A DNA stretch of 64,000 nucleotides from Acidobacteriota bacterium. Lineage in GTDB: Bacteria; Acidobacteriota; Vicinamibacteria; Vicinamibacterales; SCN-69-37. A model generated the notes under the pieces. That model saw nothing but the letters and a program-made list of their open reading frames with translations, searched no databases and was not told the DNA's origin. The DNA is taken from positions 101,725-165,724 of the forward strand of contig QGVF02000005.1 in the NCBI GenBank assembly GCA_003242705.2. The letters run 5' to 3'. The first letter of the stretch is position 1, and each line of letters begins with the position of its first letter. A program made the position numbers and the translations under genes. This document shows, one piece after another, positions 1-64,000 of the stretch.

Positions 1-321
1 CACGCCGATCGGCTCCGACGTGTCGGTGCCCAGCGCATCGAACAGCGGATGTGAAAGCCAGGCGAGCAGCGTCGCCACGAAGACTCTGGCGCGCGTCGCG
101 GCCACCGGCAGACGGCACCACGCAGCAAGCGCGGCGGCGATGACGGCCGCGCCGACGCTGTGCGTTTCCATGCTGTGGCGTCCGAACAGCAGATCGAGAT
201 CCGGCGCCATGCCGAATGCCGCCAGCCAGACCATGGCCCGCCAGCGAACCGGGCTCTCGCGCCCGGCCGCCGGCAGAGCGGCGGCCACGGCGCCGATCGC
301 GTGACCGATCGGCGAGGGCAT
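1..321 (-). CDS. Membrane-bound metal-dependent hydrolase (YdjM/DUF457-like), partial; the 3' end lies beyond the window
   Basis: My own minus-strand translation from the ATG at 321-319 gives MPSPIGHAIGAVAAALPAAGRESPVRWRAMVWLAAFGMAPDLDLLFGRHSMETHSVGAAVIAA... The frame stays open to position 1. It has the MPSPxGH N-terminus and D.D....H..THS motifs typical of DUF457. The start overlaps the cinA stop as TGATG. This ORF is not in the supplied track because it is truncated. Confidence 0.6.
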   Translation of the reverse strand, partial: MPSPIGHAIGAVAAALPAAGRESPVRWRAMVWLAAFGMAPDLDLLFGRHSMETHSVGAAVIAAALAAWCRLPVAATRARVFVATLLAWLSHPLFDALGTDTSEPIGV

Positions 322-1607
322 CAGCGGTCGGGCGCCGGCACCTTCGCGCCGATGGCGCGGCGCACCATATTGAGCGCAGCCGACGCAGCGAACTGACGGA
401 TCATCTGGCGATCGCCGGGGAACAGAAACCGCCGCGCATGCGTGTCGCCGGCGGCCACGGCGATCCACACCGTGCCCACCGGCTTTTCGTCGGATCCGCC
501 GCCGGGCCCCGCGACGCCGGTGATTCCAACGCCGACATCGGCGCCGAGCCGGCGACGCACGCCTTCAGCCATCGCGCGTGCCACTGCTTCGCTGACCGCC
601 CCGTGGGCCGCGAGTGTGTCTTCCCCGACACCCAGCGCCTCGACCTTGACCGCGTTGGCGTACGCGACCACGCCACCGAGTACCCACGCCGAGCTGCCGG
701 GGATGTCGGTCAGTCGCTGCAGCAGGAGCCCGCCCGTGCACGACTCGGCGGCCGCAATCATCAACTGCCGGGCGGCCAGCTCCGCGCCGACCACCTCCTC
801 GAGTGATCGCTCATCGGTGGTGAACACGGCGTCACCCAGGGCCGCGACGAGCTCGGCCGATGCCCGATCGAGCACTCCCTCGAGCGCATCAACGTCCTCG
901 GCGGCACCGGACAGGTGCAGTTCGACGAGGCCTGGACTGGCAAGCACTGTCGTGTCGATCGGGACGACACCGGCAGCAAACCGCGAGTAGATGGGCTGGG
1001 CAATCTCCTCGACCTGCGATTCCGAAAATCCGGTCGTCCTGACAGTCCGGCGGCGCACCTGCCGGCCCGAGGCGCGTGCAGCCAGCACCGGGACGACGCT
1101 TGCGAGGAACATCGGCTGCATTTCTCGCGGCGGACCCGGTAACAGCACGATCAGCCTGTCACCGGTATCGACAACCTGCCCCGGCGCCGTGCCGTTGGGA
1201 TTGGGCAGCCAGCGCGCGCCCTCGATGACCTCTGCCTGTCGCCTGTTGACCGACGGCATCGGGACGCCGCGCCGTTCGAAACGCGCCGCGACAATCGCAA
1301 GCACCTCGGGATCGACCGCGAGACGCCGTCCGAGCACCGCCGCCACGGCTTCCCGCGTGAGGTCGTCGTCGGTCGGCCCCAGGCCGCCTGTCGTGATCAC
1401 GAGATCAACGCGCGCTATCGCATCGGCAATCGTGTCGCGCAGCTCCGCCGGGTGGTCGCCGACCACGTGCTTGCGCCGGAGCTCGATCCCGAGCTCCTGC
1501 AGGCGTTCGGCCAGGAACAGCGAGTTCGTGTCGATGCGCTGCCGGGCGAGCAGTTCGCTCCCGACGGCAATGATTTCGGCGGTACGGATCGCAGGCGCTA
1601 CAGCCAT
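321..1607 (-). CDS. cinA: CinA family protein (MoCF-like domain plus nicotinamide-nucleotide amidase domain)
   Basis: 428 aa. The N-terminus reads AEIIAVGSELL...DTNS..LAE.L..LGI and TTGGLGPTDDDLT. The C-terminal half reads AAESCTGGLL, typical of the CinA/PncC domain. Confidence 0.9.
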   Translation of the reverse strand: MAVAPAIRTAEIIAVGSELLARQRIDTNSLFLAERLQELGIELRRKHVVGDHPAELRDTIADAIARVDLVITTGGLGPTDDDLTREAVAAVLGRRLAVDPEVLAIVAARFERRGVPMPSVNRRQAEVIEGARWLPNPNGTAPGQVVDTGDRLIVLLPGPPREMQPMFLASVVPVLAARASGRQVRRRTVRTTGFSESQVEEIAQPIYSRFAAGVVPIDTTVLASPGLVELHLSGAAEDVDALEGVLDRASAELVAALGDAVFTTDERSLEEVVGAELAARQLMIAAAESCTGGLLLQRLTDIPGSSAWVLGGVVAYANAVKVEALGVGEDTLAAHGAVSEAVARAMAEGVRRRLGADVGVGITGVAGPGGGSDEKPVGTVWIAVAAGDTHARRFLFPGDRQMIRQFAASAALNMVRRAIGAKVPAPDR

Positions 1608-2053
1608 GGAACGAAGTAGACGAGCACGGCCATCACGATCCAGCCGTACACGCCGGCCATCACGTCATCGGCCATGACGCCGAAGCCGCCGGGCAGCGCC
1701 TCGAGCCGGTTCGACGGCCACGGCTTGACGATGTCCATCGCGCGGAAGACGAAGAAGCCCATGACGGCACCAATCAGGCCCACATCGAGCAGCAGCAGCG
1801 TCGCCAGCTGGCCGGCCACCTCGTCGACGACGACCTGGCCGGGATCGTCACGCTGAAAGTGACGTGCGGCGACGCCCGAAGCCCATGTGCCGATCACGCA
1901 GACGAGGCAGAGAATCAGCACGTGGGTCAGAGGATCGGCGTGCCGCGTGAGCAGATACAGGACGATTCCGGCTGCCGATCCGACGGTGCCCGGAGCGAAC
2001 GGAAAGTAGCCGCAGCCACCGACGGTGGCAATCGCGAGCGCGACCGCTTTCAT
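1598..2053 (-). CDS. pgpA: Phosphatidylglycerophosphatase A
   Basis: 151 aa with GYFPFAPGTVGS, DDPGQVVVDEVAGQ, DIVKPWP and GGFGVMADDVMAG signatures. It overlaps the cinA start by 10 nt. Confidence 0.9.
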   Translation of the reverse strand: MKAVALAIATVGGCGYFPFAPGTVGSAAGIVLYLLTRHADPLTHVLILCLVCVIGTWASGVAARHFQRDDPGQVVVDEVAGQLATLLLLDVGLIGAVMGFFVFRAMDIVKPWPSNRLEALPGGFGVMADDVMAGVYGWIVMAVLVYFVPWL

Positions 2054-3171
2054 GCCCGAATCACACGCGTGCCGGCGACACGGTCGTGGATGGCGCGCCG
2101 GTCACCCAGGAGCGCCGGGAGAAACCCGAGGCCGGCGAGCAGCACCGACGGGACGGCCGCAATGGAACGGACGAGCGCCTGTCCGACCGACACCGGGCCC
2201 GCCGGGTCGCGGCCGTCGACGACGCGGATCTGCATGAGCATCTTGCCGGGAGACTGGCCGTTGACCGCCGTGAAGAGGACGAGATAGGACAACACAATCA
2301 GCAGCACGAACCCTCCGAGCGGGACCAGCGGCAGGCGGGCCCAGTCGGTCCAGCCGAGCCCCACCCACTCGAGCGTCACCGTCAGGATCAACGCGGCCAG
2401 TCCGCCAAGCACGCCCGCATCCACGGCGGCGGCCCCGAGCCGACCGGCCACCGGTGCCGCCGTGCGCAGCAGCGCCTCCCGCTCGCGCTCTTCGGTGCTT
2501 TGTCGTTCCGCCTTCTCGAGCCGCTCGAGTCCCTCGAGCAGATCGCGATCGAGCGGTCCAAGCTTGAGACGCTCACCCTCGCGCCGGGCCCGGCCTGGCG
2601 CGGGCGACGCCGGCTCCGGCGGCGGTGGCGCGGGGACTTCCTCGACCGGCTCCCGCCGGGGCGGTGTGTCGACGGGGGCGGAAGCGACGGCGCTGCCCTG
2701 TTGCCGACCCGCCGGCTCGTCGGGCTCGTGCGTCGGCACCTGTTTCACGAAGAGCGGCAGCTCCGTCGTGGTCGGTGGCGCCGGTCGCCGCGGGCGCGCC
2801 GCGGGGGCGGGCTCGGCCGCGACCTGCGGCTGTCGCTGCAGTTCGTCCGTCCGCGGCGCCGGGGGTGAGGCGGCAGGCGACAGCGCAATGTCGAGGTCGG
2901 CGGAGGTGTCGGCCGGGCGCGACCGGACCGTCGTTCGAGGCGACAGATCGATGAAGTCGCCGGGACCTTCAGCAGTACCCGGGTCACCCTCCTCCACCGG
3001 ACCCGCAGTCGTCGCGCCGTGCCGGATCTCGAAGTCGACGAGAGGCAGTCCTCCATCGTCCTCGTCGGGAGGATGGATGACGAGGTCCGGATCGAGCTCG
3101 AGCGTATAGCCGCAGTTGCGGCAGCGCGGCTCCGGATCGAAGCTCAGGTAGTGGCACTTGGGACACTTCAT
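2050..3171 (-). CDS. RDD family membrane protein with an N-terminal zinc ribbon and a long Pro/Ala-rich linker
   Basis: The N-terminus is MKCPKCHYLSFDPEPRCRNCGY (CxxC...CxxC). The C-terminal hydrophobic domain carries GQSPGKMLM.IRVV and HDR. It overlaps the pgpA start by 4 nt. Confidence 0.75.
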   Translation of the reverse strand: MKCPKCHYLSFDPEPRCRNCGYTLELDPDLVIHPPDEDDGGLPLVDFEIRHGATTAGPVEEGDPGTAEGPGDFIDLSPRTTVRSRPADTSADLDIALSPAASPPAPRTDELQRQPQVAAEPAPAARPRRPAPPTTTELPLFVKQVPTHEPDEPAGRQQGSAVASAPVDTPPRREPVEEVPAPPPPEPASPAPGRARREGERLKLGPLDRDLLEGLERLEKAERQSTEEREREALLRTAAPVAGRLGAAAVDAGVLGGLAALILTVTLEWVGLGWTDWARLPLVPLGGFVLLIVLSYLVLFTAVNGQSPGKMLMQIRVVDGRDPAGPVSVGQALVRSIAAVPSVLLAGLGFLPALLGDRRAIHDRVAGTRVIRA

Positions 3172-3294
3172 GGATGGGAATCCGCCTTCGTGCCAGCCTG
3201 GCGGTCGACCATGCGGCGCACAGGGTGTCTCATCGCGGCAACACGCGGATTATAGCGGCAACCGTTCGTCGCACCTGTCGTAGAGTACGCGGAC

Positions 3295-4209
3295 GTGCAG
3301 ATCCTCGAATGCGTGGCAAACGTCAGCGAAGGGCGGGATCGGGAGGTCGTGCAGGCGTGTGCAGAGGCCGTCGAGCAGGCAGGCCTGCCGCTGCTCGACC
3401 TGCACGTCGATCGCGACCATAACCGATCGGTGTTCACCTTTGCGGGCCTGCCCGACCGCGTCGCGGCTGCGGCGCATGCCCTGGCCGCCACCGCCGTCTC
3501 CCGGATTAATCTGCAGGCTCACGTCGGTGTCCATCCCCGGATCGGCGCCATCGACGTCATTCCTTTCGTTCCCATTACGGGCGTGACGACGGACGAAGCG
3601 GTGGCCGTCGCGCGCGCCTTCGGCGCCGAGCTCAGTGCCCGGCATCAGCTGCCGGTCTTCCTCTACGAAGCCGCGGCGTTCGCGGCCGAGCGAAGCCGGC
3701 TCGAGGTAATCCGCCGCGGCGGCCTGCCGGCGCTCGCCGCTCGCATGGCGACGGACCCGGCCTGGCGGCCCGACTTCGGCCCGACGGCGCCCCACCCGAC
3801 TGCTGGCGCCGTGGCCGTCGGCGCGCGCGGGCCGCTCATCGCGTTCAACATCAATCTCGCGAGCGACCGGCTCGACATTGCCCAGGCGGTCGCCGCCGGC
3901 GTGCGCGAGCGCTCCGGCGGCCTGCCCGCTGTCAAGGCGCTCGGCCTGCCGCTCGGTGATCGCGGCATCGTGCAGGTGTCGATGAACCTTACCGACTACC
4001 GCCGCACCTCGATGCGCACGGTCTACGACCGCGTCGTCGAAGCGGCGAAAAGCCGGGGGGTCGACGTGCTCGAGAGCGAGATCGTCGGCCTCGTGCCGGC
4101 CGACGCCATCACGGCGGCCGACGCGGCGCACATGCGCGTGCGCGATTTCGATCGGTCGAAGGTGCTCGAGGAGCGCCTGAGCCTGCTGCGCTCCGGCGGC
4201 ACGTCCTGA
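3295..4209 (+). CDS. Glutamate formimidoyltransferase (FTCD N-terminal type)
   Basis: 304 aa starting (GTG) MQILECVANVSEGRD..., with the HVDRDHNRSVFTF motif typical of the formiminotransferase family. A TAGAGT hexamer ends 8 nt upstream of the start. Confidence 0.85.
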   Translation: MQILECVANVSEGRDREVVQACAEAVEQAGLPLLDLHVDRDHNRSVFTFAGLPDRVAAAAHALAATAVSRINLQAHVGVHPRIGAIDVIPFVPITGVTTDEAVAVARAFGAELSARHQLPVFLYEAAAFAAERSRLEVIRRGGLPALAARMATDPAWRPDFGPTAPHPTAGAVAVGARGPLIAFNINLASDRLDIAQAVAAGVRERSGGLPAVKALGLPLGDRGIVQVSMNLTDYRRTSMRTVYDRVVEAAKSRGVDVLESEIVGLVPADAITAADAAHMRVRDFDRSKVLEERLSLLRSGGTS

Positions 4210-4213
4210 CGCG

Positions 4214-5578
4214 TCAGCCCTCGGCCTCGCGGACCGGTGCGATCCCGAGGCTGCGCATTTTCTTGTAGAGATTGCTCCGCTCGAGCCCGAGCGCCTCGGC
4301 GGTCTTCGAAATGTTGCCCTGGCACGCGGCGAGCGCGCGCAGAATGTAGGCCCGCTCCCACGCTTCGCGTGCCTGGAGCAGCGGCTCGATCGGACCGTCG
4401 CTGCCCCTCACCGGACTGCCGACGTGCGGCACCAGAAACGACAGGTCCGAAGCCTCGATCACATCGCCCGGCACCATGATGACGAGGCGCTCGATCACGT
4501 TGCGCAGCTCGCGCACGTTTCCCGGCCAGCTGTAGCGCGTCAGCAGCTGCTCGGCGTCGGGCGAGAGTGTCTTCGGACGTCGGCCGTACGCTGCGGTGAA
4601 GTCCCGGAGGAAGTGTGCGGCGAGCAGCGGGACGTCGCCTTCGCGCTCCCGCAGCGGCGGCACGAAGATCGGAATGACGTTGAGGCGGAAGAACAGATCC
4701 TCGCGGAAGCGGCCGGCGCGGATTTCCTCGGGCAGATCCTTGTTCGTCGCGGCAATCACCCGGACGTCGACCTTCACGCTTCCCTGCCCGCCGACCGGCT
4801 CGATTGTCTGCTCCTGCAGCGCCCGCAGGACCTTCGCCTGCATCTTGAGGCTCATGTCGCCGACTTCGTCGAGAAACAGCGTGCCGCCCGACGCCAGCTC
4901 GAACTTGCCCCGGCGGTCGACGACCGCTCCGGTGAACGCGCCCCGCACGTGACCGAACAGTTCCGATTCGATCAGATCGTCGGGCAGCGCCGCCGAGTTC
5001 ACCTCGACGAACGGCCCCGTCCGGCGCTGACTGAGCAGGTGCACGTGGCGGGCGACCAGCTCCTTGCCGGTCCCGTTCTCCCCCGCCAGCAGAACCCTCC
5101 CGTTGGTCGGCGCGGCCATGGCGATCTGTTCGCGCAGCCGCTGCATGGCCTGACTTTCGCCAATCAGCGCGTAGCGGCCGACGCGTGCCCGCAGCGCGCG
5201 ATTCTCGCGCTCGAGCTGGCGCTGGCGGAGCGCATTGCGCACGACCAGCACGGTCTTCTCGAGCGACAGCGGCTTTTCGATGAAGTCGAACGCGCCGAGG
5301 CGGGTGGCGCGGACTGCCGCCTCGACGGTGGCATGACCCGACATCATGACGACCGTCGCGTCGACGGCGCGCGCGACGAGCCGCTCGAGCGCCGTAAGCC
5401 CGTCGACGCCCGGCAGCCGGATGTCGAGCAGGATCAGGTCGTAGCTCCGGCGCCCGGCCTGGTCGAGGCAGGCTTCGGCACTGTCGACCGTGTCGACGTG
5501 GTAGCCCGCCTCGCGCAGCGCGTCGCCGAGCGACGCCCGCACGCCGGCTTCGTCGTCGACGATCAGGATCGCAGGCAC
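4214..5578 (-). CDS. Sigma-54-dependent response regulator (NtrC/AtoC family enhancer-binding protein)
   Basis: The receiver domain has LILLDIRLPGVDG. The AAA+ domain has GENGTGKE, the GAFTGA loop (HVRGAFTGA) and ESELFGH. The C-terminal Fis-type HTH reads NISKTAEALGLERSNLYKKMR. Confidence 0.9.
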   Translation of the reverse strand: MPAILIVDDEAGVRASLGDALREAGYHVDTVDSAEACLDQAGRRSYDLILLDIRLPGVDGLTALERLVARAVDATVVMMSGHATVEAAVRATRLGAFDFIEKPLSLEKTVLVVRNALRQRQLERENRALRARVGRYALIGESQAMQRLREQIAMAAPTNGRVLLAGENGTGKELVARHVHLLSQRRTGPFVEVNSAALPDDLIESELFGHVRGAFTGAVVDRRGKFELASGGTLFLDEVGDMSLKMQAKVLRALQEQTIEPVGGQGSVKVDVRVIAATNKDLPEEIRAGRFREDLFFRLNVIPIFVPPLREREGDVPLLAAHFLRDFTAAYGRRPKTLSPDAEQLLTRYSWPGNVRELRNVIERLVIMVPGDVIEASDLSFLVPHVGSPVRGSDGPIEPLLQAREAWERAYILRALAACQGNISKTAEALGLERSNLYKKMRSLGIAPVREAEG

Positions 5579-5581
5579 GGC

Positions 5582-6040
5582 CTATTCGCGCGTCCTGAGC
5601 AGCTCGTTCAGCTCGTGCGTGAACTCGTCGATGTCGCGGAAGTTCCGGTACACCGATGCGAATCTGACGAAGGCCACCTTGTCGAGCGTCTTCAGCTCGT
5701 CCATCACCAGCTGGCCGATCTCCTGGGTGGCCATCTCCCGTTCCGGTCGTTCCTGCAGCGCGGCTTCGATGCGGTCGGCGATCGCTTCGAGCGCAGCGAC
5801 GCGCACCGGCCGCTTCTCACACGCCTTCAGCAGGCCCTCGACCAGCTTCTGGCGATCGAAGCGCTCACGGCGCCCGTCCTTCTTGACGACCATGTACGGA
5901 ATCTCGTCGATGCGCTCGTAGCTGGTGAACCGGCGGCCGCACTCGAGGCACTCGCGCCGCCGCCGGATCGCGTCGCCCTCCTTGCTTTCGCGCGAATCGA
6001 CCACCTTGTCGCCGAGATGACCACAGTAGGGACACTTCAC
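5582..6040 (-). CDS. nrdR: Transcriptional repressor NrdR
   Basis: The GTG start at 6040 gives VKCPYCGH...DSRE...[17 protein letters not shown] (zinc ribbon) followed by an ATP-cone domain, 152 aa in total. The 361-aa track ORF is an artefactual N-terminal extension running into the next gene. Confidence 0.92.
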
Positions 6041-6051
6041 GGTTGCACGCC

Positions 6052-7086
6052 TCAGGACGGTGTGGAACTGGCCGCCGGCCGATCGGCGCCGACCCGCCGC
6101 GCCTGCCCGAGCGTCAGGCCGTCCTGTCCCATGAACACCAGGCCGAGCAGCGTGACGGGAACGAACGAGACGAGGTGCAGTACGATGGCGGCGGCCGCCG
6201 CGGCGCTCTCGGGGGCGTCGAAGAACTGCGTGAGCGCCAGCTGATAGAAGTAGTGGAAGCCGCCGGCCGCTCCGGGCGTCGGGACCGTGACTCCCACCGT
6301 CAGATACCCCACGACCAGAAACGACCCGACGAAGCTGATCGGCAGCTCGAAGGCCCACGACGTGAAGGCGATTCCGGCCGCAATCGCGAGCCACACCGGC
6401 AGTGACCAGAGCATGGCCAGCGCGAAGTGCCACGGACTGCGCATGACGGCCAGTCCGGCAGTGAGCGTCCGCGCCAGCCGGCTCACGAGCCCGCCGATGC
6501 GTGCCGGGAGCCGCTCCGTGAGCCGATCGACGACCGTGCCGACCCGTTCGGGATGCCCGGCGGCGAGAAACAGCACGGCGAGCCCGACGGCCGCCGCGCC
6601 CGCTGCCGCCCACCCGGCCGCTTCGATCGCCGCCCCGACGTCGATCCCTGAAAAGAGAATCGCGCACGCGAAAAGCAGCAGGACGGTCACGAGATCGATC
6701 ATGCGTTCGACGACGACGGTCGCGAAGACCGAAGCGGCGCTCACCGGTTCGTGCCGGGCCACGACGTAGGCGCGAAGGAACTCGCCGGCCCGGGCCGGCA
6801 GCAGCAGGTTCGCCGCGAAACCGATGACCGTCGCCCGGAACGACGTCCGGAAGCTCACAGCACTGACCGGCGCGAGCAGCACCTGCCAGCGGCGGCTGCG
6901 GGCCAGGTAGGTCAGCAGCGACGCGCCCACGGCCGCCAGAATCCAGCCCGGACGCGAGCGGGCCGTCGCTGCCCAGGCCTCGCGAAGATCGACGTTGCGC
7001 AGGAACAGCGCGAAGAGCCCGGCGGTCAGCAGGGCTATAAGGACGGTTCGCCAGTGTTGCGGACGGGAAGCAGAGGTGTCGACCAT
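6052..7086 (-). CDS. Flippase-like / lysylphosphatidylglycerol-synthase transmembrane-domain family membrane protein (UPF0104)
   Basis: 344 aa and polytopic. It carries the [11 protein letters not shown] and [25 protein letters not shown] motifs typical of UPF0104. Confidence 0.7.
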
Positions 7087-7130
7087 CAGCGGGACCGGAC
7101 TGTTCGTACTATAAGATTGGCGGCAAGTCC

Positions 7131-8216
7131 ATGGGAAAGCGGGGGTTACTGATGGTCGCGGCGCTCGCCGCGGTCGGCCTGCTCGTCTGGCATGCGGTCG
7201 GACGACCGCCGGCCCCCGAGCCCGACCCGGTTGTCGCCCCGCCTGCCGATGCTTCCGAGGACACCGGCGAGCCAGTCGGGCCGGTGACCGTCACCTCCTC
7301 CGACACCCTCGCGCTGCCGGTCGAAATCGACGAGATACGCATTGGCGGCGTGCCCGCGGTCGAGGTACGGGGTGAGGCGCGGCGTGACCTGTCCTGGACG
7401 CTGTCGGCCGAGGCAACGGCGTCCGACGAAGCCGCCGCCCGCGCCTCGGCGGCCACTGCCGTCCTTCGCCGCAACGACCAGGGACGCGTGCTGTCGCTCG
7501 GCGTCGCCGCCGACGAGGCCGTCGTCCCGACGAGCCGGCTGACACTGCTCGTGCCGGCCGCCACGCGGCTCCGTCTCGAGAACAGCGCCGAGGCGACCGT
7601 CGAAGGGGTCGACACCGTCCGGCTCGAGAATCTTCCGGGCCGGACGACCCTGCGCCATGTCGAAGGTGGCGTCGACGGGTCGCATCGCTCCGGCGACCTG
7701 CTCGTCGAACAGGCCGGCCGGGTCACGTTGACGCTGAACGGGACCGCGGCCATCCTCCGCGATGTGCAGGGCGAGCTGCGACTCGACGCCAGGGGCGGGT
7801 CGACGACGATCGAACGCCCCGCCGGCGTCACCGCGGTCGAAGCCGTCGACCAGCGTCTCGTCATCTCGCATGCAAGCGGTCCTATCCGTGGCAGTGCGAG
7901 AGGAGGCGAGGTGGAGATCGAGGCGCCGGGGGCGCTGGTCGACTTCGACGTACGCGGCGCCGACCTGACGCTCCGTCTGGCGGCACCCGTCCCCGTGATG
8001 CTCTTCGGCCGCGACGCGCACATGGAGATCACGCTTCCGCGCGAGGGCGACATCCGACTCGACGTCGTCTCCGAAGGGGGCACGATCGATGCCACGGCCC
8101 TCGGTCTCGAGCCTGCGACGATGGCCGGTGAGCAGTCGCTGTCGACCGAATCGGCGGGGCCCCGCCTGACAATCCGGACGCAACGCGGCGCCGTTGTGAT
8201 CAGGCCCGGCAAGTGA
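7131..8216 (+). CDS. Membrane-anchored beta-strand-repeat protein (DUF4097-like putative adhesin)
   Basis: It has an N-terminal transmembrane helix ([15 protein letters not shown]). Repeated short units follow, such as G.V.VE..G.L..D.RGG and TL.L, suggestive of a beta-helix. The two long antisense ORFs here have no motifs. Confidence 0.5.
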
Positions 8217-8241
8217 TAGTCTGCCGGTTCCTCACACGGTC

Positions 8242-9135
8242 ATGTCGTCCTCAGTCGTACTCGAAACAGATCTGGCCGGCCTCACGCTGCTGCGGCGGGG
8301 CAAGGTTCGCGATGTCTACGATCTCGGCGATCAGCTTCTGATCGTCGCCACCGACCGCATCTCCGCGTTCGACTACGTGCTCGGCACGGGGATTCCCGAC
8401 AAGGGCAAGGTCCTCACCCAGCTGTCGGCTTTCTGGTTCCGGCAGATGGGCGACCTCGTGCCTCACCACCTCATCTCGATCGACGTGGAGGACTTCCCCG
8501 CCCGGACGCAGCCGCACCGCGACATTCTGCGCGGACGATCGATGCTCGTACGCAAGACGACGCCCCTGCCGATCGAGTGCGTGGCGCGGGGCTACCTGTC
8601 GGGCTCGGGCTGGAAGGACTATCAGCGGACCGGCGCCGTGTGCGGCGTCCCCCTGCCACCCGGGCTGCGCGAGTCCGACCGGCTGCCCTCGCCGATCTTC
8701 ACGCCGGCGACCAAGGCCGAGTCGGGGCACGACGAGAACATCACCGAGGCGCAGGCGGCCGAGATCGTTGGCGCGGATCTCGTCCGGCGCCTCCGCGAGC
8801 TGACGCTGGCCATCTACGAGCGCGGCGTCGCCTACGCCGCGTCGAAGGGCATCATCATCGCCGACACGAAATTCGAGTTCGGGCTCGCCGGCGGCGAACT
8901 GGTGCTCATCGACGAGGTCCTGACGCCCGACTCGTCGCGCTTCTGGCCCGCCGACGCCTGGGAGCCGGGCCGGCCGCAGCCGAGCTTCGACAAGCAGTTC
9001 GTGCGCGATCACCTCGAGGCGATCGGCTGGAACAAGCAGCCGCCGGTCCCGTCGCTGCCCGACGACGTCGTGGCCAGGACCCGCGAGAAGTACATCGAGG
9101 CCTACCGCCGGCTGACCGGCGCGGAGCTTGCCTGA
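8242..9135 (+). CDS. purC: Phosphoribosylaminoimidazole-succinocarboxamide synthase
   Basis: 297 aa with [28 protein letters not shown] and IADTKFEFG signatures. Confidence 0.93.
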
Positions 9136-9344
9136 TGCGCGACCAGCTGACGGCGCTCGCTCAGCAGATGCTCGACAAGGGTATCCGCCTGGAGGAGGCG
9201 CACCGGGAGTTCGAGCGGATCTTCATCCAGCGCGCCCTCGCCAAGTGCGACTTCAACGTGTGCCGGGCGGCCGAGATGATCGGCATGCACCGGAACACGC
9301 TGAGCCGGAAGATCGCCGCCTACCGCATCCGGAAATCGGCCTGA
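9135..9344 (+). CDS. Stand-alone Fis-type helix-turn-helix DNA-binding protein (69 aa)
   Basis: The ATG at 9135 overlaps the purC stop as TGATG. The sequence FIQRALAKCDFNVCRAAEMIGMHRNTLSRKI matches the HTH_8/Fis signature. Confidence 0.7.
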   Translation: MRDQLTALAQQMLDKGIRLEEAHREFERIFIQRALAKCDFNVCRAAEMIGMHRNTLSRKIAAYRIRKSA

Positions 9345-9385
9345 AAACAGGGCCCTCCGCTCCTCCGTCCGGCACGTTCCGGCCC

Positions 9386-9414
9386 TTGACGCCACCGGAA
9401 GGCCTTCGTATATT
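9386..9414 (+). promoter_or_regulatory. Sigma-70-type promoter of groESL (TTGACG, 17-nt spacer, TATATT)
   Basis: TTGACG lies at 9386-9391, followed by a 17-nt spacer and TATATT at 9409-9414. The -10 hexamer abuts the CIRCE operator. Confidence 0.6.
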
Positions 9415-9440
9415 TAGCAGTCGATCGGAGCGAGTGCTAA
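9414..9440 (+). promoter_or_regulatory. CIRCE operator (HrcA binding site)
   Basis: TTAGCAGTC-N9-GAGTGCTAA differs by one base from the consensus TTAGCACTC-N9-GAGTGCTAA. It lies about 125 nt upstream of groES. Confidence 0.8.
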
Positions 9441-9564
9441 CAGTCTCCTGGTGGGACTGCCAGCGCCTCCGATCCGTGATTTTTCACGAGTTCCACTTCG
9501 AGGCACACGCGCCGCCCCAGTTCCCCGGGAGTCCGGCGCCCCTGGAGAGAGAGGACTGACAGTC

Positions 9565-9852
9565 ATGAACGTGAGACCACTGCACGACCGCGTCATCATC
9601 GAGCGCATCGAGGAAACCGAGCAGAAGGTGGGCGGGATCATCATCCCCGACACCGCCAAGGAGAAGCCCCAGCAGGGCAAGGTGATTGCCGTCGGCAAGG
9701 GCCGCGTTGAGAAGGACGGCAAGGTGGTGCCGCTCGACGTCAAGGCCGGCGACACGGTGCTCTTCGGCAAGTACGCCGGGCAGGAAATCAAGATCGAGGG
9801 CCGCGAGCTGCTCATTGTCCGCGAGGAAGAGATCCTCGGCGTCATCGAGTAA
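9565..9852 (+). CDS. groES: Co-chaperonin GroES
   Basis: 95 aa: [44 protein letters not shown]... Confidence 0.95.
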
Positions 9853-11523
<1,671 letters not shown>

Positions 11524-11546
11524 TCCGCTGCCCCGCGCAGAACGAA

Positions 11547-11582
11547 GGGCCGGCTGGACTGTTCCAGCCGGCCCTTCTTCTT
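11547..11582 (+). terminator. Rho-independent terminator after groEL
   Basis: GGGCCGGCTGGA, loop ctgt, TCCAGCCGGCCC form a perfect 12-bp stem, followed by TTCTTCTT. Confidence 0.75.
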
Positions 11583-11688
11583 GCCTGTCTGAAGCAACAT
11601 CCGAGGACGGCAGAGGCCATCACCAGCAACGCACCAGGTCGCGCCCCTTCCCTTGCAGGCGACCGCCCCGCGACGTGGCGTCAGCCCG

Positions 11689-12573
11689 TCAGTGCAGAGC
11701 GAACTCGATCTCGAGCGCCACGACGATTGGAACCGGGTTGCCGTTGCGGTCGGTCGCCGGGCGGAACACCCACTGCCGGGCCGCCTTGATCGCCTCCTGA
11801 TCGAGGCCGTAGACCGTGTCGAGCGAGCGCATCACGCGGACGTCGCCCACCGTACCGTCTTTCTCGACGACGGCCTCGAGCACGACCATGCCGGTGATCT
11901 TGGCGCGCATGGCCTCACTCGTGTAGTTCGGGCGGACGCGCCGAATGAGGACCGGATTCGTGATGCCGGCGCCCGGCCTGGCGATGCCGCCGCCAAAGCC
12001 GGTGCCCTGACCGGGACCGACGCCGTCGCCCGTGCCGCTGCCCATCCCCCGGCCCTGGCCTCCTCCGCCCGTGCCCGCCTTGAGCGCATCCGGCGACAGG
12101 CCGCTCGCCTGAGGCGCCGTCGCACCTACCGTCATCACCGGGACCGTCATGGTCGGAGGCGGCGGCTCAGGTGGCGGCACCGGAGGGGGCGGCGTGAGGG
12201 GCGGAGGCTCCGGCTCGGGCTGCGGCGTCTCCGGAATCACCATCGGCTCGGGCGGTGCCGGGTCGGGGCTGCCGCCGCCTCCACCGCCAGGCCCTTCCTC
12301 GGGCTGCAGGTACACAAGGGTGCCGATCGGGAGCGGACGCTCCTCGTACACCTGAATGGCCCGCGGGCGGGTCAGGAGGAAGGCGGCAATCGCTACCAGC
12401 AGGACGTGGGCAGCCAGACTGCCGAGCGTCGCGCCAAGCGCACGCTTCCTCTTGTCGTGGTCGGCGCCGGCAAACAGCGAACCCGACTGTGACAGCCAGC
12501 CGGACGGAGGCGTCGGGATTGCGGGGGATTCGGGCCGCTCGGGCGACGCGTTCGGCGGAGACGCAGTACTCAT
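11689..12573 (-). CDS. tonB: TonB family energy transducer
   Basis: I chose the internal ATG at 12573 (MSTASPP...). A transmembrane helix [15 protein letters not shown] is followed by a Pro-rich linker ([22 protein letters not shown]) and a TonB C-terminal domain ([30 protein letters not shown]). The upstream 48 codons of the track ORF look non-coding. Confidence 0.8.
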
Positions 12574-12743
12574 CGATTGATGGAGGGCTCGCTTGCAAGT
12601 ATAGCCTGCCGCCGCGGCGGACTCCCACGGGGCCGACCGACGTTGCGGGCGGCGCGCCTTCGAAAAATCAGACGCCGCGCTGCGACGGCCGGCCGGCCGA
12701 CGCAACGGGGTGTACAATGGCGGAACGCCAGCTGGAGACTCTT

Positions 12744-12911
12744 ATGCGACTTGGAATGTGGGAGCTGATCGTCATCCTCTTCATCGTCATCCTGATCTTC
12801 GGAGCCAACCGGCTGCCGGAACTGGGGCGCGGCATCGGCCGTGGCATCCGGAACTTCAGGGACGCGACCCGCGAGGAGAAGACCAGCGGCGACGTCGGCA
12901 CCGACGCCTGA
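12744..12911 (+). CDS. tatA: Sec-independent translocase subunit TatA/E
   Basis: [39 protein letters not shown] is the classic TatA helix, hinge and amphipathic helix. GGAG lies 7 nt upstream of the ATG at 12744, and a TACAAT hexamer lies at 12712-12717. Confidence 0.85.
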
Positions 12912-12912
12912 C

Positions 12913-15201
12913 CTAGCCCTTCCGCCTCCTGCCGGAGCGGGCGGCCTTGCGCAACGCCCGCTCCCGGCGTCCGGGCCGTCCCGCCACCTTCGGCTTCCGG
13001 ACCTCCGTCTTTGGCCGCGTCCGGCTCCGCTTGACCGCTTTTCCTTCCCTGGCCGCGACGGCCTCCAGAATCTCTGACAGCCCCAGATCGATCTGTCGCC
13101 GCTCCAGATCGACGCGAATCACCTGCACGCGCACCCGGTCACCCAGCCGGTACACGCGGCCGCTCGACTCGCCGCGCAGCGTGTGCGCCCGCTCCGAGTA
13201 CCGGTAGTAGTCGTCGGCCATCGTCGAGATGTGCACCATGCCCTCGACGAAGTGCTCAATCAGCTCGATGTGCAGCCCGTAGGCGCTCACACCGGTGATG
13301 TAGCCCTCGAACTCCTCGCCAACCTTGTTGGCCATGAAGCGGACCTTCTTCCACTGCACGAGCTCGCGCTCGGCATCGGCAGCGCGCCGTTCACGCTCCG
13401 ACGTGTGGCGGCCGATCTCCGGCAGCTCCTCCGCCAGCTCCGCCTTCCGCTCGGCGTCGACGCGGCGGCGGCTCTCGCGCAGCACGCGGTGCACGACCAG
13501 ATCCGGATAACGGCGAATCGGCGAGGTGAAGTGCGTGTAGGCGTCGGTGGCCAGGCCGAAGTGCCCGAGGTTGGTCGCGTCGTACCGCGCCTTCTGCATG
13601 GTCCGGAGCATCAGGAACGCGATCGGCTTCTCTTCCGGCTTCCCGCGGATGCGCTCGACGAGCTGCTGGAAGTGACGGGGCTCGACCCGATCGGGCGGCC
13701 CGGGCAGCCGGTAGCCGAGCGTGCCGATGAACTCCTGGAACACCTCCACCTTGAGCGGGTCCGGCTCTTCGTGCACACGATAGAGGGTCGGCATGCCGAT
13801 CTTCGCGAGGTGCGCGGCCACGGTCTCGTTGGCCACGAGCATGAATTCCTCGATCAGCCGGTGCGCCACGTTGCGCTCCGACGCCACGATCGCCTCGACG
13901 AGTCCGGCGTCGTCGAGAACGACGAGCGCCTCCTGAAGGTCGAAGTCGATGGCCCCGCGCCGGCGCCGGCGGGCATGCAGCACGTCGAACAGCTCGTGCA
14001 TGCGCTCGAAGAGCGGCACGAGGGGCCGGTAGCGATCCATCATCACCGGATCGCGATCGGTGAGGATCGCGTTCACCTCGGTGTAGGTCATCCGCGCGTG
14101 GCTGTGGATGATCCCGTCGTGCATCTCGTACCGGACCACCTCACCGGTACGGTGGTCGATTTCCATGAGGCACGACTGCACCAGGCGGTCGACGTGGGGA
14201 TTCAGGCTGCACAGTCCCGTGGCGAGCTCCGACGGGAACATATGCACGGCGCGCTCGGGAAAGTACACCGACGTGCCGCGCTCGTAGGCTTCGCGATCGA
14301 GCGCACTGCCCTCCGCGACGTAATGCGCCACGTCGGCAATGTGCACGCCGAGCCAGAAATTGCCGTTGGGCAGCCGCTCGACCGAGACCGCATCGTCGAA
14401 GTCGCGCGCCGACTCGCCGTCGATGGTCACGACCTGCCACGACCGGAAGTCCCTGCGTCCGCGGCGATCGCGGTCGCTGACCGCCGTCCCGAGGCGCGTG
14501 GCTTCGGCAATCGCGTCGTCGCTGTGTGCGTCCGGGATGTTGTACTTGCTGATGATGACGCGCGTGTCGACGCCCGGCGCGTCGATCGGCCCGAGCACCT
14601 CGACAATGCGGCCCAGCGCGGGACGCGTCGGTGTCGGCCAGCGCGAGATGGCCGCCACGACCATCTCGCCCGGCACCGCCCCCATCGTCTCGCCCGACGG
14701 CACCTGAATGTCGATTACCAGCCGGCGGTCGAACGGCACGACGAATCCCCGGCCTGCGTCGTCGACGTCGTACCGTCCGACAACGCGCTCGGCACCGCGC
14801 TCGAGGATGCGGAGGATGCGCCCCTCGGCCCGCTCGGCATCGCGCTGACGTTCGATGCGCACGACGACGCGGTCGCCATGCATCGCCTGATTGAGGTTGT
14901 TGCCGGCGATGAAGATGCTCGACGGTACGCCGGCTCCGGGCGGCGTTTCGGGCTCGACGAACGCAAAGCCACGGGGATTGGTGGATACGCGCCCCACGAC
15001 CAGGTTCATCCGATCGGGCAGGCCGTACCGCTGTCCCCGAATCTCGATGAGCGCGCCGCTGTTGACGAGCGACCGCAGCTGCCGTTTGAACGTGGCCCGC
15101 GCCTCGCGCGGAATTCTGAGGATCTGCAGGAGCTGTCGCGCCGTCGCGGGGTGATCGACCTTCTCCCGGATCGCGCGCAGCAGCTGACTTTCCGAATACA
15201 T
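12913..15201 (-). CDS. rnr: Ribonuclease R
   Basis: 762 aa. It has an N-terminal HTH/cold-shock region (GFAFVEPE), an RNB domain (DFDDAVSVE, HIADVAHYV, YFPER..HMFP), an S1 domain and a basic Lys/Arg tail. Confidence 0.93.
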   Translation of the reverse strand: MYSESQLLRAIREKVDHPATARQLLQILRIPREARATFKRQLRSLVNSGALIEIRGQRYGLPDRMNLVVGRVSTNPRGFAFVEPETPPGAGVPSSIFIAGNNLNQAMHGDRVVVRIERQRDAERAEGRILRILERGAERVVGRYDVDDAGRGFVVPFDRRLVIDIQVPSGETMGAVPGEMVVAAISRWPTPTRPALGRIVEVLGPIDAPGVDTRVIISKYNIPDAHSDDAIAEATRLGTAVSDRDRRGRRDFRSWQVVTIDGESARDFDDAVSVERLPNGNFWLGVHIADVAHYVAEGSALDREAYERGTSVYFPERAVHMFPSELATGLCSLNPHVDRLVQSCLMEIDHRTGEVVRYEMHDGIIHSHARMTYTEVNAILTDRDPVMMDRYRPLVPLFERMHELFDVLHARRRRRGAIDFDLQEALVVLDDAGLVEAIVASERNVAHRLIEEFMLVANETVAAHLAKIGMPTLYRVHEEPDPLKVEVFQEFIGTLGYRLPGPPDRVEPRHFQQLVERIRGKPEEKPIAFLMLRTMQKARYDATNLGHFGLATDAYTHFTSPIRRYPDLVVHRVLRESRRRVDAERKAELAEELPEIGRHTSERERRAADAERELVQWKKVRFMANKVGEEFEGYITGVSAYGLHIELIEHFVEGMVHISTMADDYYRYSERAHTLRGESSGRVYRLGDRVRVQVIRVDLERRQIDLGLSEILEAVAAREGKAVKRSRTRPKTEVRKPKVAGRPGRRERALRKAARSGRRRKG

Positions 15202-15220
15202 ATGACGGATTCCGTTCCTT

Positions 15221-15634
15221 CTAGCGCACGACCGTGGGCACCGACGCCTCCAGCGTCCGCAGCGCCTCCGCAGCCGCGTCTGCGGCGGCGGCGTCGAGCG
15301 CGCCGCTCAGCTGATCGGCCTGTTCGAGCTGCGCCAGCGCCGCATTGAGCTGTCCGGCCCGATCGGTCTGCCCTGCCTCGCGCAGACGCTCCTGCAGCCG
15401 GACCGCTACGGCGCGTGCGCGTTCGAGCGACCGGCGCGCGTCGCCGAAGTTCGATCGCGTAAGACTCACCTGCGCCTCGAGCACCGCGGCGCGCGCCTCG
15501 GCAAGATCGGCCCTGATGCCGGCATTCGAGAGATCGACGGCGAGCGAGGTGCGATTGGAAGCGCCGGTGCACCAGCCGACGGCAAACGCGGCCACTACGG
15601 CCGCGGCGACGAGCCCCAGCGTCTTGAGCGTCAT
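15221..15634 (-). CDS. Hypothetical membrane-anchored helical protein
   Basis: The internal ATG at 15634 gives MTLKTLGLVAAAVVAAFAVGW followed by an Ala/Leu/Arg-rich helical region. I recognise no family signature. Confidence 0.45.
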   Translation of the reverse strand: MTLKTLGLVAAAVVAAFAVGWCTGASNRTSLAVDLSNAGIRADLAEARAAVLEAQVSLTRSNFGDARRSLERARAVAVRLQERLREAGQTDRAGQLNAALAQLEQADQLSGALDAAAADAAAEALRTLEASVPTVVR

Positions 15635-15659
15635 GGCGGAAGAATACCCGCGAAGCGGG

Positions 15660-17030
15660 TCAGGCGAGCAACAGAACCTGCAGGTCGCCGACGTTCGTCC
15701 CGGTCGGCCCACGCCTGATCAGGACGCCGAGTCGATCGAGCAGCGGGTAGGCGTCGTTGTCGTCGAGCGCGCGCTGCACGATGCCGGCCCCGTCAGGGCC
15801 GAGCGTAGCAAAGGTGTCGCTGTCGACGAAGGCCCCGGCGGCGTCGGTCGGACCGTCGACGCCATCGGTGCCGAAACTCGCGAGCGCGGCCGGGGCGGCG
15901 TCAGCGAGCGGTGCGAGCGCGGCGAGCGCAAGTTCCTGGTTCCTTCCGCCGCGGCCCTGCCCCCGCACGTCAACCGTCGTCTCGCCGCTCGCGATCAGGC
16001 ACAGGGGCCTGGCCCCTCCGTCCGACAACGCGCGCTGTACCAGCGCTGGCCCGGCGGCGCGGGCGGGCCCCGTCGTCGGCTCGTCGACCACGATCGTGCG
16101 GTAGCCGATGCGCTCTGCCGTGTGAGCAGCCGCACGCATGGCGTGACGTCGGGTGGCAATGATCCAGTACGCGCTGGCGTGGAGTGCGGGGGCGCCGGGC
16201 GGCACGGGCCCGCTGCGACGGCCGGCGGCACCGTCGCGCAGGTGCGTCAGCGCAGCGGCCGGAATCCGCGCCGTCAGACCGGCGTCCTCGATGATGCGGA
16301 GCGCGTCGGCGAACGACGAGGGGTCGCCCACCGTCGGGCCCGACCCGATCGCGGCGGGATCGTCCTCGACGGGCGTGCACACGTCGGAAATGGCCAGGGT
16401 GATCGTCCGCCCCGCGCGCGCAGCCAGCTGCCCGCCCTTGATGGCCGACAGATGGCGCCGCACCGTATTGATCGCGCCGATGTCGAGGCCGGCCGCGAGC
16501 AGCGCCGCGGTGGTCGCGGCCTTGTCGTCGATCGTCAACCCTTCGGCCGGAACGGCCAGCATCGCCGATGCGCCGCCCGACAGACAGACGAGCAGGACGC
16601 CACGCTCGCATTTCGTGGCATCGGCGAGCTCGAGTGCGAACCGACCCGCTTCTTCGCTCGTGGCGGACGGCGTCGGATGGCTGGCCGCAATCGCGCGCCA
16701 GCGCGGCAGCACGGCATGCGCGGGTGCCGTAATCAGGCCGGCGCTGACACGCGGTCCCAGCGCCGATGCGCACGCCTGCGCCATCCCTATCGCCGCCTTG
16801 CCCGCCGCCACGACGCGCAGCGGAGCGTCGGCCGGCAGCGAGTCGCCCAGCGACGCGAGGGCATGCCCGGTCACGCGGCGCGCGTCGACGGCAGCGAGCG
16901 CAGACGAAACGATGGCCGCCAGATGCTGGCGGAGTCGAGGGTTAATGGAGCTGATGGGGTTCGATCCAGGCGGAAAGGCGGGTGACGGTTTCGAGTTTGC
17001 GCAGCAGGTCGGCAAGTCGCCTGCAGCCAT
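15660..17030 (-). CDS. Glycerate 2-kinase / hydroxypyruvate reductase-like protein (DUF4147 plus MOFRL domains); start uncertain
   Basis: Signatures include GGASAML, GGETTV.V.G.G.GGRNQE, FGTDGVDGPTDAAGA and TGTNVGDL. The conserved N-terminus begins near LRQHLAAIVSSALAAV. The only canonical starts (ATG 17030, TTG 17015) overlap the upstream mini-ORF by about 75-90 nt. Confidence 0.8.
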   Translation of the reverse strand: MAAGDLPTCCANSKPSPAFPPGSNPISSINPRLRQHLAAIVSSALAAVDARRVTGHALASLGDSLPADAPLRVVAAGKAAIGMAQACASALGPRVSAGLITAPAHAVLPRWRAIAASHPTPSATSEEAGRFALELADATKCERGVLLVCLSGGASAMLAVPAEGLTIDDKAATTAALLAAGLDIGAINTVRRHLSAIKGGQLAARAGRTITLAISDVCTPVEDDPAAIGSGPTVGDPSSFADALRIIEDAGLTARIPAAALTHLRDGAAGRRSGPVPPGAPALHASAYWIIATRRHAMRAAAHTAERIGYRTIVVDEPTTGPARAAGPALVQRALSDGGARPLCLIASGETTVDVRGQGRGGRNQELALAALAPLADAAPAALASFGTDGVDGPTDAAGAFVDSDTFATLGPDGAGIVQRALDDNDAYPLLDRLGVLIRRGPTGTNVGDLQVLLLA

Positions 17031-17262
17031 CGTCGCGCTGGCAGAGCTGTTCGATCTGCTCCATCAATCGCTCGAGGGCCTGCTCGGCCTGGCTGATGGC
17101 CGCGTCCGAGTAGTACTCACGCTGCCGTTCCAGACAGGCATAGTGCTTCTGCAGCTCCTGACGGAAGAAGTCCGCCAGACAGTGGCAGGGAGCGTCCCGC
17201 AGCGGCTGGTGGGGAGAACCTGAAAAAACGCCGTTCGCCGGACCAGACTTGTTGACCATCAC
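16942..17262 (-). CDS. Hypothetical Cys-rich helical mini-protein (about 105 aa)
   Basis: The ORF starts GTG-ATG and the sequence is protein-like: ...PCHCLADFFRQELQKHYACLERQREYYSDAAISQAEQALERLMEQIEQLCQRDDGCRRLADLLRKLE... It has five Cys, visibly lower GC than its neighbours and a TAA stop. A canonical promoter lies directly upstream. I recognise no family. Confidence 0.4.
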   Translation of the reverse strand: MMVNKSGPANGVFSGSPHQPLRDAPCHCLADFFRQELQKHYACLERQREYYSDAAISQAEQALERLMEQIEQLCQRDDGCRRLADLLRKLETVTRLSAWIEPHQLH

Positions 17263-17277
17263 GAAAGGAACATACCC

Positions 17278-17306
17278 AGTCTAAGTAAGCCTCTACCCGC
17301 TGTCAA
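17278..17306 (-). promoter_or_regulatory. Sigma-70-type promoter (TTGACA, 17-nt spacer, TAGACT) in the gatB to mini-ORF gap
   Basis: On the minus strand, TTGACA lies at 17306-17301 and TAGACT at 17283-17278, with an exact 17-nt spacer. It sits in a 52-nt, lower-GC intergenic gap. The predicted transcription start is only about 10 nt upstream of the mini-ORF start. Confidence 0.45.
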
Positions 17307-17314
17307 TTGCGGGA

Positions 17315-18781
17315 TCACGCCCCCGGCGACGACGCCGCACCGCCGAGCGCGTCGCGCAGCAGCTGGTTCGCCACCTTCGGATCGATACGCCCCTTCCCTT
17401 TCTTCATCACCTGGCCGACGAGGAAGCCGATCACGTTCGTCTTGCCCTTCCGGTACTGCTCGACGGCATCGGCGTTCTCGGCGAGGACGCTCTCGACGAG
17501 CGCCGCAATGGCCGACGTATCGCCCGTCTGCGCGAGCCCTTCTTCGTCGACGATGGCCTTCGCGCGGCGTCCCGTCGTCCACATCCGATCGAAGACGTCC
17601 TTGGCGACCGTACTCGAGACGACGCCACGCTCGGCAAGATCGATGAGCTCGGCGAGCGCCTCGGGCGTGACCGGAACGGCGCTCATGTCGTCGCGGCCGA
17701 GCTCCTTCAGGCGCCGCCGGATCTCGCCCTGGATCCAGTTGCTCGCCGCCTTCGCCTGCGCGCCGGCCGCCACCACGCGCTCGAAGTAGTCGGCACCGCC
17801 GGTGATCAGACGCACGAGCAGGTCCGCGTCGTAATCGCTCAGCCCGTGCGCGGCCATCAGCCGCTGCTTGCGCTCCTCGGGCAGTTCGGGCAGCGTGCTG
17901 CGGATCGCTTCGACCCACGCCTGCGGGACGTCGAGCGGCTGCAGGTCCGGCTCGGGGAAGTACCGGTAGTCGTGCGCCTCCTCCTTCGTGCGCATCGACG
18001 TGGTCTCACCGAGATCGCTGTCCCAGAGTCGCGTCTCCTGAACCACGCGCCCGCCGCTCTCGAGAACGTCAATCTGGCGCTCGATCTCGTACTCGAGGGC
18101 CTTCTGCAGGAAGCGGAACGAGTTGACGTTCTTGACCTCGGTCTTCGTGCCGAACGTCGCCTCGCCGACGCGGCGCACCGACACGTTGGCGTCGCAACGG
18201 AGGCTGCCCTCCTCCATGTTGCCGTCGTTGACGCCCAGCGCGACCAGGATCTCGCGGACGCGGCTGAAGCACTCGGCCGCGTCGGCCGCCGAGCGCAGGT
18301 CGGGCTCGGTGACGATCTCGATGAGCGGGACGCCCGCCCGGTTGAAGTCGACGGCCGTGTACCGGTCGGAGTCCGGCAGGCCGTGATGCAGCGACTTGCC
18401 CGCGTCTTCTTCCATGTGGATGCGGGTGATGCCCACGTACCGCGTCCGGGCATCGGGCCCCAGTTCGAGCCGGCCCTCGACGGCAAGCGGCTGGTCGTAC
18501 TGCGAAATCTGGTACCCCTTGGGCAGGTCCGGATAGAAGTAGTTCTTCCGCGCGAAGATCGACCGCGCCTGGATGCGGCAGCCGAGCGCCAGCCCCGCCC
18601 TGATGGCCAGCTCAACGGCCCGGCGGTTCAGGACCGGGAGCGCCCCTGGCAGCCCCAGGCAGACAGGACAGACGTTGGTGTTGGGTGGTGCGCCGAACGT
18701 CGTGGCACATCCGCAGAAGATCTTCGTGGCCGTCAGCAGCTGGGCATGAATCTCTAGACCGATAACCGGCTCGTACCGCAT
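17315..18781 (-). CDS. gatB: Asp-tRNA(Asn)/Glu-tRNA(Gln) amidotransferase subunit B
   Basis: The internal ATG at 18781 gives MRYEPVIGLEIHAQLLTATKIFCGC... with PVCLGLPGALPVLN, a C-terminal GatB/YqeY domain and 488 aa in total. Confidence 0.95.
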   Translation of the reverse strand: MRYEPVIGLEIHAQLLTATKIFCGCATTFGAPPNTNVCPVCLGLPGALPVLNRRAVELAIRAGLALGCRIQARSIFARKNYFYPDLPKGYQISQYDQPLAVEGRLELGPDARTRYVGITRIHMEEDAGKSLHHGLPDSDRYTAVDFNRAGVPLIEIVTEPDLRSAADAAECFSRVREILVALGVNDGNMEEGSLRCDANVSVRRVGEATFGTKTEVKNVNSFRFLQKALEYEIERQIDVLESGGRVVQETRLWDSDLGETTSMRTKEEAHDYRYFPEPDLQPLDVPQAWVEAIRSTLPELPEERKQRLMAAHGLSDYDADLLVRLITGGADYFERVVAAGAQAKAASNWIQGEIRRRLKELGRDDMSAVPVTPEALAELIDLAERGVVSSTVAKDVFDRMWTTGRRAKAIVDEEGLAQTGDTSAIAALVESVLAENADAVEQYRKGKTNVIGFLVGQVMKKGKGRIDPKVANQLLRDALGGAASSPGA

Positions 18782-18848
18782 GACGCCCAATGTTACGGTA
18801 TGACGCGCGCGGTGCTGCGCTGCGGCCGCCCGGCCTCGTCCGAGCCTC

Positions 18849-19847
18849 ATGATTCACCGTCGACTCTTCCTGTCCTGCGTGCTCGTCCTGGCCCTCGTCG
18901 CGGCAGGCAGCTGCGGCGGCCCTCCGCCGTCCGTGCCGGGCCGCGACCCACTGGTGCTCCCGGAAACGATCCTCGTCCGCAGCCAGGGACGCATCGTTCG
19001 CGTGCCGCTCGAGGAGTACCTGATCGGCACGACGCTCGCCGAAGTCGGTCCCGTCGGTGAACGGCCCGAGGTCGTCGAGCGCATCTTTCGCGTGCAGGCC
19101 ATCATCGCCCGGACGTACGCCGCATCCCACCTCGGCCGGCACGCCGCGGAGGGATTCAACCTGTGCGATACGACCCACTGTCAGGTCTACGACCCGGCGC
19201 GGCTCCGGACTTCCCGATTCGCCGCCGCCGCGCGCGCGGCGGTCGACGCAACCCGGGGACAGATTCTCGTGTTCAACGGACGCCCGGGCCAGGCACTTTT
19301 TCATGCCGACTGCGGTGGTCACACGGCCGATGCGGCCGCTGTCTGGGGTGGCCAGAGCGTCCCCTACCTGACCGGCGCCCCCGACCCGCTGCCGGAGGGT
19401 ACGCACCGGACCTGGCAGTTCGAGCTGACTGCGGACCAGTTGCGCGAGGCGCTCAACGCCAGTCCGACGACTGCGATCGGCGCCACCCTTCACCGTGTTC
19501 GTGTCGCGGCGCGCGACGCGAGCGGACGCGTCGCACTCGTCGAAGTCGACGGCAGCGAGCCGCGCAGCCTCCGGGGCGAACAGCTGCGTGCCGCCATCAA
19601 TCAGGTGTTCGGTGCGCGCGCCATCATGAGCACTCGCTTCACGCTGGAGCTCACCGCCGAGGGGGTCTACCGGTTCGAAGGAACGGGTTACGGCCACGGC
19701 GTCGGCCTGTGCCAGGTCGGCGCCGCCGCGCGGCTCCGACGAGGCGACGACGTAGCCCGCGTGCTGGCGGCGTATTACCCGGGCACGACCCTGACGCGCG
19801 CCGCGTCCCAGGTCACCAGCCGGCCGCGCCCGTTCCCGGGGCGCTGA
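18849..19847 (+). CDS. SpoIID/LytB domain protein (lytic transglycosylase / amidase enhancer family), probable lipoprotein
   Basis: The signal reads LALVAAGSC. Signatures include VQAIIARTYA, CDTTHCQVY, FHADCGGHTA and GYGHGVGLCQVGA. Confidence 0.85.
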   Translation: MIHRRLFLSCVLVLALVAAGSCGGPPPSVPGRDPLVLPETILVRSQGRIVRVPLEEYLIGTTLAEVGPVGERPEVVERIFRVQAIIARTYAASHLGRHAAEGFNLCDTTHCQVYDPARLRTSRFAAAARAAVDATRGQILVFNGRPGQALFHADCGGHTADAAAVWGGQSVPYLTGAPDPLPEGTHRTWQFELTADQLREALNASPTTAIGATLHRVRVAARDASGRVALVEVDGSEPRSLRGEQLRAAINQVFGARAIMSTRFTLELTAEGVYRFEGTGYGHGVGLCQVGAAARLRRGDDVARVLAAYYPGTTLTRAASQVTSRPRPFPGR

Positions 19848-19886
19848 TAGAATCTCGGTAAACAGCCGGCCAGTTGTGACGTATCT

Positions 19887-20558
19887 ATGACAGAGCAGGA
19901 CCAGACGCCGGTCAGCGCCCGCGAGGCGGACGCGCGCGTCGCCATCGACATTCGGGCCTTCCAGGCCGAAGGTCGACACGATGCCGCCCGCGAACGCTAC
20001 GGCGAGCTGGTGGCCCGATATCAGCGGCGCGCCGTGCGCATTGCCTATCACTATCTGCGCAATGCCGCCGACGCCGATGAGGCCGTGCAGGACGCTTTCA
20101 TCAAGGCGTACATGCACATCGGGACGTTCCGTGAGGACCTGCCGTTCGAAGTCTGGTTCACGCGCATCCTCATCAATGGATGCCTGGACCGAATCAAGGC
20201 CCGGCGGCGACGCGAGCGCTGGCTCGCGCCGCCGATGCTCGACGCGGCCGGCGTCGAGCGGGACCCGGCCGAATACGTGCCGTCGCGCGGCCCGAGCCCC
20301 GAGGATCTGGTGCTCGCCGACGAGCGGCACAACCGGCTCATGGACGCCGTGGCCGAGCTGCCCGAACGCCAGCGGATGGTGTTCATGCTGAGCCACATCG
20401 ACGGCCGGACGTCGCGGGAAGTGAGCGCAATGACCGGTCTGAACGAATCGACCGTCCGGGTGCACCTGTTCCGGGCCATTCGTCGGCTCCGGGGCCTGCT
20501 GGTCGCACCCACGGTCAAGGGCACCGTCGCCGGAAGGAGCAAACGTGCGAATCGCTGA
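19887..20558 (+). CDS. ECF-type RNA polymerase sigma factor
   Basis: Region 2 reads RIAYHYLRNAADADEAVQDAFIKAY. Region 4 reads LPERQRMVFMLSHIDGRTSREVSAMTGLNESTVRVHLFRA. Confidence 0.9.
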   Translation: MTEQDQTPVSAREADARVAIDIRAFQAEGRHDAARERYGELVARYQRRAVRIAYHYLRNAADADEAVQDAFIKAYMHIGTFREDLPFEVWFTRILINGCLDRIKARRRRERWLAPPMLDAAGVERDPAEYVPSRGPSPEDLVLADERHNRLMDAVAELPERQRMVFMLSHIDGRTSREVSAMTGLNESTVRVHLFRAIRRLRGLLVAPTVKGTVAGRSKRANR

Positions 20559-21126
20559 TGTTCTGTTTCGCCAGGGCCATCTTTCGGACGAAACGCTGAC
20601 CGCCGTCCTGCTCGACGGCGATCGGCCGGCGCACCTGAACCGCTGCGATCGGTGCAGCGGCCGGCTGCGCGAGCTGGGTCGCTGGCTCGACGACCTCCGC
20701 AGTGAGGCGCTCGCCGCGGCCGACGAGGCCTTCCCGCCCGAACGGCTCGCGCTCCAGCAGGCGCAGATCCTGCGGCGGCTCGAGCAGCTCGACGAACCGT
20801 CGCGCGTCATTGCCTTCCCGGCCCACGTCGCGGCAGCGCCACGCACCGACACGGAACGTCGCGTGGCGCCCGCCTGGGTCGGCGTCGCGGCCGCGGCCGG
20901 CCTCGTGATGGGCCTGATCGGCGGTCAGGTCTGGGCCACACTCGAGCCCCAACGGCCGGCGCCGCCAGCCGTCCAGGCCGATCAGCCCGAGACGATGACG
21001 CCGCCGGGACAGCCGGTAAACGCCGAACTGCTCGACTACGACTTCGAACGCCACGTCCCCGACGCCCTGGTGTTCTTCGACGAAATCACGCCGGCGCTGA
21101 CCCAGGGGCAGTACGCCGCGCGCTGA
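20545..21126 (+). CDS. Putative zinc-binding (ZAS-type) anti-sigma factor, single-pass membrane protein
   Basis: The GTG start has a GAAGGAG ribosome-binding site and overlaps the sigma gene by 14 nt. It has the H-x3-C-x2-C motif (AHLNRCDRCSGRL) and a transmembrane helix WVGVAAAAGLVMGLIGGQVW. Confidence 0.6.
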   Translation: MRIADVLFRQGHLSDETLTAVLLDGDRPAHLNRCDRCSGRLRELGRWLDDLRSEALAAADEAFPPERLALQQAQILRRLEQLDEPSRVIAFPAHVAAAPRTDTERRVAPAWVGVAAAAGLVMGLIGGQVWATLEPQRPAPPAVQADQPETMTPPGQPVNAELLDYDFERHVPDALVFFDEITPALTQGQYAAR

Positions 21127-21158
21127 CCGGTCTGTACGACGTGCGGGATGGAAACCGG

Positions 21159-21189
21159 AAGGCCCCGCCTCGGCGGGGCCTTTCGTTTG
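21159..21189 (+). terminator. Rho-independent terminator after the sigma/anti-sigma pair
   Basis: AAGGCCCCGCC..GGCGGGGCCTT forms a hairpin followed by TTCGTTTG. Confidence 0.6.
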
Positions 21190-21288
21190 CCTGCCCCCCC
21201 CGATCCATCAAAAGCCAGACCGACGCGGGTTTTCGTCGTCTAAGTCGTCTAGAATGTTGGAGATGTACCCGCTTATTCCGAGGACCGC

Positions 21289-22479
21289 ATGCCGCCGCTG
21301 ATCTTCCGTAAGGGCCTCGACATGAAGGCCGAGGTCGCCGGCGAGCTCGCCGCTGCGTACCACAGCTCGCTCGTCGACGAGATTCGGGCAGCGGGGTACG
21401 TGCGCCGGACGGGCCGGCTCACCGTTCATCTGGCTCGTGAGTTCGGCTTCTGCTACGGCGTCGACCGGGCCGTGGACTACGCCTACCAGACCCGGCGGAA
21501 GTTCCCCGATCGGCGCGTCTTTCTGACCGGCGAGATCATTCACAACCCGCACGTCAACGACCAGCTGCGGGCTCAGGGCATCCGGTTCCTCAGCGATCCG
21601 GGCGAAAGCTGGGATCGGCTCAACGAAGACGACGTCGTGATTCTGCCGGCGTTCGGCGTCTCGGTCTCGGAGCTGGCCGCGCTCGAGGCGCGCGGCTGCA
21701 CGCTCGTCGACACCACCTGCGGGTCGGTGCTCAACGTCTGGAAGAACGTGCGCCGCTACGCCCGCGACGGCTACACGTCGATCATCCACGGCAAGGCCAC
21801 GCACGAAGAGGCCCGCGCCACCGCCTCGCAGGCCACTGCCCTCGGGGGGCACTACCTCGTGGTCCGCGACGAGGAACAGGCCGCCATCGTCTGTGAATTC
21901 ATCCGCAGACCCGGCGACGCCGCGACCTTCCTGGCGACGTTCGAGGGGGCCTACTCGCCCGGCTTCGACCCGCTCGAACACCTCGAGCGCGTCGGCTGCG
22001 CCAACCAGACGACCATGCTGATGAGCGAGTCGCTCCGGATCGGCGAGATGATCCGTGAGGCCATGGTCGACCGCTACGGCGAGGAAGGCGCGGCGGTGCG
22101 GTTCCGGGCGTTCGACACCATCTGCTCGGCTACGCAGGAGCGGCAGGATGCCGTCGAGGAACTGCTCGCCACCGAGCAGCTCGACCTGGCGATTGTCGTC
22201 GGCGGGTACAACAGTTCCAATACGTGCAACCTTGCGCGAATCTGCGCCGATCACGTGCCGACGTTTCACATCGCCGAACCGGACTGCATTGCCGACGACG
22301 GCTCGATCCGGCACCGGCCGATCGGCGCCCCGTCGACGGCGGCGGTGCCCGAAACCCTGACGCGGAACTGGCTGCCCCCCGGCTCCGTAAGCATAGGCCT
22401 GACCGCCGGCGCATCGACTCCGAACAACATCGTCGGTGAGGTCATCGAACGGCTCGAACGGCTTGCCGTCCGGGCGTAA
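21289..22479 (+). CDS. ispH: 4-hydroxy-3-methylbut-2-enyl diphosphate reductase (long form)
   Basis: Signatures include FGFCYGVDRAV, GEIIHNP.VN, DTTCGSVLNVW and ANQTTM. A TAGAAT hexamer lies at 21251-21256 and a GAGG ribosome-binding site lies 6 nt upstream of the ATG. Confidence 0.9.
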   Translation: MPPLIFRKGLDMKAEVAGELAAAYHSSLVDEIRAAGYVRRTGRLTVHLAREFGFCYGVDRAVDYAYQTRRKFPDRRVFLTGEIIHNPHVNDQLRAQGIRFLSDPGESWDRLNEDDVVILPAFGVSVSELAALEARGCTLVDTTCGSVLNVWKNVRRYARDGYTSIIHGKATHEEARATASQATALGGHYLVVRDEEQAAIVCEFIRRPGDAATFLATFEGAYSPGFDPLEHLERVGCANQTTMLMSESLRIGEMIREAMVDRYGEEGAAVRFRAFDTICSATQERQDAVEELLATEQLDLAIVVGGYNSSNTCNLARICADHVPTFHIAEPDCIADDGSIRHRPIGAPSTAAVPETLTRNWLPPGSVSIGLTAGASTPNNIVGEVIERLERLAVRA

Positions 22480-22510
22480 ACGGGCGCAGCCCACCGGGCG
22501 TAACTCAGGC

Positions 22511-23023
22511 GTGACTGGTAGAAAGCTCCTCTTCGTTCGAGAGGTCCTGGCGTGCGGGGCGGTTCTGGCCGTGGTGCTGGCCGGGCCGGCCGTCGCGTCG
22601 GGTGTCGTTCAGGCGCACAGCACGGCGGAAACACCGCAGGGGCCTCCCCCGCGGTCGTGGGAATGGTGGAACGATCCCGAGGTCCAGAAGGAGCTCGGGC
22701 TGTCGGCCGACAAGGTCAAGCGGATCAACGACATCTACACGCGGCGCAACGCCGATCTGCGGCCGATTGTCCACGAGTTCCTTCGTGAGTCGGCGGCTCT
22801 CGACAAGATGACGCGCGAGCGCGTGGCCGACGACGCCACGTACCAGCTCCAGGTCATGAGGGTCGAGGCGGCCCGGGCACGGGTCAACGAAAGCCGCATG
22901 GTCATGCTCTACCGCATGTACCGCGAACTCACCCCCGAGCAGCACCAGAAGCTGCAGGAGATCCTCGACCGTCGCTTCAATCGCGCCGGCCGGGGGCGCC
23001 CACCCGCCGACGGGCCCCGGTAG
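22511..23023 (+). CDS. Periplasmic Spy/CpxP-like (LTXXQ motif) protein
   Basis: The GTG at 22511 gives a signal peptide (LACGAVLAVVLAGPAVASG). The body is helical with ELTPEQHQKLQEIL, an LTXXQ-type motif. The family call is tentative. Confidence 0.55.
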   Translation: MTGRKLLFVREVLACGAVLAVVLAGPAVASGVVQAHSTAETPQGPPPRSWEWWNDPEVQKELGLSADKVKRINDIYTRRNADLRPIVHEFLRESAALDKMTRERVADDATYQLQVMRVEAARARVNESRMVMLYRMYRELTPEQHQKLQEILDRRFNRAGRGRPPADGPR

Positions 23024-23110
23024 TTGCCCGCTGTATCAAGCCTGCTCGATATCGAACGAGAACGAAGAGCGTCTGGGTCCGCCCGGCGTCTGCAGAGGAG
23101 TGAAACGGCA

Positions 23111-24736
23111 ATGATGAGAATCCCGCGCTTCCAGTACCTCGGGGCCCTCGCCTTGAGTGCGGCGCTCGTGCCGACGCTGGCGTCGGCCCAGCAGGTCACC
23201 GCCGCCGGCCAGCAGGCGGCCGGCGAGGTCGATCGGTACGTGGTCGGCCAGGCCGTCCCGGAACCGCTGCCGGGCACCACGCTGCTGCCGCTGACGCTCG
23301 AGGAAGCGATGGACATCGCCCTCGAGAAGAACCTCAACCTGAAGGCCGCGCGGATGAACCCGCAGATCGTCGACTACAACCTGGCGTCGGCGCGCGCGGC
23401 GTTCACTCCGCAGCTCACGAGCCAGTACTCGTACCGGGACGCCGCCTCGCCGAACAACAACCGGCTCGAGGAACGGGCCATCGTCAACCAGATTGGCCAG
23501 ACCTACAACTTCGGCGTCAACCAGACGCTCCCGTGGCTCGGCGGGCGGTTCTCGGTCAACTTCAACAACCAGCGACAGAGCACGAACTCGTCGCAGGCAC
23601 TCCGGAACCCGGCCTTCAACTCGAACTTCCAGATGAATTACACGCAGCCCCTGCTGCGTGGGTTCCGGGTCGACGACACGCGGAACCAGATCCGCACGCT
23701 CGGTGTGCAGCGACAGATTGCCGACATCCAGCTGCTCACGCAGATCGAGAACCTGAAGGCCAACGTCCGGACCGCCTACTGGAATCTCCGCCAGGCCATC
23801 GAGCAGATCGAGATTCAGCGCCGGTCGCTCGAACTGGCCCAGCGCCTGCTCCAGGAGAACCTGACGAAGGTCGAGATCGGCACGCTCGCCCCCATCGAGA
23901 CGACCACGTCGGAAACGCAGGTCGCCAACGCCGAGCAGGCGCTGCTCAACGCGCAGATCCAGTGGCGCACCGCCGAGCTCGCGCTCAAGCAGCTGCTCGC
24001 CGAAGGTCCCAACGACGAAATCTACGGAGTGACGATCAATCCGATCGACGTGCCGCAGATGACGGTGCAGAGCGTCGACATCCAGTCGGCCGTGCAGCGG
24101 GCCCTCGCGGATCGGACCGACCTCGTGCAGGCTCGGCGGAACCTCGACATCAATCGCCTGTCGCTCGAGGTCACGCGCGACCTCACCAAGCCGCAGCTCG
24201 ACCTGCAGGCCGGCTACAGCGTGGCTGGCCAGAACGCGCTGCTCGACGACGGCACAACGACCGGTTACAGGACGGCCCTGTCGCAGACGTTCGGGTTCGA
24301 GCTGCCGACCTGGAACCTGCAGTTCAACTTCACCTACCCGCTCTTCATGCGGGCGGCAAAGGCGAACTACGCGCGCGCCCAGCTGCAGCTGCAGCAGTCG
24401 ATTGCGCAGCTGCAGGCGCAGGAACTGAACGTCGCGGCGCAGGTCACCAACGCCGGGCTCGCGGTCGAGAACTCGTACAAGCAGTACCTGGCCGCGCAGA
24501 AGGCCCGTGAGGTCGCCGAGCGCAACGCCGAAGCCGAGCAGACCCGCTTCGACGTCGGCATGTCGACCAACTACAACGTCGTGCAGGCCCAGACCAACCT
24601 GACGCAGCAGCGGCTGGCCGAGCTTCGCGCGATGATTGCCTATATCAATGCCCTTGCTGAGTTCGAGCGGCTGCAGCGCGTCGGTGGCGGCGGTGGCGGC
24701 GCCGCCGGCGGTGGTGGCGGCAACGGCGGCAACTGA
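23111..24736 (+). CDS. TolC family outer-membrane efflux protein
   Basis: The ATG at 23111 has a GAGGAG ribosome-binding site and gives the signal MMRIPRFQYLGALALSAALVPTLASAQQ. It has LTLEEAMDIALEKNLNLKAAR and the two repeated OEP halves, then ends in a Gly-rich tail GGGGGAAGGGGGNGGN. Confidence 0.88.
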   Translation: MMRIPRFQYLGALALSAALVPTLASAQQVTAAGQQAAGEVDRYVVGQAVPEPLPGTTLLPLTLEEAMDIALEKNLNLKAARMNPQIVDYNLASARAAFTPQLTSQYSYRDAASPNNNRLEERAIVNQIGQTYNFGVNQTLPWLGGRFSVNFNNQRQSTNSSQALRNPAFNSNFQMNYTQPLLRGFRVDDTRNQIRTLGVQRQIADIQLLTQIENLKANVRTAYWNLRQAIEQIEIQRRSLELAQRLLQENLTKVEIGTLAPIETTTSETQVANAEQALLNAQIQWRTAELALKQLLAEGPNDEIYGVTINPIDVPQMTVQSVDIQSAVQRALADRTDLVQARRNLDINRLSLEVTRDLTKPQLDLQAGYSVAGQNALLDDGTTTGYRTALSQTFGFELPTWNLQFNFTYPLFMRAAKANYARAQLQLQQSIAQLQAQELNVAAQVTNAGLAVENSYKQYLAAQKAREVAERNAEAEQTRFDVGMSTNYNVVQAQTNLTQQRLAELRAMIAYINALAEFERLQRVGGGGGGAAGGGGGNGGN

Positions 24737-24766
24737 TACGCGCGACACGGAAAGATTCGGACGTCA

Positions 24767-26023
24767 ATGAAGAGGATCCTGGTTGGTGTAGCGGTCGTCG
24801 TCCTGGTGGGCGTCGGTGTCTGGTACTTCCGATCGGGCGCCGCCGAACCGGCGGCGCCCGCTGGTGCTGCCGCGGGTGGTCGCGGCGCCGGCCCGGGCGG
24901 TCCGGGGGGCGGTCGCGGCGGTCGGGGCATGGTGCCGATGACGGTCGAGATCGGCACCGTCGACCGCGGCGAGATGGTCGACTACGTCACGGTGGTCGGC
25001 AACCTCATCGGTGAAGCGACCGTCGAGGTCGTGCCCCGCATCGCGGGACGCATCGAGGCGATCTACGTCAAGCTGGGCGATCCCGTCACGCGCGGGCAGG
25101 CCATTGCGAAGATCGAGGACCGGGCAATTCGCGAGCAGGTCAACCAGGTCCGCGCCAATCTCGAAGTGAACCGGGCCACGCTGGCCGCGCGGCAGAACGA
25201 CGTCGAGGTGGCCCGCAACGCGCTCGACCGCGCCCGCGCCAGCTTCGAGCGCGGCCTGCTCTCGCAGGCGTCGCTCGAAGACGCCGAGGCGCGCTACAAC
25301 GCGGCCGTCTCGCAGGTCACCGTCGCCGAAGCGCAGCTCGTCTCGACGCAGGCGCGGCTCGATGAGCTGCTCGTGTCGCTCGCCGACACCGATGTCGTCT
25401 CGCCGGTCGACGGATTCGTCGGCCGGCGCGATCTCGATCCGGGCGCGTTCGCGACCGCCAACACGGCCATCGTCTCGCTTGTTGATATCAGCACCGTCCG
25501 GATGGTGGCCAACCTGATCGAAAAGGACTTCCGACGCGTCCGGCAGGGGGCCCCGGCCATTGTCGAGGTCGATGCGTTCCCCGGCGAGCAGTTCACCGGA
25601 CAGGTCAGCCGTGTGGCGCCGGTCTTCGACCCGGCGACCCGGACGGCCACGATGGAGATTGAAGTGCCGAACCCGGGCTTCCGGCTGAAGCCCGGGATGT
25701 ACGCGCGCGTCCGCCTGACGGCCGAACGCAAGCCCGACGCCCTGGTCGTCGCACGGTCCGCCGTGGTCGACCTGCAGGGCCGCCGCGGCGTCTACGTCGT
25801 CGACGAAAACGACGTCGCCCGCTTCCAGGAAGTGGAGACCGGCGTGTCCGACGGTGAGCGCATCGAAATCGTCCGCGGCCTCGAGGAAGGCACGCGCGTG
25901 GTCACGACCGGCGCGCTGGCCGTCCGCGACGGCGAACGGGTTCTCAGCGTCGAGGCCGTCCGGCCGCCCGAGGCGCGCGACCGGGCGCGCGGCGCCGATC
26001 CGAACGGGACCGGCCCGGCATGA
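24767..26023 (+). CDS. Efflux RND periplasmic adaptor (membrane fusion protein)
   Basis: It has an N-terminal anchor and then a Gly/Arg-rich stretch (GGRGAGPGGPGGGRGGRG). The lipoyl, hairpin and beta-barrel pattern follows: V.PRIAGRI..IYV.LGD.V..GQ, SPVDGFVG, PGMYARV. Confidence 0.88.
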   Translation: MKRILVGVAVVVLVGVGVWYFRSGAAEPAAPAGAAAGGRGAGPGGPGGGRGGRGMVPMTVEIGTVDRGEMVDYVTVVGNLIGEATVEVVPRIAGRIEAIYVKLGDPVTRGQAIAKIEDRAIREQVNQVRANLEVNRATLAARQNDVEVARNALDRARASFERGLLSQASLEDAEARYNAAVSQVTVAEAQLVSTQARLDELLVSLADTDVVSPVDGFVGRRDLDPGAFATANTAIVSLVDISTVRMVANLIEKDFRRVRQGAPAIVEVDAFPGEQFTGQVSRVAPVFDPATRTATMEIEVPNPGFRLKPGMYARVRLTAERKPDALVVARSAVVDLQGRRGVYVVDENDVARFQEVETGVSDGERIEIVRGLEEGTRVVTTGALAVRDGERVLSVEAVRPPEARDRARGADPNGTGPA

Positions 26024-26110
26024 CGGGCGGTCGGAGGCCATGAACCGTCGCGTCCTGGAGTTCGACAGGCGCCCCCGGGGGCGCCATCACTGCGTTCGAG
26101 GGAGTCACCG

Positions 26111-29100
26111 ATGAGTATTCCACGCCTCGCCATTGAGCGTCCGGTCACGATGTTCATGCTGTCGGCTGTCATCGTGCTGCTCGGCCTGCTGTCGCTCGCG
26201 CGCCTGCCGGTCGACCTGATGCCGGACGTCTCGTATCCGCAGATCACGGTCCGCGTGGGATACGCCGGCGTCGGCCCGCAGGAGATCGAGGAGCTCATCG
26301 TGCGGCCGCTCGAGCAGGCGCTTGCGGCCGTCCCGGGCATCGAGCGTATCGAATCGACCGCGTCCGAGGGCTCGGGCACGGTTCGGCTGAGCTTCGCGTG
26401 GGGCTCCGACCTGTCCGAGGCTGCCGACGAGGTCCGCACGCGCATCGATCGCGTCCGCGGCCGCCTGCCGGACGACGCCGATCCGCCGACCATCTTCAAG
26501 TTCGATTCGAACGCCTCGCCCATCATGAACATCGGCGTCGAGGGCAACTACGACAGCGTCACGCTGCGCGAAATCGCCGAGGTCGACCTGGCGCCGCGGT
26601 TCGAACGTGTCGACGGCGTCGCGGCCGTGACGGTCAACGGCGGCCTGCGGCGGCAGATTCACGTTGAGCTCTCGAAGGAGAAGATCACGGCGCTCGACCT
26701 GTCGGTGGACCAGGTCGTCAGCGCCATCCGCTCCGAGAACCAGAACATCCCGCTCGGCGAGGTCGACGAGGGCGACACGACGTATCTGCTCCGCAGTACT
26801 GGACAGTTCCAGGACCTCGATCAGCTGCGCGACCTCGTCGTGCTGACACGCGGCAGCGTGCCGGTCTACCTGCGCGACATCGCCGAGGTGCGCGATACGA
26901 CGGAAGACCGGCGCAGCTTCATGCGCATCAACGGCCTGCCCGGCGTGCGCATGTCGATTTCGAAGCAGTCGGGCCGCAACACGGTGGCCATCGCCGAGGC
27001 GGTGCGCGCCGAAGTCGAGCGGACGAACCGCGAGGTCCCCTCGGTGCGCCTGACGGTGCTCAGCGATCAGTCGCGCTTCATCGAGCAGGCGATCAATTCG
27101 GTACGCGAGCACGTCTATCTCGGCTCGATCCTCGTCATCGGTATCATCTTTCTCTTCCTGCGCGACTGGCGGGCGACCGTCATCATCTGCCTTTCGATTC
27201 CGATCTCGGTCATCGGCACGTTCGCGCTGCTCTACTTCGGCGGCTACACGCTCAACACCATGACGTTCGGCGGTCTCGCGCTCGGCGTCGGCATGATCGT
27301 CGACGCCTCGATCGTCGTGCTCGAGAACGCCTACAGACACATGGAAAAGGGCAAGAGCCGCGTGCAGGCAGCCGTCGACGGCAGCGAGGAGGTCTGGTCC
27401 GCCATCCTCGCGTCGATCCTGACGCACATCGCCGTCTTCGTGCCCCTGCTCTTCCTGAGCGGCGTGTCGAGCATCCTTTTCACGCAGCTGGCCATCGTCG
27501 TGATGTTCTCGCTGGCGATGTCGCTGTTTGTCGCGGTCACGATCGTGCCGGTGCTCTGCTCGCGGCTGCTCCACCTGCACGACCAATCCGGGAGCCAGTC
27601 GTTCTTCGGACGGCTGTCGAACGCCACCGAACGGGCGCTCACCTGGCTCGACGACAGCTACAAGCGGATCCTCGAGGTGGCCCTGCAGCATCGCGGCAGC
27701 GTAATCGCCGGCTCAGCCGCGCTCACGATCCTCGCGTTCCTGCTGCTGCCGACGATCCCGACGGAGATGCTGCCCGAGACCGACGAGGGCGAGGTGTCGA
27801 TCACGGCGCGTCTGCCGGCCGGCACCCGCATCGAGCGGACCGAAGCCGTCGCTCTTCAGATGGAAGAGATCATCCGGACGAACGTCCCCGAGGCGGTCAC
27901 CATCATCTCGAACGCGGGTGGCGGCGGCGGCGCGGGATTCGGCGGCGGCAGTGCCTCGAGCGTCCGGTTTGAGGTCCACCTGGTGCCGCGTGATCAGCGC
28001 ACGCGCACCAGCAACGAAATCGCGACCGATCTGCGTCGTGTCCTGGTCGGCATCCCCGGCGCGCAGATCACGACGCGCGCCTCGGGCGGCAACCAGCAGA
28101 TGACGCGCCTGATGGGCGGCGGCAGCGACAGCCGGCTCGCCGTCGAGATCCGCGGCGACGACCTGGTGACGGCAAACCGTCTCGCCGAGGACGTCGTCCG
28201 GCTCATGCGCGACACGCCGGGCATCGCGAGCCCGCAGCGGGCCACCGAGGAAGGCCGCCCCGAAATGGCCATCCGCGTCGATCGACCGAAGGCAGCCCTG
28301 CTGGGCCTGTCGGTGACGGGTGTGGCCAACACCATCCGGACGAACATCAGCGGCACGCAGGCGGCCGTCTTCCGTGAGCACGGCAAGGAGTTCCCGATCA
28401 TCGTGCGCCTGCGCGAGGAAGATCGGATGCGGTCCGAGTCGGTCGGCGAAGTGCTCATCAGCACGCCGCGCGGCCAGGTGCTGCCGGCGGCCAACGTGCT
28501 GGACCTGACGCCGCAGACCGGTCCGACGCAGATTGAGCGCAAGAACCAGCAGCGCATCACCCGCGTCAACGCCGAGATCGACGCCGGCATCGCGCTCGGC
28601 GAAGCCGTGGCGACCGTCCAGGAGCGGCTTCCGCAGCTCGACGTCCCGCAGGGCTTCTCGGTCGGCTTCGGCGCCGAGGTCGAGCAGCAGGCGGAGGCCT
28701 TCTCGCAGCTGCAGGTGCTGCTGATTCTCGGCGTACTGCTGGTCTACGCCGTCATGGCGTCGCAGTACGAATCGCTGCGTGATCCGTTCATCGTCATGTT
28801 CTCGGTGCCGGTGGCGGCCATCGGCGTGGTGCTCGCGCTCAAGCTGACGTCAACGTCTTTCAGTCTGCAGGCGTATATCGGAGTAATCATGCTGGCAGGG
28901 ATCGTGGTGAGCAACGCCATCCTGCTCGTCGATTACACCAACGTGCTGCGGCGCCGCGACGGCATGCCGCTGCGCGAGGCCGTCGTGCTGGCGGGGCGCA
29001 CCCGCCTGCGGCCGATTCTCATGACCACCCTGGCCACGGTGCTGGGCCTGGTGCCCATGTCGCTCGGTATCGGTGAAGGCGCCGAGCTGCAGGCCCCGAT

Positions 29101-29233
29101 GGCGCGCGTGGTCATCGGCGGACTGCTGACGTCGACGCTGGTCACGCTCGTGCTCGTGCCGAGCGTCTACACCGTCTTCGAAGAGGGCTTCTCCGGGCTG
29201 CGGCGCCGGGCGGCCCGCGCGTCCGCCGAGTAG
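26111..29233 (+). CDS. Efflux RND transporter permease (AcrB/HAE1-like)
   Basis: 1040 aa. The N-terminus reads [22 protein letters not shown]...LPVDLMPD, with a 12-transmembrane-helix / two-large-loop organisation. A GAGGGAG ribosome-binding site precedes it. Confidence 0.95.
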
Positions 29234-29251
29234 AGCGCGACAGACACGATC

Positions 29252-30892
29252 ATGAAAAGACTCGTAACGACACTTGGGCTGCTGGCGGTCGCAGGGGGCT
29301 GCGCCTGGTACTTCTTCGTCTACGGGAAGGCCGAAGAGCCGCCGCAGATCATCCGTGCCGTCATCTCGCGCGGCACGATCATCGAGGCGGTGCAGGCGAC
29401 GGGAACGCTCGAGGCCCTGCGCACGGTCCAGGTCGGGCCGCAGGTGTCGGGCACGATCATCGAGCTCAACGCGGACTTCAACTCGATCGTCCGCCGGGGC
29501 CAGGTCGTCGCCCGCCTGGATCCGTCCCTCCTGCAGACACAGGTCGATATCCAGGCGGCCAACATCGAGCGCCAGGAGACCGACATCGAGATGCAGCGCG
29601 TGCAGCTCGAAGATGCCGAGCGGAACCTCGCGCGCACGAAGGAGCTCTTCGAGAAGGGGCTCGCCAACCAGACGCAGCTCGAACAGGCCGAGCTGGCTGT
29701 CAAGACGCGCCAGGCGCAGATTGCCGCGGCCGAAAAGCAGCTGGTGCAGGCGCGCGCCAACCTCGCGCAGGCCGAGCTGAATGTCTCGTACACCGAGGTC
29801 AAGTCGCCCATCGACGGTGTGGTCGTCAACCGGCTCGTCGACGTCGGCCAGACGATTCAGTCGAGCATGAACATCACGCCGTTCTTCGAGATCGCCACCG
29901 ACCTCAACACGCTGCGCCTGACGGCCGGCGTCGACGAGGCCGACATCGGCAAGATCCGCCCGGGCATGAAGGTCGAGTTCGAGGTCGATACGTACCCGAA
30001 CACGACGTTCCACGGCACGGTCGAGAACGTCAACCTCAACGCGACGGTCCAGAGCAACGTCGTTACCTATCCGGTCTGGATCATCGTCCCGAACCCGGAC
30101 TACCGCCTCCGGCCGAGCCTGACGGCGAACCTCCGGATCATCGTCAACACGGCCGAGGACGTGCTCCGCATCCCGAACGCGGCGCTCCGCTTCCGGCCGT
30201 CGGCCGAGATGTTCACGGCGCTCGGTCTCGAGCCGCCCCCGCAGCCGACGCGCGTCGGCCGTGGCGGTGGCGCGCCGATGGGCCCGAACGCGGCACAGCC
30301 GGCGGGTCCGGCGCCGGCCCCGGCAGCCCAGGCGGGCGCGGCTCCGGGTCTTCAGCCGGCGGTCGCCACCGTCGCCGACGCCGGGGCGCCCCAGGCCGGT
30401 CCCGGGCGTGCGGGTCGAGGCGGCCGTGGAACGTTCGGTCCGCCCCCGCCGCAGGGTGGCGCGCCTGTCCCGCCGATGGCGGGTGCCCGCGGCGGTCGCC
30501 AGGGCGGTCGAGGCGCGGGAGCCGCACTGCAGCCCGTCGCGCTGGCCAACGGCGGATCTCAGACGGGTTCGCCCATCCAGTCCGATCGGAAGATTGACGA
30601 GTTCTTCGCGCCCATCGAGGTGCAGCCGCAGCCCGGGACCGTGTGGGTCTGGGACGAGAACGCCCGCACGCTCACCGACGTCCGTGTCATGACGGGCATC
30701 AGCGACGGCCAGTTCAGCCAGCTGGTGTCGGGCGATCTCACCGAGGGCCAGGAAGTCGTCACGAACATCATCCTGCCGGTGACCGCTGCCAGCGCGGGCG
30801 CAAGCCAGCAGACCATCTTCGGTCAGCCGGGCGGCGGCCGGGGTGGCTTCGGGGGCGGTAATTTCGGCGGCCGCGGCCGCGGCGGGTTCTAG
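29252..30892 (+). CDS. MacA-like periplasmic adaptor with a roughly 120-aa Pro/Gly/Ala-rich insertion and an RGG-type tail
   Basis: HlyD-type features include QVSGTIIELNADFNS.V.RGQVVARLD, a coiled-coil hairpin, KSPIDGVV and PGMKVEF. Residues about 326-445 are low complexity. The C-terminus is GGGRGGFGGGNFGGRGRGGF. Confidence 0.8.
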   Translation: MKRLVTTLGLLAVAGGCAWYFFVYGKAEEPPQIIRAVISRGTIIEAVQATGTLEALRTVQVGPQVSGTIIELNADFNSIVRRGQVVARLDPSLLQTQVDIQAANIERQETDIEMQRVQLEDAERNLARTKELFEKGLANQTQLEQAELAVKTRQAQIAAAEKQLVQARANLAQAELNVSYTEVKSPIDGVVVNRLVDVGQTIQSSMNITPFFEIATDLNTLRLTAGVDEADIGKIRPGMKVEFEVDTYPNTTFHGTVENVNLNATVQSNVVTYPVWIIVPNPDYRLRPSLTANLRIIVNTAEDVLRIPNAALRFRPSAEMFTALGLEPPPQPTRVGRGGGAPMGPNAAQPAGPAPAPAAQAGAAPGLQPAVATVADAGAPQAGPGRAGRGGRGTFGPPPPQGGAPVPPMAGARGGRQGGRGAGAALQPVALANGGSQTGSPIQSDRKIDEFFAPIEVQPQPGTVWVWDENARTLTDVRVMTGISDGQFSQLVSGDLTEGQEVVTNIILPVTAASAGASQQTIFGQPGGGRGGFGGGNFGGRGRGGF

Positions 30893-30958
30893 GCCGACAG
30901 CTGAAGGGCCGGCAGCCACGCTCGCCGGCCCTTTCGCTCAGCGCGCGTCGAGAGAGGT

Positions 30959-31765
<807 letters not shown>

Positions 31766-31786
31766 TATCGATCCCTGGGAGCAGAC

Positions 31787-33007
31787 ATGTCGATCCTGAT
31801 GACCATCCGTATCGCCCTCAAGGCGCTGGCCCGTAACAAGCTCCGGACGGGCCTGACCATGCTCGGCATGATCATCGGCGTGGCCGCGGTCATCGCCATG
31901 GTCGCGCTCGGCACCGGCGCCCGCGCGATGATCGAGGATCAGATCCGCGCCGCCGGGACCAACCTCATCACGATCTACGCCGGCAGCTTCAATGCGCCCG
32001 GCGGCGTGCGCGGCGGCATCGGGACCAGTGTCCGCCTGCGTCCCGAAGACGTCGACGCGATCCGCGACCTGCCGGCCGTCCAGTACATTGCCGAGAGCGT
32101 GGACACCCGCGCGCAGATGATCTACGGCAACCAGAACTGGAACACGCGCATCGAGGGCACCAACGTCGACCTGCCCGCGATCCGCTCGTGGCCGGTCAAG
32201 TACGGCAGCTTCTTCAGCGAAGAGGACGTGCGCGCCGCGACCAAGGTCGTCGTGCTCGGCTCGAACGTCGCCGACACGCTCTTCGGCGAGAACGTCGACC
32301 CGACCGACATGCAGGTCCGTCTGCGCAACCACGTCTTCCGCGTGGTCGGCGTGATGACGTCGAAGGGCTCGTCCGGCGGCGGGATGAACATGGACGATCA
32401 GGTCTTCATCCCGTACACCACGCTGATGAAGAAGCTCACCGGCCAGCAGTACCTGAGCCGGATCTACGTGTCGGCGATCTCGGCCGACCACATGCAGCCG
32501 GCCATTCAGCAGATCACCGAGGCACTCCGCGCCGCGCACAACCTCGCGCCCGGCGAAGAGGACGACTTCATCATCCAGACGCTCGACGACATTGTTGCCG
32601 TCCGCACCCAGGCGACGACGACGATGACCAACCTGCTCGCCGGCATCGCCGGCGTCTCGCTCGTCGTCGGCGGCATCGGGATCATGAACATCATGCTGGT
32701 GTCGGTCACGGAGCGCACGCGCGAGATCGGTCTCCGCCTCGCGATTGGCGCCCGCAGCTTCGACGTGCTGCTGCAGTTCCTCATCGAGGCCATCGTCATC
32801 AGCATCGTCGGCGGCGGCCTCGGTATCGGCATCGGCTTCCTGGTCTCGGAATTCCTCCGGATCTACCAGGGCATGGCCGCCACCATTCCGCTTAACGCGG
32901 TTCTGGTAGCCGTGATGTTCTCGGCCGCCGTCGGCATCTTCTTCGGGTTCTACCCCGCCAGGAAGGCTGCGAACCTCGATCCGATCGTCGCGCTGAAGTA
33001 CGAGTAG
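31787..33007 (+). CDS. MacB-type ABC transporter permease (MacB periplasmic domain plus FtsX domain)
   Basis: 406 aa starting ALKALARNKLRTGLTMLGMIIGVAAVI. It has a large periplasmic domain and a C-terminal FtsX block (GGIGIMNIMLVSVTERTREIGLR.A.GA). Confidence 0.9.
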   Translation: MSILMTIRIALKALARNKLRTGLTMLGMIIGVAAVIAMVALGTGARAMIEDQIRAAGTNLITIYAGSFNAPGGVRGGIGTSVRLRPEDVDAIRDLPAVQYIAESVDTRAQMIYGNQNWNTRIEGTNVDLPAIRSWPVKYGSFFSEEDVRAATKVVVLGSNVADTLFGENVDPTDMQVRLRNHVFRVVGVMTSKGSSGGGMNMDDQVFIPYTTLMKKLTGQQYLSRIYVSAISADHMQPAIQQITEALRAAHNLAPGEEDDFIIQTLDDIVAVRTQATTTMTNLLAGIAGVSLVVGGIGIMNIMLVSVTERTREIGLRLAIGARSFDVLLQFLIEAIVISIVGGGLGIGIGFLVSEFLRIYQGMAATIPLNAVLVAVMFSAAVGIFFGFYPARKAANLDPIVALKYE

Positions 33008-33037
33008 GCGGACGACGCCGGTTCGGCCAGACCAGAA

Positions 33038-33076
33038 GGGGGCGACGCCATCGGGCGCGCCCCCTTTCTCTCTTTC
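33038..33076 (+). terminator. Rho-independent terminator after the efflux operon
   Basis: GGGGGCG, a 13-nt loop and CGCCCCC are followed by TTTCTCTCTTTC. Confidence 0.7.
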
Positions 33077-33082
33077 AGGCCG

Positions 33083-33550
33083 CTATTTCAGTCGCTCCAG
33101 CAGCTCGACGATCGTCATCCGCGTCACCGGATCGCGCATGTCGGGCGCAATCGCCGCCAGCGGCTCCAGGACGAAGCGCCGTTCGCGGAAGCGCGGGTGT
33201 GGCACCTCGAGCCCGGGTTCATGGATGGCCAGATCGCCATAGAGGATCAGGTCCAGATCGAGCGTGCGTGCACTCCGGAAGCCGGTGCGCGCCCGGAACC
33301 GCTCGGCCTCGAGCGAGAGCAGCCAGTCGAGCAGCTGACGCGGGGCCTGGTCGCACAGGCCCCAGACGACGGCATTGAGATACGGCGGTTGTGGATCGGG
33401 AACGCCTTCCGGTGCCGTTTCGATGATCGGGGACAGGCGGGTGGCGGTCAGCCGTCTGGCAAGCGCATCGGCTGCCCAGGTGACGTGCGCATGGCGGTCG
33501 CCCAGGTTCGAGCCGATGGCAATCGCAACGGGAACCGGAGGGATCGACAC
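33083..33550 (-). CDS. folK: 2-amino-4-hydroxy-6-hydroxymethyldihydropteridine diphosphokinase
   Basis: Signatures include IAIGSNLGDR, YLNAVV, RTLDLDLILYG, L.VPHPR..ERRFVL.PL. Confidence 0.9.
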   Translation of the reverse strand: MSIPPVPVAIAIGSNLGDRHAHVTWAADALARRLTATRLSPIIETAPEGVPDPQPPYLNAVVWGLCDQAPRQLLDWLLSLEAERFRARTGFRSARTLDLDLILYGDLAIHEPGLEVPHPRFRERRFVLEPLAAIAPDMRDPVTRMTIVELLERLK

Positions 33551-33558
33551 CGGAGCGC

Positions 33559-33921
33559 TCAGGCGCTCTGCTTTTCCTTGCAGGTGATGCAGACGCGCGT
33601 CCAGGGGATGGCGTTCAGGCGCGGCAGGGCGACTGGCTCGCCGCAGTCGCGGCAGATGCCGTAGGTGCCCTTCTCCATCCGCACGAGCGCTTCCTCGATG
33701 GCCTGCAGGATCTTCGCGTCCGTCTGCTTCAGCTTCAACGCGATGTGGACCTCGTTGTTGCCGCTGGCCTGGTCGGCCAGGTCGCCCTGCCGGCTGTTGA
33801 CGTCGGCTGCCTCGGGCAAGGGGCGCGCACCGGTCGACACCGCGAGAAGCTCGGCCCGCTTCCTCAGCAGCTCGTCCTTCAGTTTCGTCAACACGGCATC
33901 GTCGAGCACTCTGTTCGTCAT
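33559..33921 (-). CDS. DksA/TraR family C4-type zinc-finger protein
   Basis: 120 aa with a coiled-coil N-terminus and YGICRDCGEPV...R....P....CITCKE. Confidence 0.85.
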   Translation of the reverse strand: MTNRVLDDAVLTKLKDELLRKRAELLAVSTGARPLPEAADVNSRQGDLADQASGNNEVHIALKLKQTDAKILQAIEEALVRMEKGTYGICRDCGEPVALPRLNAIPWTRVCITCKEKQSA

Positions 33922-34023
33922 GCCCCGGTAGGCCCCTTTCGAATGGATTTCAGCAGACGATCATACCAGAACCGCGCACCTGCTGCCGCAGTCCGGTCGG
34001 CCGGGTGTCCGGCGGGACAGGCC

Positions 34024-36585
34024 CTACTCACTGCGCAGCGTTGCGAGGGGCTTGCGCCGCAGCACATCGAGGTTTGCCGCCACGCCGACGCCGCTGACGA
34101 TGGCGGCGCTCACCAGAACGCCGGCAGCGAACAGGCCCGGGGCGGGCTGCCAGTCGATGTTGAAGACGTGCTCCGACAGTCCCCACGCCAGGGCCGTCCC
34201 GCCAGCCGCTCCCAGCACGCCGGCCAGCGCCCCCAGCAGCCCGTACTCGACCGCCAGCATGGCCGCCACGAGCCGTGTGCTCGCCCCAAGCGTGCGATAG
34301 ATGGCGGTCTCGTAGATTTTCTGGAACTTCGTCATGGCCACCGCGCCGACGAGGTTCAGGATGCCGCCGACGAGTGTCACGATCCCCACCACTGTGATTC
34401 CCAGTGTGACGTTGTCGACGATGGTCCGGATCGTGGCGATGATGTCGCGGACGTCGATCACCGACACGTTCGGAAAGGCGCGCACCAGCTCCCGCTGGAG
34501 GTCTCCCCCGGCGGCGTCCAGTCCCTCACGCAGCTGCGCGAAGCCGACGTAGGAGTGCGGCGCGCGTTCGACGGCCGGCGTCGGACGCAGCACGAAGATG
34601 AAGCCCCCGCTCTGCGAGTCCTCCCAGGCGACGCGCCGGATGCTCGTCACGCGCGCCGTGAACCGGACGCCGGCGGCGTCGAACGTCACGAGGTCGCCAA
34701 TCTCGAGGCCGTCTTCCGCTGCGTCGACTTCAATCGACACCTCGCTATCGGCGCCGCCGACCAGCGCCTCTCGCTCCGTCCCGTCGTCCCAGAACGTGCC
34801 GGCCACAAGTTCCTCGTTCGCCTCGAGGTGGTCGCGGAACGTCAGGCCGTACTCCCGCGAGAGGCGCCCGTACTCGCGCACGGCCTGCACCGAATCGAGC
34901 TGCAGCCGCTGCCCCTGCACGCCGACGACACGGGCACGCATGTTCGGCATGATGCGCGCCGGCTCCTTCAGGTAGGGCGCCAGCACGGTGCGCACGCCGT
35001 CGATCTGATCGCGCTGGATGTCGATGAGCACGAAGTCGGGAGACCGATCGCTGATGCCGCCCGTCAGGTCGCTGAGCAGCGATATCTGGGTGGCCCGTAC
35101 GCCCAGGATGAAGAAGCAGCCCAGGCCGACCGCCATGAGGACGACGCGTGTCTGGTTGCCCGGACGGCCGATGTTGATGGCCGCATGGCGCAGTGCGAAG
35201 CGGGGCGATGCCACCAGCGCCCGCGTCGCGCGGATGAGCAGCACGCTCGCGCCGTACAGCAGGCCGGCCACGACGGCAAAGCCGGCCGACACGTAGAGGC
35301 CGGTTTCGAGCGATCCCGCCTGCCACACGGCGGCGACCACCAGAGCAGCGGCCGTGCCGACCGCCGCCAGCCAGCTCGCGCGATCGCGCCGCCTGGCCGT
35401 GTCGGCCGAGTGCTCCCGCAGCAGGAGCAGCGGCTTGATGCCGCGCACCTCGAGCAGCGGGACGAGCGCGAACAGCAGTGAGACGAGCATGCCCACCGCC
35501 ATGCCCTGTGCGGCGGCCGACTTCTTGAACGTCACCGCTGTCACGCCGAGTGGCTCGAGCAGCGTCATCGGCAGCATCTGCAGCACGACGGCCGCCAGAC
35601 CGACGCCGGCCAGGCTCCCGATTGCCGCCAGCCCCAGGATCTGGAGCAGCGAGACGGCAAGCACCTGCGCCCCCGACGCGCCAAGGCACTTCAGAATCGC
35701 GACGCTGCGCATCTTCTGCTGCACGAGCACGCGCGTCACGCTCCAGACACCGATGCCGCCCAGCACGACGATGGCGAAGCCGACGAGGCTCAGGTAGTTC
35801 TCGGCGGTCCGGAGGTTCCGGCCGATCCGATCCTCGAGCATCTCCCACGATCGGATCGACGCAATGTCGTCGCTGAGGACGGCGCGGAGCGCCTCGACGA
35901 GCGGCGCCGGTCGACCTTCTTCCCCGACCTTCAGCAGCACCTGATGGCTCGCCCGACTCCCGAAGCCGAGCAGCGTCGTCTCGCGGAGTGTCGCCAGGTC
36001 GACGTAGACCCTTGGTCCGAACGCGATACCGCCTCGCTGGACCCGGTCGCGGGCAATGACCCCCGTCACGACGAAGTCGCGGTCGGCAAGCCGGAACGTG
36101 TCACCGACACCGATGTCCAGAATTGCCAGCAGCTCCGGCTGGACCACCGCCCCGCCGTTCTCGAGCAGCGCATGGGAATAGACGAGGCCGTCGGCCAGCT
36201 CCAGCGCGCCGTAGAACGGATAGCCCGGCTCGACGGCCCGCAGCTCCACGAGCTTGGCGACCCCATCCTCCCCGGCACTCGACGCCATGGTCTGCGTGTC
36301 GACCAGGTGCTGCGACGCCACGACACCCGTCGCCTCGGCCACGCGGGCGATGCGGGCCAGCTGTTCGTCGGTGAACGGACGCGTCGACTGGACCACGACG
36401 TCGGCAGCCACCAGCTCTCGGGCTTCGCTGGTCAGCGTGTACTGGATCTCGCGGACGACGCTGCGCAGCACGACGATGGCGGCCACGCCCAGGCCGACGC
36501 AGAGGAAGAAGAACGTCAGCCGCAGGCAGCTGGCGCGCGTGTCGCGCCAGGCCATCCTCAGGACGAACAGGAGCGCGTCGAGCAC
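34024..36585 (-). CDS. YbbP-type ABC transporter permease (duplicated FtsX domains)
   Basis: 853 aa. The N-terminus reads LRMAWRDTRASCLRLTFFFLCV. Two FtsX-like blocks are separated by large extracytoplasmic domains. Confidence 0.85.
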   Translation of the reverse strand: MLDALLFVLRMAWRDTRASCLRLTFFFLCVGLGVAAIVVLRSVVREIQYTLTSEARELVAADVVVQSTRPFTDEQLARIARVAEATGVVASQHLVDTQTMASSAGEDGVAKLVELRAVEPGYPFYGALELADGLVYSHALLENGGAVVQPELLAILDIGVGDTFRLADRDFVVTGVIARDRVQRGGIAFGPRVYVDLATLRETTLLGFGSRASHQVLLKVGEEGRPAPLVEALRAVLSDDIASIRSWEMLEDRIGRNLRTAENYLSLVGFAIVVLGGIGVWSVTRVLVQQKMRSVAILKCLGASGAQVLAVSLLQILGLAAIGSLAGVGLAAVVLQMLPMTLLEPLGVTAVTFKKSAAAQGMAVGMLVSLLFALVPLLEVRGIKPLLLLREHSADTARRRDRASWLAAVGTAAALVVAAVWQAGSLETGLYVSAGFAVVAGLLYGASVLLIRATRALVASPRFALRHAAINIGRPGNQTRVVLMAVGLGCFFILGVRATQISLLSDLTGGISDRSPDFVLIDIQRDQIDGVRTVLAPYLKEPARIMPNMRARVVGVQGQRLQLDSVQAVREYGRLSREYGLTFRDHLEANEELVAGTFWDDGTEREALVGGADSEVSIEVDAAEDGLEIGDLVTFDAAGVRFTARVTSIRRVAWEDSQSGGFIFVLRPTPAVERAPHSYVGFAQLREGLDAAGGDLQRELVRAFPNVSVIDVRDIIATIRTIVDNVTLGITVVGIVTLVGGILNLVGAVAMTKFQKIYETAIYRTLGASTRLVAAMLAVEYGLLGALAGVLGAAGGTALAWGLSEHVFNIDWQPAPGLFAAGVLVSAAIVSGVGVAANLDVLRRKPLATLRSE

Positions 36586-36587
36586 CT

Positions 36588-37265
36588 TCAGGCGGCCTTC
36601 TCCCGGCGTTCGACGATGCGGCCGTCACGCATCACGAAGATCTCGTCGGCCATTGCGGCCAGCTCGGGGTCGTGCGTGACGAGCACCAGCGTGCGCCCCC
36701 GCGCTTTACGGAGCGTCACCAGCAGGTCGATGATGTGCCGCCCGGTCGCCGTATCCAGATTGCCGGTCGGCTCATCGGCGAGCAGGATGGGCGGGTCGTT
36801 GGCAATCGCCCGCGCGATCGCCACGCGCTGCTGTTCACCACCCGACAGCTGCGACGGATAGTGGTGTCCCCGCTCGGCCAGGCCGACTTCGGCGAGCAGC
36901 TGCCGGGCCCGTGCGCCCGCATCCCGCACACCGGCAATCTCCATCGGCACGAGAACGTTCTCGTATGCGGTCAGCGAGGGCAGCAGGTGGAAGAACTGGA
37001 AGACGATGCCGACGCGCTCGCCGCGCAGGCGGGCCAGCGCCTCTTCGCCAAGCGTCGTGATGTCGACGCCGTCGAGCAGGATCGATCCCGTCGTCGGCGC
37101 GTCGAGCCCCGACATCAGCCCGAGCATCGTCGACTTGCCGCTGCCCGATGGACCAGTGATGGCCACCACGCGGCCCTCGGGAATGGAGAACGACGTCGGG
37201 TGGAGGATCGTCAGCGGGCCCGCGCCGCTGGTGACGGTTCGGGACACGTTGCGGAACTCAATCAT
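36588..37265 (-). CDS. YbbA-type ABC transporter ATP-binding protein
   Basis: It has [35 protein letters not shown] and VTHD. Confidence 0.9.
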   Translation of the reverse strand: MIEFRNVSRTVTSGAGPLTILHPTSFSIPEGRVVAITGPSGSGKSTMLGLMSGLDAPTTGSILLDGVDITTLGEEALARLRGERVGIVFQFFHLLPSLTAYENVLVPMEIAGVRDAGARARQLLAEVGLAERGHHYPSQLSGGEQQRVAIARAIANDPPILLADEPTGNLDTATGRHIIDLLVTLRKARGRTLVLVTHDPELAAMADEIFVMRDGRIVERREKAA

Positions 37266-37984
37266 TGTCCCGGAGGCGGCGGAAGATCGTCGACCATGTC
37301 GCGCAGCGTTGGATACAGGAGTTCAGCGATGCGCAGGGCGCCCTCCGCGTTCGGGTGGATGCCGTCGGGCTGATTCAGATCGGGCCGGCCCGCGACACCT
37401 TCGAGCAGGAAGGGCACGAAGCGGATACGATCGCCGTACTCGAACGCGAGATCACTGAACACGCGGCGGAACGAGTCACGGTAGTCGAGCCCCAGGTTCG
37501 TCGGCGCTTCCATTCCCACGAGGAGCACGTCGATGCCCGCGCCGAGATAGGTATCGATGATGCCCGTGAGGTTCTGCCGGGTCTGGGCGACCGACAGACC
37601 GCGCAGCGCATCGTTGCCGCCGAGCGCGACAATCGCGATGCGCACGCCCGGTTCGATCGTCGCCTCGGCGCGCCGCAGCCCGCCGGCGGTCGTGTCGCCG
37701 CTCACGCCCGCGTTGATCAGTTCGACCTCGTAGTAGCCCTCGTCGTGGAACATCTGCTCCAGCCGGGCCGGATACGCTTCCTCGCTCAGCAGCCCCAGAC
37801 CTGCCGTCAGGCTGTCGCCGAGCGCGACTATCAGGATCCGGTGGCTGGCGGGCACCTGTCCGGGCTCGGGGGCGATTTCCTCAGTGACGGTGACGGGCGC
37901 CGGTGCCGGCCGGCCGCACGCGGTCGCGGCCGCCGCCAGACCGGCCACCAGCAGGATCGCGGACGCAAGTCGGACTGCTCGCAT
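37262..37984 (-). CDS. SGNH/GDSL arylesterase (TesA-like)
   Basis: It has a signal peptide and blocks VALGDSLTAG, GVSGDTT, ALGGNDALRG and DGIHPNAEG. It overlaps the ATPase start by 4 nt. Confidence 0.85.
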   Translation of the reverse strand: MRAVRLASAILLVAGLAAAATACGRPAPAPVTVTEEIAPEPGQVPASHRILIVALGDSLTAGLGLLSEEAYPARLEQMFHDEGYYEVELINAGVSGDTTAGGLRRAEATIEPGVRIAIVALGGNDALRGLSVAQTRQNLTGIIDTYLGAGIDVLLVGMEAPTNLGLDYRDSFRRVFSDLAFEYGDRIRFVPFLLEGVAGRPDLNQPDGIHPNAEGALRIAELLYPTLRDMVDDLPPPPGQ

Positions 37985-38029
37985 GCTCGTATTCTACGGT
38001 GGCCGGCGAAACGCGCCCGGCGACCGACC

Positions 38030-38542
38030 TCAGCGTCCGGCCTGCAGCAGTTTGACCGTCGTGATGAACTGGCCCGCGTGACGCGTGCTGTGCTCGGCAC
38101 CGTGAAACAGCAGGCCGAGCACGGTCGACGGCAGACCCGCCCGTCCGACGCGCCGCTCGTCGAATACCCGCTCGGCGGGCGTTGCGCGCAGCTGCTCCAG
38201 CGCGCGCCCGATGGCCTCGTCGACGATGCGGACGAGCGCGGCGCCGTCGAGATCGGGTCGCGGCGTCGCTTCCGCCTTGAGCTGCGCGCGCTGCGCGTCA
38301 CTGAGCGTCCCGCCGCGTGCGTAGGTATAGAGGCGATCGAGCGCACCGGCCAGATGCAGCGCGTGGAAGCCCGCCGTGGCCGCTCCGGTCTCGCGCCAGA
38401 GCAGGTCTGCAGGCAGATCGCGCGCATATGCCGCTATTTCCTCCTGCGCCTGCAGGAGCGCGTGAGCGGCGGGCTGAAGAATCGGAGCGATCCCTTCGAC
38501 GGGACCGCGAAGCCAGGGTTCGGGCTGGGCAGGTGCAGACAT
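38030..38542 (-). CDS. DinB family (DinB_2-type) metal-binding protein
   Basis: It shows a four-helix-bundle pattern with conserved His positions (FHALHLAGALDR, LLFHGAEHSTRHAGQ). Confidence 0.75.
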   Translation of the reverse strand: MSAPAQPEPWLRGPVEGIAPILQPAAHALLQAQEEIAAYARDLPADLLWRETGAATAGFHALHLAGALDRLYTYARGGTLSDAQRAQLKAEATPRPDLDGAALVRIVDEAIGRALEQLRATPAERVFDERRVGRAGLPSTVLGLLFHGAEHSTRHAGQFITTVKLLQAGR

Positions 38543-38599
38543 GGCTCGAAACGATTATAGTGTCCGCACTCCGACACGACCGAGAGAGAACCCGCGCCG

Positions 38600-39808
38600 A
38601 TGCGTAGCTCCCCACTACTCCTCGCCGCGGCGCTGGTCCTGTCCGGTGAACCGTCCGCAAGTGCGCCGTTCACCGTGGTCACGATCAGCGACGCGCCAGC
38701 CGGCTCGGTAGCCGTTGTCGACATCGACCGTGACGGTCGACTCGACATCGTCTCGGGCAACGTGTGGTACCACGCGCCGCACTGGACCCCCTACCGGTTC
38801 CGCGGCCTTCCTGTCGAAGATGGCCGCGTCGACAGCCACAGCCTGCTGCCGCTCGACGTGGACGAGGATGGCTGGGTGGATCTCATCGACCTGGCGCGCA
38901 GCGGCCGACGCATCACCTGGTGGCGCAATCCCGGGCGCGCCTGGGGGCCGTCGCAGTGGGTCGATCGGACGATTCATGCCTGTTGTCCCGTCGAACTGGC
39001 CGTGCTGGCCGACATCGACGGCGACGGGCACGCCCGCGAGCTCGTCGTCCACGAACCTTCACAGGGGCTGGCCTGGTACAAGGTCCGGAAGGGATTCTGG
39101 ACGCGCCATTCGATCAGTACCCGCGACGTGGGCAGCGGCCTCGGCGTCGGCGACCTGAACGGCGATGGGCGCATCGACGTCCTGACGGCGGTCGGCTGGT
39201 TCGAGGCGCCCGTCGATCCCCGGTCGTCGGAGTGGCCCCTGCACGAAGCCTGGGGAGCGGCCGTGGGCCCCGTCGACATGGTGCGACACACGGCCGGCGA
39301 CGACCTCCGGCTCGGCCTCCTTCATCTGACGGATATCGACGGCAACGGTCTGCCCGACGTGCTCGCCGGCGGCACCGGCCGTGGCGCCGTCTGGTTCGAG
39401 CAGCGTCACGACGGCTGGATTCGCCATCGCCTCGCCGGCGGCGACCCGCCGGCTCGGGGCTCACTGGTCGCCGATCTCGACGGCGACGGGCACCCCGAGC
39501 TCGTCGCCGTCAGCACGGCCGCTGACGGCCGTTCCAGGCTCCAGGGCCAACCCGCGGCCCGGGTCGTGTCGTACCGCCGGAACGCGGGAGCCGAGGCCGA
39601 CGGCGCCGGTGAACGGCCCGCCTGGGACTCCCGGGTTCTTGCCGCGATCGACCACCTCTCGCCGGCTCCTGAGATCATCGCCGTCGATCTGGATGACGAC
39701 GGTGACGTAGATCTGGTGGGCGCGGGGCCTTCCGGCGTCTTCTGGCTCCGGAACGACAGCGCTGGGAACCCGGACACGGGTGGCCCTATGATGGCGCCCT
39801 ATCATTGA
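38600..39808 (+). CDS. FG-GAP/VCBS repeat protein (predicted seven-bladed beta-propeller), secreted
   Basis: It has a signal peptide and seven calcium-loop-like repeats: DIDRDGRLDIV, DVDEDGWVDLI, DIDGDGHAREL, DLNGDGRIDVL, DIDGNGLPDVL, DLDGDGHPELV, DLDDDGDVDLV. Confidence 0.8.
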   Translation: MRSSPLLLAAALVLSGEPSASAPFTVVTISDAPAGSVAVVDIDRDGRLDIVSGNVWYHAPHWTPYRFRGLPVEDGRVDSHSLLPLDVDEDGWVDLIDLARSGRRITWWRNPGRAWGPSQWVDRTIHACCPVELAVLADIDGDGHARELVVHEPSQGLAWYKVRKGFWTRHSISTRDVGSGLGVGDLNGDGRIDVLTAVGWFEAPVDPRSSEWPLHEAWGAAVGPVDMVRHTAGDDLRLGLLHLTDIDGNGLPDVLAGGTGRGAVWFEQRHDGWIRHRLAGGDPPARGSLVADLDGDGHPELVAVSTAADGRSRLQGQPAARVVSYRRNAGAEADGAGERPAWDSRVLAAIDHLSPAPEIIAVDLDDDGDVDLVGAGPSGVFWLRNDSAGNPDTGGPMMAPYH

Positions 39809-39814
39809 CCAGGC

Positions 39815-39903
39815 GCCGGGGTGGCGGAACTGGCAGACGCACGGGACTTAAAATCCCGAGTCCCCTCAGGGACGTGAGAGTTCGATCCTCTCCCCCGGCA
39901 CCA
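39815..39903 (+). tRNA. tRNA-Leu (anticodon UAA), CCA encoded
   Basis: I folded it by hand. The acceptor stem is GCCGGGG/CCCCGGC and the anticodon stem is CGGGA/TCCCG with loop CTTAAAA. It has a long variable arm, a T-arm GAGAG-TTCGATC-CTCTC, discriminator A and a terminal CCA. Confidence 0.9.
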
Positions 39904-39944
39904 TCGACCGCGCTGGCGGCCGGCACATCGAGCCGGCATCGGAG

Positions 39945-40580
39945 CTAGCGGAAGTAGACTGCCAGCCCGACGCCGATGTAGTGGCGAGCCTCGTCCGACA
40001 GGCCGACGCCGACTTCACCGACCAGGTCGAGGTCGCGCGCCAGGCGATATTCGATGCCCGGCACGAAATGCACCGGCGTATACGAGTGGTCGATGCCGGC
40101 GTTGCGCAGCGCCTCGAACGCGATGTCGAGGCCGCCGTACAGCTCGGTTCGATCCGACACGCGCTTGCTGGCGAGAAACGTCAGGTCGAAACCACGGGTG
40201 TCCGGCGTCCGATCGCCGTTGCCGAGGTGAAAGCCGAGGATCACCGACAGATCGAACGGATTGGCGGCGACCCGGTCCTGCATGAGCCAGAACTCGGCGT
40301 CGGCGCCGAAGAACGTGAAGTCGTCGTAGAGCGCGATGCCGCCTTCGATGTCGAACCGATCCGCCACGCCGTAACCGACGCGGATCGCTGCTCCGGCTTC
40401 GTCGCCCTGGCCGTTCTTCCCGAAGATGAACATCGGGTTGGCCCGCAGCTTGAAGGTACCGCGATCGATCGTTTCGGCCGACTCGAGCAGCCCGAAGTCC
40501 TGCGCCTGCACGGCGGCCGGTGCGACCGCGAACGCCAGCGCAGCAGCCAGCGGCAGTATCACTTTCCTGAAGTTCGTCAT
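39945..40580 (-). CDS. Hypothetical small outer-membrane beta-barrel protein
   Basis: The ATG at 40580 gives the signal MTNFRKVILPLAAALAFAVAPAAVQAQ. Alternating hydrophobic beta-strand patterns follow and the sequence ends GVGLAVYFR. I recognise no specific family. Confidence 0.5.
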   Translation of the reverse strand: MTNFRKVILPLAAALAFAVAPAAVQAQDFGLLESAETIDRGTFKLRANPMFIFGKNGQGDEAGAAIRVGYGVADRFDIEGGIALYDDFTFFGADAEFWLMQDRVAANPFDLSVILGFHLGNGDRTPDTRGFDLTFLASKRVSDRTELYGGLDIAFEALRNAGIDHSYTPVHFVPGIEYRLARDLDLVGEVGVGLSDEARHYIGVGLAVYFR

Positions 40581-40718
40581 TTCGTGTGCCTCCCGACGGA
40601 CAAACCGTCTTCCAGTGCCGGGGTGCACCCTGGGAGATGCCAGACCCGTACCGTCGCGGCACGTCTCTCCAGGGCAGCGGAGAGACCGCGCGTGTCGGGA
40701 GCAGTCGCCTGAATCGGC

Positions 40719-41081
40719 TCAGTGAATGGTTTCCGGCGAGCGTGACTGACGCTCGGCGCGGATCACGCGGCTGATGCCGGCGTCGAGCATCGACTGGCTC
40801 ACCTTGAACGGTCCGGCCACCGCCGCGCCCATCGGGATCTCGATGGCAATGACCACGCCGTCGTCGAGCGGCTCGACGATCCAGCTGAAGCCCTGGAGGA
40901 ACACCGGACGATCCGGTGGCGCCGTGGGGTCCTCGGCCCGGCCGATGGCCCGCAGGATCTCGACGAGCACGGCGTGCACCGTCGCGTCGTCCCACTCGGG
41001 GCCCTCGGACCCGGGCACCTGAAGGGATTCGGTTACCGCGAAATCACGACCCTTGAGAACGATTTCGACTGGAAAAGTCAT
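40719..41081 (-). CDS. Hypothetical protein (120 aa)
   Basis: The ORF has protein-like composition (MTFPVEIVLKGRDFAVTESLQVPGSEGPEWDDATVHAVLVEILRAIG...). It lies 40 nt downstream of the thioredoxin-domain gene. It has no signal peptide and no motif I recognise. Confidence 0.4.
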   Translation of the reverse strand: MTFPVEIVLKGRDFAVTESLQVPGSEGPEWDDATVHAVLVEILRAIGRAEDPTAPPDRPVFLQGFSWIVEPLDDGVVIAIEIPMGAAVAGPFKVSQSMLDAGISRVIRAERQSRSPETIH

Positions 41082-41121
41082 CGCAGCTCAGCCTATCGCA
41101 CCCTGACGGCGATCGCGAACG

Positions 41122-43272
<2,151 letters not shown>

Positions 43273-43326
43273 GCCCCATCGTATGCCCTGCGGCCGGGCA
43301 CGGGCCAGGTTCTATAATCGCCGGCG

Positions 43327-43890
43327 ATGAGCGATGCTGTCCGCCCTCTCGCCGGCCGTCGGATTGCGCTGCTGATTGAAGAAGGATTCTCGGCCCGTCA
43401 GGTCATCGAGCCCAGGCGCCAGCTCGGCGACGCCGGAGCCTCGGTCGTCCTCGTCGGCTTCAATACGAAGACGGAATATCGGGACAAGACCGGCACGTTG
43501 ACGCTCACGGCAGACGAACCCGCCAGTCGCGTCCGCGTGGCCGAGCTCGACGCGCTCGTGATTCCGGGGGGCTACGCGCCCGACCGGATGCGCCTGCGCC
43601 ACGCCATGGTCGACCTGGCCACCGGGATGATGACGAGCGGCAGAACGGTCGCCGCCATCTGCCACGGCCCACAGCTGCTCATCACGGCGAACGTGCTCCG
43701 GGGCCGGACGCTCACCTGCTGGCCGTCGATTGCCGTCGACGTGAAGAACGCCGGCGGCCTCTACGTGGATCGCCCCGTCGTCCGCGACAGCAACCTCATC
43801 ACGGCGCGCAAGAGCCAGGACCTGCCGCTCTTTCTTGACGCTCTCGTCACGGCGCTGTCCGCACCGCCGGTTCCGGCGCGACGGCCTTGA
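43327..43890 (+). CDS. DJ-1/PfpI family protein
   Basis: It has IPGGYAPD and the nucleophile elbow AAICHGPQLL. A perfect TATAAT ends 8 nt upstream of the ATG. Confidence 0.85.
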   Translation: MSDAVRPLAGRRIALLIEEGFSARQVIEPRRQLGDAGASVVLVGFNTKTEYRDKTGTLTLTADEPASRVRVAELDALVIPGGYAPDRMRLRHAMVDLATGMMTSGRTVAAICHGPQLLITANVLRGRTLTCWPSIAVDVKNAGGLYVDRPVVRDSNLITARKSQDLPLFLDALVTALSAPPVPARRP

Positions 43891-44818
43891 GCCGCTCCTG
43901 CCGGGCGTCGAGCCGCAGCCGCGCCCACGCCGCCGTCACCTCGACGCCGTAGAGCAGGATGACGGCCGACACGTAAATCCACACCAGGAACATCACGACG
44001 GCCGCCATCGAGCCGTGCACCGTGAAGCGCGACAGGTCTCTCACGTACCACGCGAAGCCCGCAAACGCGATCCGCCAGAGCACGCCGGCCAGAATGGCGC
44101 CGAACCACACGTCGCGCAGCCGCACGCGTGTGTTCGGTACGAAGTAGTAGATCAGCCCGACCACGACGATGAAGGCCGGCGTGATGACGTTGGCGGCGAT
44201 AAAGCGCAGCAGTTCGGCGACGTCGGGGAGCAGGGCCCGGATTTCGACGAACCACCGCGCTTCGAGCACCTGCGCGAATCCCGACAGCGCGATGGCCGCC
44301 ACGGCCAGCAGCGCCGCGGCCAGCATCATCAGGAACGCGACGAGCTTGTGCTTCCAGAAGCCGTAGCTGCGCTCGACACCCCACGCGTGGTTGACCGCCG
44401 AGGTGATGGCGCCGAACACTCCCATCGACGCCCAGATCGTCAGTGCCGTGCCGGCCAGGCCCAGGTTGAGCGGCGTCCGGGCCAGTTCCCGCAGCTGCGC
44501 CGCGAGAAAGTCGAACCGGCTCGGCAGCGCACCGCCCAGCAGTTCGAGCAGCGTGCGGTCTCCGTTCCCCTCGCCCACCGAGACACGCGCCAGCACCGAC
44601 AGCACGAGCAGCATGAACGGGAAGATGGACAGCAGCGTGTAGTAGGCGATCGAGGCGGCGAACGTGAGGTTGTTGCTCCTGTAGAACTCGATGAAGCCGA
44701 GCCGCACCGCACGCCAGCAGAGCCGGCAGCCGCGGCCGCAGGCGTCCAGCACGTGCCCGAAGGCGCTCGCCGGCACCGCTGCGTCGGCGTCGCGTCGTTG
44801 CTTCATGCCGGTCCGCAT
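43847..44818 (-). CDS. YihY/BrkB family membrane protein
   Basis: It has FAASIAYYTLLSIFP and six hydrophobic segments. The exact start is uncertain (ATG 44818 or 44806). Confidence 0.8.
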   Translation of the reverse strand: MRTGMKQRRDADAAVPASAFGHVLDACGRGCRLCWRAVRLGFIEFYRSNNLTFAASIAYYTLLSIFPFMLLVLSVLARVSVGEGNGDRTLLELLGGALPSRFDFLAAQLRELARTPLNLGLAGTALTIWASMGVFGAITSAVNHAWGVERSYGFWKHKLVAFLMMLAAALLAVAAIALSGFAQVLEARWFVEIRALLPDVAELLRFIAANVITPAFIVVVGLIYYFVPNTRVRLRDVWFGAILAGVLWRIAFAGFAWYVRDLSRFTVHGSMAAVVMFLVWIYVSAVILLYGVEVTAAWARLRLDARQERLKAVAPEPAVRTAP

Positions 44819-44848
44819 TCTACCCGCCTGCCGCCTATAATCCCCCCG

Positions 44849-45028
44849 ATGTCAGATCCGCGCGAACCGAGCGGCACCCGCCCCGTCCCCATCCGCGAGA
44901 ACATCCCGGCACCCCGCACGGGGGGAGGCGCCGTGGTCTGCGAGCGGTGCGGCACCGAGATGTTCCGGATGCACGCCGTCTGGCGCTGTCCGTCCTGCGG
45001 CTTCAAGACGGACTGCTGCGGGTGGTGA
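44849..45028 (+). CDS. Zinc-ribbon mini-protein (59 aa)
   Basis: The sequence is MSDPREPSGTRPVPIRENIPAPRTGGGAVVCERCGTEMFRMHAVWRCPSCGFKTDCCGW, with CxxC-x13-CxxC plus a terminal CC. A perfect TATAAT (44836-44841) ends 7 nt upstream of the ATG. The stop overlaps the next gene's GTG start. Confidence 0.5.
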   Translation: MSDPREPSGTRPVPIRENIPAPRTGGGAVVCERCGTEMFRMHAVWRCPSCGFKTDCCGW

Positions 45029-45828
45029 ACAGCTCCGCGCACGAGTCGCTCGACGTCGACGCCATCGATCGCTGGATCGACGCACTGCTCGAACGACACG
45101 CCGCCGCGCTCACGCGTCCGGAGCTGCTTCGCGCGATTCGTGCACTGTCAGTGCGATATGTCGAGGACCGGGCGCGGCTTCCCGAACGGTCCGCCCTCGA
45201 CACCGCCGGCAAGCGCGCGGCCTTCGCCTGCTACTACACACCGCTCCACGTCCTCACCGTCCGGGGCATCCTGGCAGGTTTGAAGGCCGCCGGCGTCCGT
45301 GAGGTCTTCGACCTCGGGTGCGGTACCGGCGCGGCGTCGATCGCGTGGAGCCTGGCCGCTGCGTCGACGACGCGCCCGCGCCGCACCGGCGTCGACGTTC
45401 ATCCGTGGGCCCTCGAGGAGCTGCGCTGGAACTGTCGCTGGTTCGATCTTCGCTGCACGACGAGGCGTGGCTCGCTCGTGGCGTTCGTTTCCGCCGCGCT
45501 CCGCTCCCGGCTGGACCTTCCGCGCACCGTCTGGACCGCCGCCTGGAGCATCAACGAGCTGTTGGCTGCCGACCGCGACCGTCTTCTGCCGGCGCTCCTC
45601 GACCTTCACACCCGCGGCGCCGGCCTGCTCGTCATCGAGCCGCTTTCCCGCCGCGCCATCCCGTGGTGGGACGCCTGGCGCGAGGCGCTCGAACCTCATG
45701 GGGTCCGGGCCGACGAATGGAAGCTGCCGTTCCGCCCTCCGGAACCACTCGCCGAGCTCGACGACGCCGCGGGATTCCGGCGCGATCACCTCGGCGCCCG
45801 AAGCCTCTGGCTGCCACCCGCCGGGTGA
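45022..45828 (+). CDS. Class I SAM-dependent methyltransferase (possibly Rsm22-like)
   Basis: The GTG at 45022 or 45025 overlaps the mini-protein stop (GTGGTGA). SAM motif I reads VFDLGCGTGAASIAW. The N-terminal helical region resembles Rsm22-type proteins, judged from memory only. Confidence 0.65.
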   Translation: MVNSSAHESLDVDAIDRWIDALLERHAAALTRPELLRAIRALSVRYVEDRARLPERSALDTAGKRAAFACYYTPLHVLTVRGILAGLKAAGVREVFDLGCGTGAASIAWSLAAASTTRPRRTGVDVHPWALEELRWNCRWFDLRCTTRRGSLVAFVSAALRSRLDLPRTVWTAAWSINELLAADRDRLLPALLDLHTRGAGLLVIEPLSRRAIPWWDAWREALEPHGVRADEWKLPFRPPEPLAELDDAAGFRRDHLGARSLWLPPAG

Positions 45829-45985
45829 TCACGCGCGGGTGAGGCCTCGACTTCCCATATGGACCATTCCGCTGCTCACTGCGCCGCCGGCGACGACGCC
45901 GGCGGCAGGGTATCCGTTTTGCACTGACTCAGGGCCTGGACCGACGCCGCGCCGGTGCGGGCGGTCCATCCTTCGAGGAGACCCT

Positions 45986-46363
45986 ATGCGTGCCCATGTC
46001 CGATTTGCCGGTATCTTCCTGCTGGCCACCCTGTTCGCCCTGCCGGCGACCGCCCAGCACATCGCCGACCCCGTCACGCTGCACGACGTGATGACCGAAA
46101 GCGAACGCGCCGATGCGGCCAACCGCGATGCGGTCCTCCAGGCCCTCGAGCGCGACGACGTGCGGCAGCTGGCGGCCCGGTTCGGGCTCGACGTGAAGGA
46201 AGCACGATCGGCCGTCATGGCGCTCGACGGCGCCGAGCTCGCTGAGCTCGCGGCTCCGGCACACGCTCTTGCCGACGCACAGGCCGGCGGCCAGACGACC
46301 ATCGTCATCTCGCTGACGACGCTGCTGCTCGTGCTGATCCTCATCGCGATCCTCGCCAGTTGA
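45986..46363 (+). CDS. Secreted, C-terminally tail-anchored mini-protein with a pre-anchor Gly-Gly motif (PA2779-like)
   Basis: GAGGAG ribosome-binding site, then the signal MRAHVRFAGIFLLATLFALPATAQ. The helical segment reads RDAVLQALERDDVRQLAARFGLDVKEARSAVMALDGAELAEL. It then runs ADAQAGG-QTT into the hydrophobic tail IVISLTTLLLVLILIAILAS. This layout matches my recollection of the PA2779 family. Confidence 0.6.
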   Translation: MRAHVRFAGIFLLATLFALPATAQHIADPVTLHDVMTESERADAANRDAVLQALERDDVRQLAARFGLDVKEARSAVMALDGAELAELAAPAHALADAQAGGQTTIVISLTTLLLVLILIAILAS

Positions 46364-46431
46364 GCCGCGAACCGATTTCACCGGAGCGTGCCGACGGGCG
46401 TTGGCGCCGCCCCCTGCTAGAGTGGCGTGCC

Positions 46432-48606
46432 ATGTTGAATCGAGCGTCCCTCCCGGCACGCTTCAGATCGGTGACGGCCGGCCTCCTGCTGTCGGTCCTC
46501 ACCCTCGCGCCCGCGTCGGCCGCACAGCCGGCCGCCGCGGGCGTCCTGCTCGACATCACCTACTACGCGCAGGCGCCGCTGCACTGCGGCGCAGCGGCGC
46601 TGGCCATGGTCCTCCGATACTGGGGCCACCCGTCGGCCGTGCCGGCCGACTTTTCGCCGCTCGTCGACCCGGCGGCCGGCGGCATCACGACGACGGCCCT
46701 TGCGGCCGCCGTCGAGGACCGCGGCTGGCGCGCCGTTGCCGGCCAGGCGCCGGCAGCCGGCGCGATCGAGACGCTCGAACACCACGTGGCGCGCGGACGC
46801 CCGGTGATCGCCCTCGTCGACGGCGGCACAGATGCCCTGCATTACGTCGTCGTTGTCGGCTTCGCCGATGATCAGGTGATCGTGCACGACCCGGCGCGCG
46901 CGCCTTACACGCGGATGACCGCCGACGAGTTCGATCGCCGCTGGCAGCACTCGTCCCGCTGGATGCTCGTCGTCCTGCCGCCCGCCGGGGCCGGGACGCC
47001 CGCGGCAGGCGCCACCGTGCTCACCAGCGGCGTCGCCATGACGCCGCTGGTGGCTGAATCTGCCGCGCCACCCTCAGCCGGTGCGGCATCCGTCGATGTG
47101 ACGTCTGCAGCCTCTGCCTCGGCGGCGCCCGACGCGGCCGCCGCCGAGACGGTCTGCAACGGCCTGGTCGCCGACGCGGTCGCCGCGGCGTCGACCGATC
47201 AGGCGCGCAGCGAGCGTCTGCTACGCGACGCGATCGCGCGCTGCCCGGAAGCACCGGCAGCCTATCGCGAACTGGCTGGTCTCCGGCTCGTGCAGCGCCG
47301 CCTCGACGAGAGCGCAGCGCTCGCCGCCGAAGCCGTGGCCCGCGACGCGCGCGACGGACACGCCATCGACCTGCTCGCGGCGAGCCGGTTCGCCAGCGGC
47401 GACCGGCTCGGCGCGCTGCAGGCCTGGAATCTCAAGGGAGAGCCGCTCGTCGACCGTATCGGGATCGAAGGCCTGCGGCGTACGCCGCATCCCGTCGTTA
47501 CCGGCATGATGCGCCTCGAGCCGGGTGCGGAACTGACAGCCGGCGGCTTCACCCGGGCGAGCCGGCGGCTCGACGAGCTCCCGAGCTCGACCCGGTCGAC
47601 GCTCCGTTACCAGCCTCTCGGCAACGGACGCGTGGCGCTCGAGGCGGTCCTGAACGAGCGCCGCATGCTGCCGTTCGGCCCGATTGGACTTGCGAGCATC
47701 GCTACCCGGGCGCTCATCACGCGCGAGCTGAAGGCCGACGTCACGGCGCCGTTCTCGCTTGGTGATTCCTGGACGCCGGCGTTCCGCTGGCCGTATCCGC
47801 GCCGCCGGCTCGCGCTCGACGTCGCCGTGCCGCTCGGCCAGCGGTTGCCTGGCGTCATCCACATCGAAATGCTGCGCGAGCGGCAGACCTACACGCGCGC
47901 GCTCGAAGGTCTCGATCGCACTGAGGCCATGCGCCGGCGCTTTTCCGCCACCTGGGCGGACTGGCTCGCCGGCCCGCTCCGGGTCGAGCTGGGCGGCAGC
48001 TCCGATCGGCACGATGGGCAGCGACACTTCAGCGTCATCGCGGCGACGACACTCCGCCTGGCGGCCGATCACGTGGCTGTCCACACCCGACTCGAAGGCT
48101 GGACCGGCGCAGGCACCCGTGACGGCTTCCACACGGCCGACCTGGCCGTCGACTGGCGCTCGACACGCCAGGCCGATACGGTCCTGTGGACGGGGCGCGT
48201 GGGTCTGTCGTCGGCATCGGCCGGTGCGCCACTCGCGCTCTGGCCGGGCGCCGGCTCGCAGCTCGACCGCACGTCGCTGCTGCGCGGACGCCGACTCGTC
48301 ATCGACGACGTGACGGCGGGCGAGGTCTTCGGCCGCCGGCTCGCCTATCTGACCGTCGAGCGGCACCAGCCACTCGTCAGGACCGAGTACGGCAGCCTCG
48401 CCCTGGCCACCTTTGCCGACATCGCACAGGCGCACTACCGCCTCGACCACACCAATCCGTCGCGCCTGCACGTCGACGTTGGTGCCGGACTTCGGGCACA
48501 GCAGCCGGGCAGTGCCGATCAGCTGCGCGTCGATATCGCGGTGGGCCTACGCGACGGTCGCGTGCGGGCGTCGGCCGGTTACGTGGCCCGATGGGGCCGC
48601 CGCTGA
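46432..48606 (+). CDS. Secreted multidomain protein: C39-like cysteine peptidase, Ala-rich linker, TPR-like region, POTRA-like domain and a predicted Omp85-type beta-barrel
   Basis: The ATG at 46432 gives a signal peptide (LLLSVLTLAPASAAQ). Peptidase signatures are YYAQAPLHCGAAALAMVLRYWG (Gln/Cys), LHYVVVVGF (His) and VIVHDPA (Asp). The POTRA-like segment reads IGIEGLRRTPHPVVTGMMRLEPGAELTAGGFTRASRRLDELPSSTRSTLRYQPLGNGRVALEAVLNER. The last roughly 330 aa show alternating beta-strand patterns, an LLRG motif and a VDVGAGLR...RVDIAVGLRDGRVRASAGYV ending. Confidence 0.7.
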   Translation: MLNRASLPARFRSVTAGLLLSVLTLAPASAAQPAAAGVLLDITYYAQAPLHCGAAALAMVLRYWGHPSAVPADFSPLVDPAAGGITTTALAAAVEDRGWRAVAGQAPAAGAIETLEHHVARGRPVIALVDGGTDALHYVVVVGFADDQVIVHDPARAPYTRMTADEFDRRWQHSSRWMLVVLPPAGAGTPAAGATVLTSGVAMTPLVAESAAPPSAGAASVDVTSAASASAAPDAAAAETVCNGLVADAVAAASTDQARSERLLRDAIARCPEAPAAYRELAGLRLVQRRLDESAALAAEAVARDARDGHAIDLLAASRFASGDRLGALQAWNLKGEPLVDRIGIEGLRRTPHPVVTGMMRLEPGAELTAGGFTRASRRLDELPSSTRSTLRYQPLGNGRVALEAVLNERRMLPFGPIGLASIATRALITRELKADVTAPFSLGDSWTPAFRWPYPRRRLALDVAVPLGQRLPGVIHIEMLRERQTYTRALEGLDRTEAMRRRFSATWADWLAGPLRVELGGSSDRHDGQRHFSVIAATTLRLAADHVAVHTRLEGWTGAGTRDGFHTADLAVDWRSTRQADTVLWTGRVGLSSASAGAPLALWPGAGSQLDRTSLLRGRRLVIDDVTAGEVFGRRLAYLTVERHQPLVRTEYGSLALATFADIAQAHYRLDHTNPSRLHVDVGAGLRAQQPGSADQLRVDIAVGLRDGRVRASAGYVARWGRR

Positions 48607-49812
48607 CGACGCATCCGGCTCGCGCGGGTGGTCGCTGAAACGGGACGGATCGAACAGATCGGCCCAGGCACTCCTGCCGCCACGGACGGCTTCCACCGCC
48701 ATCATCGCGGCAAGCGTGCCGTATGACATGCCATTGCCGCCGAAGCCGGCAGCCAGGTAAATGCCCGGTGCGACTTCGCCGATACACGGTCGCCCGTCGA
48801 CCGACTCGACGACCGTTCCCGACCAGCGATGCTCGATGCGGACACCCGGCAGCCGCTGTCGCAGACGCCGCTCCAGCCGACTGTAGCGATCGCCGGCCGC
48901 TGCACTGTCACCCGGATGATCCAGCCCGCCGAACACGACGACATCGTCCTGCCCGTCTTCACGGTCGATGCGCAGGTATTCGTACGACCGGTGCCGATGT
49001 TCCCAGTAGAGGCCTTCGTCGAGCGGCCCCTGTGGGGCCGTGCCGGCGACAACATAGGTGGTTGACGTCGACAGCGACGACCGCAGGTGCGGCGCGAGAT
49101 CGAGAACGTCCGGCAGCGGGACGTGCGTCGCGCAGAAGATGAACGGCGCCCTGACCTGATGGCGCCCCACGTACACGACGCGCCGATCGGCGTCGAGGCG
49201 ATCGACTTCCGTGTGCTCCGCCACGAGGCTGCCGTTGCCGTCGATGCTCTCGAGCAGGACCGTGAGGTACCGGAGCGGATGCAGGCGCGCCTGTCCGTCG
49301 AAGAGAACGCCAGGCACGCCGAGGCCGGGTACCGCGTCTACGTACGCGGCCTCGATGCCCAGCGCGTGCGCGGCCACGGCTTCTTCGGTGAGCGAGGCCC
49401 GCTGCCGCACCTCGTCCGACGACGAGGCGTGCAGGCAGCCGCGAACCCAGGCGAACTGGCAGTTGATGCGCGCGTCGCGGATCTCGGCACGGACGCGTGC
49501 CACCGCGGCAAAGCCTGCTTCCCACAGCGTCCGGGCGGACGCCGTGCCCAGTTCGTCGACGAGCGTGGCAAGCGGCTGATCGGCGATCGCCGTCAGGTGC
49601 GCGGTGCTCCGGCCCGTCTGGCCGCTCCCGCAGCGGCGTCGCTCGAGCAGCGCCACCCGCAGCCCGGCCTGCTTGAGCAGGTAGGCCGTCGTGATGCCCG
49701 CGATACCTCCCCCGACTATCACCGCGTCGACCTCGAGGGATCGATCGAGCGCAGGAAAGGACGGCAGCTGTGCCGTCGACTCCCAGCAGGACTGCCCTTC
49801 GTTCTCGAACAT
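48547..49812 (-). CDS. FAD-dependent oxidoreductase (DAO family)
   Basis: It has the dinucleotide-binding motif DAVIVGGGIAGITTAYLLKQAGLRVALLE and GFGGNGMSYG near the C-terminus. I chose the start at ATG 49812 (MFENEG). Its 3' end overlaps the convergent gene by 60 nt. Confidence 0.85.
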   Translation of the reverse strand: MFENEGQSCWESTAQLPSFPALDRSLEVDAVIVGGGIAGITTAYLLKQAGLRVALLERRRCGSGQTGRSTAHLTAIADQPLATLVDELGTASARTLWEAGFAAVARVRAEIRDARINCQFAWVRGCLHASSSDEVRQRASLTEEAVAAHALGIEAAYVDAVPGLGVPGVLFDGQARLHPLRYLTVLLESIDGNGSLVAEHTEVDRLDADRRVVYVGRHQVRAPFIFCATHVPLPDVLDLAPHLRSSLSTSTTYVVAGTAPQGPLDEGLYWEHRHRSYEYLRIDREDGQDDVVVFGGLDHPGDSAAAGDRYSRLERRLRQRLPGVRIEHRWSGTVVESVDGRPCIGEVAPGIYLAAGFGGNGMSYGTLAAMMAVEAVRGGRSAWADLFDPSRFSDHPREPDASSAAAPSGHVTGRRPHATVA

Positions 49813-50081
49813 CTGACTCCGCCTGGCTCTCACTGCGTCCCGTCAGCGTGCAGCGGGGTGGTGCAAGGCGGAGGCCAGCCGGCGACGTCTTTCCTGTCGG
49901 TTTGCTCCGCACATTTCTGCACAGAGCTTTACGGACTGACTCACGGAAGCGGCGCTGCGATTTCAGTTGTGCATGTGGGGACTTTCGGGCCTGACAGGGA
50001 CGTGCCGTCCGGTTACCCACGCGGACGCACTTCGGCGGCATACTCTTGTGTGCACCTTCGCGCCGGCAGCAGCGGTGCTGC

Positions 50082-50097
50082 TGGCACAGGGGTTGCT
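50082..50097 (+). promoter_or_regulatory. Sigma-54 (-24/-12) promoter
   Basis: TGGCAC (50082-50087), 5 nt, then TTGCT (50093-50097) is an exact match to TGGCAC-N5-TTGCW. It lies 46 nt upstream of the ATG at 50143, at the end of a 330-nt intergenic region. Confidence 0.65.
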
Positions 50098-50142
50098 CAA
50101 TTTTCCCGTGGGCCTATGCCCGGAAAGCGAGGAGCTCTCATC

Positions 50143-50703
50143 ATGCGTAAATCGTTCGTGGCCGTCGCCCTGCTCGCCGGCCTGCTGGCCGCGCCCGCAG
50201 CGGCGCGCGCACAAACCTTCGTCACGCCGTTTGCCGGCGTCACCTTCGGCAACGATGCCCCGTCGGAACAGCCAACCTTCGGTGCGTCGCTGCTCTTCAT
50301 GGGGAACGTTGCCGGGTTCGAGATTGATTTCGGGTACACCCCGGACTTCTTCGGCGACACCGATCCGTTCGACTTCGCCAGCGGCAGCAACGTCACGTCG
50401 CTGTCGGGCAACCTGGTCCTTGGCGTCGGCGCCGGGCCCGTCCGCCCGTACGTCACCGGCGGCGTCGGCCTGCTGCGTTCGCGTATCACGTCGGCCAGCG
50501 ACTTCTTCGACGAGGTTTCCGAGAACGATTTCGGCTTCAACGCCGGGGGTGGCCTGATCGTGATGTTCAGCGACCACGTCGGCCTGCGCGGCGACGTGCG
50601 CTACTTCCGCAGCTTCGAGGACATCGACCTGGGCGACGCCCAGATCGACCTGGCCGATTTCAGCTTCTGGCGGGCGTACGGCGGCGTGGCGTTCGCCTTC
50701 TGA
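50143..50703 (+). CDS. Small outer-membrane beta-barrel protein (OmpA-like/OmpW-like barrel-only type)
   Basis: GGAG ribosome-binding site, then the signal MRKSFVAVALLAGLLAAPAAARAQ. It has alternating strands and the C-terminus FWRAYGGVAFAF with a terminal Phe. Confidence 0.75.
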   Translation: MRKSFVAVALLAGLLAAPAAARAQTFVTPFAGVTFGNDAPSEQPTFGASLLFMGNVAGFEIDFGYTPDFFGDTDPFDFASGSNVTSLSGNLVLGVGAGPVRPYVTGGVGLLRSRITSASDFFDEVSENDFGFNAGGGLIVMFSDHVGLRGDVRYFRSFEDIDLGDAQIDLADFSFWRAYGGVAFAF

Positions 50704-50725
50704 TCCGCTCGCGTCCTTTCGACAC

Positions 50726-50764
50726 CAGCAACGGCCGCTCACCTTCGCGTGGCGGCCGTTGCTG
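50726..50764. terminator. Stem-loop between convergent genes (possible bidirectional terminator)
   Basis: CAGCAACGGCCGC, a 13-nt loop and GCGGCCGTTGCTG form a perfect 13-bp stem. The flanking T-tracts are weak. Confidence 0.45.
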
Positions 50765-50886
50765 TCTGTACCGCCGTCGGCAGTCGAATCGTGAACCGCG
50801 TCAGGTCGCCGACGCGCTCGAGCGCGACCCGCTCGATGCGCTCCGTCCAGCAGAGCTGGTCGATGCCCTCAGTTCGATCAGCACTC

Positions 50887-51606
50887 TCAGTTCGTGGTCA
50901 CCGACAGGCCGCTCACCGTGCCTTCGGTGTTGTGCGCGAAGCGGATGCCGTAGATACCGTCGGTCGACTTGAGCCTGCCGTCCGCCACGACCTCTGATTT
51001 CGGATAGGTCGCCACGACCGCCCCGTTGATCGCGCACGACACGTTCCCCTCGTCGACCGTGATCGCAATCTCCTGGGTGACCGGCGATCCGCGGCCGGCA
51101 GCGCGGTTGACCGATGGGGCCTCGCCGCCGCGTCGCCCGTTCATCTGGAACGGCGCCGGACCGAACCCGCGCACGATGAAGCGACCGTCACCATAGGCCG
51201 CGCAGTACAGGAACGTCGCGTTGTCGCTATCGAGGTCGTTCCCGCCCACGAACAGCCCGTACGGGTGGGGATGGTCGTTGATGTTCATGAACTGCGGCTC
51301 GTGGAACGTGGCCTTCACGGTGTAGCGGCCCGACGCAGTATTCGCCGGGTTCCAGTACGTGATGGCGGGGCCGGTCTTCACGTGCAGGACGTCGCCCTTC
51401 TGTTCGAGACGCGCATCCTTGACCGTCATGCCCTGTTTGGCCGCGCCGGCGTCGACGCGCCCCTGCCAGCCGGACGCGAAGATGCCGCCGTCGGCCACCG
51501 CGCGGTCGCCATCGTCGGCCGCGCCTCCTCGCCCCTGCGCGCCGCCGGGCGCCGTCGCCCACGCCACGAGTACCAGTCCTGCCGCCAGTCCGGTGAAAAG
51601 ACGCAT
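50887..51606 (-). CDS. Secreted protein with a predicted lectin/glucanase-like beta-sandwich (DUF1080-like)
   Basis: It has a signal peptide (LAAGLVLVAWATAPGGAQG) and a beta-rich body. The family assignment is by loose resemblance only. A TATAGT hexamer lies on the minus strand at 51647-51642. Confidence 0.5.
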   Translation of the reverse strand: MRLFTGLAAGLVLVAWATAPGGAQGRGGAADDGDRAVADGGIFASGWQGRVDAGAAKQGMTVKDARLEQKGDVLHVKTGPAITYWNPANTASGRYTVKATFHEPQFMNINDHPHPYGLFVGGNDLDSDNATFLYCAAYGDGRFIVRGFGPAPFQMNGRRGGEAPSVNRAAGRGSPVTQEIAITVDEGNVSCAINGAVVATYPKSEVVADGRLKSTDGIYGIRFAHNTEGTVSGLSVTTN

Positions 51607-51669
51607 AGCAACCTCGCTGGAAAGTGTCGGGGAACCGCTGCACTATACGACGGCGCCGTGCCGGGCGCC

Positions 51670-51710
51670 TACAGAAAACACGAAGGGCCCGACGGACGGA
51701 CCGCCGGGCC
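51670..51710 (-). terminator. Rho-independent terminator after the DUF4399 gene
   Basis: On the minus strand, GGGCCCGGCGG, a loop and CCGTCGGGCCC form a stem with one mismatch, followed by TTCGTGTTTTCTGT. Confidence 0.55.
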
Positions 51711-51756
51711 CCGCATGCGCCCCGGACACCGGAGCCGGACTGTGTGACAGTCGACG

Positions 51757-52191
51757 CTACTTCACCGTGATGGTGATCTTCTCGGAGACGACCGGCGGGT
51801 CGTGCGGCACGTGCAGGTAGTCGGCGAAGACGAGCTGCAGCGTGTGCTCGCCCGGAGGCAGCGTCAGCTCGGTTTCGGTCTGTCCCGCGCCGAAGTGACG
51901 GACGTTGTCGGTCGCCGGCAGCGGCGCGCTGAAATCGGGCAGCTGGTCGACGTCGATCAGCAGGTGATGATGACCGGTGTTCGGATGATTGACGCCGGCC
52001 GGCGCGATGCCCATGCCCTTCAGGCCGAACTTGACGGTGAACGTCTGGGGCACGGTGGCCCCGTTGGCCGGAGCAATGATGTAGACCTCGGCGCCCTCCG
52101 CCGACTTCTGCCGGGCGAGCTGCGCCGCGCCGACGCCGGCAGCGGCCACGACCATGAGAGCCAGGACACTGAACAGGATCGTCTTCTTCAT
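51757..52191 (-). CDS. DUF4399 domain protein (secreted)
   Basis: The ATG at 52191 gives the signal MKKTILFSVLALMVVAAAGVGAAQ. It has the NTGHHHLLID, HFG.GQTE and LPPGEHTLQL patterns typical of DUF4399. Confidence 0.7.
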   Translation of the reverse strand: MKKTILFSVLALMVVAAAGVGAAQLARQKSAEGAEVYIIAPANGATVPQTFTVKFGLKGMGIAPAGVNHPNTGHHHLLIDVDQLPDFSAPLPATDNVRHFGAGQTETELTLPPGEHTLQLVFADYLHVPHDPPVVSEKITITVK

Positions 52192-52283
52192 GATTGAACC
52201 AGGAATGTGGATGTCTCCGAATCGCGTCGACCGGGGAGCCGTCGAACCGGACGATATTACCACCGGTCTTCCCTCGCCCCTCG

Positions 52284-54278
52284 TCAGGACGCCGGAAGTG
52301 CGAACGCGACCACTTCGTCGGATTTCACCGGATTCCCGAAGAAGCCGCCACCGGTCGCCGTGATCACCACGTACTGGCGCCCGTCGCGGCCGATGTAGGT
52401 CATCGGCGTGGCCGGCGCCGCCCCCGGCAGCCTGGTCACCCACAGCTCCTCGCCCGTCCGCGCGTCGAACGCACGGAATCGCTCGTCGTCGGTCGCTCCG
52501 ACGAACACGAGGCCGCCGGCCGTCGCAATCGTGCCGCCATTGCCGGGTCGCCCCGTGCGCTGCAGCCCGGGCGGCAGGCTCTCGGTGATACCGAGCGGCA
52601 CCTGCCAGACCACCTCACCCGTGTTCACGTCGACGGCGGCCAGCTGTCCCCACGGCGGCTGCTGACACGGCAGCTGCTGCGTGCTGCCGGGCAGCGGCGG
52701 CAGGCTGAAGCGTCCGCCGCCCGGCACGCTCTCGTACGGCCCGTCCGGGTGGACACGATTGCCAACGCCATCGGCACGCGCCGGCCCGGTGTCGTTCGGG
52801 TCACGATCGCGCAGTCCGTGCACCTGACCGAGTTCGTTCGTGTTCACGAACAGGTAGCCGAGCTGCGGGTTGAATGAGACGCCGCCCCAGTTCACCCCGC
52901 CGTGGTTGCCCGGGAACTGCACGCGCAGCCGGTTGTAGGACAGCGGGAGATAGGGACCGCCCAGCTGCATCCCCTCCATGTACTTCCGGCACGCCGCCTC
53001 GAGCTCGGGCGTCACCGTCGCCACATCGTCCAGGCTCATCGTCATGCGCGACAGCGGACGCGGCTTCACCGGAAACGGCTGCGTGGGCGAGGTCTGCTCG
53101 CCCGGGACCTCGCTCTGCGGGACCGGCCGTTCCTCGACCTCGTAGATCGGCTCGCCGGTCTCACGATGCAGCAGGAACAGCAGGCCGACCTTGTTGATCA
53201 CCGCGACGGCGGGGATCGTCCGGTCGCCCTGCTTCACCTCGATCAGCGCCGGAGCCGCCGCCAGGTCGGCATCCCAGATGTCGTGATGGACCACCTGGAA
53301 GTGCCAGAGATACTTCCCCGTCGCCGCATCGGCCGCGACGATGCTGCTGCTGAAGAGATTGTCGCCGGGACGATCGCCGCCGTACTGATCGACCGTCGGG
53401 GCGCCGAACGGCATGTAGACGATGCCGCGCTCCTCGTCGACGGTCATCAGGCCCCAGACGTTCACGCCGGTGCGGTTGCGCCAGCTGTCGCCGCCCCACG
53501 TCTCGTTGAACGGCTCACCCTCACGCGGAACCGAGTGAAACGTCCACACGGGCTCACCGGTGTGAATGTCCCACGCGCGCACGTCACCCGCCGGGCCGAG
53601 CGGCGGATTCTCCTGTGTCGTCCCCCCCGTGATCACGAGGTTGCGGTATGTGACCGGCGGGGACGACAGCGCGCTGCGCCCCGGAAGGCCGCGCAGAATT
53701 TCGTCGGTGGCGAGATTGACGAAGCCGCCTTCACCGAAGTCAGGGTTCGGCACCCCGGTCCGCGCGTCGAGCGAGTAGAGCCGGCTGTCGGACGTGCCGA
53801 ACAGTATCTGCGGCGGTGTCCGCTCGTCGCCCGGCCAGTATTCGACCCCGCGCGTCGACGGATTGCCCGACGGCAGCCGGAATACCCAGATCTCGCGGCC
53901 CGTCGTCGCGTCGAGCGCCACGACACGGTTGTAGGGCGTCGACAGGTACATGACGCCGTCGACGACGAGCGGTGTGACCTGGCTCGAGGCGAAACCGCTG
54001 CCGCGCCCGGCCCGCCCCCTTGCGGCCCCCGCAGTGCCTGGTCCTCCGCGCCCGGCGTCAGCCGGACGCATGTGATACGTCCACGCGACCTCGAGCTGTC
54101 CGACGTTTTCGGGCGTGATCTGATCCGCCGGCGAAAAGCGCATCCCGCCGCGATCCTGCCCGTAGGTCGGCCACTCGGCCGCCCGCGCCTGCCGCGCCTC
54201 GACCGTCGGCCGCCCCGCCATCAACAGCGCAGCTACGGCCAGGCCGCCGAGCGCGATCCCGTGCACCGTCTGCCGCAT
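52284..54278 (-). CDS. Soluble PQQ-dependent dehydrogenase (glucose/quinate/shikimate-type beta-propeller)
   Basis: The ATG at 54278 has a GGAGGAG ribosome-binding site and gives a signal peptide. It then reads EWPTYGQDRGGMRFSPADQITPENVGQLEVAWTY, with repeated W-motif propeller blades and HHDIWD. Confidence 0.9.
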   Translation of the reverse strand: MRQTVHGIALGGLAVAALLMAGRPTVEARQARAAEWPTYGQDRGGMRFSPADQITPENVGQLEVAWTYHMRPADAGRGGPGTAGAARGRAGRGSGFASSQVTPLVVDGVMYLSTPYNRVVALDATTGREIWVFRLPSGNPSTRGVEYWPGDERTPPQILFGTSDSRLYSLDARTGVPNPDFGEGGFVNLATDEILRGLPGRSALSSPPVTYRNLVITGGTTQENPPLGPAGDVRAWDIHTGEPVWTFHSVPREGEPFNETWGGDSWRNRTGVNVWGLMTVDEERGIVYMPFGAPTVDQYGGDRPGDNLFSSSIVAADAATGKYLWHFQVVHHDIWDADLAAAPALIEVKQGDRTIPAVAVINKVGLLFLLHRETGEPIYEVEERPVPQSEVPGEQTSPTQPFPVKPRPLSRMTMSLDDVATVTPELEAACRKYMEGMQLGGPYLPLSYNRLRVQFPGNHGGVNWGGVSFNPQLGYLFVNTNELGQVHGLRDRDPNDTGPARADGVGNRVHPDGPYESVPGGGRFSLPPLPGSTQQLPCQQPPWGQLAAVDVNTGEVVWQVPLGITESLPPGLQRTGRPGNGGTIATAGGLVFVGATDDERFRAFDARTGEELWVTRLPGAAPATPMTYIGRDGRQYVVITATGGGFFGNPVKSDEVVAFALPAS

Positions 54279-54301
54279 CGCTCTGCTCTCCTCCCTGCCG
54301 C

Positions 54302-54844
54302 CTACTGCCGCGGTTCGTGGCAGTCGCCGCAGTCGCTGAATACCTGCCGCGTCTCGTGGCAGGTGAGGCATCCGTTCTTGCTCGCCACGTTCGTCTCGCG
54401 CCGCATCACGTCACGCTCGGCCACCGGACCATGGCAGTCGGTACAGGTGATGCCGGCCGCCAGGTGCGAGTCGTGACTCCAGTACACATAGTCAGGCAGT
54501 TCGTAGACCCGCACCCACGGAATCGGCCGGCCTTCTGCCGCGAATGCCGCGAGCCGCTTCGCCCCGTCCGCGCCCGCCGGCATCGTCTCGTGGCACGACA
54601 TGCAGATGGCGGTGTCGGGGAACGTCATGGCAAAGCCGGGATCGGGCTTCACATGGCAGTCGGTGCAGTCGAGCAGGCCGAGGTCGAGGTGCTGCCGATG
54701 GCTGTACGGCAGCGGCTGCTCGGGTGCCGGTGGCGGTGGATCGAGGACGGCGGGCAGTCCCTGCGCACGCGCGAGCACAGTCGACGCGAGCACGACGAGC
54801 GCCGCCAGCCCCAGGCCGGTTCGTCGCCATCTTTCGGGAATCAC
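54302..54844 (-). CDS. Membrane-anchored multiheme c-type cytochrome (five CXXCH motifs); start uncertain
   Basis: The heme motifs are CTDCH, CMSCH, CTDCH, CLTCH and CGDCH, and the anchor is GLGLAALVVLASTVLA. I prefer the GTG start at 54844, which has a TATAGT hexamer 6 nt upstream. The ATGs at 54922 and 54946 would overlap the divergent lipoprotein gene. Confidence 0.8.
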   Translation of the reverse strand: MIPERWRRTGLGLAALVVLASTVLARAQGLPAVLDPPPPAPEQPLPYSHRQHLDLGLLDCTDCHVKPDPGFAMTFPDTAICMSCHETMPAGADGAKRLAAFAAEGRPIPWVRVYELPDYVYWSHDSHLAAGITCTDCHGPVAERDVMRRETNVASKNGCLTCHETRQVFSDCGDCHEPRQ

Positions 54845-54920
54845 GGGCAAACTATACGGGAGATCGCCGTCCACCAGAAGTGCCGACCGAACCGGCCCTC
54901 GCGGTGTCCAACAGAGAGAC

Positions 54921-56495
54921 ATGCGCCTGCTTTCCGTCGTGATCACCCTGCTGGTCGCTGCCGGCTGCGCCTCGGCCCCGCTGCGGCAGGCTGATCGGGC
55001 GCGGCTCGCGCACGCCGACGCGCGAGTGCTGGACGGCTGCTACGCGTGCCTGCTCGAGGCGATCAGTATCTACGACGAGCTTGCGACGGCCTCCCCTGCT
55101 GCGGCCGCTGCGCTGCGCTCGCGCCAGTTCGAAACGAGCGTGCTGCTCGCCCTGCGCAGTGCCGAGCTCGCCATGCCGACCGAGGAGTTCTACGAGCGCG
55201 CCGTCGCCGCGGCCGGGCAGCTGTCCGATGCCGGCGTTCCGCTCATCCTCGAGCTGGCGCGTATCGGTGTGTGGGATTCAGTCGGCTCGCCCCGCGCCGT
55301 GCGCCGGCAGTCGACGCGGGCGCTCGGCGACCTGGTGAGGAAGCACGGTCAGGCGCTTCCCGATGCGGTGGCCGCCTCGAGCTTCAGTGCACCGTTCGTC
55401 GAGTACCTGCGCGCCGCGTGGACCTGCCTGCCCGGCGCCGAGGGAGCCGACGCTCAGGCAGCCGTCCTCGTCGACGACACGCGGACGGCCGCGCGAGCGA
55501 CGCCCCTCGTGCGCTACCGGCTGGCCACGTGCCCGACCGCTGACGGCCGGGCGCTCGGCGCCCTGCTGACCGATGCGCCCGAGTTCGTCGAGGCCGGCTA
55601 CTTCCGGGCGCGCCTCCCCTCGCTCAACATCACCGCCGAGTACGTGGCCAGCCAGCGCACCTGGTTCGACGCGGCGCGGCACGCGTTTCCGACCTCGGCT
55701 GCGGTCACCTACAGCCTCGGCGTGCTCAACCAGACGCTCGGTGACTGCCGCACCGCGCTCACGCACTACGACGCGACGCTCCGTCTGCAGCCACATCACG
55801 AAGACGCGCGGCTGCAGCGCCTTGTCTGCCTCGGCTTCCTCGGCCGGCACGAAACGGCAATCACGGCCGCGACGCAGCTGATCGAAGGCGGCTACGACAA
55901 CGTCGACGAAGCGTTCTACTGGCGTGCGTGGAACCGCAATCAGCTGCGCCAGCTCGACGAGGCGCGCGCCGACATCGACCAGGCGCTGACGCGCCGCGTC
56001 AACGCGCGCAACTACAGCCTGGCCGGCACCATCAAGTACCACCAGCGCGACCTCGAGGCCGCCGAGCGTGATCTCCGGTCGGCCCTCGAGATGGACGGCA
56101 CGATGTGCCTTGCCCACTGGTATCTCGGCCTCGTAGCCTTCGAGCGGGAAGACTGGCCGGGCACCGGCGCCGCCTTCGAAGGCGCCGCAGACTGCTACCG
56201 CGACTCGGCCGCCGAGGCGGCACAGCAGCTCGCGGCGATCGAGGCCGCCGACCTCGATCCGGATTTCAAGAAGAACCAGATTCTCGGCTTCCGCGCGGTC
56301 ATCCAGGAGGACAGGGCCCAGGAGCAGGCGTCGTGCCTCAACGCCGCCAGCGGCTACGTGCGCATCGACGACCGCGCACGGGCCGCCGCGCTGCTTGCGC
56401 GCATTCCCGACAGCTCCGACTATGCCTCGGGCGCGCAGCAGCTGCGCGAGTACATCGCGGCCCTGGCCGAGGCAGACGAAGAAGCGGCGCCGTGA
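54921..56495 (+). CDS. TPR-repeat lipoprotein
   Basis: The lipobox signal is MRLLSVVITLLVAAGC. The C-terminal half has TPR-like helical repeats (ALTHYDATLRLQPHHEDA, EAFYWRAWN, HWYLGLVAFE). Confidence 0.65.
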   Translation: MRLLSVVITLLVAAGCASAPLRQADRARLAHADARVLDGCYACLLEAISIYDELATASPAAAAALRSRQFETSVLLALRSAELAMPTEEFYERAVAAAGQLSDAGVPLILELARIGVWDSVGSPRAVRRQSTRALGDLVRKHGQALPDAVAASSFSAPFVEYLRAAWTCLPGAEGADAQAAVLVDDTRTAARATPLVRYRLATCPTADGRALGALLTDAPEFVEAGYFRARLPSLNITAEYVASQRTWFDAARHAFPTSAAVTYSLGVLNQTLGDCRTALTHYDATLRLQPHHEDARLQRLVCLGFLGRHETAITAATQLIEGGYDNVDEAFYWRAWNRNQLRQLDEARADIDQALTRRVNARNYSLAGTIKYHQRDLEAAERDLRSALEMDGTMCLAHWYLGLVAFEREDWPGTGAAFEGAADCYRDSAAEAAQQLAAIEAADLDPDFKKNQILGFRAVIQEDRAQEQASCLNAASGYVRIDDRARAAALLARIPDSSDYASGAQQLREYIAALAEADEEAAP

Positions 56496-56526
56496 AGCGC
56501 GCCGTGCGGGAGTCGGGTGAACCGCC

Positions 56527-57558
56527 TCAGGGCGCGGTCGGTGAGGGCGTGCCGGCGGCGCGCGCCACGATGGCGTCGGGCACAGGGATAGTGACCGGCA
56601 CGGTGATTCCCGCCGGGACTTCGACCGACAGCGTCGTCCGGAACCCGAGCTCTTCGTTGCTCAGCACCAGGCTGCGGCGGCCGGCCGCCACCATCACGCG
56701 CGGCGACTCGCTCGTGCCGATCAGCTGGCCGCCCTCGTACAGCCGCAGCGCGATGGGAGCACGAATCGTCAGCCAGCCGGCGTCGGTGACCTGCGTGCGC
56801 GTGGTGACGAACAGGTCGACGCTGCCGCCGGGTTCGAGCCGCACCGTCCGCACCACGGCCGCCGGCCCGGTGCCGATGACGACCCGGTGCTCTCCCGGCT
56901 CGAGTCCGGTCAGACGAAGCGGTGTCATGCCGCGGTACACACCGTCGACGGCCACGCCGAGGCCGCCCTCGTCGGTGGCGACGCCGAGCACGGTCGGTCC
57001 GGGAATGTCGACGAACTCGCTCACCACCTGGCCGCTTTCGACCACGAGCGGCAGCTGTCGGACGGCCTCGTCGCGCCGCAGTTCGAGCCGGTAAGCGCCG
57101 GCGGGCAGCGTCACCGACAGCGGCGACTCGCCCTGCTTCGCGCCGTTGATGAACACCTCGGCGCCGCTCGGACGCGTCACGATGCGGACCGTCCCGTCGA
57201 CGGCAGCTGCAGGCGCGGCAGGAGCGACCGGTTCTTCCGGCGTCGCCGAGGGAAACCCGAGGAGCAGCAGCGCCAGGCCGGCACCGATGCCGCCGGCAAT
57301 CAGCAGCCGCCCCCAGCCTTCGGGGAGTCGCTGCGATGGCGTGCGGCGTGGCACCAGGGGTGGCGGCGTATGGGCGGCCACCGGGGCGGTCGGCCGAACG
57401 GGCGGCCGGTCACGCACGATCGGAGGGTCAGCCGGCTGCCCTGTGCGCCGACGGAACTCGTCCGACGACTCGCTCAGGAATTCCGAGACGAACGGCTCCT
57501 CACCTGGGCTCTTCCCGCTCGCTGCACCCTGGCCGACGGCTGGACGGCTGTTCGGCAT
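56527..57558 (-). CDS. PEGA domain protein (cytoplasmic N-terminus, one transmembrane helix, about three extracytoplasmic PEGA domains)
   Basis: The ATG is at 57558 and the transmembrane helix is LLIAGGIGAGLALLLLGF. PEGA-like units include VRIVTRPSGAEVFINGAKQGESPLSVTLPAGAYRLELRR and VAVDGVYRGMTPLRLTGLEPGEHRVVI. Confidence 0.7.
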   Translation of the reverse strand: MPNSRPAVGQGAASGKSPGEEPFVSEFLSESSDEFRRRTGQPADPPIVRDRPPVRPTAPVAAHTPPPLVPRRTPSQRLPEGWGRLLIAGGIGAGLALLLLGFPSATPEEPVAPAAPAAAVDGTVRIVTRPSGAEVFINGAKQGESPLSVTLPAGAYRLELRRDEAVRQLPLVVESGQVVSEFVDIPGPTVLGVATDEGGLGVAVDGVYRGMTPLRLTGLEPGEHRVVIGTGPAAVVRTVRLEPGGSVDLFVTTRTQVTDAGWLTIRAPIALRLYEGGQLIGTSESPRVMVAAGRRSLVLSNEELGFRTTLSVEVPAGITVPVTIPVPDAIVARAAGTPSPTAP

Positions 57559-57676
57559 GCCTCTCCGTGCGTCGCTACCGCTCGGGCAGCGCGGCGCCCG
57601 CAGTCTATCGGAAAGCCGCCGCCCGCGACAGTCCCGCGTTCGGCCACCAACGCCGGGCTGCGATATCGTACGGCCC

Positions 57677-58915
57677 GTGCGAATCACCCTGCTGACGAAC
57701 GAATATCCGCCCAACGTCTACGGCGGCGCGGGCGTGCACATCGAGTACCTCTCCCGCGAACTGGCCGCGCTCGACGACCGGCAGCACCAGGTGCGCGTCC
57801 TCTGCTTCGGCGACCAGCGGACCGACGCCGGCAACCTGCACGTGCAGGGCCTGCAGCCGGCCGCCCGCATCGCGGCGCGCGACCCGCGCCACGAGCGCTT
57901 CTTCGACACCGCCATCCGCAACCTGCAGATGGCCGCCGATCCGCACGACACCGACATCGTGCACTGCCACACCTGGTACACGCACTTCGCCGGCTGCCTC
58001 GTCCAGCAGCTGGCCGGCGTGCCGCTCGTGCTCACCACCCACTCGCTCGAGCCGCATCGTCCCTGGAAGGCGGAACAGCTGGGCTCGGCCTATCAGGCGT
58101 CGAGCTGGGTCGAGCGCACCGCCTACCAGAACGCCGACGGCGTGATTGCCGTCTCGGAAGCCATGCGGCGCGACGTGCACCAGCTCTATGGTGTCCCCCA
58201 CGAGCGCATCCGTGTCATTCACAACGGCATCGATCTCGACGAGTACCGCCCGCGCCAGGCACCCGATACGCTGCGGCGCTACGGCATCGATCCCGACCAG
58301 TCGTATGTCCTGTTCGTCGGACGGATCACGCGGCAGAAGGGGATCGTGCACCTGGTGAACGCCATCCCGCACCTCGCCCCGGGCACCCAGGTCGTGCTCT
58401 GCGCCGGAGCCCCCGATACGCCCGAAATCGCCGCCGAAATGACCGCCGCCGTCGAGCGCGCCCGCACCTCCACCGACAACCGTATCGTCTGGATCGACGA
58501 GATGCTGCCGAAGGCCACGACCATCGAGCTCTACACGCACGCGGCGGTGTTCGTGTGCCCGTCGGTGTACGAGCCATTCGGCATCATCAACCTCGAGGCC
58601 ATGGCGTGTCACACCCCGATTGTGGCCTCGGCGGTCGGCGGTATCCCCGAAATCGTCGACGACGGCCGGACGGGGCTGCTCGTGCCGATTCGGCCGCGCA
58701 GCGAAACCGACGTCGAGCCGGCCGATCCAGAGGCGTTCGCCCGCGATCTGGCCGCCGCCGTCAACTCGCTGATGGCCGATCCGGCGCGTCGTGCCACCAT
58801 GGCGGAAGCCGCCCGCGAGCGCGTGGAGGCCGAGTTCAGCTGGCAGCGCATCGCCCGCCAGACGCTCGACTTCTACCGCGAGCTCATCGAAGGCAGAACG
58901 GCCCATGCCCGGTAG
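57677..58915 (+). CDS. glgM: GT4 glycosyltransferase of the GlgM / Corynebacterium-type glycogen synthase family (alpha-maltose-1-phosphate synthase-like)
   Basis: The GTG at 57677 gives VRITLLTNEYPPNVYGGAGVHIEYL... It carries HCHTWYT, TTHSLEPHRPWKAEQLG, FVGRITRQKG, VFVCPSVYEPFGIINLEAMAC and GGIPEIV. It is nearly colinear with actinobacterial GlgM as I remember it. Confidence 0.85.
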   Translation: MRITLLTNEYPPNVYGGAGVHIEYLSRELAALDDRQHQVRVLCFGDQRTDAGNLHVQGLQPAARIAARDPRHERFFDTAIRNLQMAADPHDTDIVHCHTWYTHFAGCLVQQLAGVPLVLTTHSLEPHRPWKAEQLGSAYQASSWVERTAYQNADGVIAVSEAMRRDVHQLYGVPHERIRVIHNGIDLDEYRPRQAPDTLRRYGIDPDQSYVLFVGRITRQKGIVHLVNAIPHLAPGTQVVLCAGAPDTPEIAAEMTAAVERARTSTDNRIVWIDEMLPKATTIELYTHAAVFVCPSVYEPFGIINLEAMACHTPIVASAVGGIPEIVDDGRTGLLVPIRPRSETDVEPADPEAFARDLAAAVNSLMADPARRATMAEAARERVEAEFSWQRIARQTLDFYRELIEGRTAHAR

Positions 58916-60203
58916 AACGTTCATCGGCCTGATTGTCGTCCTCGTCGCCCTGCTGCGAGCGGCTGCCCCCGCGGCTGCCCAGGATCAGCAGGCGTCCGAC
59001 CAGCCGGTGCCGCTCGTCGAGCTCCGCTTCGACGGGCTCTCGCGCTACGACTACGACCAGATCGTTCGGCTCACGGGCCTGGAGATCGGCCAGATGGTCA
59101 CCCAGGCGCAGCTGACGAACATGGCGCAGCAGCTGGCCGACACGGGACTGTTCACCGGGATCCGCTACCAGTACACGACCACCGGGAAGGGCCTCAGCGC
59201 ACGCTTCATCGTCCGCGAGGCGCAGTGGACCGTGCCCGTCATCTTCGATAACTTCATCGGCATCCCCGACGACGAGCTGATCGCCGACGTGGCGCGCTAC
59301 GTGCCCGGCTTCGACGGCACCGCAGTCGAGGGAGGCGCCGCCAACAACCTCATCGGCACGGCCCTGCAGCGCGTGCTCGCCGAACGCGGTCTGCCCGGGC
59401 GGGTCGTCGTCATCCCGCAGGTGAACATCGAGGAGAACTGGACGCGCTACGCCTTCGCCGTGATCGAGACGGGGCGCGACATGTCGGTGTGCGCCATCGA
59501 CACGCCGGGTGTGTCCTCCAACCACGCGCGCGAGATTGAACGCCTGCTCTCGGGCGTGATCGGCGAACGCTACTCGAAGGCGCAGCTGCTGCGCCTGCGC
59601 GACGGTTCCCTGCTGAACTACTACCGGCGCCGCGGCTACTGGGGAGCGTCGCTCGGCGAGATTGACGCCGCGCTCGATGCCGGCTGCCGGGGAGTGACCG
59701 TCACGCTGCCCGTCAACGAAGGCATCGCCTACCGTGTCGCCGGTGTGCGCTGGACGGGCAACAGGGCGCTGCCCGACGTGGCGCTCGACAAGGCGATGGC
59801 CCTGAAGCCCGGTGTCGTGGCCAGCCTCGTCGACGTGCAGGACGGCCTGCTGCGTGTCCGGCGCGAGTACGAGCGCCTCGGCCACATTCTCGTGAGCCAT
59901 ACCCTCGATCAGGAGCTCGACGACGCCGGGGGCCGTGTCACGTTTGTCGTAACGCTCGACGAAGGCCCACAGCTGCGCATGGGACGCTTCGAGGTCGAAG
60001 GACTCCCGCCCGATGTGGCGGCCGATCTCGTCGCGCGCTGGGAACTGCCCGAAGGCGCCGTGTTCGACGGCACCTATGTCGACCGCTACATGACGACCAA
60101 CCGCCTTCGCATCCAGCGAGACGACGGGCCGATCATGACGATCGAAGTGACCGTCGAGCGGACGGCCGGCCTGGCGCACGTGAAGCTGTTGCCCGCCCGC
60201 TGA
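58905..60203 (+). CDS. Secreted POTRA-repeat protein without a beta-barrel
   Basis: The ATG at 58905 overlaps the glgM stop by 11 nt, and the signal is FIGLIVVLVALLRAAAPAAAQ. Repeated POTRA-like units include VELRFDGLSRYDYDQIVRLTGLEIGQMV...LADTGLFTGIRYQY and YRVAGVRWTGNRALPDVALDKAMALKPGVV...LGHILV. The protein ends after 432 aa with no barrel-like region. Confidence 0.6.
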   Translation: MPGRTFIGLIVVLVALLRAAAPAAAQDQQASDQPVPLVELRFDGLSRYDYDQIVRLTGLEIGQMVTQAQLTNMAQQLADTGLFTGIRYQYTTTGKGLSARFIVREAQWTVPVIFDNFIGIPDDELIADVARYVPGFDGTAVEGGAANNLIGTALQRVLAERGLPGRVVVIPQVNIEENWTRYAFAVIETGRDMSVCAIDTPGVSSNHAREIERLLSGVIGERYSKAQLLRLRDGSLLNYYRRRGYWGASLGEIDAALDAGCRGVTVTLPVNEGIAYRVAGVRWTGNRALPDVALDKAMALKPGVVASLVDVQDGLLRVRREYERLGHILVSHTLDQELDDAGGRVTFVVTLDEGPQLRMGRFEVEGLPPDVAADLVARWELPEGAVFDGTYVDRYMTTNRLRIQRDDGPIMTIEVTVERTAGLAHVKLLPAR

Positions 60204-60306
60204 CCCCGGCGGCCACGGGCGCGGCCCTGCGCAGTCGGGCGGACACCGCACAAGCGCCCCGGCTGTGGACGCCCGCGCCTGCCTCGCTGCCCCCCACGCC
60301 GGGCGC

Positions 60307-61551
60307 TCACGCCACTCCCTGACGCCTCTGCTCGAGCCAGCGGCGCTCGACGACGGTCGGACAGAGCGCAATCGCGCGGTCGAAAGCCGCGCGTGCGTCT
60401 TCGACCCGCCCGAGGCGCGCGAGCAGGTCGCCGCGGACGGCGTGATACAGGTGATACTCGTCGAGCGCCACGCTTTCGAGGGCCGTCAGTCCCGCCTCCG
60501 CACCGGCGATCTCCGCGAGCGCCACCGCGCGGTTGAGCGCAACGACCGGCGTCGGAGTGAGTGCGTACAGCTGGTCATACAGTGCCACGATCTGCCGCCA
60601 GTCCGTGTCTTCGAACGCCGGCGCATCGCTGTGCACGGCCTGGATCGCCGCCTGCACCTGATAGGGGCCTGGGCGTGCCAGCTGGAGGCATCGGCGTACG
60701 ATCGCCTGGCCTTCGGCGATCTTCAGGCGATCCCACCGCGATCGATCCTGCCCGCCCAGCGGAACGAACGAGCCGTCGGCGTCGAGCCGCGCCTCACGGC
60801 GCGCGTCGGCGAGCAGCATGAGCCCCAGCAGGCCGAGGACCTCGGGCTCGCCCGGCATCAGCGCGGCCAGCGCGCGGCCGAGACGAATCGCCTCGTCGCA
60901 CAGGTCGCCGCGCACCAGCTGCCCGCCCCCGCTCGCGCTGTAGCCCTCATTGAAGATCAGGTAGACGACCGCGAGCACGTGTGCGAGGCGCGCCGGCAGG
61001 TCCGCCGCCTCGGGCACCCGATACGGAATGCCGGCGTCGCGAATCTTCCGCTTCGCCCGCACGATCCGCTGCGCCATCGTCGCTTCCGGCACGAGAAACG
61101 CGCGGGCAATCGCGCCGGTATCGAGTCCTCCCAGCAGCCGAAGCGTGAGGGCTACCTGTGCCTCAGGCGCCAGCGCCGGATGGCAGCACGTGAAGATCAG
61201 GCGGAGCCGCTCGTCTTCCACGACCTCTCCTTCCGGCTCGTGCGGAGGCTCGATGACGCGCGAGGCCCAGTCGGCCGCCCGGTGCCTGGTGGCGCGGCTC
61301 GCCTCGCGCCGAGCCCGATCGATCGCCCGGCGGCGCGCCGTCGTGATGAGCCACGCCGCCGGGCTCGCGGGCACGCCGTCGATCGGCCAGCGCTCGAGGG
61401 CGACGGCCAGGGCATCCTGCACCACTTCCTCGGCTGCGTCGATCGATCCACACGTGCGCACCAGCACACTCACCACGCGGCCGTACTCGCGGCGGAAGAG
61501 CTCTTCGAGCTCCTTCGCCGCCGGCGCGCGGCGCTCGTGCTCAGTGTTCAT
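60307..61551 (-). CDS. ECF-like sigma factor with a C-terminal TPR-like extension (COG4941-type)
   Basis: Region 2 reads VVQDALAVALERW. Region 4 reads AQVALTLRLLGGLDTGAIARAFLVPEATMAQRIVRAK. A roughly 230-aa helical C-terminal domain follows. This type classically pairs with a YCII gene. Confidence 0.85.
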   Translation of the reverse strand: MNTEHERRAPAAKELEELFRREYGRVVSVLVRTCGSIDAAEEVVQDALAVALERWPIDGVPASPAAWLITTARRRAIDRARREASRATRHRAADWASRVIEPPHEPEGEVVEDERLRLIFTCCHPALAPEAQVALTLRLLGGLDTGAIARAFLVPEATMAQRIVRAKRKIRDAGIPYRVPEAADLPARLAHVLAVVYLIFNEGYSASGGGQLVRGDLCDEAIRLGRALAALMPGEPEVLGLLGLMLLADARREARLDADGSFVPLGGQDRSRWDRLKIAEGQAIVRRCLQLARPGPYQVQAAIQAVHSDAPAFEDTDWRQIVALYDQLYALTPTPVVALNRAVALAEIAGAEAGLTALESVALDEYHLYHAVRGDLLARLGRVEDARAAFDRAIALCPTVVERRWLEQRRQGVA

Positions 61552-61909
61552 CCTGGAAGGGACGGACCTCGATCGGCAGGCCGGTCTGGTGGCCGTCGAG
61601 GACGAGCGCTTCGGCCAGGCGCTTCGCCCACGCCAGCGCCGCGTCGAGGTCGGGCGCCTGGATGATCGTGAAGCCGCCGATGTGCTCCTTGCCCTCGACG
61701 TACGGCCCGTCGGTGATCATCGGCCGTCCGTCGGCCACACGGACGACGGTCGCGCTTTCGGGCGCGTGCAGGCCCCCGGCAAAGACCCAGGCCCCGGCGC
61801 GACGCAGGTCGTCGTTGAGCCGGCCGATGCGTTCCATCACCGGCGCAAGCTTTTCCGGCGAAGGGGGCGGGCCGTCCGGCTGGTAGATGCTGAGCAGGTA
61901 ACGCTTCAT
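61541..61909 (-). CDS. YCII-related (DGPF) domain protein
   Basis: The ATG at 61909 gives MKRYLLSIY...PPS...V...L...L...GAWVFAGGL..P..A..V......TDGPY.E.KE.IGGF.II.A..LD.AL.WA. It overlaps the sigma gene start by 11 nt. Confidence 0.85.
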   Translation of the reverse strand: MKRYLLSIYQPDGPPPSPEKLAPVMERIGRLNDDLRRAGAWVFAGGLHAPESATVVRVADGRPMITDGPYVEGKEHIGGFTIIQAPDLDAALAWAKRLAEALVLDGHQTGLPIEVRPFQDEH

Positions 61910-62010
61910 GTTCGTCTCGTCCTCCTCACTGCGGCCGGCCCGGCGCCGGCCCTCAATCACAAGACGAACGGCACGAGACGATTTCGACAGCGGTCGGCGC
62001 CCGACGCGCC

Positions 62011-64000
62011 TCAGTGGACCGTATTGCTCGCCTGCAGGACCGGCGCGCCCTCGGCCCGCCGCGACTGGAACGGCAGGCTGTTGACGATTTCGAGGATGAG
62101 CGTCTGCAGGCCCTGGTCCGACTCGCCCAGTCGACGGACGATGCCGGCGACGGTGCGGCGGTCGTAGCGTTCGAGACCGCGCCCCAGTGCGTAGGTGAGC
62201 ATCTTCTCGGTCAGCGCGCGCGAGAACTCGGGCAGCATGTCCGAGAGGACATCCCGCAGCTCGGCCGGCCCGTTGAACGTGCGTCCGTTCGGCAGCCGCC
62301 CGCTCGCGTCAATCGCGAACGCCCCGTCCATGTCGCGCCACCGGCCGATGGCATCGTAGTTCTCGAGCGCGAAGCCGAGCGGATCCATGCGCGAATGACA
62401 CGACGCGCAGATGGCGTTCGTCCGGTGCTGCTCCATCTGCTCGCGGATCGACTTCGACTTGCCGAGCGCCTCTTCGTCGAGCGCCGGCACGTCGGGGGGC
62501 GGCGGCGGCAGCGGGCTGCCGAGGATGTTCTGCAGCACGTACTTGCCGCGGATGACCACCGACGTCCGCGTCGGATAGCTCGACACGGCCAGCACGCTCG
62601 CCTGCCCCAGCACGCCGCCGCGCTGGGGCGTTGTCAGCTCCACGCGCCGGAACTCGGATCCCTCGATGCCCTCGATGCCGTAGTAGTCGGCAAGCACGTC
62701 GTTGACGAACGTGTAGCGCGCATTGAGGAACTCGCTGATCGGCCGGTTCTCACGGAGGATGTAGTCGAAGAACATCTCCGTTTCGGTGCGCATGGCGTCG
62801 CGCAGCTCGGGGTTCCAGGCCGGGAACCGGTCCGGATCGGGCCGGATGACGTCGAGATTGCGGATCTCGAGCCACTGACCGGCGAAGTTCTGCGCGAGCG
62901 CCCGCGACCGCGGATCGGCCAGCATCCGCTTCACCTGCGCCTCGAGCACGCCGGAACGGCGCAACTCTCCCCGCTCGGCCAGGTCGAGCAGTTCATCGTC
63001 GGGCATCGAGCTCCAGAGGAAGTAGCTCAGGCGCGACGCGAGCTCGACGTCCGTGATCGGGTGCGACCGCGTCGGATCGTCCGGGTAGCGATCGCGCTCG
63101 ATACGGAACAGAAAATGCGGAGAGACGAGCATCGCCTGCAGCGCCAGCTCGATGCCCTTCTCGGCTGACAGGCCGTCTTCACGGGCCAGGTCGACAAAGC
63201 GGCGCAGGTCGGCCACGTCCTGGTCGGTGACCGGGCGACGGTAGGCGCGTCGGGCCAGCGTCGAAAGGATCCGGTCGACGCACTCGCGGCCCGTTTCCGG
63301 ATCGCAGATGAGGATCCGCTCGCGGCTCGGCTTGACGCCTTCCTGCTCGAACGGCCCGACGACGGTGACCGAACCGATCCACTTGTTGATCTTGTCCCTG
63401 TAAACGTCCTCGGGCGCGAGCGTCTTCACGTACGGGTCGTCGATGAAGCCGAGTCGCAGCGTGTGATCGCCAGCCGGCACCGGGATGCGAATCTCGGTTT
63501 CCGAATACGGATTGAAGTAGACGAGTCCCGACGGCTTCGTCTCGACCTGCGTGGTGTGCACGAGGTCGCCGTCGATCCACACACCAAGCGTGACGGGCGC
63601 CGCGTCGGCCGGCCGCTCGCCCGGCATGCCGATGCGCAGGACGTAGTCGGCGTCGAAATCGAACCGGTGCGTCGCCTCGACGCGGCTCGGGTTGAGCCGC
63701 CGCAGGTTGCGGAAGCGGAGGCTGTACTCGACCTCGATCGGCTTCGGCAGCGGATCGGCGGCCAGCGCCCGCGCCGCGATCTGCTCGGCCGCGTTCACGT
63801 AGGCCTCCATCAGCACGGGCGACACCGTGAGGATCTCGCCGATGTTGTCGAAGCCTTCACCCGAGTCGTCGGTCGGGAACGACCGATCGGCGCGGAACTC
63901 GATCGCGAGCAGATCGCGGATCGTGTTGGTGTACTCAGCGCGGTTGAGCCGCCGCGCCACGACGCGGCCGGGATCGGGCGGCGTCAGCGCGTCGAGCCGC
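62011..64000 (-). CDS. DUF1587/DUF1592/DUF1595/DUF1588/DUF1585-type protein, partial; the 5' end lies beyond the window
   Basis: Signatures include RRLNRAEYTNTIRDLL, RGKYVLQNILGSPLPPPPPDVPAL and CASCHSRMDPLGFALENYDAIGRWR. The reading frame stays open upstream of the GTG at 63960 to the window edge. Confidence 0.85.
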   Translation of the reverse strand, partial: RLDALTPPDPGRVVARRLNRAEYTNTIRDLLAIEFRADRSFPTDDSGEGFDNIGEILTVSPVLMEAYVNAAEQIAARALAADPLPKPIEVEYSLRFRNLRRLNPSRVEATHRFDFDADYVLRIGMPGERPADAAPVTLGVWIDGDLVHTTQVETKPSGLVYFNPYSETEIRIPVPAGDHTLRLGFIDDPYVKTLAPEDVYRDKINKWIGSVTVVGPFEQEGVKPSRERILICDPETGRECVDRILSTLARRAYRRPVTDQDVADLRRFVDLAREDGLSAEKGIELALQAMLVSPHFLFRIERDRYPDDPTRSHPITDVELASRLSYFLWSSMPDDELLDLAERGELRRSGVLEAQVKRMLADPRSRALAQNFAGQWLEIRNLDVIRPDPDRFPAWNPELRDAMRTETEMFFDYILRENRPISEFLNARYTFVNDVLADYYGIEGIEGSEFRRVELTTPQRGGVLGQASVLAVSSYPTRTSVVIRGKYVLQNILGSPLPPPPPDVPALDEEALGKSKSIREQMEQHRTNAICASCHSRMDPLGFALENYDAIGRWRDMDGAFAIDASGRLPNGRTFNGPAELRDVLSDMLPEFSRALTEKMLTYALGRGLERYDRRTVAGIVRRLGESDQGLQTLILEIVNSLPFQSRRAEGAPVLQASNTVH

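Follow-up and report, generated by a model that had tools for sequence, protein, structure and literature searches.

At one locus in the window (the whole stretch of DNA analysed here, 64,000 nucleotides from an Acidobacteriota bacterium), a gene for a small protein with a C-terminal membrane helix is followed by a gene for a large protein that joins a C39-type peptidase to an Omp85-type barrel. This raises the question of what a Gly-Gly-type peptidase would do at the outer membrane, and whether the small protein is its substrate, its inhibitor or a cargo of the barrel. The module is a widespread, so far unstudied variant of the known, uncharacterised PA2778/PA2779 pair. What is new here is an Omp85 class that carries a Gly-Gly-type peptidase and has a one-to-one small partner.

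The small gene and its product

Both open reading frames had been picked out previously from the letters of the window (the sequence-only reading). They were confirmed at their coordinates, together with the strings quoted from their translations: IVISLTTLLLVLILIAILAS, YYAQAPLHCGAAAL, LHYVVVVGF, VHDPA and, in the mini-protein, ADAQAGG. The genes lie on the forward strand, separated by 68 nt. The small gene begins with the ATG at 45986 and ends with the stop codon at 46361-46363, giving a product of 125 aa; the large gene runs from the ATG at 46432 to the stop codon at 48604-48606 and encodes 724 aa. The features of the small gene are:

45975..45980, + strand: Shine-Dalgarno-like GAGGAG, 5 nt 5' of the small-gene ATG, read from the sequence
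45986..46363, + strand: small gene, 125-aa PA2779-family / DUF6627 mini-protein (NF033919 and PF20332 matches)
45986..46054, + strand: putative signal peptide, residues 1-23 (A-T-A then Q24), from sequence and AlphaFold2 model
46055..46285, + strand: acidic four-helix domain, predicted to be periplasmic, residues 24-100 (AlphaFold2 model)
46286..46291, + strand: Gly101-Gly102, proposed C39 cleavage site, invariant in homologue alignments
46301..46360, + strand: C-terminal membrane helix, residues 106-125, with IVISLTTLLL core (conservation; model helix 110-124)

The mini-protein scores above the cut-offs of both NCBIfam PA2779_fam NF033919 (49.0 bits, cut-off 40, covering residues 11-123) and Pfam DUF6627 PF20332 (32.2 bits, cut-off 27), and homologues number 36 by single-sequence search and 389 by profile search. 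Its signal peptide has a basic n-region, a hydrophobic core and an AxA site, and forms a helix at 3-17 in the model; cleavage probably follows residue 23. Beyond it, AlphaFold2 places helices at 29-54, 57-66, 70-79 and 82-100, with pLDDT of about 70-87. The four-helix domain and the Gly-Gly together would make a 79-aa, 8.3-kDa fragment with a computed pI of 4.5. A Foldseek search with the mini-protein model gave no PDB match.

Gly101-Gly102 is invariant in two alignments, one of 31 homologues and the other of 35 from several phyla, and in the model it is part of a coil linking helix 82-100 to the membrane helix, from which it is 3 residues away. A helix followed by Gly-Gly resembles a double-glycine leader, an observation in favour of cleavage at this site. 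The position -4 to the Gly-Gly is usually Leu, Ile or Val among the 35 aligned homologues; in the window protein's own subclade it is Gln, Arg or Pro. The absence of a hydrophobic residue there is an observation against cleavage. In the membrane helix, I108, S109, T111, T112, L113 and L115 all show conservation of 90% or more in the homologue alignment, and the tail that follows is of 0-3 residues, without an Arg/Lys cluster. Conservation of the helix thus goes beyond the need of a plain anchor, which counts against cleavage: what functions may be the helix itself or the protein in its uncut form. The sequence-only reading of this product as signal peptide, helical segment and Gly-Gly before a C-terminal anchor is supported by sequence and model, and both Gly-Gly and anchor are kept among the homologues.

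The large protein: peptidase head, linker and TPR domain

The features of the large gene are:

46432..48606, + strand: large gene, 724-aa signal peptide-C39-linker-TPR-POTRA-Omp85 protein (profile matches, AlphaFold2, Foldseek)
46432..46521, + strand: putative signal peptide, residues 1-30 (A-S-A then A31), read in the sequence
46540..46986, + strand: C39-type cysteine peptidase domain, residues 37-185 (PF03412, PF13529, ComA alignment, model)
46570-46572, 46585-46587, 46840-46842 and 46888-46890, + strand: C39 residues Q47, C52, H137 and D153, respectively
46987..47127, + strand: Ala/Pro/Ser-rich disordered linker, residues 186-232 (pLDDT <50 for 198-232)
47128..47430, + strand: TPR domain, residues 233-333, six helices (model; family-profile matches)
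47446..47658, + strand: single POTRA domain, residues 339-409 (beta-alpha-alpha-beta-beta model topology; profile match)
47680..48588, + strand: Omp85-type beta-barrel, helix 417-430 and strands 432-719 (Foldseek; family profile)
48283-48285, + strand: loop-6 Arg618, present in 74/74 homologues
48412-48414 and 48418-48420, + strand: strand-13 F661 and D663, present in 73/74 homologues

The signal peptide lacks a lipobox, homologues have similar N-termini, and cleavage is likely after residue 30. Sec-type signal peptides are thus found on both proteins, an observation that favours a periplasmic location. The peptidase domain, modelled with pLDDT >90, matches Peptidase_C39 PF03412 (47.3 bits, gathering threshold 22) and Peptidase_C39_2 PF13529 (49.1 bits, gathering threshold 24). 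In an alignment with the peptidase domain of ComA (3k8u), C52, H137 and D153 fall on its DCG, HY and GDP positions, which bears out the Gln/Cys/His/Asp arrangement and the correspondence with C39 catalytic positions that had been read from the sequence. Q47 and C52 are present in 73/74 homologues, H137 and D153 in all 74. TIGR01193 and TIGR03796 match only through the peptidase part (residues 51-174), and ABC domains are absent from the protein.

Between P183 and C242 homologues have a spacer of 9 to 63 aa, with a median of 25. The family profile matches consensus TPR proteins, and the Cys242/Cys271 pair of the TPR domain is complete in 72/74 homologues. The spacer from TPR to POTRA is a constant 5 residues; together with a C39-TPR spacer as short as 9, this is an observation in favour of a periplasmic head.

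The large protein: POTRA domain and barrel

The AlphaFold2 model of the large protein has pLDDT 88.9 and pTM 0.86. Foldseek aligns it with TamA, BamA and FhaC over 413-548 columns (E 2e-12 to 5e-10), the best matches being TamA and BamA, with FhaC at E 3e-10. By sequence, the family profile matches BamA/TamA barrels and the BamA POTRA at E 8e-8 to 3e-4, including a match at E 1.2e-4 to the POTRA region of BamA from F. nucleatum. The order TPR, POTRA, Omp85 barrel is therefore agreed upon by model, Foldseek and profile, as the sequence-only reading had it. That reading had also called the barrel 16-stranded and of Omp85/ShlB type. DSSP on the model lists 15 strand elements and the barrel is likely to have 16 strands; the Omp85 assignment holds, while the ShlB type is not supported, there being no POTRA_2/ShlB match.

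Searched with the Pfam models POTRA, ShlB and Bac_surface_Ag (PF01103), the window protein gave no match at E <= 1, and its only barrel-type HMM trace was BamA TIGR03303 at E 0.35. Of the HMM checks proposed from the sequence, the C39 and PA2779 models matched, the Pfam POTRA and Omp85 models did not, and the barrel was found in the structure prediction. Precomputed PF01103 matches exist for 2/120 homologues. Because the barrel lacks a Pfam-model match, the class has been missed by Pfam-based surveys of the Omp85 superfamily.

The loop-6 motif reads L-R-(A/G)-H, against (V/I)RG(Y/F) in the Omp85 lid-lock; the central Arg (R618), like F661 and D663 of strand 13, stands in the element where it is expected. 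The strand-13 motif reads F-x-D-x-A, against (F/G)xDxG, and strand 14 has conserved residues D682/G684/G686. The Phe form of strand 13 and the strand-14 glycines have been assigned to BamA/TamA insertases and not to TpsB translocases (Maier et al. 2015, PMC4490367), the TpsB strand-13 motif being G-x-D-x-G (PMC4490367). Judged by sequence, the barrel motifs are of the BamA/TamA, insertase type.

Occurrence and pairing across genomes

More than 120 full-length homologues of the large protein were found, 373 species genomes hold a relative, and barrel matches at E <= 1e-30 form 200 clusters at 50% identity; the module is thus not a chance assembly. Several hundred species carry it, drawn from the Acidobacteriota (Vicinamibacteria), Eisenbacteria, Krumholzibacteria and Gemmatimonadota. 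Of 80 species-level genomes with the fusion, 79 have the small gene next to it in the same orientation (upstream in 65, downstream in 14), in keeping with the expectation that the two genes would co-occur.

At loci whose barrel protein lacks the C39 head, the small gene was found in 0/6, so that the mini-protein tracks the peptidase and not the barrel. The barrel with all its motif residues, but without a C39 head, is found in at least 26 cluster representatives; those whose loci were examined also lack the mini-protein. Since the barrel is kept where peptidase head and mini-protein are absent, its function appears to be independent of the mini-protein as cargo.

The loci are set among housekeeping genes. 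No third conserved gene was found within +/-3 kb of them, the neighbouring genes varying from locus to locus, and PADLOC gave no match for either protein. Neither protein is polymorphic, and both are well conserved from phylum to phylum.

Comparison with known systems

As in the PA2778/PA2779 pair (NF033920/NF033919; DUF6627), the two genes are adjacent, and the small protein is a member of its family. The 255-position PA2778 model is covered from position 3 to 252 by residues 40-303 of the large protein, which comprise the C39 domain and the start of the TPR region. With a score of 69.4 bits where 150 is the cut-off, the large protein is a homologue outside the equivalog, and this low score is an observation against the cleavage reading. 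The relation to this pair drawn in the sequence-only reading is thus borne out, as is its remark that an Omp85 barrel is not known as part of it: the PA2778 model consists of C39 and TPR only, whereas the window protein adds about 390 residues of POTRA and Omp85 barrel. In their curation, PA2778_fam and PA2779_fam are named as partners of each other, an observation in favour of a periplasmic location of the head. A literature search found no paper on these families and no published function for either, nor any description of a C39 peptidase combined with an Omp85 barrel domain.

With the C39 domains of ABC transporters (ComA, PCAT1, LahT) the window enzyme shares the fold and the aligned Gln/Cys/His/Asp, and its presumed substrate likewise has a helix followed by Gly-Gly. 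Unlike them, it has no ABC transporter and is predicted to be exported by Sec and to act outside the cytoplasm. The presumed substrate also differs from theirs: before the Gly-Gly stand a signal peptide and a 79-aa domain, not a short leader, and after it a membrane helix, not a secreted peptide. A precedent for a C39 peptidase and an outer membrane barrel in a periplasmic setting is provided by FapD, a Sec-exported C39 peptidase whose catalysis is required and which acts in the periplasm together with an outer membrane barrel (PMC5557850). FapD and FapF are separate proteins, however, and FapF, a trimeric barrel of 12 strands, does not belong to Omp85; amyloid subunit genes are missing from the module here, and the window protein has no match to the FapD model.

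An enzyme N-terminal to a single POTRA and a BamA-like barrel is also the arrangement of PlpD (type Vd) and of the 'Patatin-like' and 'Metallo' subfamilies of Heinz & Lithgow 2014 (PMC4104836), a survey that mentions no peptidase-, TPR- or C39-bearing class. The window enzyme differs from PlpD and 'Metallo' in being C39 plus TPR, not patatin or metallophosphatase, and in having a dedicated small partner gene. The protein falls outside type Vd: its N-terminal domain is not a patatin, and spacers of 9-25 residues in most homologues speak against a passenger threaded through the barrel.

TamA and BamA have the arginine of the lid-lock and a strand-13 motif of the Phe type in common with the window barrel. 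They have three or five POTRA domains against one in the window protein, which differs further in its peptidase and TPR head, its loop-6 L-R-(A/G)-H and its lack of a Pfam Bac_surface_Ag match. TpsB identity was considered and set aside: one POTRA stands against two, strand 13 has the Phe form, and where TpsB has a TpsA partner with a TPS domain, this module has a helical protein of 125 aa.

In the GlyGly-CTERM/rhombosortase, PEP-CTERM/exosortase and LPXTG/sortase systems, a short motif before a C-terminal membrane helix is served by a dedicated enzyme. The mini-protein is similar in that a motif precedes its C-terminal helix and a protease gene adjoins. It differs from such substrates in lacking a basic cluster after the helix and in being the one presumed substrate of its enzyme, which is a soluble-domain cysteine peptidase and not an intramembrane one. 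The GlyGly-CTERM NCBIfam model gave no match at E <= 1.

Proposed action of the module

The preferred reading, which is given about an even chance of being right, is that a periplasmic peptidase tethered to the outer membrane cleaves a dedicated, inner membrane-anchored substrate after Gly-Gly. The computations show how the domains are laid out, that the catalytic residues, the Gly-Gly and the anchor are conserved, and that the small gene goes strictly with the C39 head; from this we infer how the proteins lie in the membranes, that and where cleavage takes place, and what the TPR domain does. The two genes would form a self-contained envelope module. The large protein would reside in the outer membrane, where the barrel would hold the POTRA, TPR and an active C39 peptidase in the periplasm. 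The mini-protein would be exported by Sec, lose its signal peptide and be held in the inner membrane by its C-terminal helix, with the acidic four-helix domain exposed to the periplasm. The C39 head would recognise the amphipathic helix ending at the invariant Gly-Gly, with the TPR domain probably serving as the docking surface, and a cut after Gly102 would yield the soluble domain and a 23-aa membrane peptide. The barrel would have a conserved function of its own and fix the peptidase at the outer membrane; it would not be a dedicated channel for the fragment. Periplasmic clipping at Gly-Gly gains support from the presence of the small gene only where the C39 head is present. The distances involved are an observation against it: the Gly-Gly lies 3 residues from the inner membrane helix, and most homologues have a short linker between the peptidase and its outer membrane tether.

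It appears unlikely that the mini-protein is instead an inhibitor, an immunity-like protein, a pseudo-substrate or a trans-envelope partner of the TPR/C39 head, with the Gly-Gly as hinge or decoy. The strict one-to-one pairing would fit, as would the high conservation of the membrane helix, which suggests a role beyond anchoring; TamA, moreover, works with an inner membrane-anchored partner, TamB. C39 toxins with cognate immunity proteins exist, for example StbD/StbI (10.64898/2026.05.07.723447), and PA2778 was listed as a candidate toxin in a TraDIS screen of P. aeruginosa (10.1101/733030). Candidate immunity genes in that screen were small coding sequences with fewer insertions; PA2778 lies upstream of one whose identity is not given in the text, and there was no follow-up (10.1101/733030). 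Unlike toxin-immunity pairs, however, both proteins are conserved rather than polymorphic, and the neighbourhood is of the housekeeping kind, with neither protein matched in PADLOC. A Sec signal peptide and a membrane anchor of its own also indicate that the large protein is not a delivered effector, and an invariant Gly-Gly after a helix is a C39 recognition element.

The sequence-only reading had further suggested that the released fragment might be exported or displayed through the protein's own barrel. In such a route TPR and POTRA would pass the 79-aa fragment to the barrel, in the manner of two-partner secretion. The barrel does belong to a superfamily that includes translocases such as FhaC, a POTRA domain stands between the peptidase/TPR head and the barrel, and the fragment is small, acidic and all-helical. 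This route is nevertheless judged quite improbable: strands 13 and 14 have the BamA/TamA insertase form, TamA and BamA are the best structural matches, the one POTRA comes without a POTRA_2/ShlB match or an N-terminal plug helix, and the barrel persists with its motifs in the representatives without a C39 head.

Distinctly improbable, too, is a sorting route in which the peptidase attacks the Gly-Gly and holds the 79-aa domain as a thioester, for sortase-like transfer to an outer membrane acceptor or for surface display by the POTRA and barrel, or in which cleavage senses the distance between the membranes. A type Vd-like autotransporter, in which the C39 passenger would reach the surface through or alongside the barrel and the mini-protein would act before export as periplasmic chaperone or inhibitor, is highly improbable: the order of signal peptide, enzyme, single POTRA and BamA-like barrel is that of PlpD (PMC4104836) and the window protein has a disordered linker after C39, but the C39-TPR spacer of 9-25 residues in most homologues is partly helical and in many too short to span the barrel, the TPR is fixed to the periplasmic POTRA by 5 residues, the PA2778-family model is a C39 and TPR unit without a barrel, and the partner's Gly-Gly would lie at the periplasmic face of the inner membrane.

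Significance

The Omp85 proteins known so far serve to insert other proteins or to translocate them, and few carry enzymes, namely the patatin of PlpD and the metallophosphatase of 'Metallo'. Were the sorting reading true, it would amount to a new inner-to-outer-membrane sorting route. The lineages that have the barrel without the peptidase head and mini-protein form a natural comparison set for the module. For the PA2778/PA2779 families, including the Pseudomonas aeruginosa genes, the preferred reading supplies a hypothesis, namely that the small protein may be cleaved after the invariant Gly-Gly that precedes its anchor.

The gene pair and the mini-protein

The module consists of two genes on the forward strand. 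Both lie at the coordinates assigned to them by the sequence-only reading, and all the peptide strings quoted there are found in the translations. The small gene has a GAGGAG 5 nt before its ATG (read from the sequence) and is separated from the large gene by a gap of 68 nt.

The gene pair and the adjoining convergent gene (window coordinates)
45986-46363, + strand: small ORF, 125 aa (ATG 45986, stop 46361-46363)
46432-48606, + strand: large ORF, 724 aa (ATG 46432, stop 48604-48606)
48547-49833, - strand: FAD-dependent oxidoreductase ORF (Pfam DAO)

A pattern scan found no sigma-70-like promoter or intrinsic terminator patterns within or between the two genes, a result consistent with a single transcript. 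The G+C content of the window is about 69%. At their 3' ends the large gene and the convergent oxidoreductase ORF share 60 nt (48547-48606). No further proteins with a GG motif and anchor, and no paralogues of the pair, occur elsewhere in the 64-kb window.

The mini-protein encoded by the small gene scores above the cut-off of the NCBIfam model PA2779_fam (49 bits vs 40) and also passes that of Pfam DUF6627; by these profile matches it is a member of the PA2779 family. A predicted signal peptide (AxA = A21-T-A23) is followed by an acidic domain and then by G101-G102; after Q-T-T, the chain closes with a hydrophobic helix that reaches the final residue. An AlphaFold2 model of moderate confidence (pLDDT 70), built with 31 homologues, contains helices at 29-54, 57-66, 70-79 and 82-100, the GG in coil, and a last helix at 110-124. 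Foldseek returned no PDB match to this fold with E < 3. Two alignments, one of close homologues (31/31) and one of homologues from several phyla (35/35), show the GG to be invariant. Position -4 from the putative cut site is mostly occupied by Leu, Ile or Val, a preference shared with double-glycine leaders; within the window's own subclade it is Gln, Arg or Pro. In the homologue alignment the membrane helix opens with I-S-x-T-T-L-L-L, a stretch conserved above most of the soluble domain, which a plain anchor does not usually show. Were the protein cut after G102, the calculated products would be a fragment of 79 aa (8.3 kDa, pI 4.5) and a membrane peptide of 23 aa. An H-(V/I)-(V/A)-D motif (residues 25-28, window 46058-46069) is also conserved at the predicted mature N-terminus, directly after the signal-peptide site.

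Architecture of the large protein

The order of domains proposed earlier for the large protein, C39 peptidase, linker, TPR, POTRA and Omp85-type barrel, is borne out by an AlphaFold2 model, Foldseek and profile matches. The sequence modelled (pLDDT 88.9, pTM 0.86) was that of P0001, a database copy that is 100% identical (rounded) but has Thr where the window has Ala at residue 48. The model places the C39 domain at 37-182, a disordered linker at about 190-232, six TPR helices at 233-333, a beta-alpha-alpha-beta-beta POTRA at 339-409, a helix at 417-430 and the barrel at 432-719. The TPR-POTRA junction is rigid and 5 residues long. The spacer between C39 and TPR varies in length across homologues (9-63 residues, median 25).

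Residues 40-175 score above threshold for both Peptidase_C39 and Peptidase_C39_2. The C39 active site is intact: C52, H137 and D153, the catalytic set suggested earlier, align with the catalytic positions of the ComA peptidase domain (3k8u), and among full-length homologues Q47 and C52 are kept in 73/74 and H137 and D153 in 74/74. Two cysteines of the TPR region, Cys242 (window 47155-47157) and Cys271 (47242-47244), are kept in 72/74 homologues, and also in those relatives that lack C39 and keep the TPR; a periplasmic disulfide between them is possible.

The window protein alone has no match with the Pfam POTRA or Omp85 models. The closest structures to the model in Foldseek are, in order, TamA, BamA and then FhaC (E 2e-12 to 5e-10 over 413-548 aligned columns), and a family profile of the large protein matches solved structures as follows.

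Family profile of the large protein against solved structures
Bacteroides BamA: E 8e-8
TamA: E 1.4e-4
F. nucleatum BamA, POTRA region: E 1.2e-4
Consensus TPR proteins: E 1e-62 to 1e-8
ComA, PCAT1 and LahT peptidase domains: E 1e-8 to 1e-4

Omp85 barrels carry a lid lock formed by (V/I)RG(Y/F) in loop 6 and (F/G)xDxG on strand 13; the Phe form together with a strand-14 glycine is associated with the BamA/TamA insertases, and the Gly form with the TpsB translocases (Maier et al. 2015, PMC4490367). In the large protein, an invariant R618 lies within L-L-R-(A/G)-H-P-L, in a long loop preceding the last five strands. The next strand but one contains F661-x-D663 (73/74 homologues), and the strand after that carries D682, G684 and G686. 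Because it has the F-x-D form and strand-14 glycines, the barrel is of the insertase type by the sequence criterion of Maier et al. (PMC4490367).

Farther along the window lies an ORF that matches part of BamA, with two genes on the opposite strand beyond it.

Other genes of the window
58791-60203, + strand: POTRA-only ORF, 470 aa (TIGR03303 positions 5-359 of 741; Pfam POTRA E 2.5e-15)
60307-61551, - strand: ECF-type sigma factor with DUF6596 and TPR, the next gene, convergent to the 470-aa ORF
62011-63960, - strand: PSD/PSCyt domain-set protein (DUF1585, DUF1587, DUF1588, DUF1592, DUF1595)

The 470-aa ORF resembles BamA in the POTRA part alone and ends without a barrel; it encodes either a truncated paralogue of BamA or a periplasmic protein made up of POTRA only.

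Distribution and linkage of the pair

A protein search identified at least 120 full-length homologues of the large protein (650-740 aa); the named ones are called 'C39 family peptidase' and come from Vicinamibacterales, Acidobacteria or Binatia genome bins. A search with one peptide pattern found relatives in 373 species-representative genomes. The best 80 of these 373 are all full-length fusions, from Acidobacteriota/Vicinamibacteria, Eisenbacteria, Krumholzibacteria and Gemmatimonadota, with single bins labelled Bacteroidota and Deltaproteobacteria. It had been proposed that the two genes would co-occur in other genomes and, among these best 80, a mini-protein profile locates the small gene adjacent and co-directional at 79 loci, the sole exception being L066. 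The small gene lies upstream at 65/80 loci (one of them interrupted by a contig end) and downstream at 14/80; thus adjacency is fixed whilst gene order is not. The loci with the small gene directly downstream are L004, L006, L007, L009, L015, L020, L022, L025, L026, L028, L030, L039, L071 and L083.

Clustering of the flanking ORFs of the 80 loci revealed no third conserved gene within +/-3 kb, the remaining neighbours varying between loci. A sigma-54-dependent activator with XylR_N and V4R sensor domains adjoins the module in 8/80 loci (e.g. L060 4978-6690), and the same type is present at L087 6755-8422 and L088 2056-3735. These loci come from a single lineage, whose bins carry the label Eisenbacteria or Krumholzibacteria, and the activator could reflect lineage synteny or be a regulator. 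No match to the C39 domain was found among plasmids by tblastn.

Two apparent variants were rejected. A single ORF joining both genes (L029 2416-4968) results from a frameshift inside the small gene, an artefact of a long-read bin, and is not a natural fusion; a 457-aa 'short' peptidase (L087 5439-6812) is a degraded or frameshifted copy and not an unfused form. Two contexts inspected among the best 120 mini-protein profile matches contained a fused 688-aa neighbour and this degraded copy, neither being an unfused PA2778.

Barrels without the peptidase head

An exhaustive phmmer search recovered 656 cluster representatives related to the POTRA-barrel region (469 at E <= 1e-10, 200 at E <= 1e-30). 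Architectures were classified for the 139 of the best 150 that were new relative to earlier homologue sets. Full fusions account for 72/139; at least 22, including three proteins assigned by eye from a group without signal peptide, have a signal peptide, 0-1 TPR helix, POTRA and barrel; four have a signal peptide, full TPR, POTRA and barrel without C39; and all others are fragments. The C39-less barrels have their own signal peptide, some retaining TPR and others POTRA only.

C39-less barrel genes (locus, coordinates)
L089, 2444-3838
L091, 1440-2768
L094, 8001-9293
L095, 2101-3666
L096, 1224-2810

Neither a mini-protein gene nor a C39 domain was found in the flanks of six C39-less loci (L089, L090, L091, L094, L095, L096), where the upstream flank examined was a few hundred nt in L090 and about 1.2-1.4 kb in L096 and L091. 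At the loci examined, a partner with an invariant GG after a helix occurs only where the C39 head occurs. The BamA/TamA-type barrel is conserved regardless of partner: R618, F661, D663, D682, G684 and other family-conserved residues are kept in the C39-less proteins. Some surroundings are also common with the window; in L094 the gene immediately upstream of the barrel is methyltransferase-like and a BrkB-family gene lies farther upstream, and a DUF4399 gene lies downstream in L089. The closest POTRA-barrel relative is a fused protein for 17/26 C39-less proteins and varies case by case, in a comparison biased somewhat by the larger number of fused sequences. The simplest reading of these sequences is that the C39 head and small gene have been lost together repeatedly, with the barrel still under selection.

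A possible envelope peptidase and its substrate

The favoured reading, to which we give about an even chance, is that the C39 domain is an enzyme and the mini-protein its substrate, cut after G102. The barrel would reside in the outer membrane, and the POTRA, TPR and C39 domains would face the periplasm, as would the domain of the mini-protein, itself held by its anchor in the inner membrane. The TPR would dock the helical domain of the mini-protein, and C39 would cut after G102. Geometry is the main weakness of this reading. The putative cut site and the inner-membrane helix are 3 residues apart and the C39-TPR spacer is short, so the active site must either span a narrow periplasm or act before barrel assembly; the N-terminal head leaves Sec first. 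Cleavage could release the acidic domain, unmask the conserved membrane peptide or sever a trans-envelope contact.

It is unlikely, by comparison, that the mini-protein is uncut and serves as an inhibitor, an immunity protein or a partner with a structural role. Some C39 toxins do have immunity proteins (10.64898/2026.05.07.723447). PA2778 is among the candidate toxins listed by a P. aeruginosa transposon screen; it lies upstream of a small coding sequence that had received fewer insertions, and that study did not follow it up (10.1101/733030). However, both proteins are conserved rather than polymorphic, the loci lie among housekeeping genes, and the PADLOC defence-system models have no match for the pair. 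Export of the released fragment through the large protein's own barrel, in the style of two-partner secretion, was the most striking element of the sequence-only reading and is unsupported; the insertase-type motifs, the single POTRA and the retention of the barrel without the mini-protein make it very unlikely. A type Vd-like surface passenger, which the PlpD-like domain order (PMC4104836) would suit, is highly improbable for the C39 domain given the short C39-TPR spacers and the TPR-POTRA junction.

Relation to known systems

By sequence, the pair groups with the PA2779 and PA2778 families of NCBIfam. Residues 40-303 of the large protein cover positions 3-252 of the 255-position PA2778-family model at 69 bits, under the equivalog cut-off of 150; it is thus a divergent homologue, with POTRA and barrel added. 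Among studied systems, the closest in function is FapD, a C39 peptidase of the periplasm; it is needed for secretion through a separate barrel, FapF, and its substrate is still unidentified (PMC5557850). In architecture, the module comes closest to those Omp85 proteins that carry an enzyme at the N-terminus, namely PlpD and the 'Metallo' class. A 2014 survey of the Omp85 superfamily reportedly collected its sequences by Pfam models. A peptidase- or TPR-bearing class is unmentioned in that survey (PMC4104836), an omission that may be due to the window barrel having no match to those models. In the literature, no account was found of a C39-Omp85 fusion, nor of the function of PA2778, PA2779 or DUF6627. 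The module is widespread, cleanly defined and testable.
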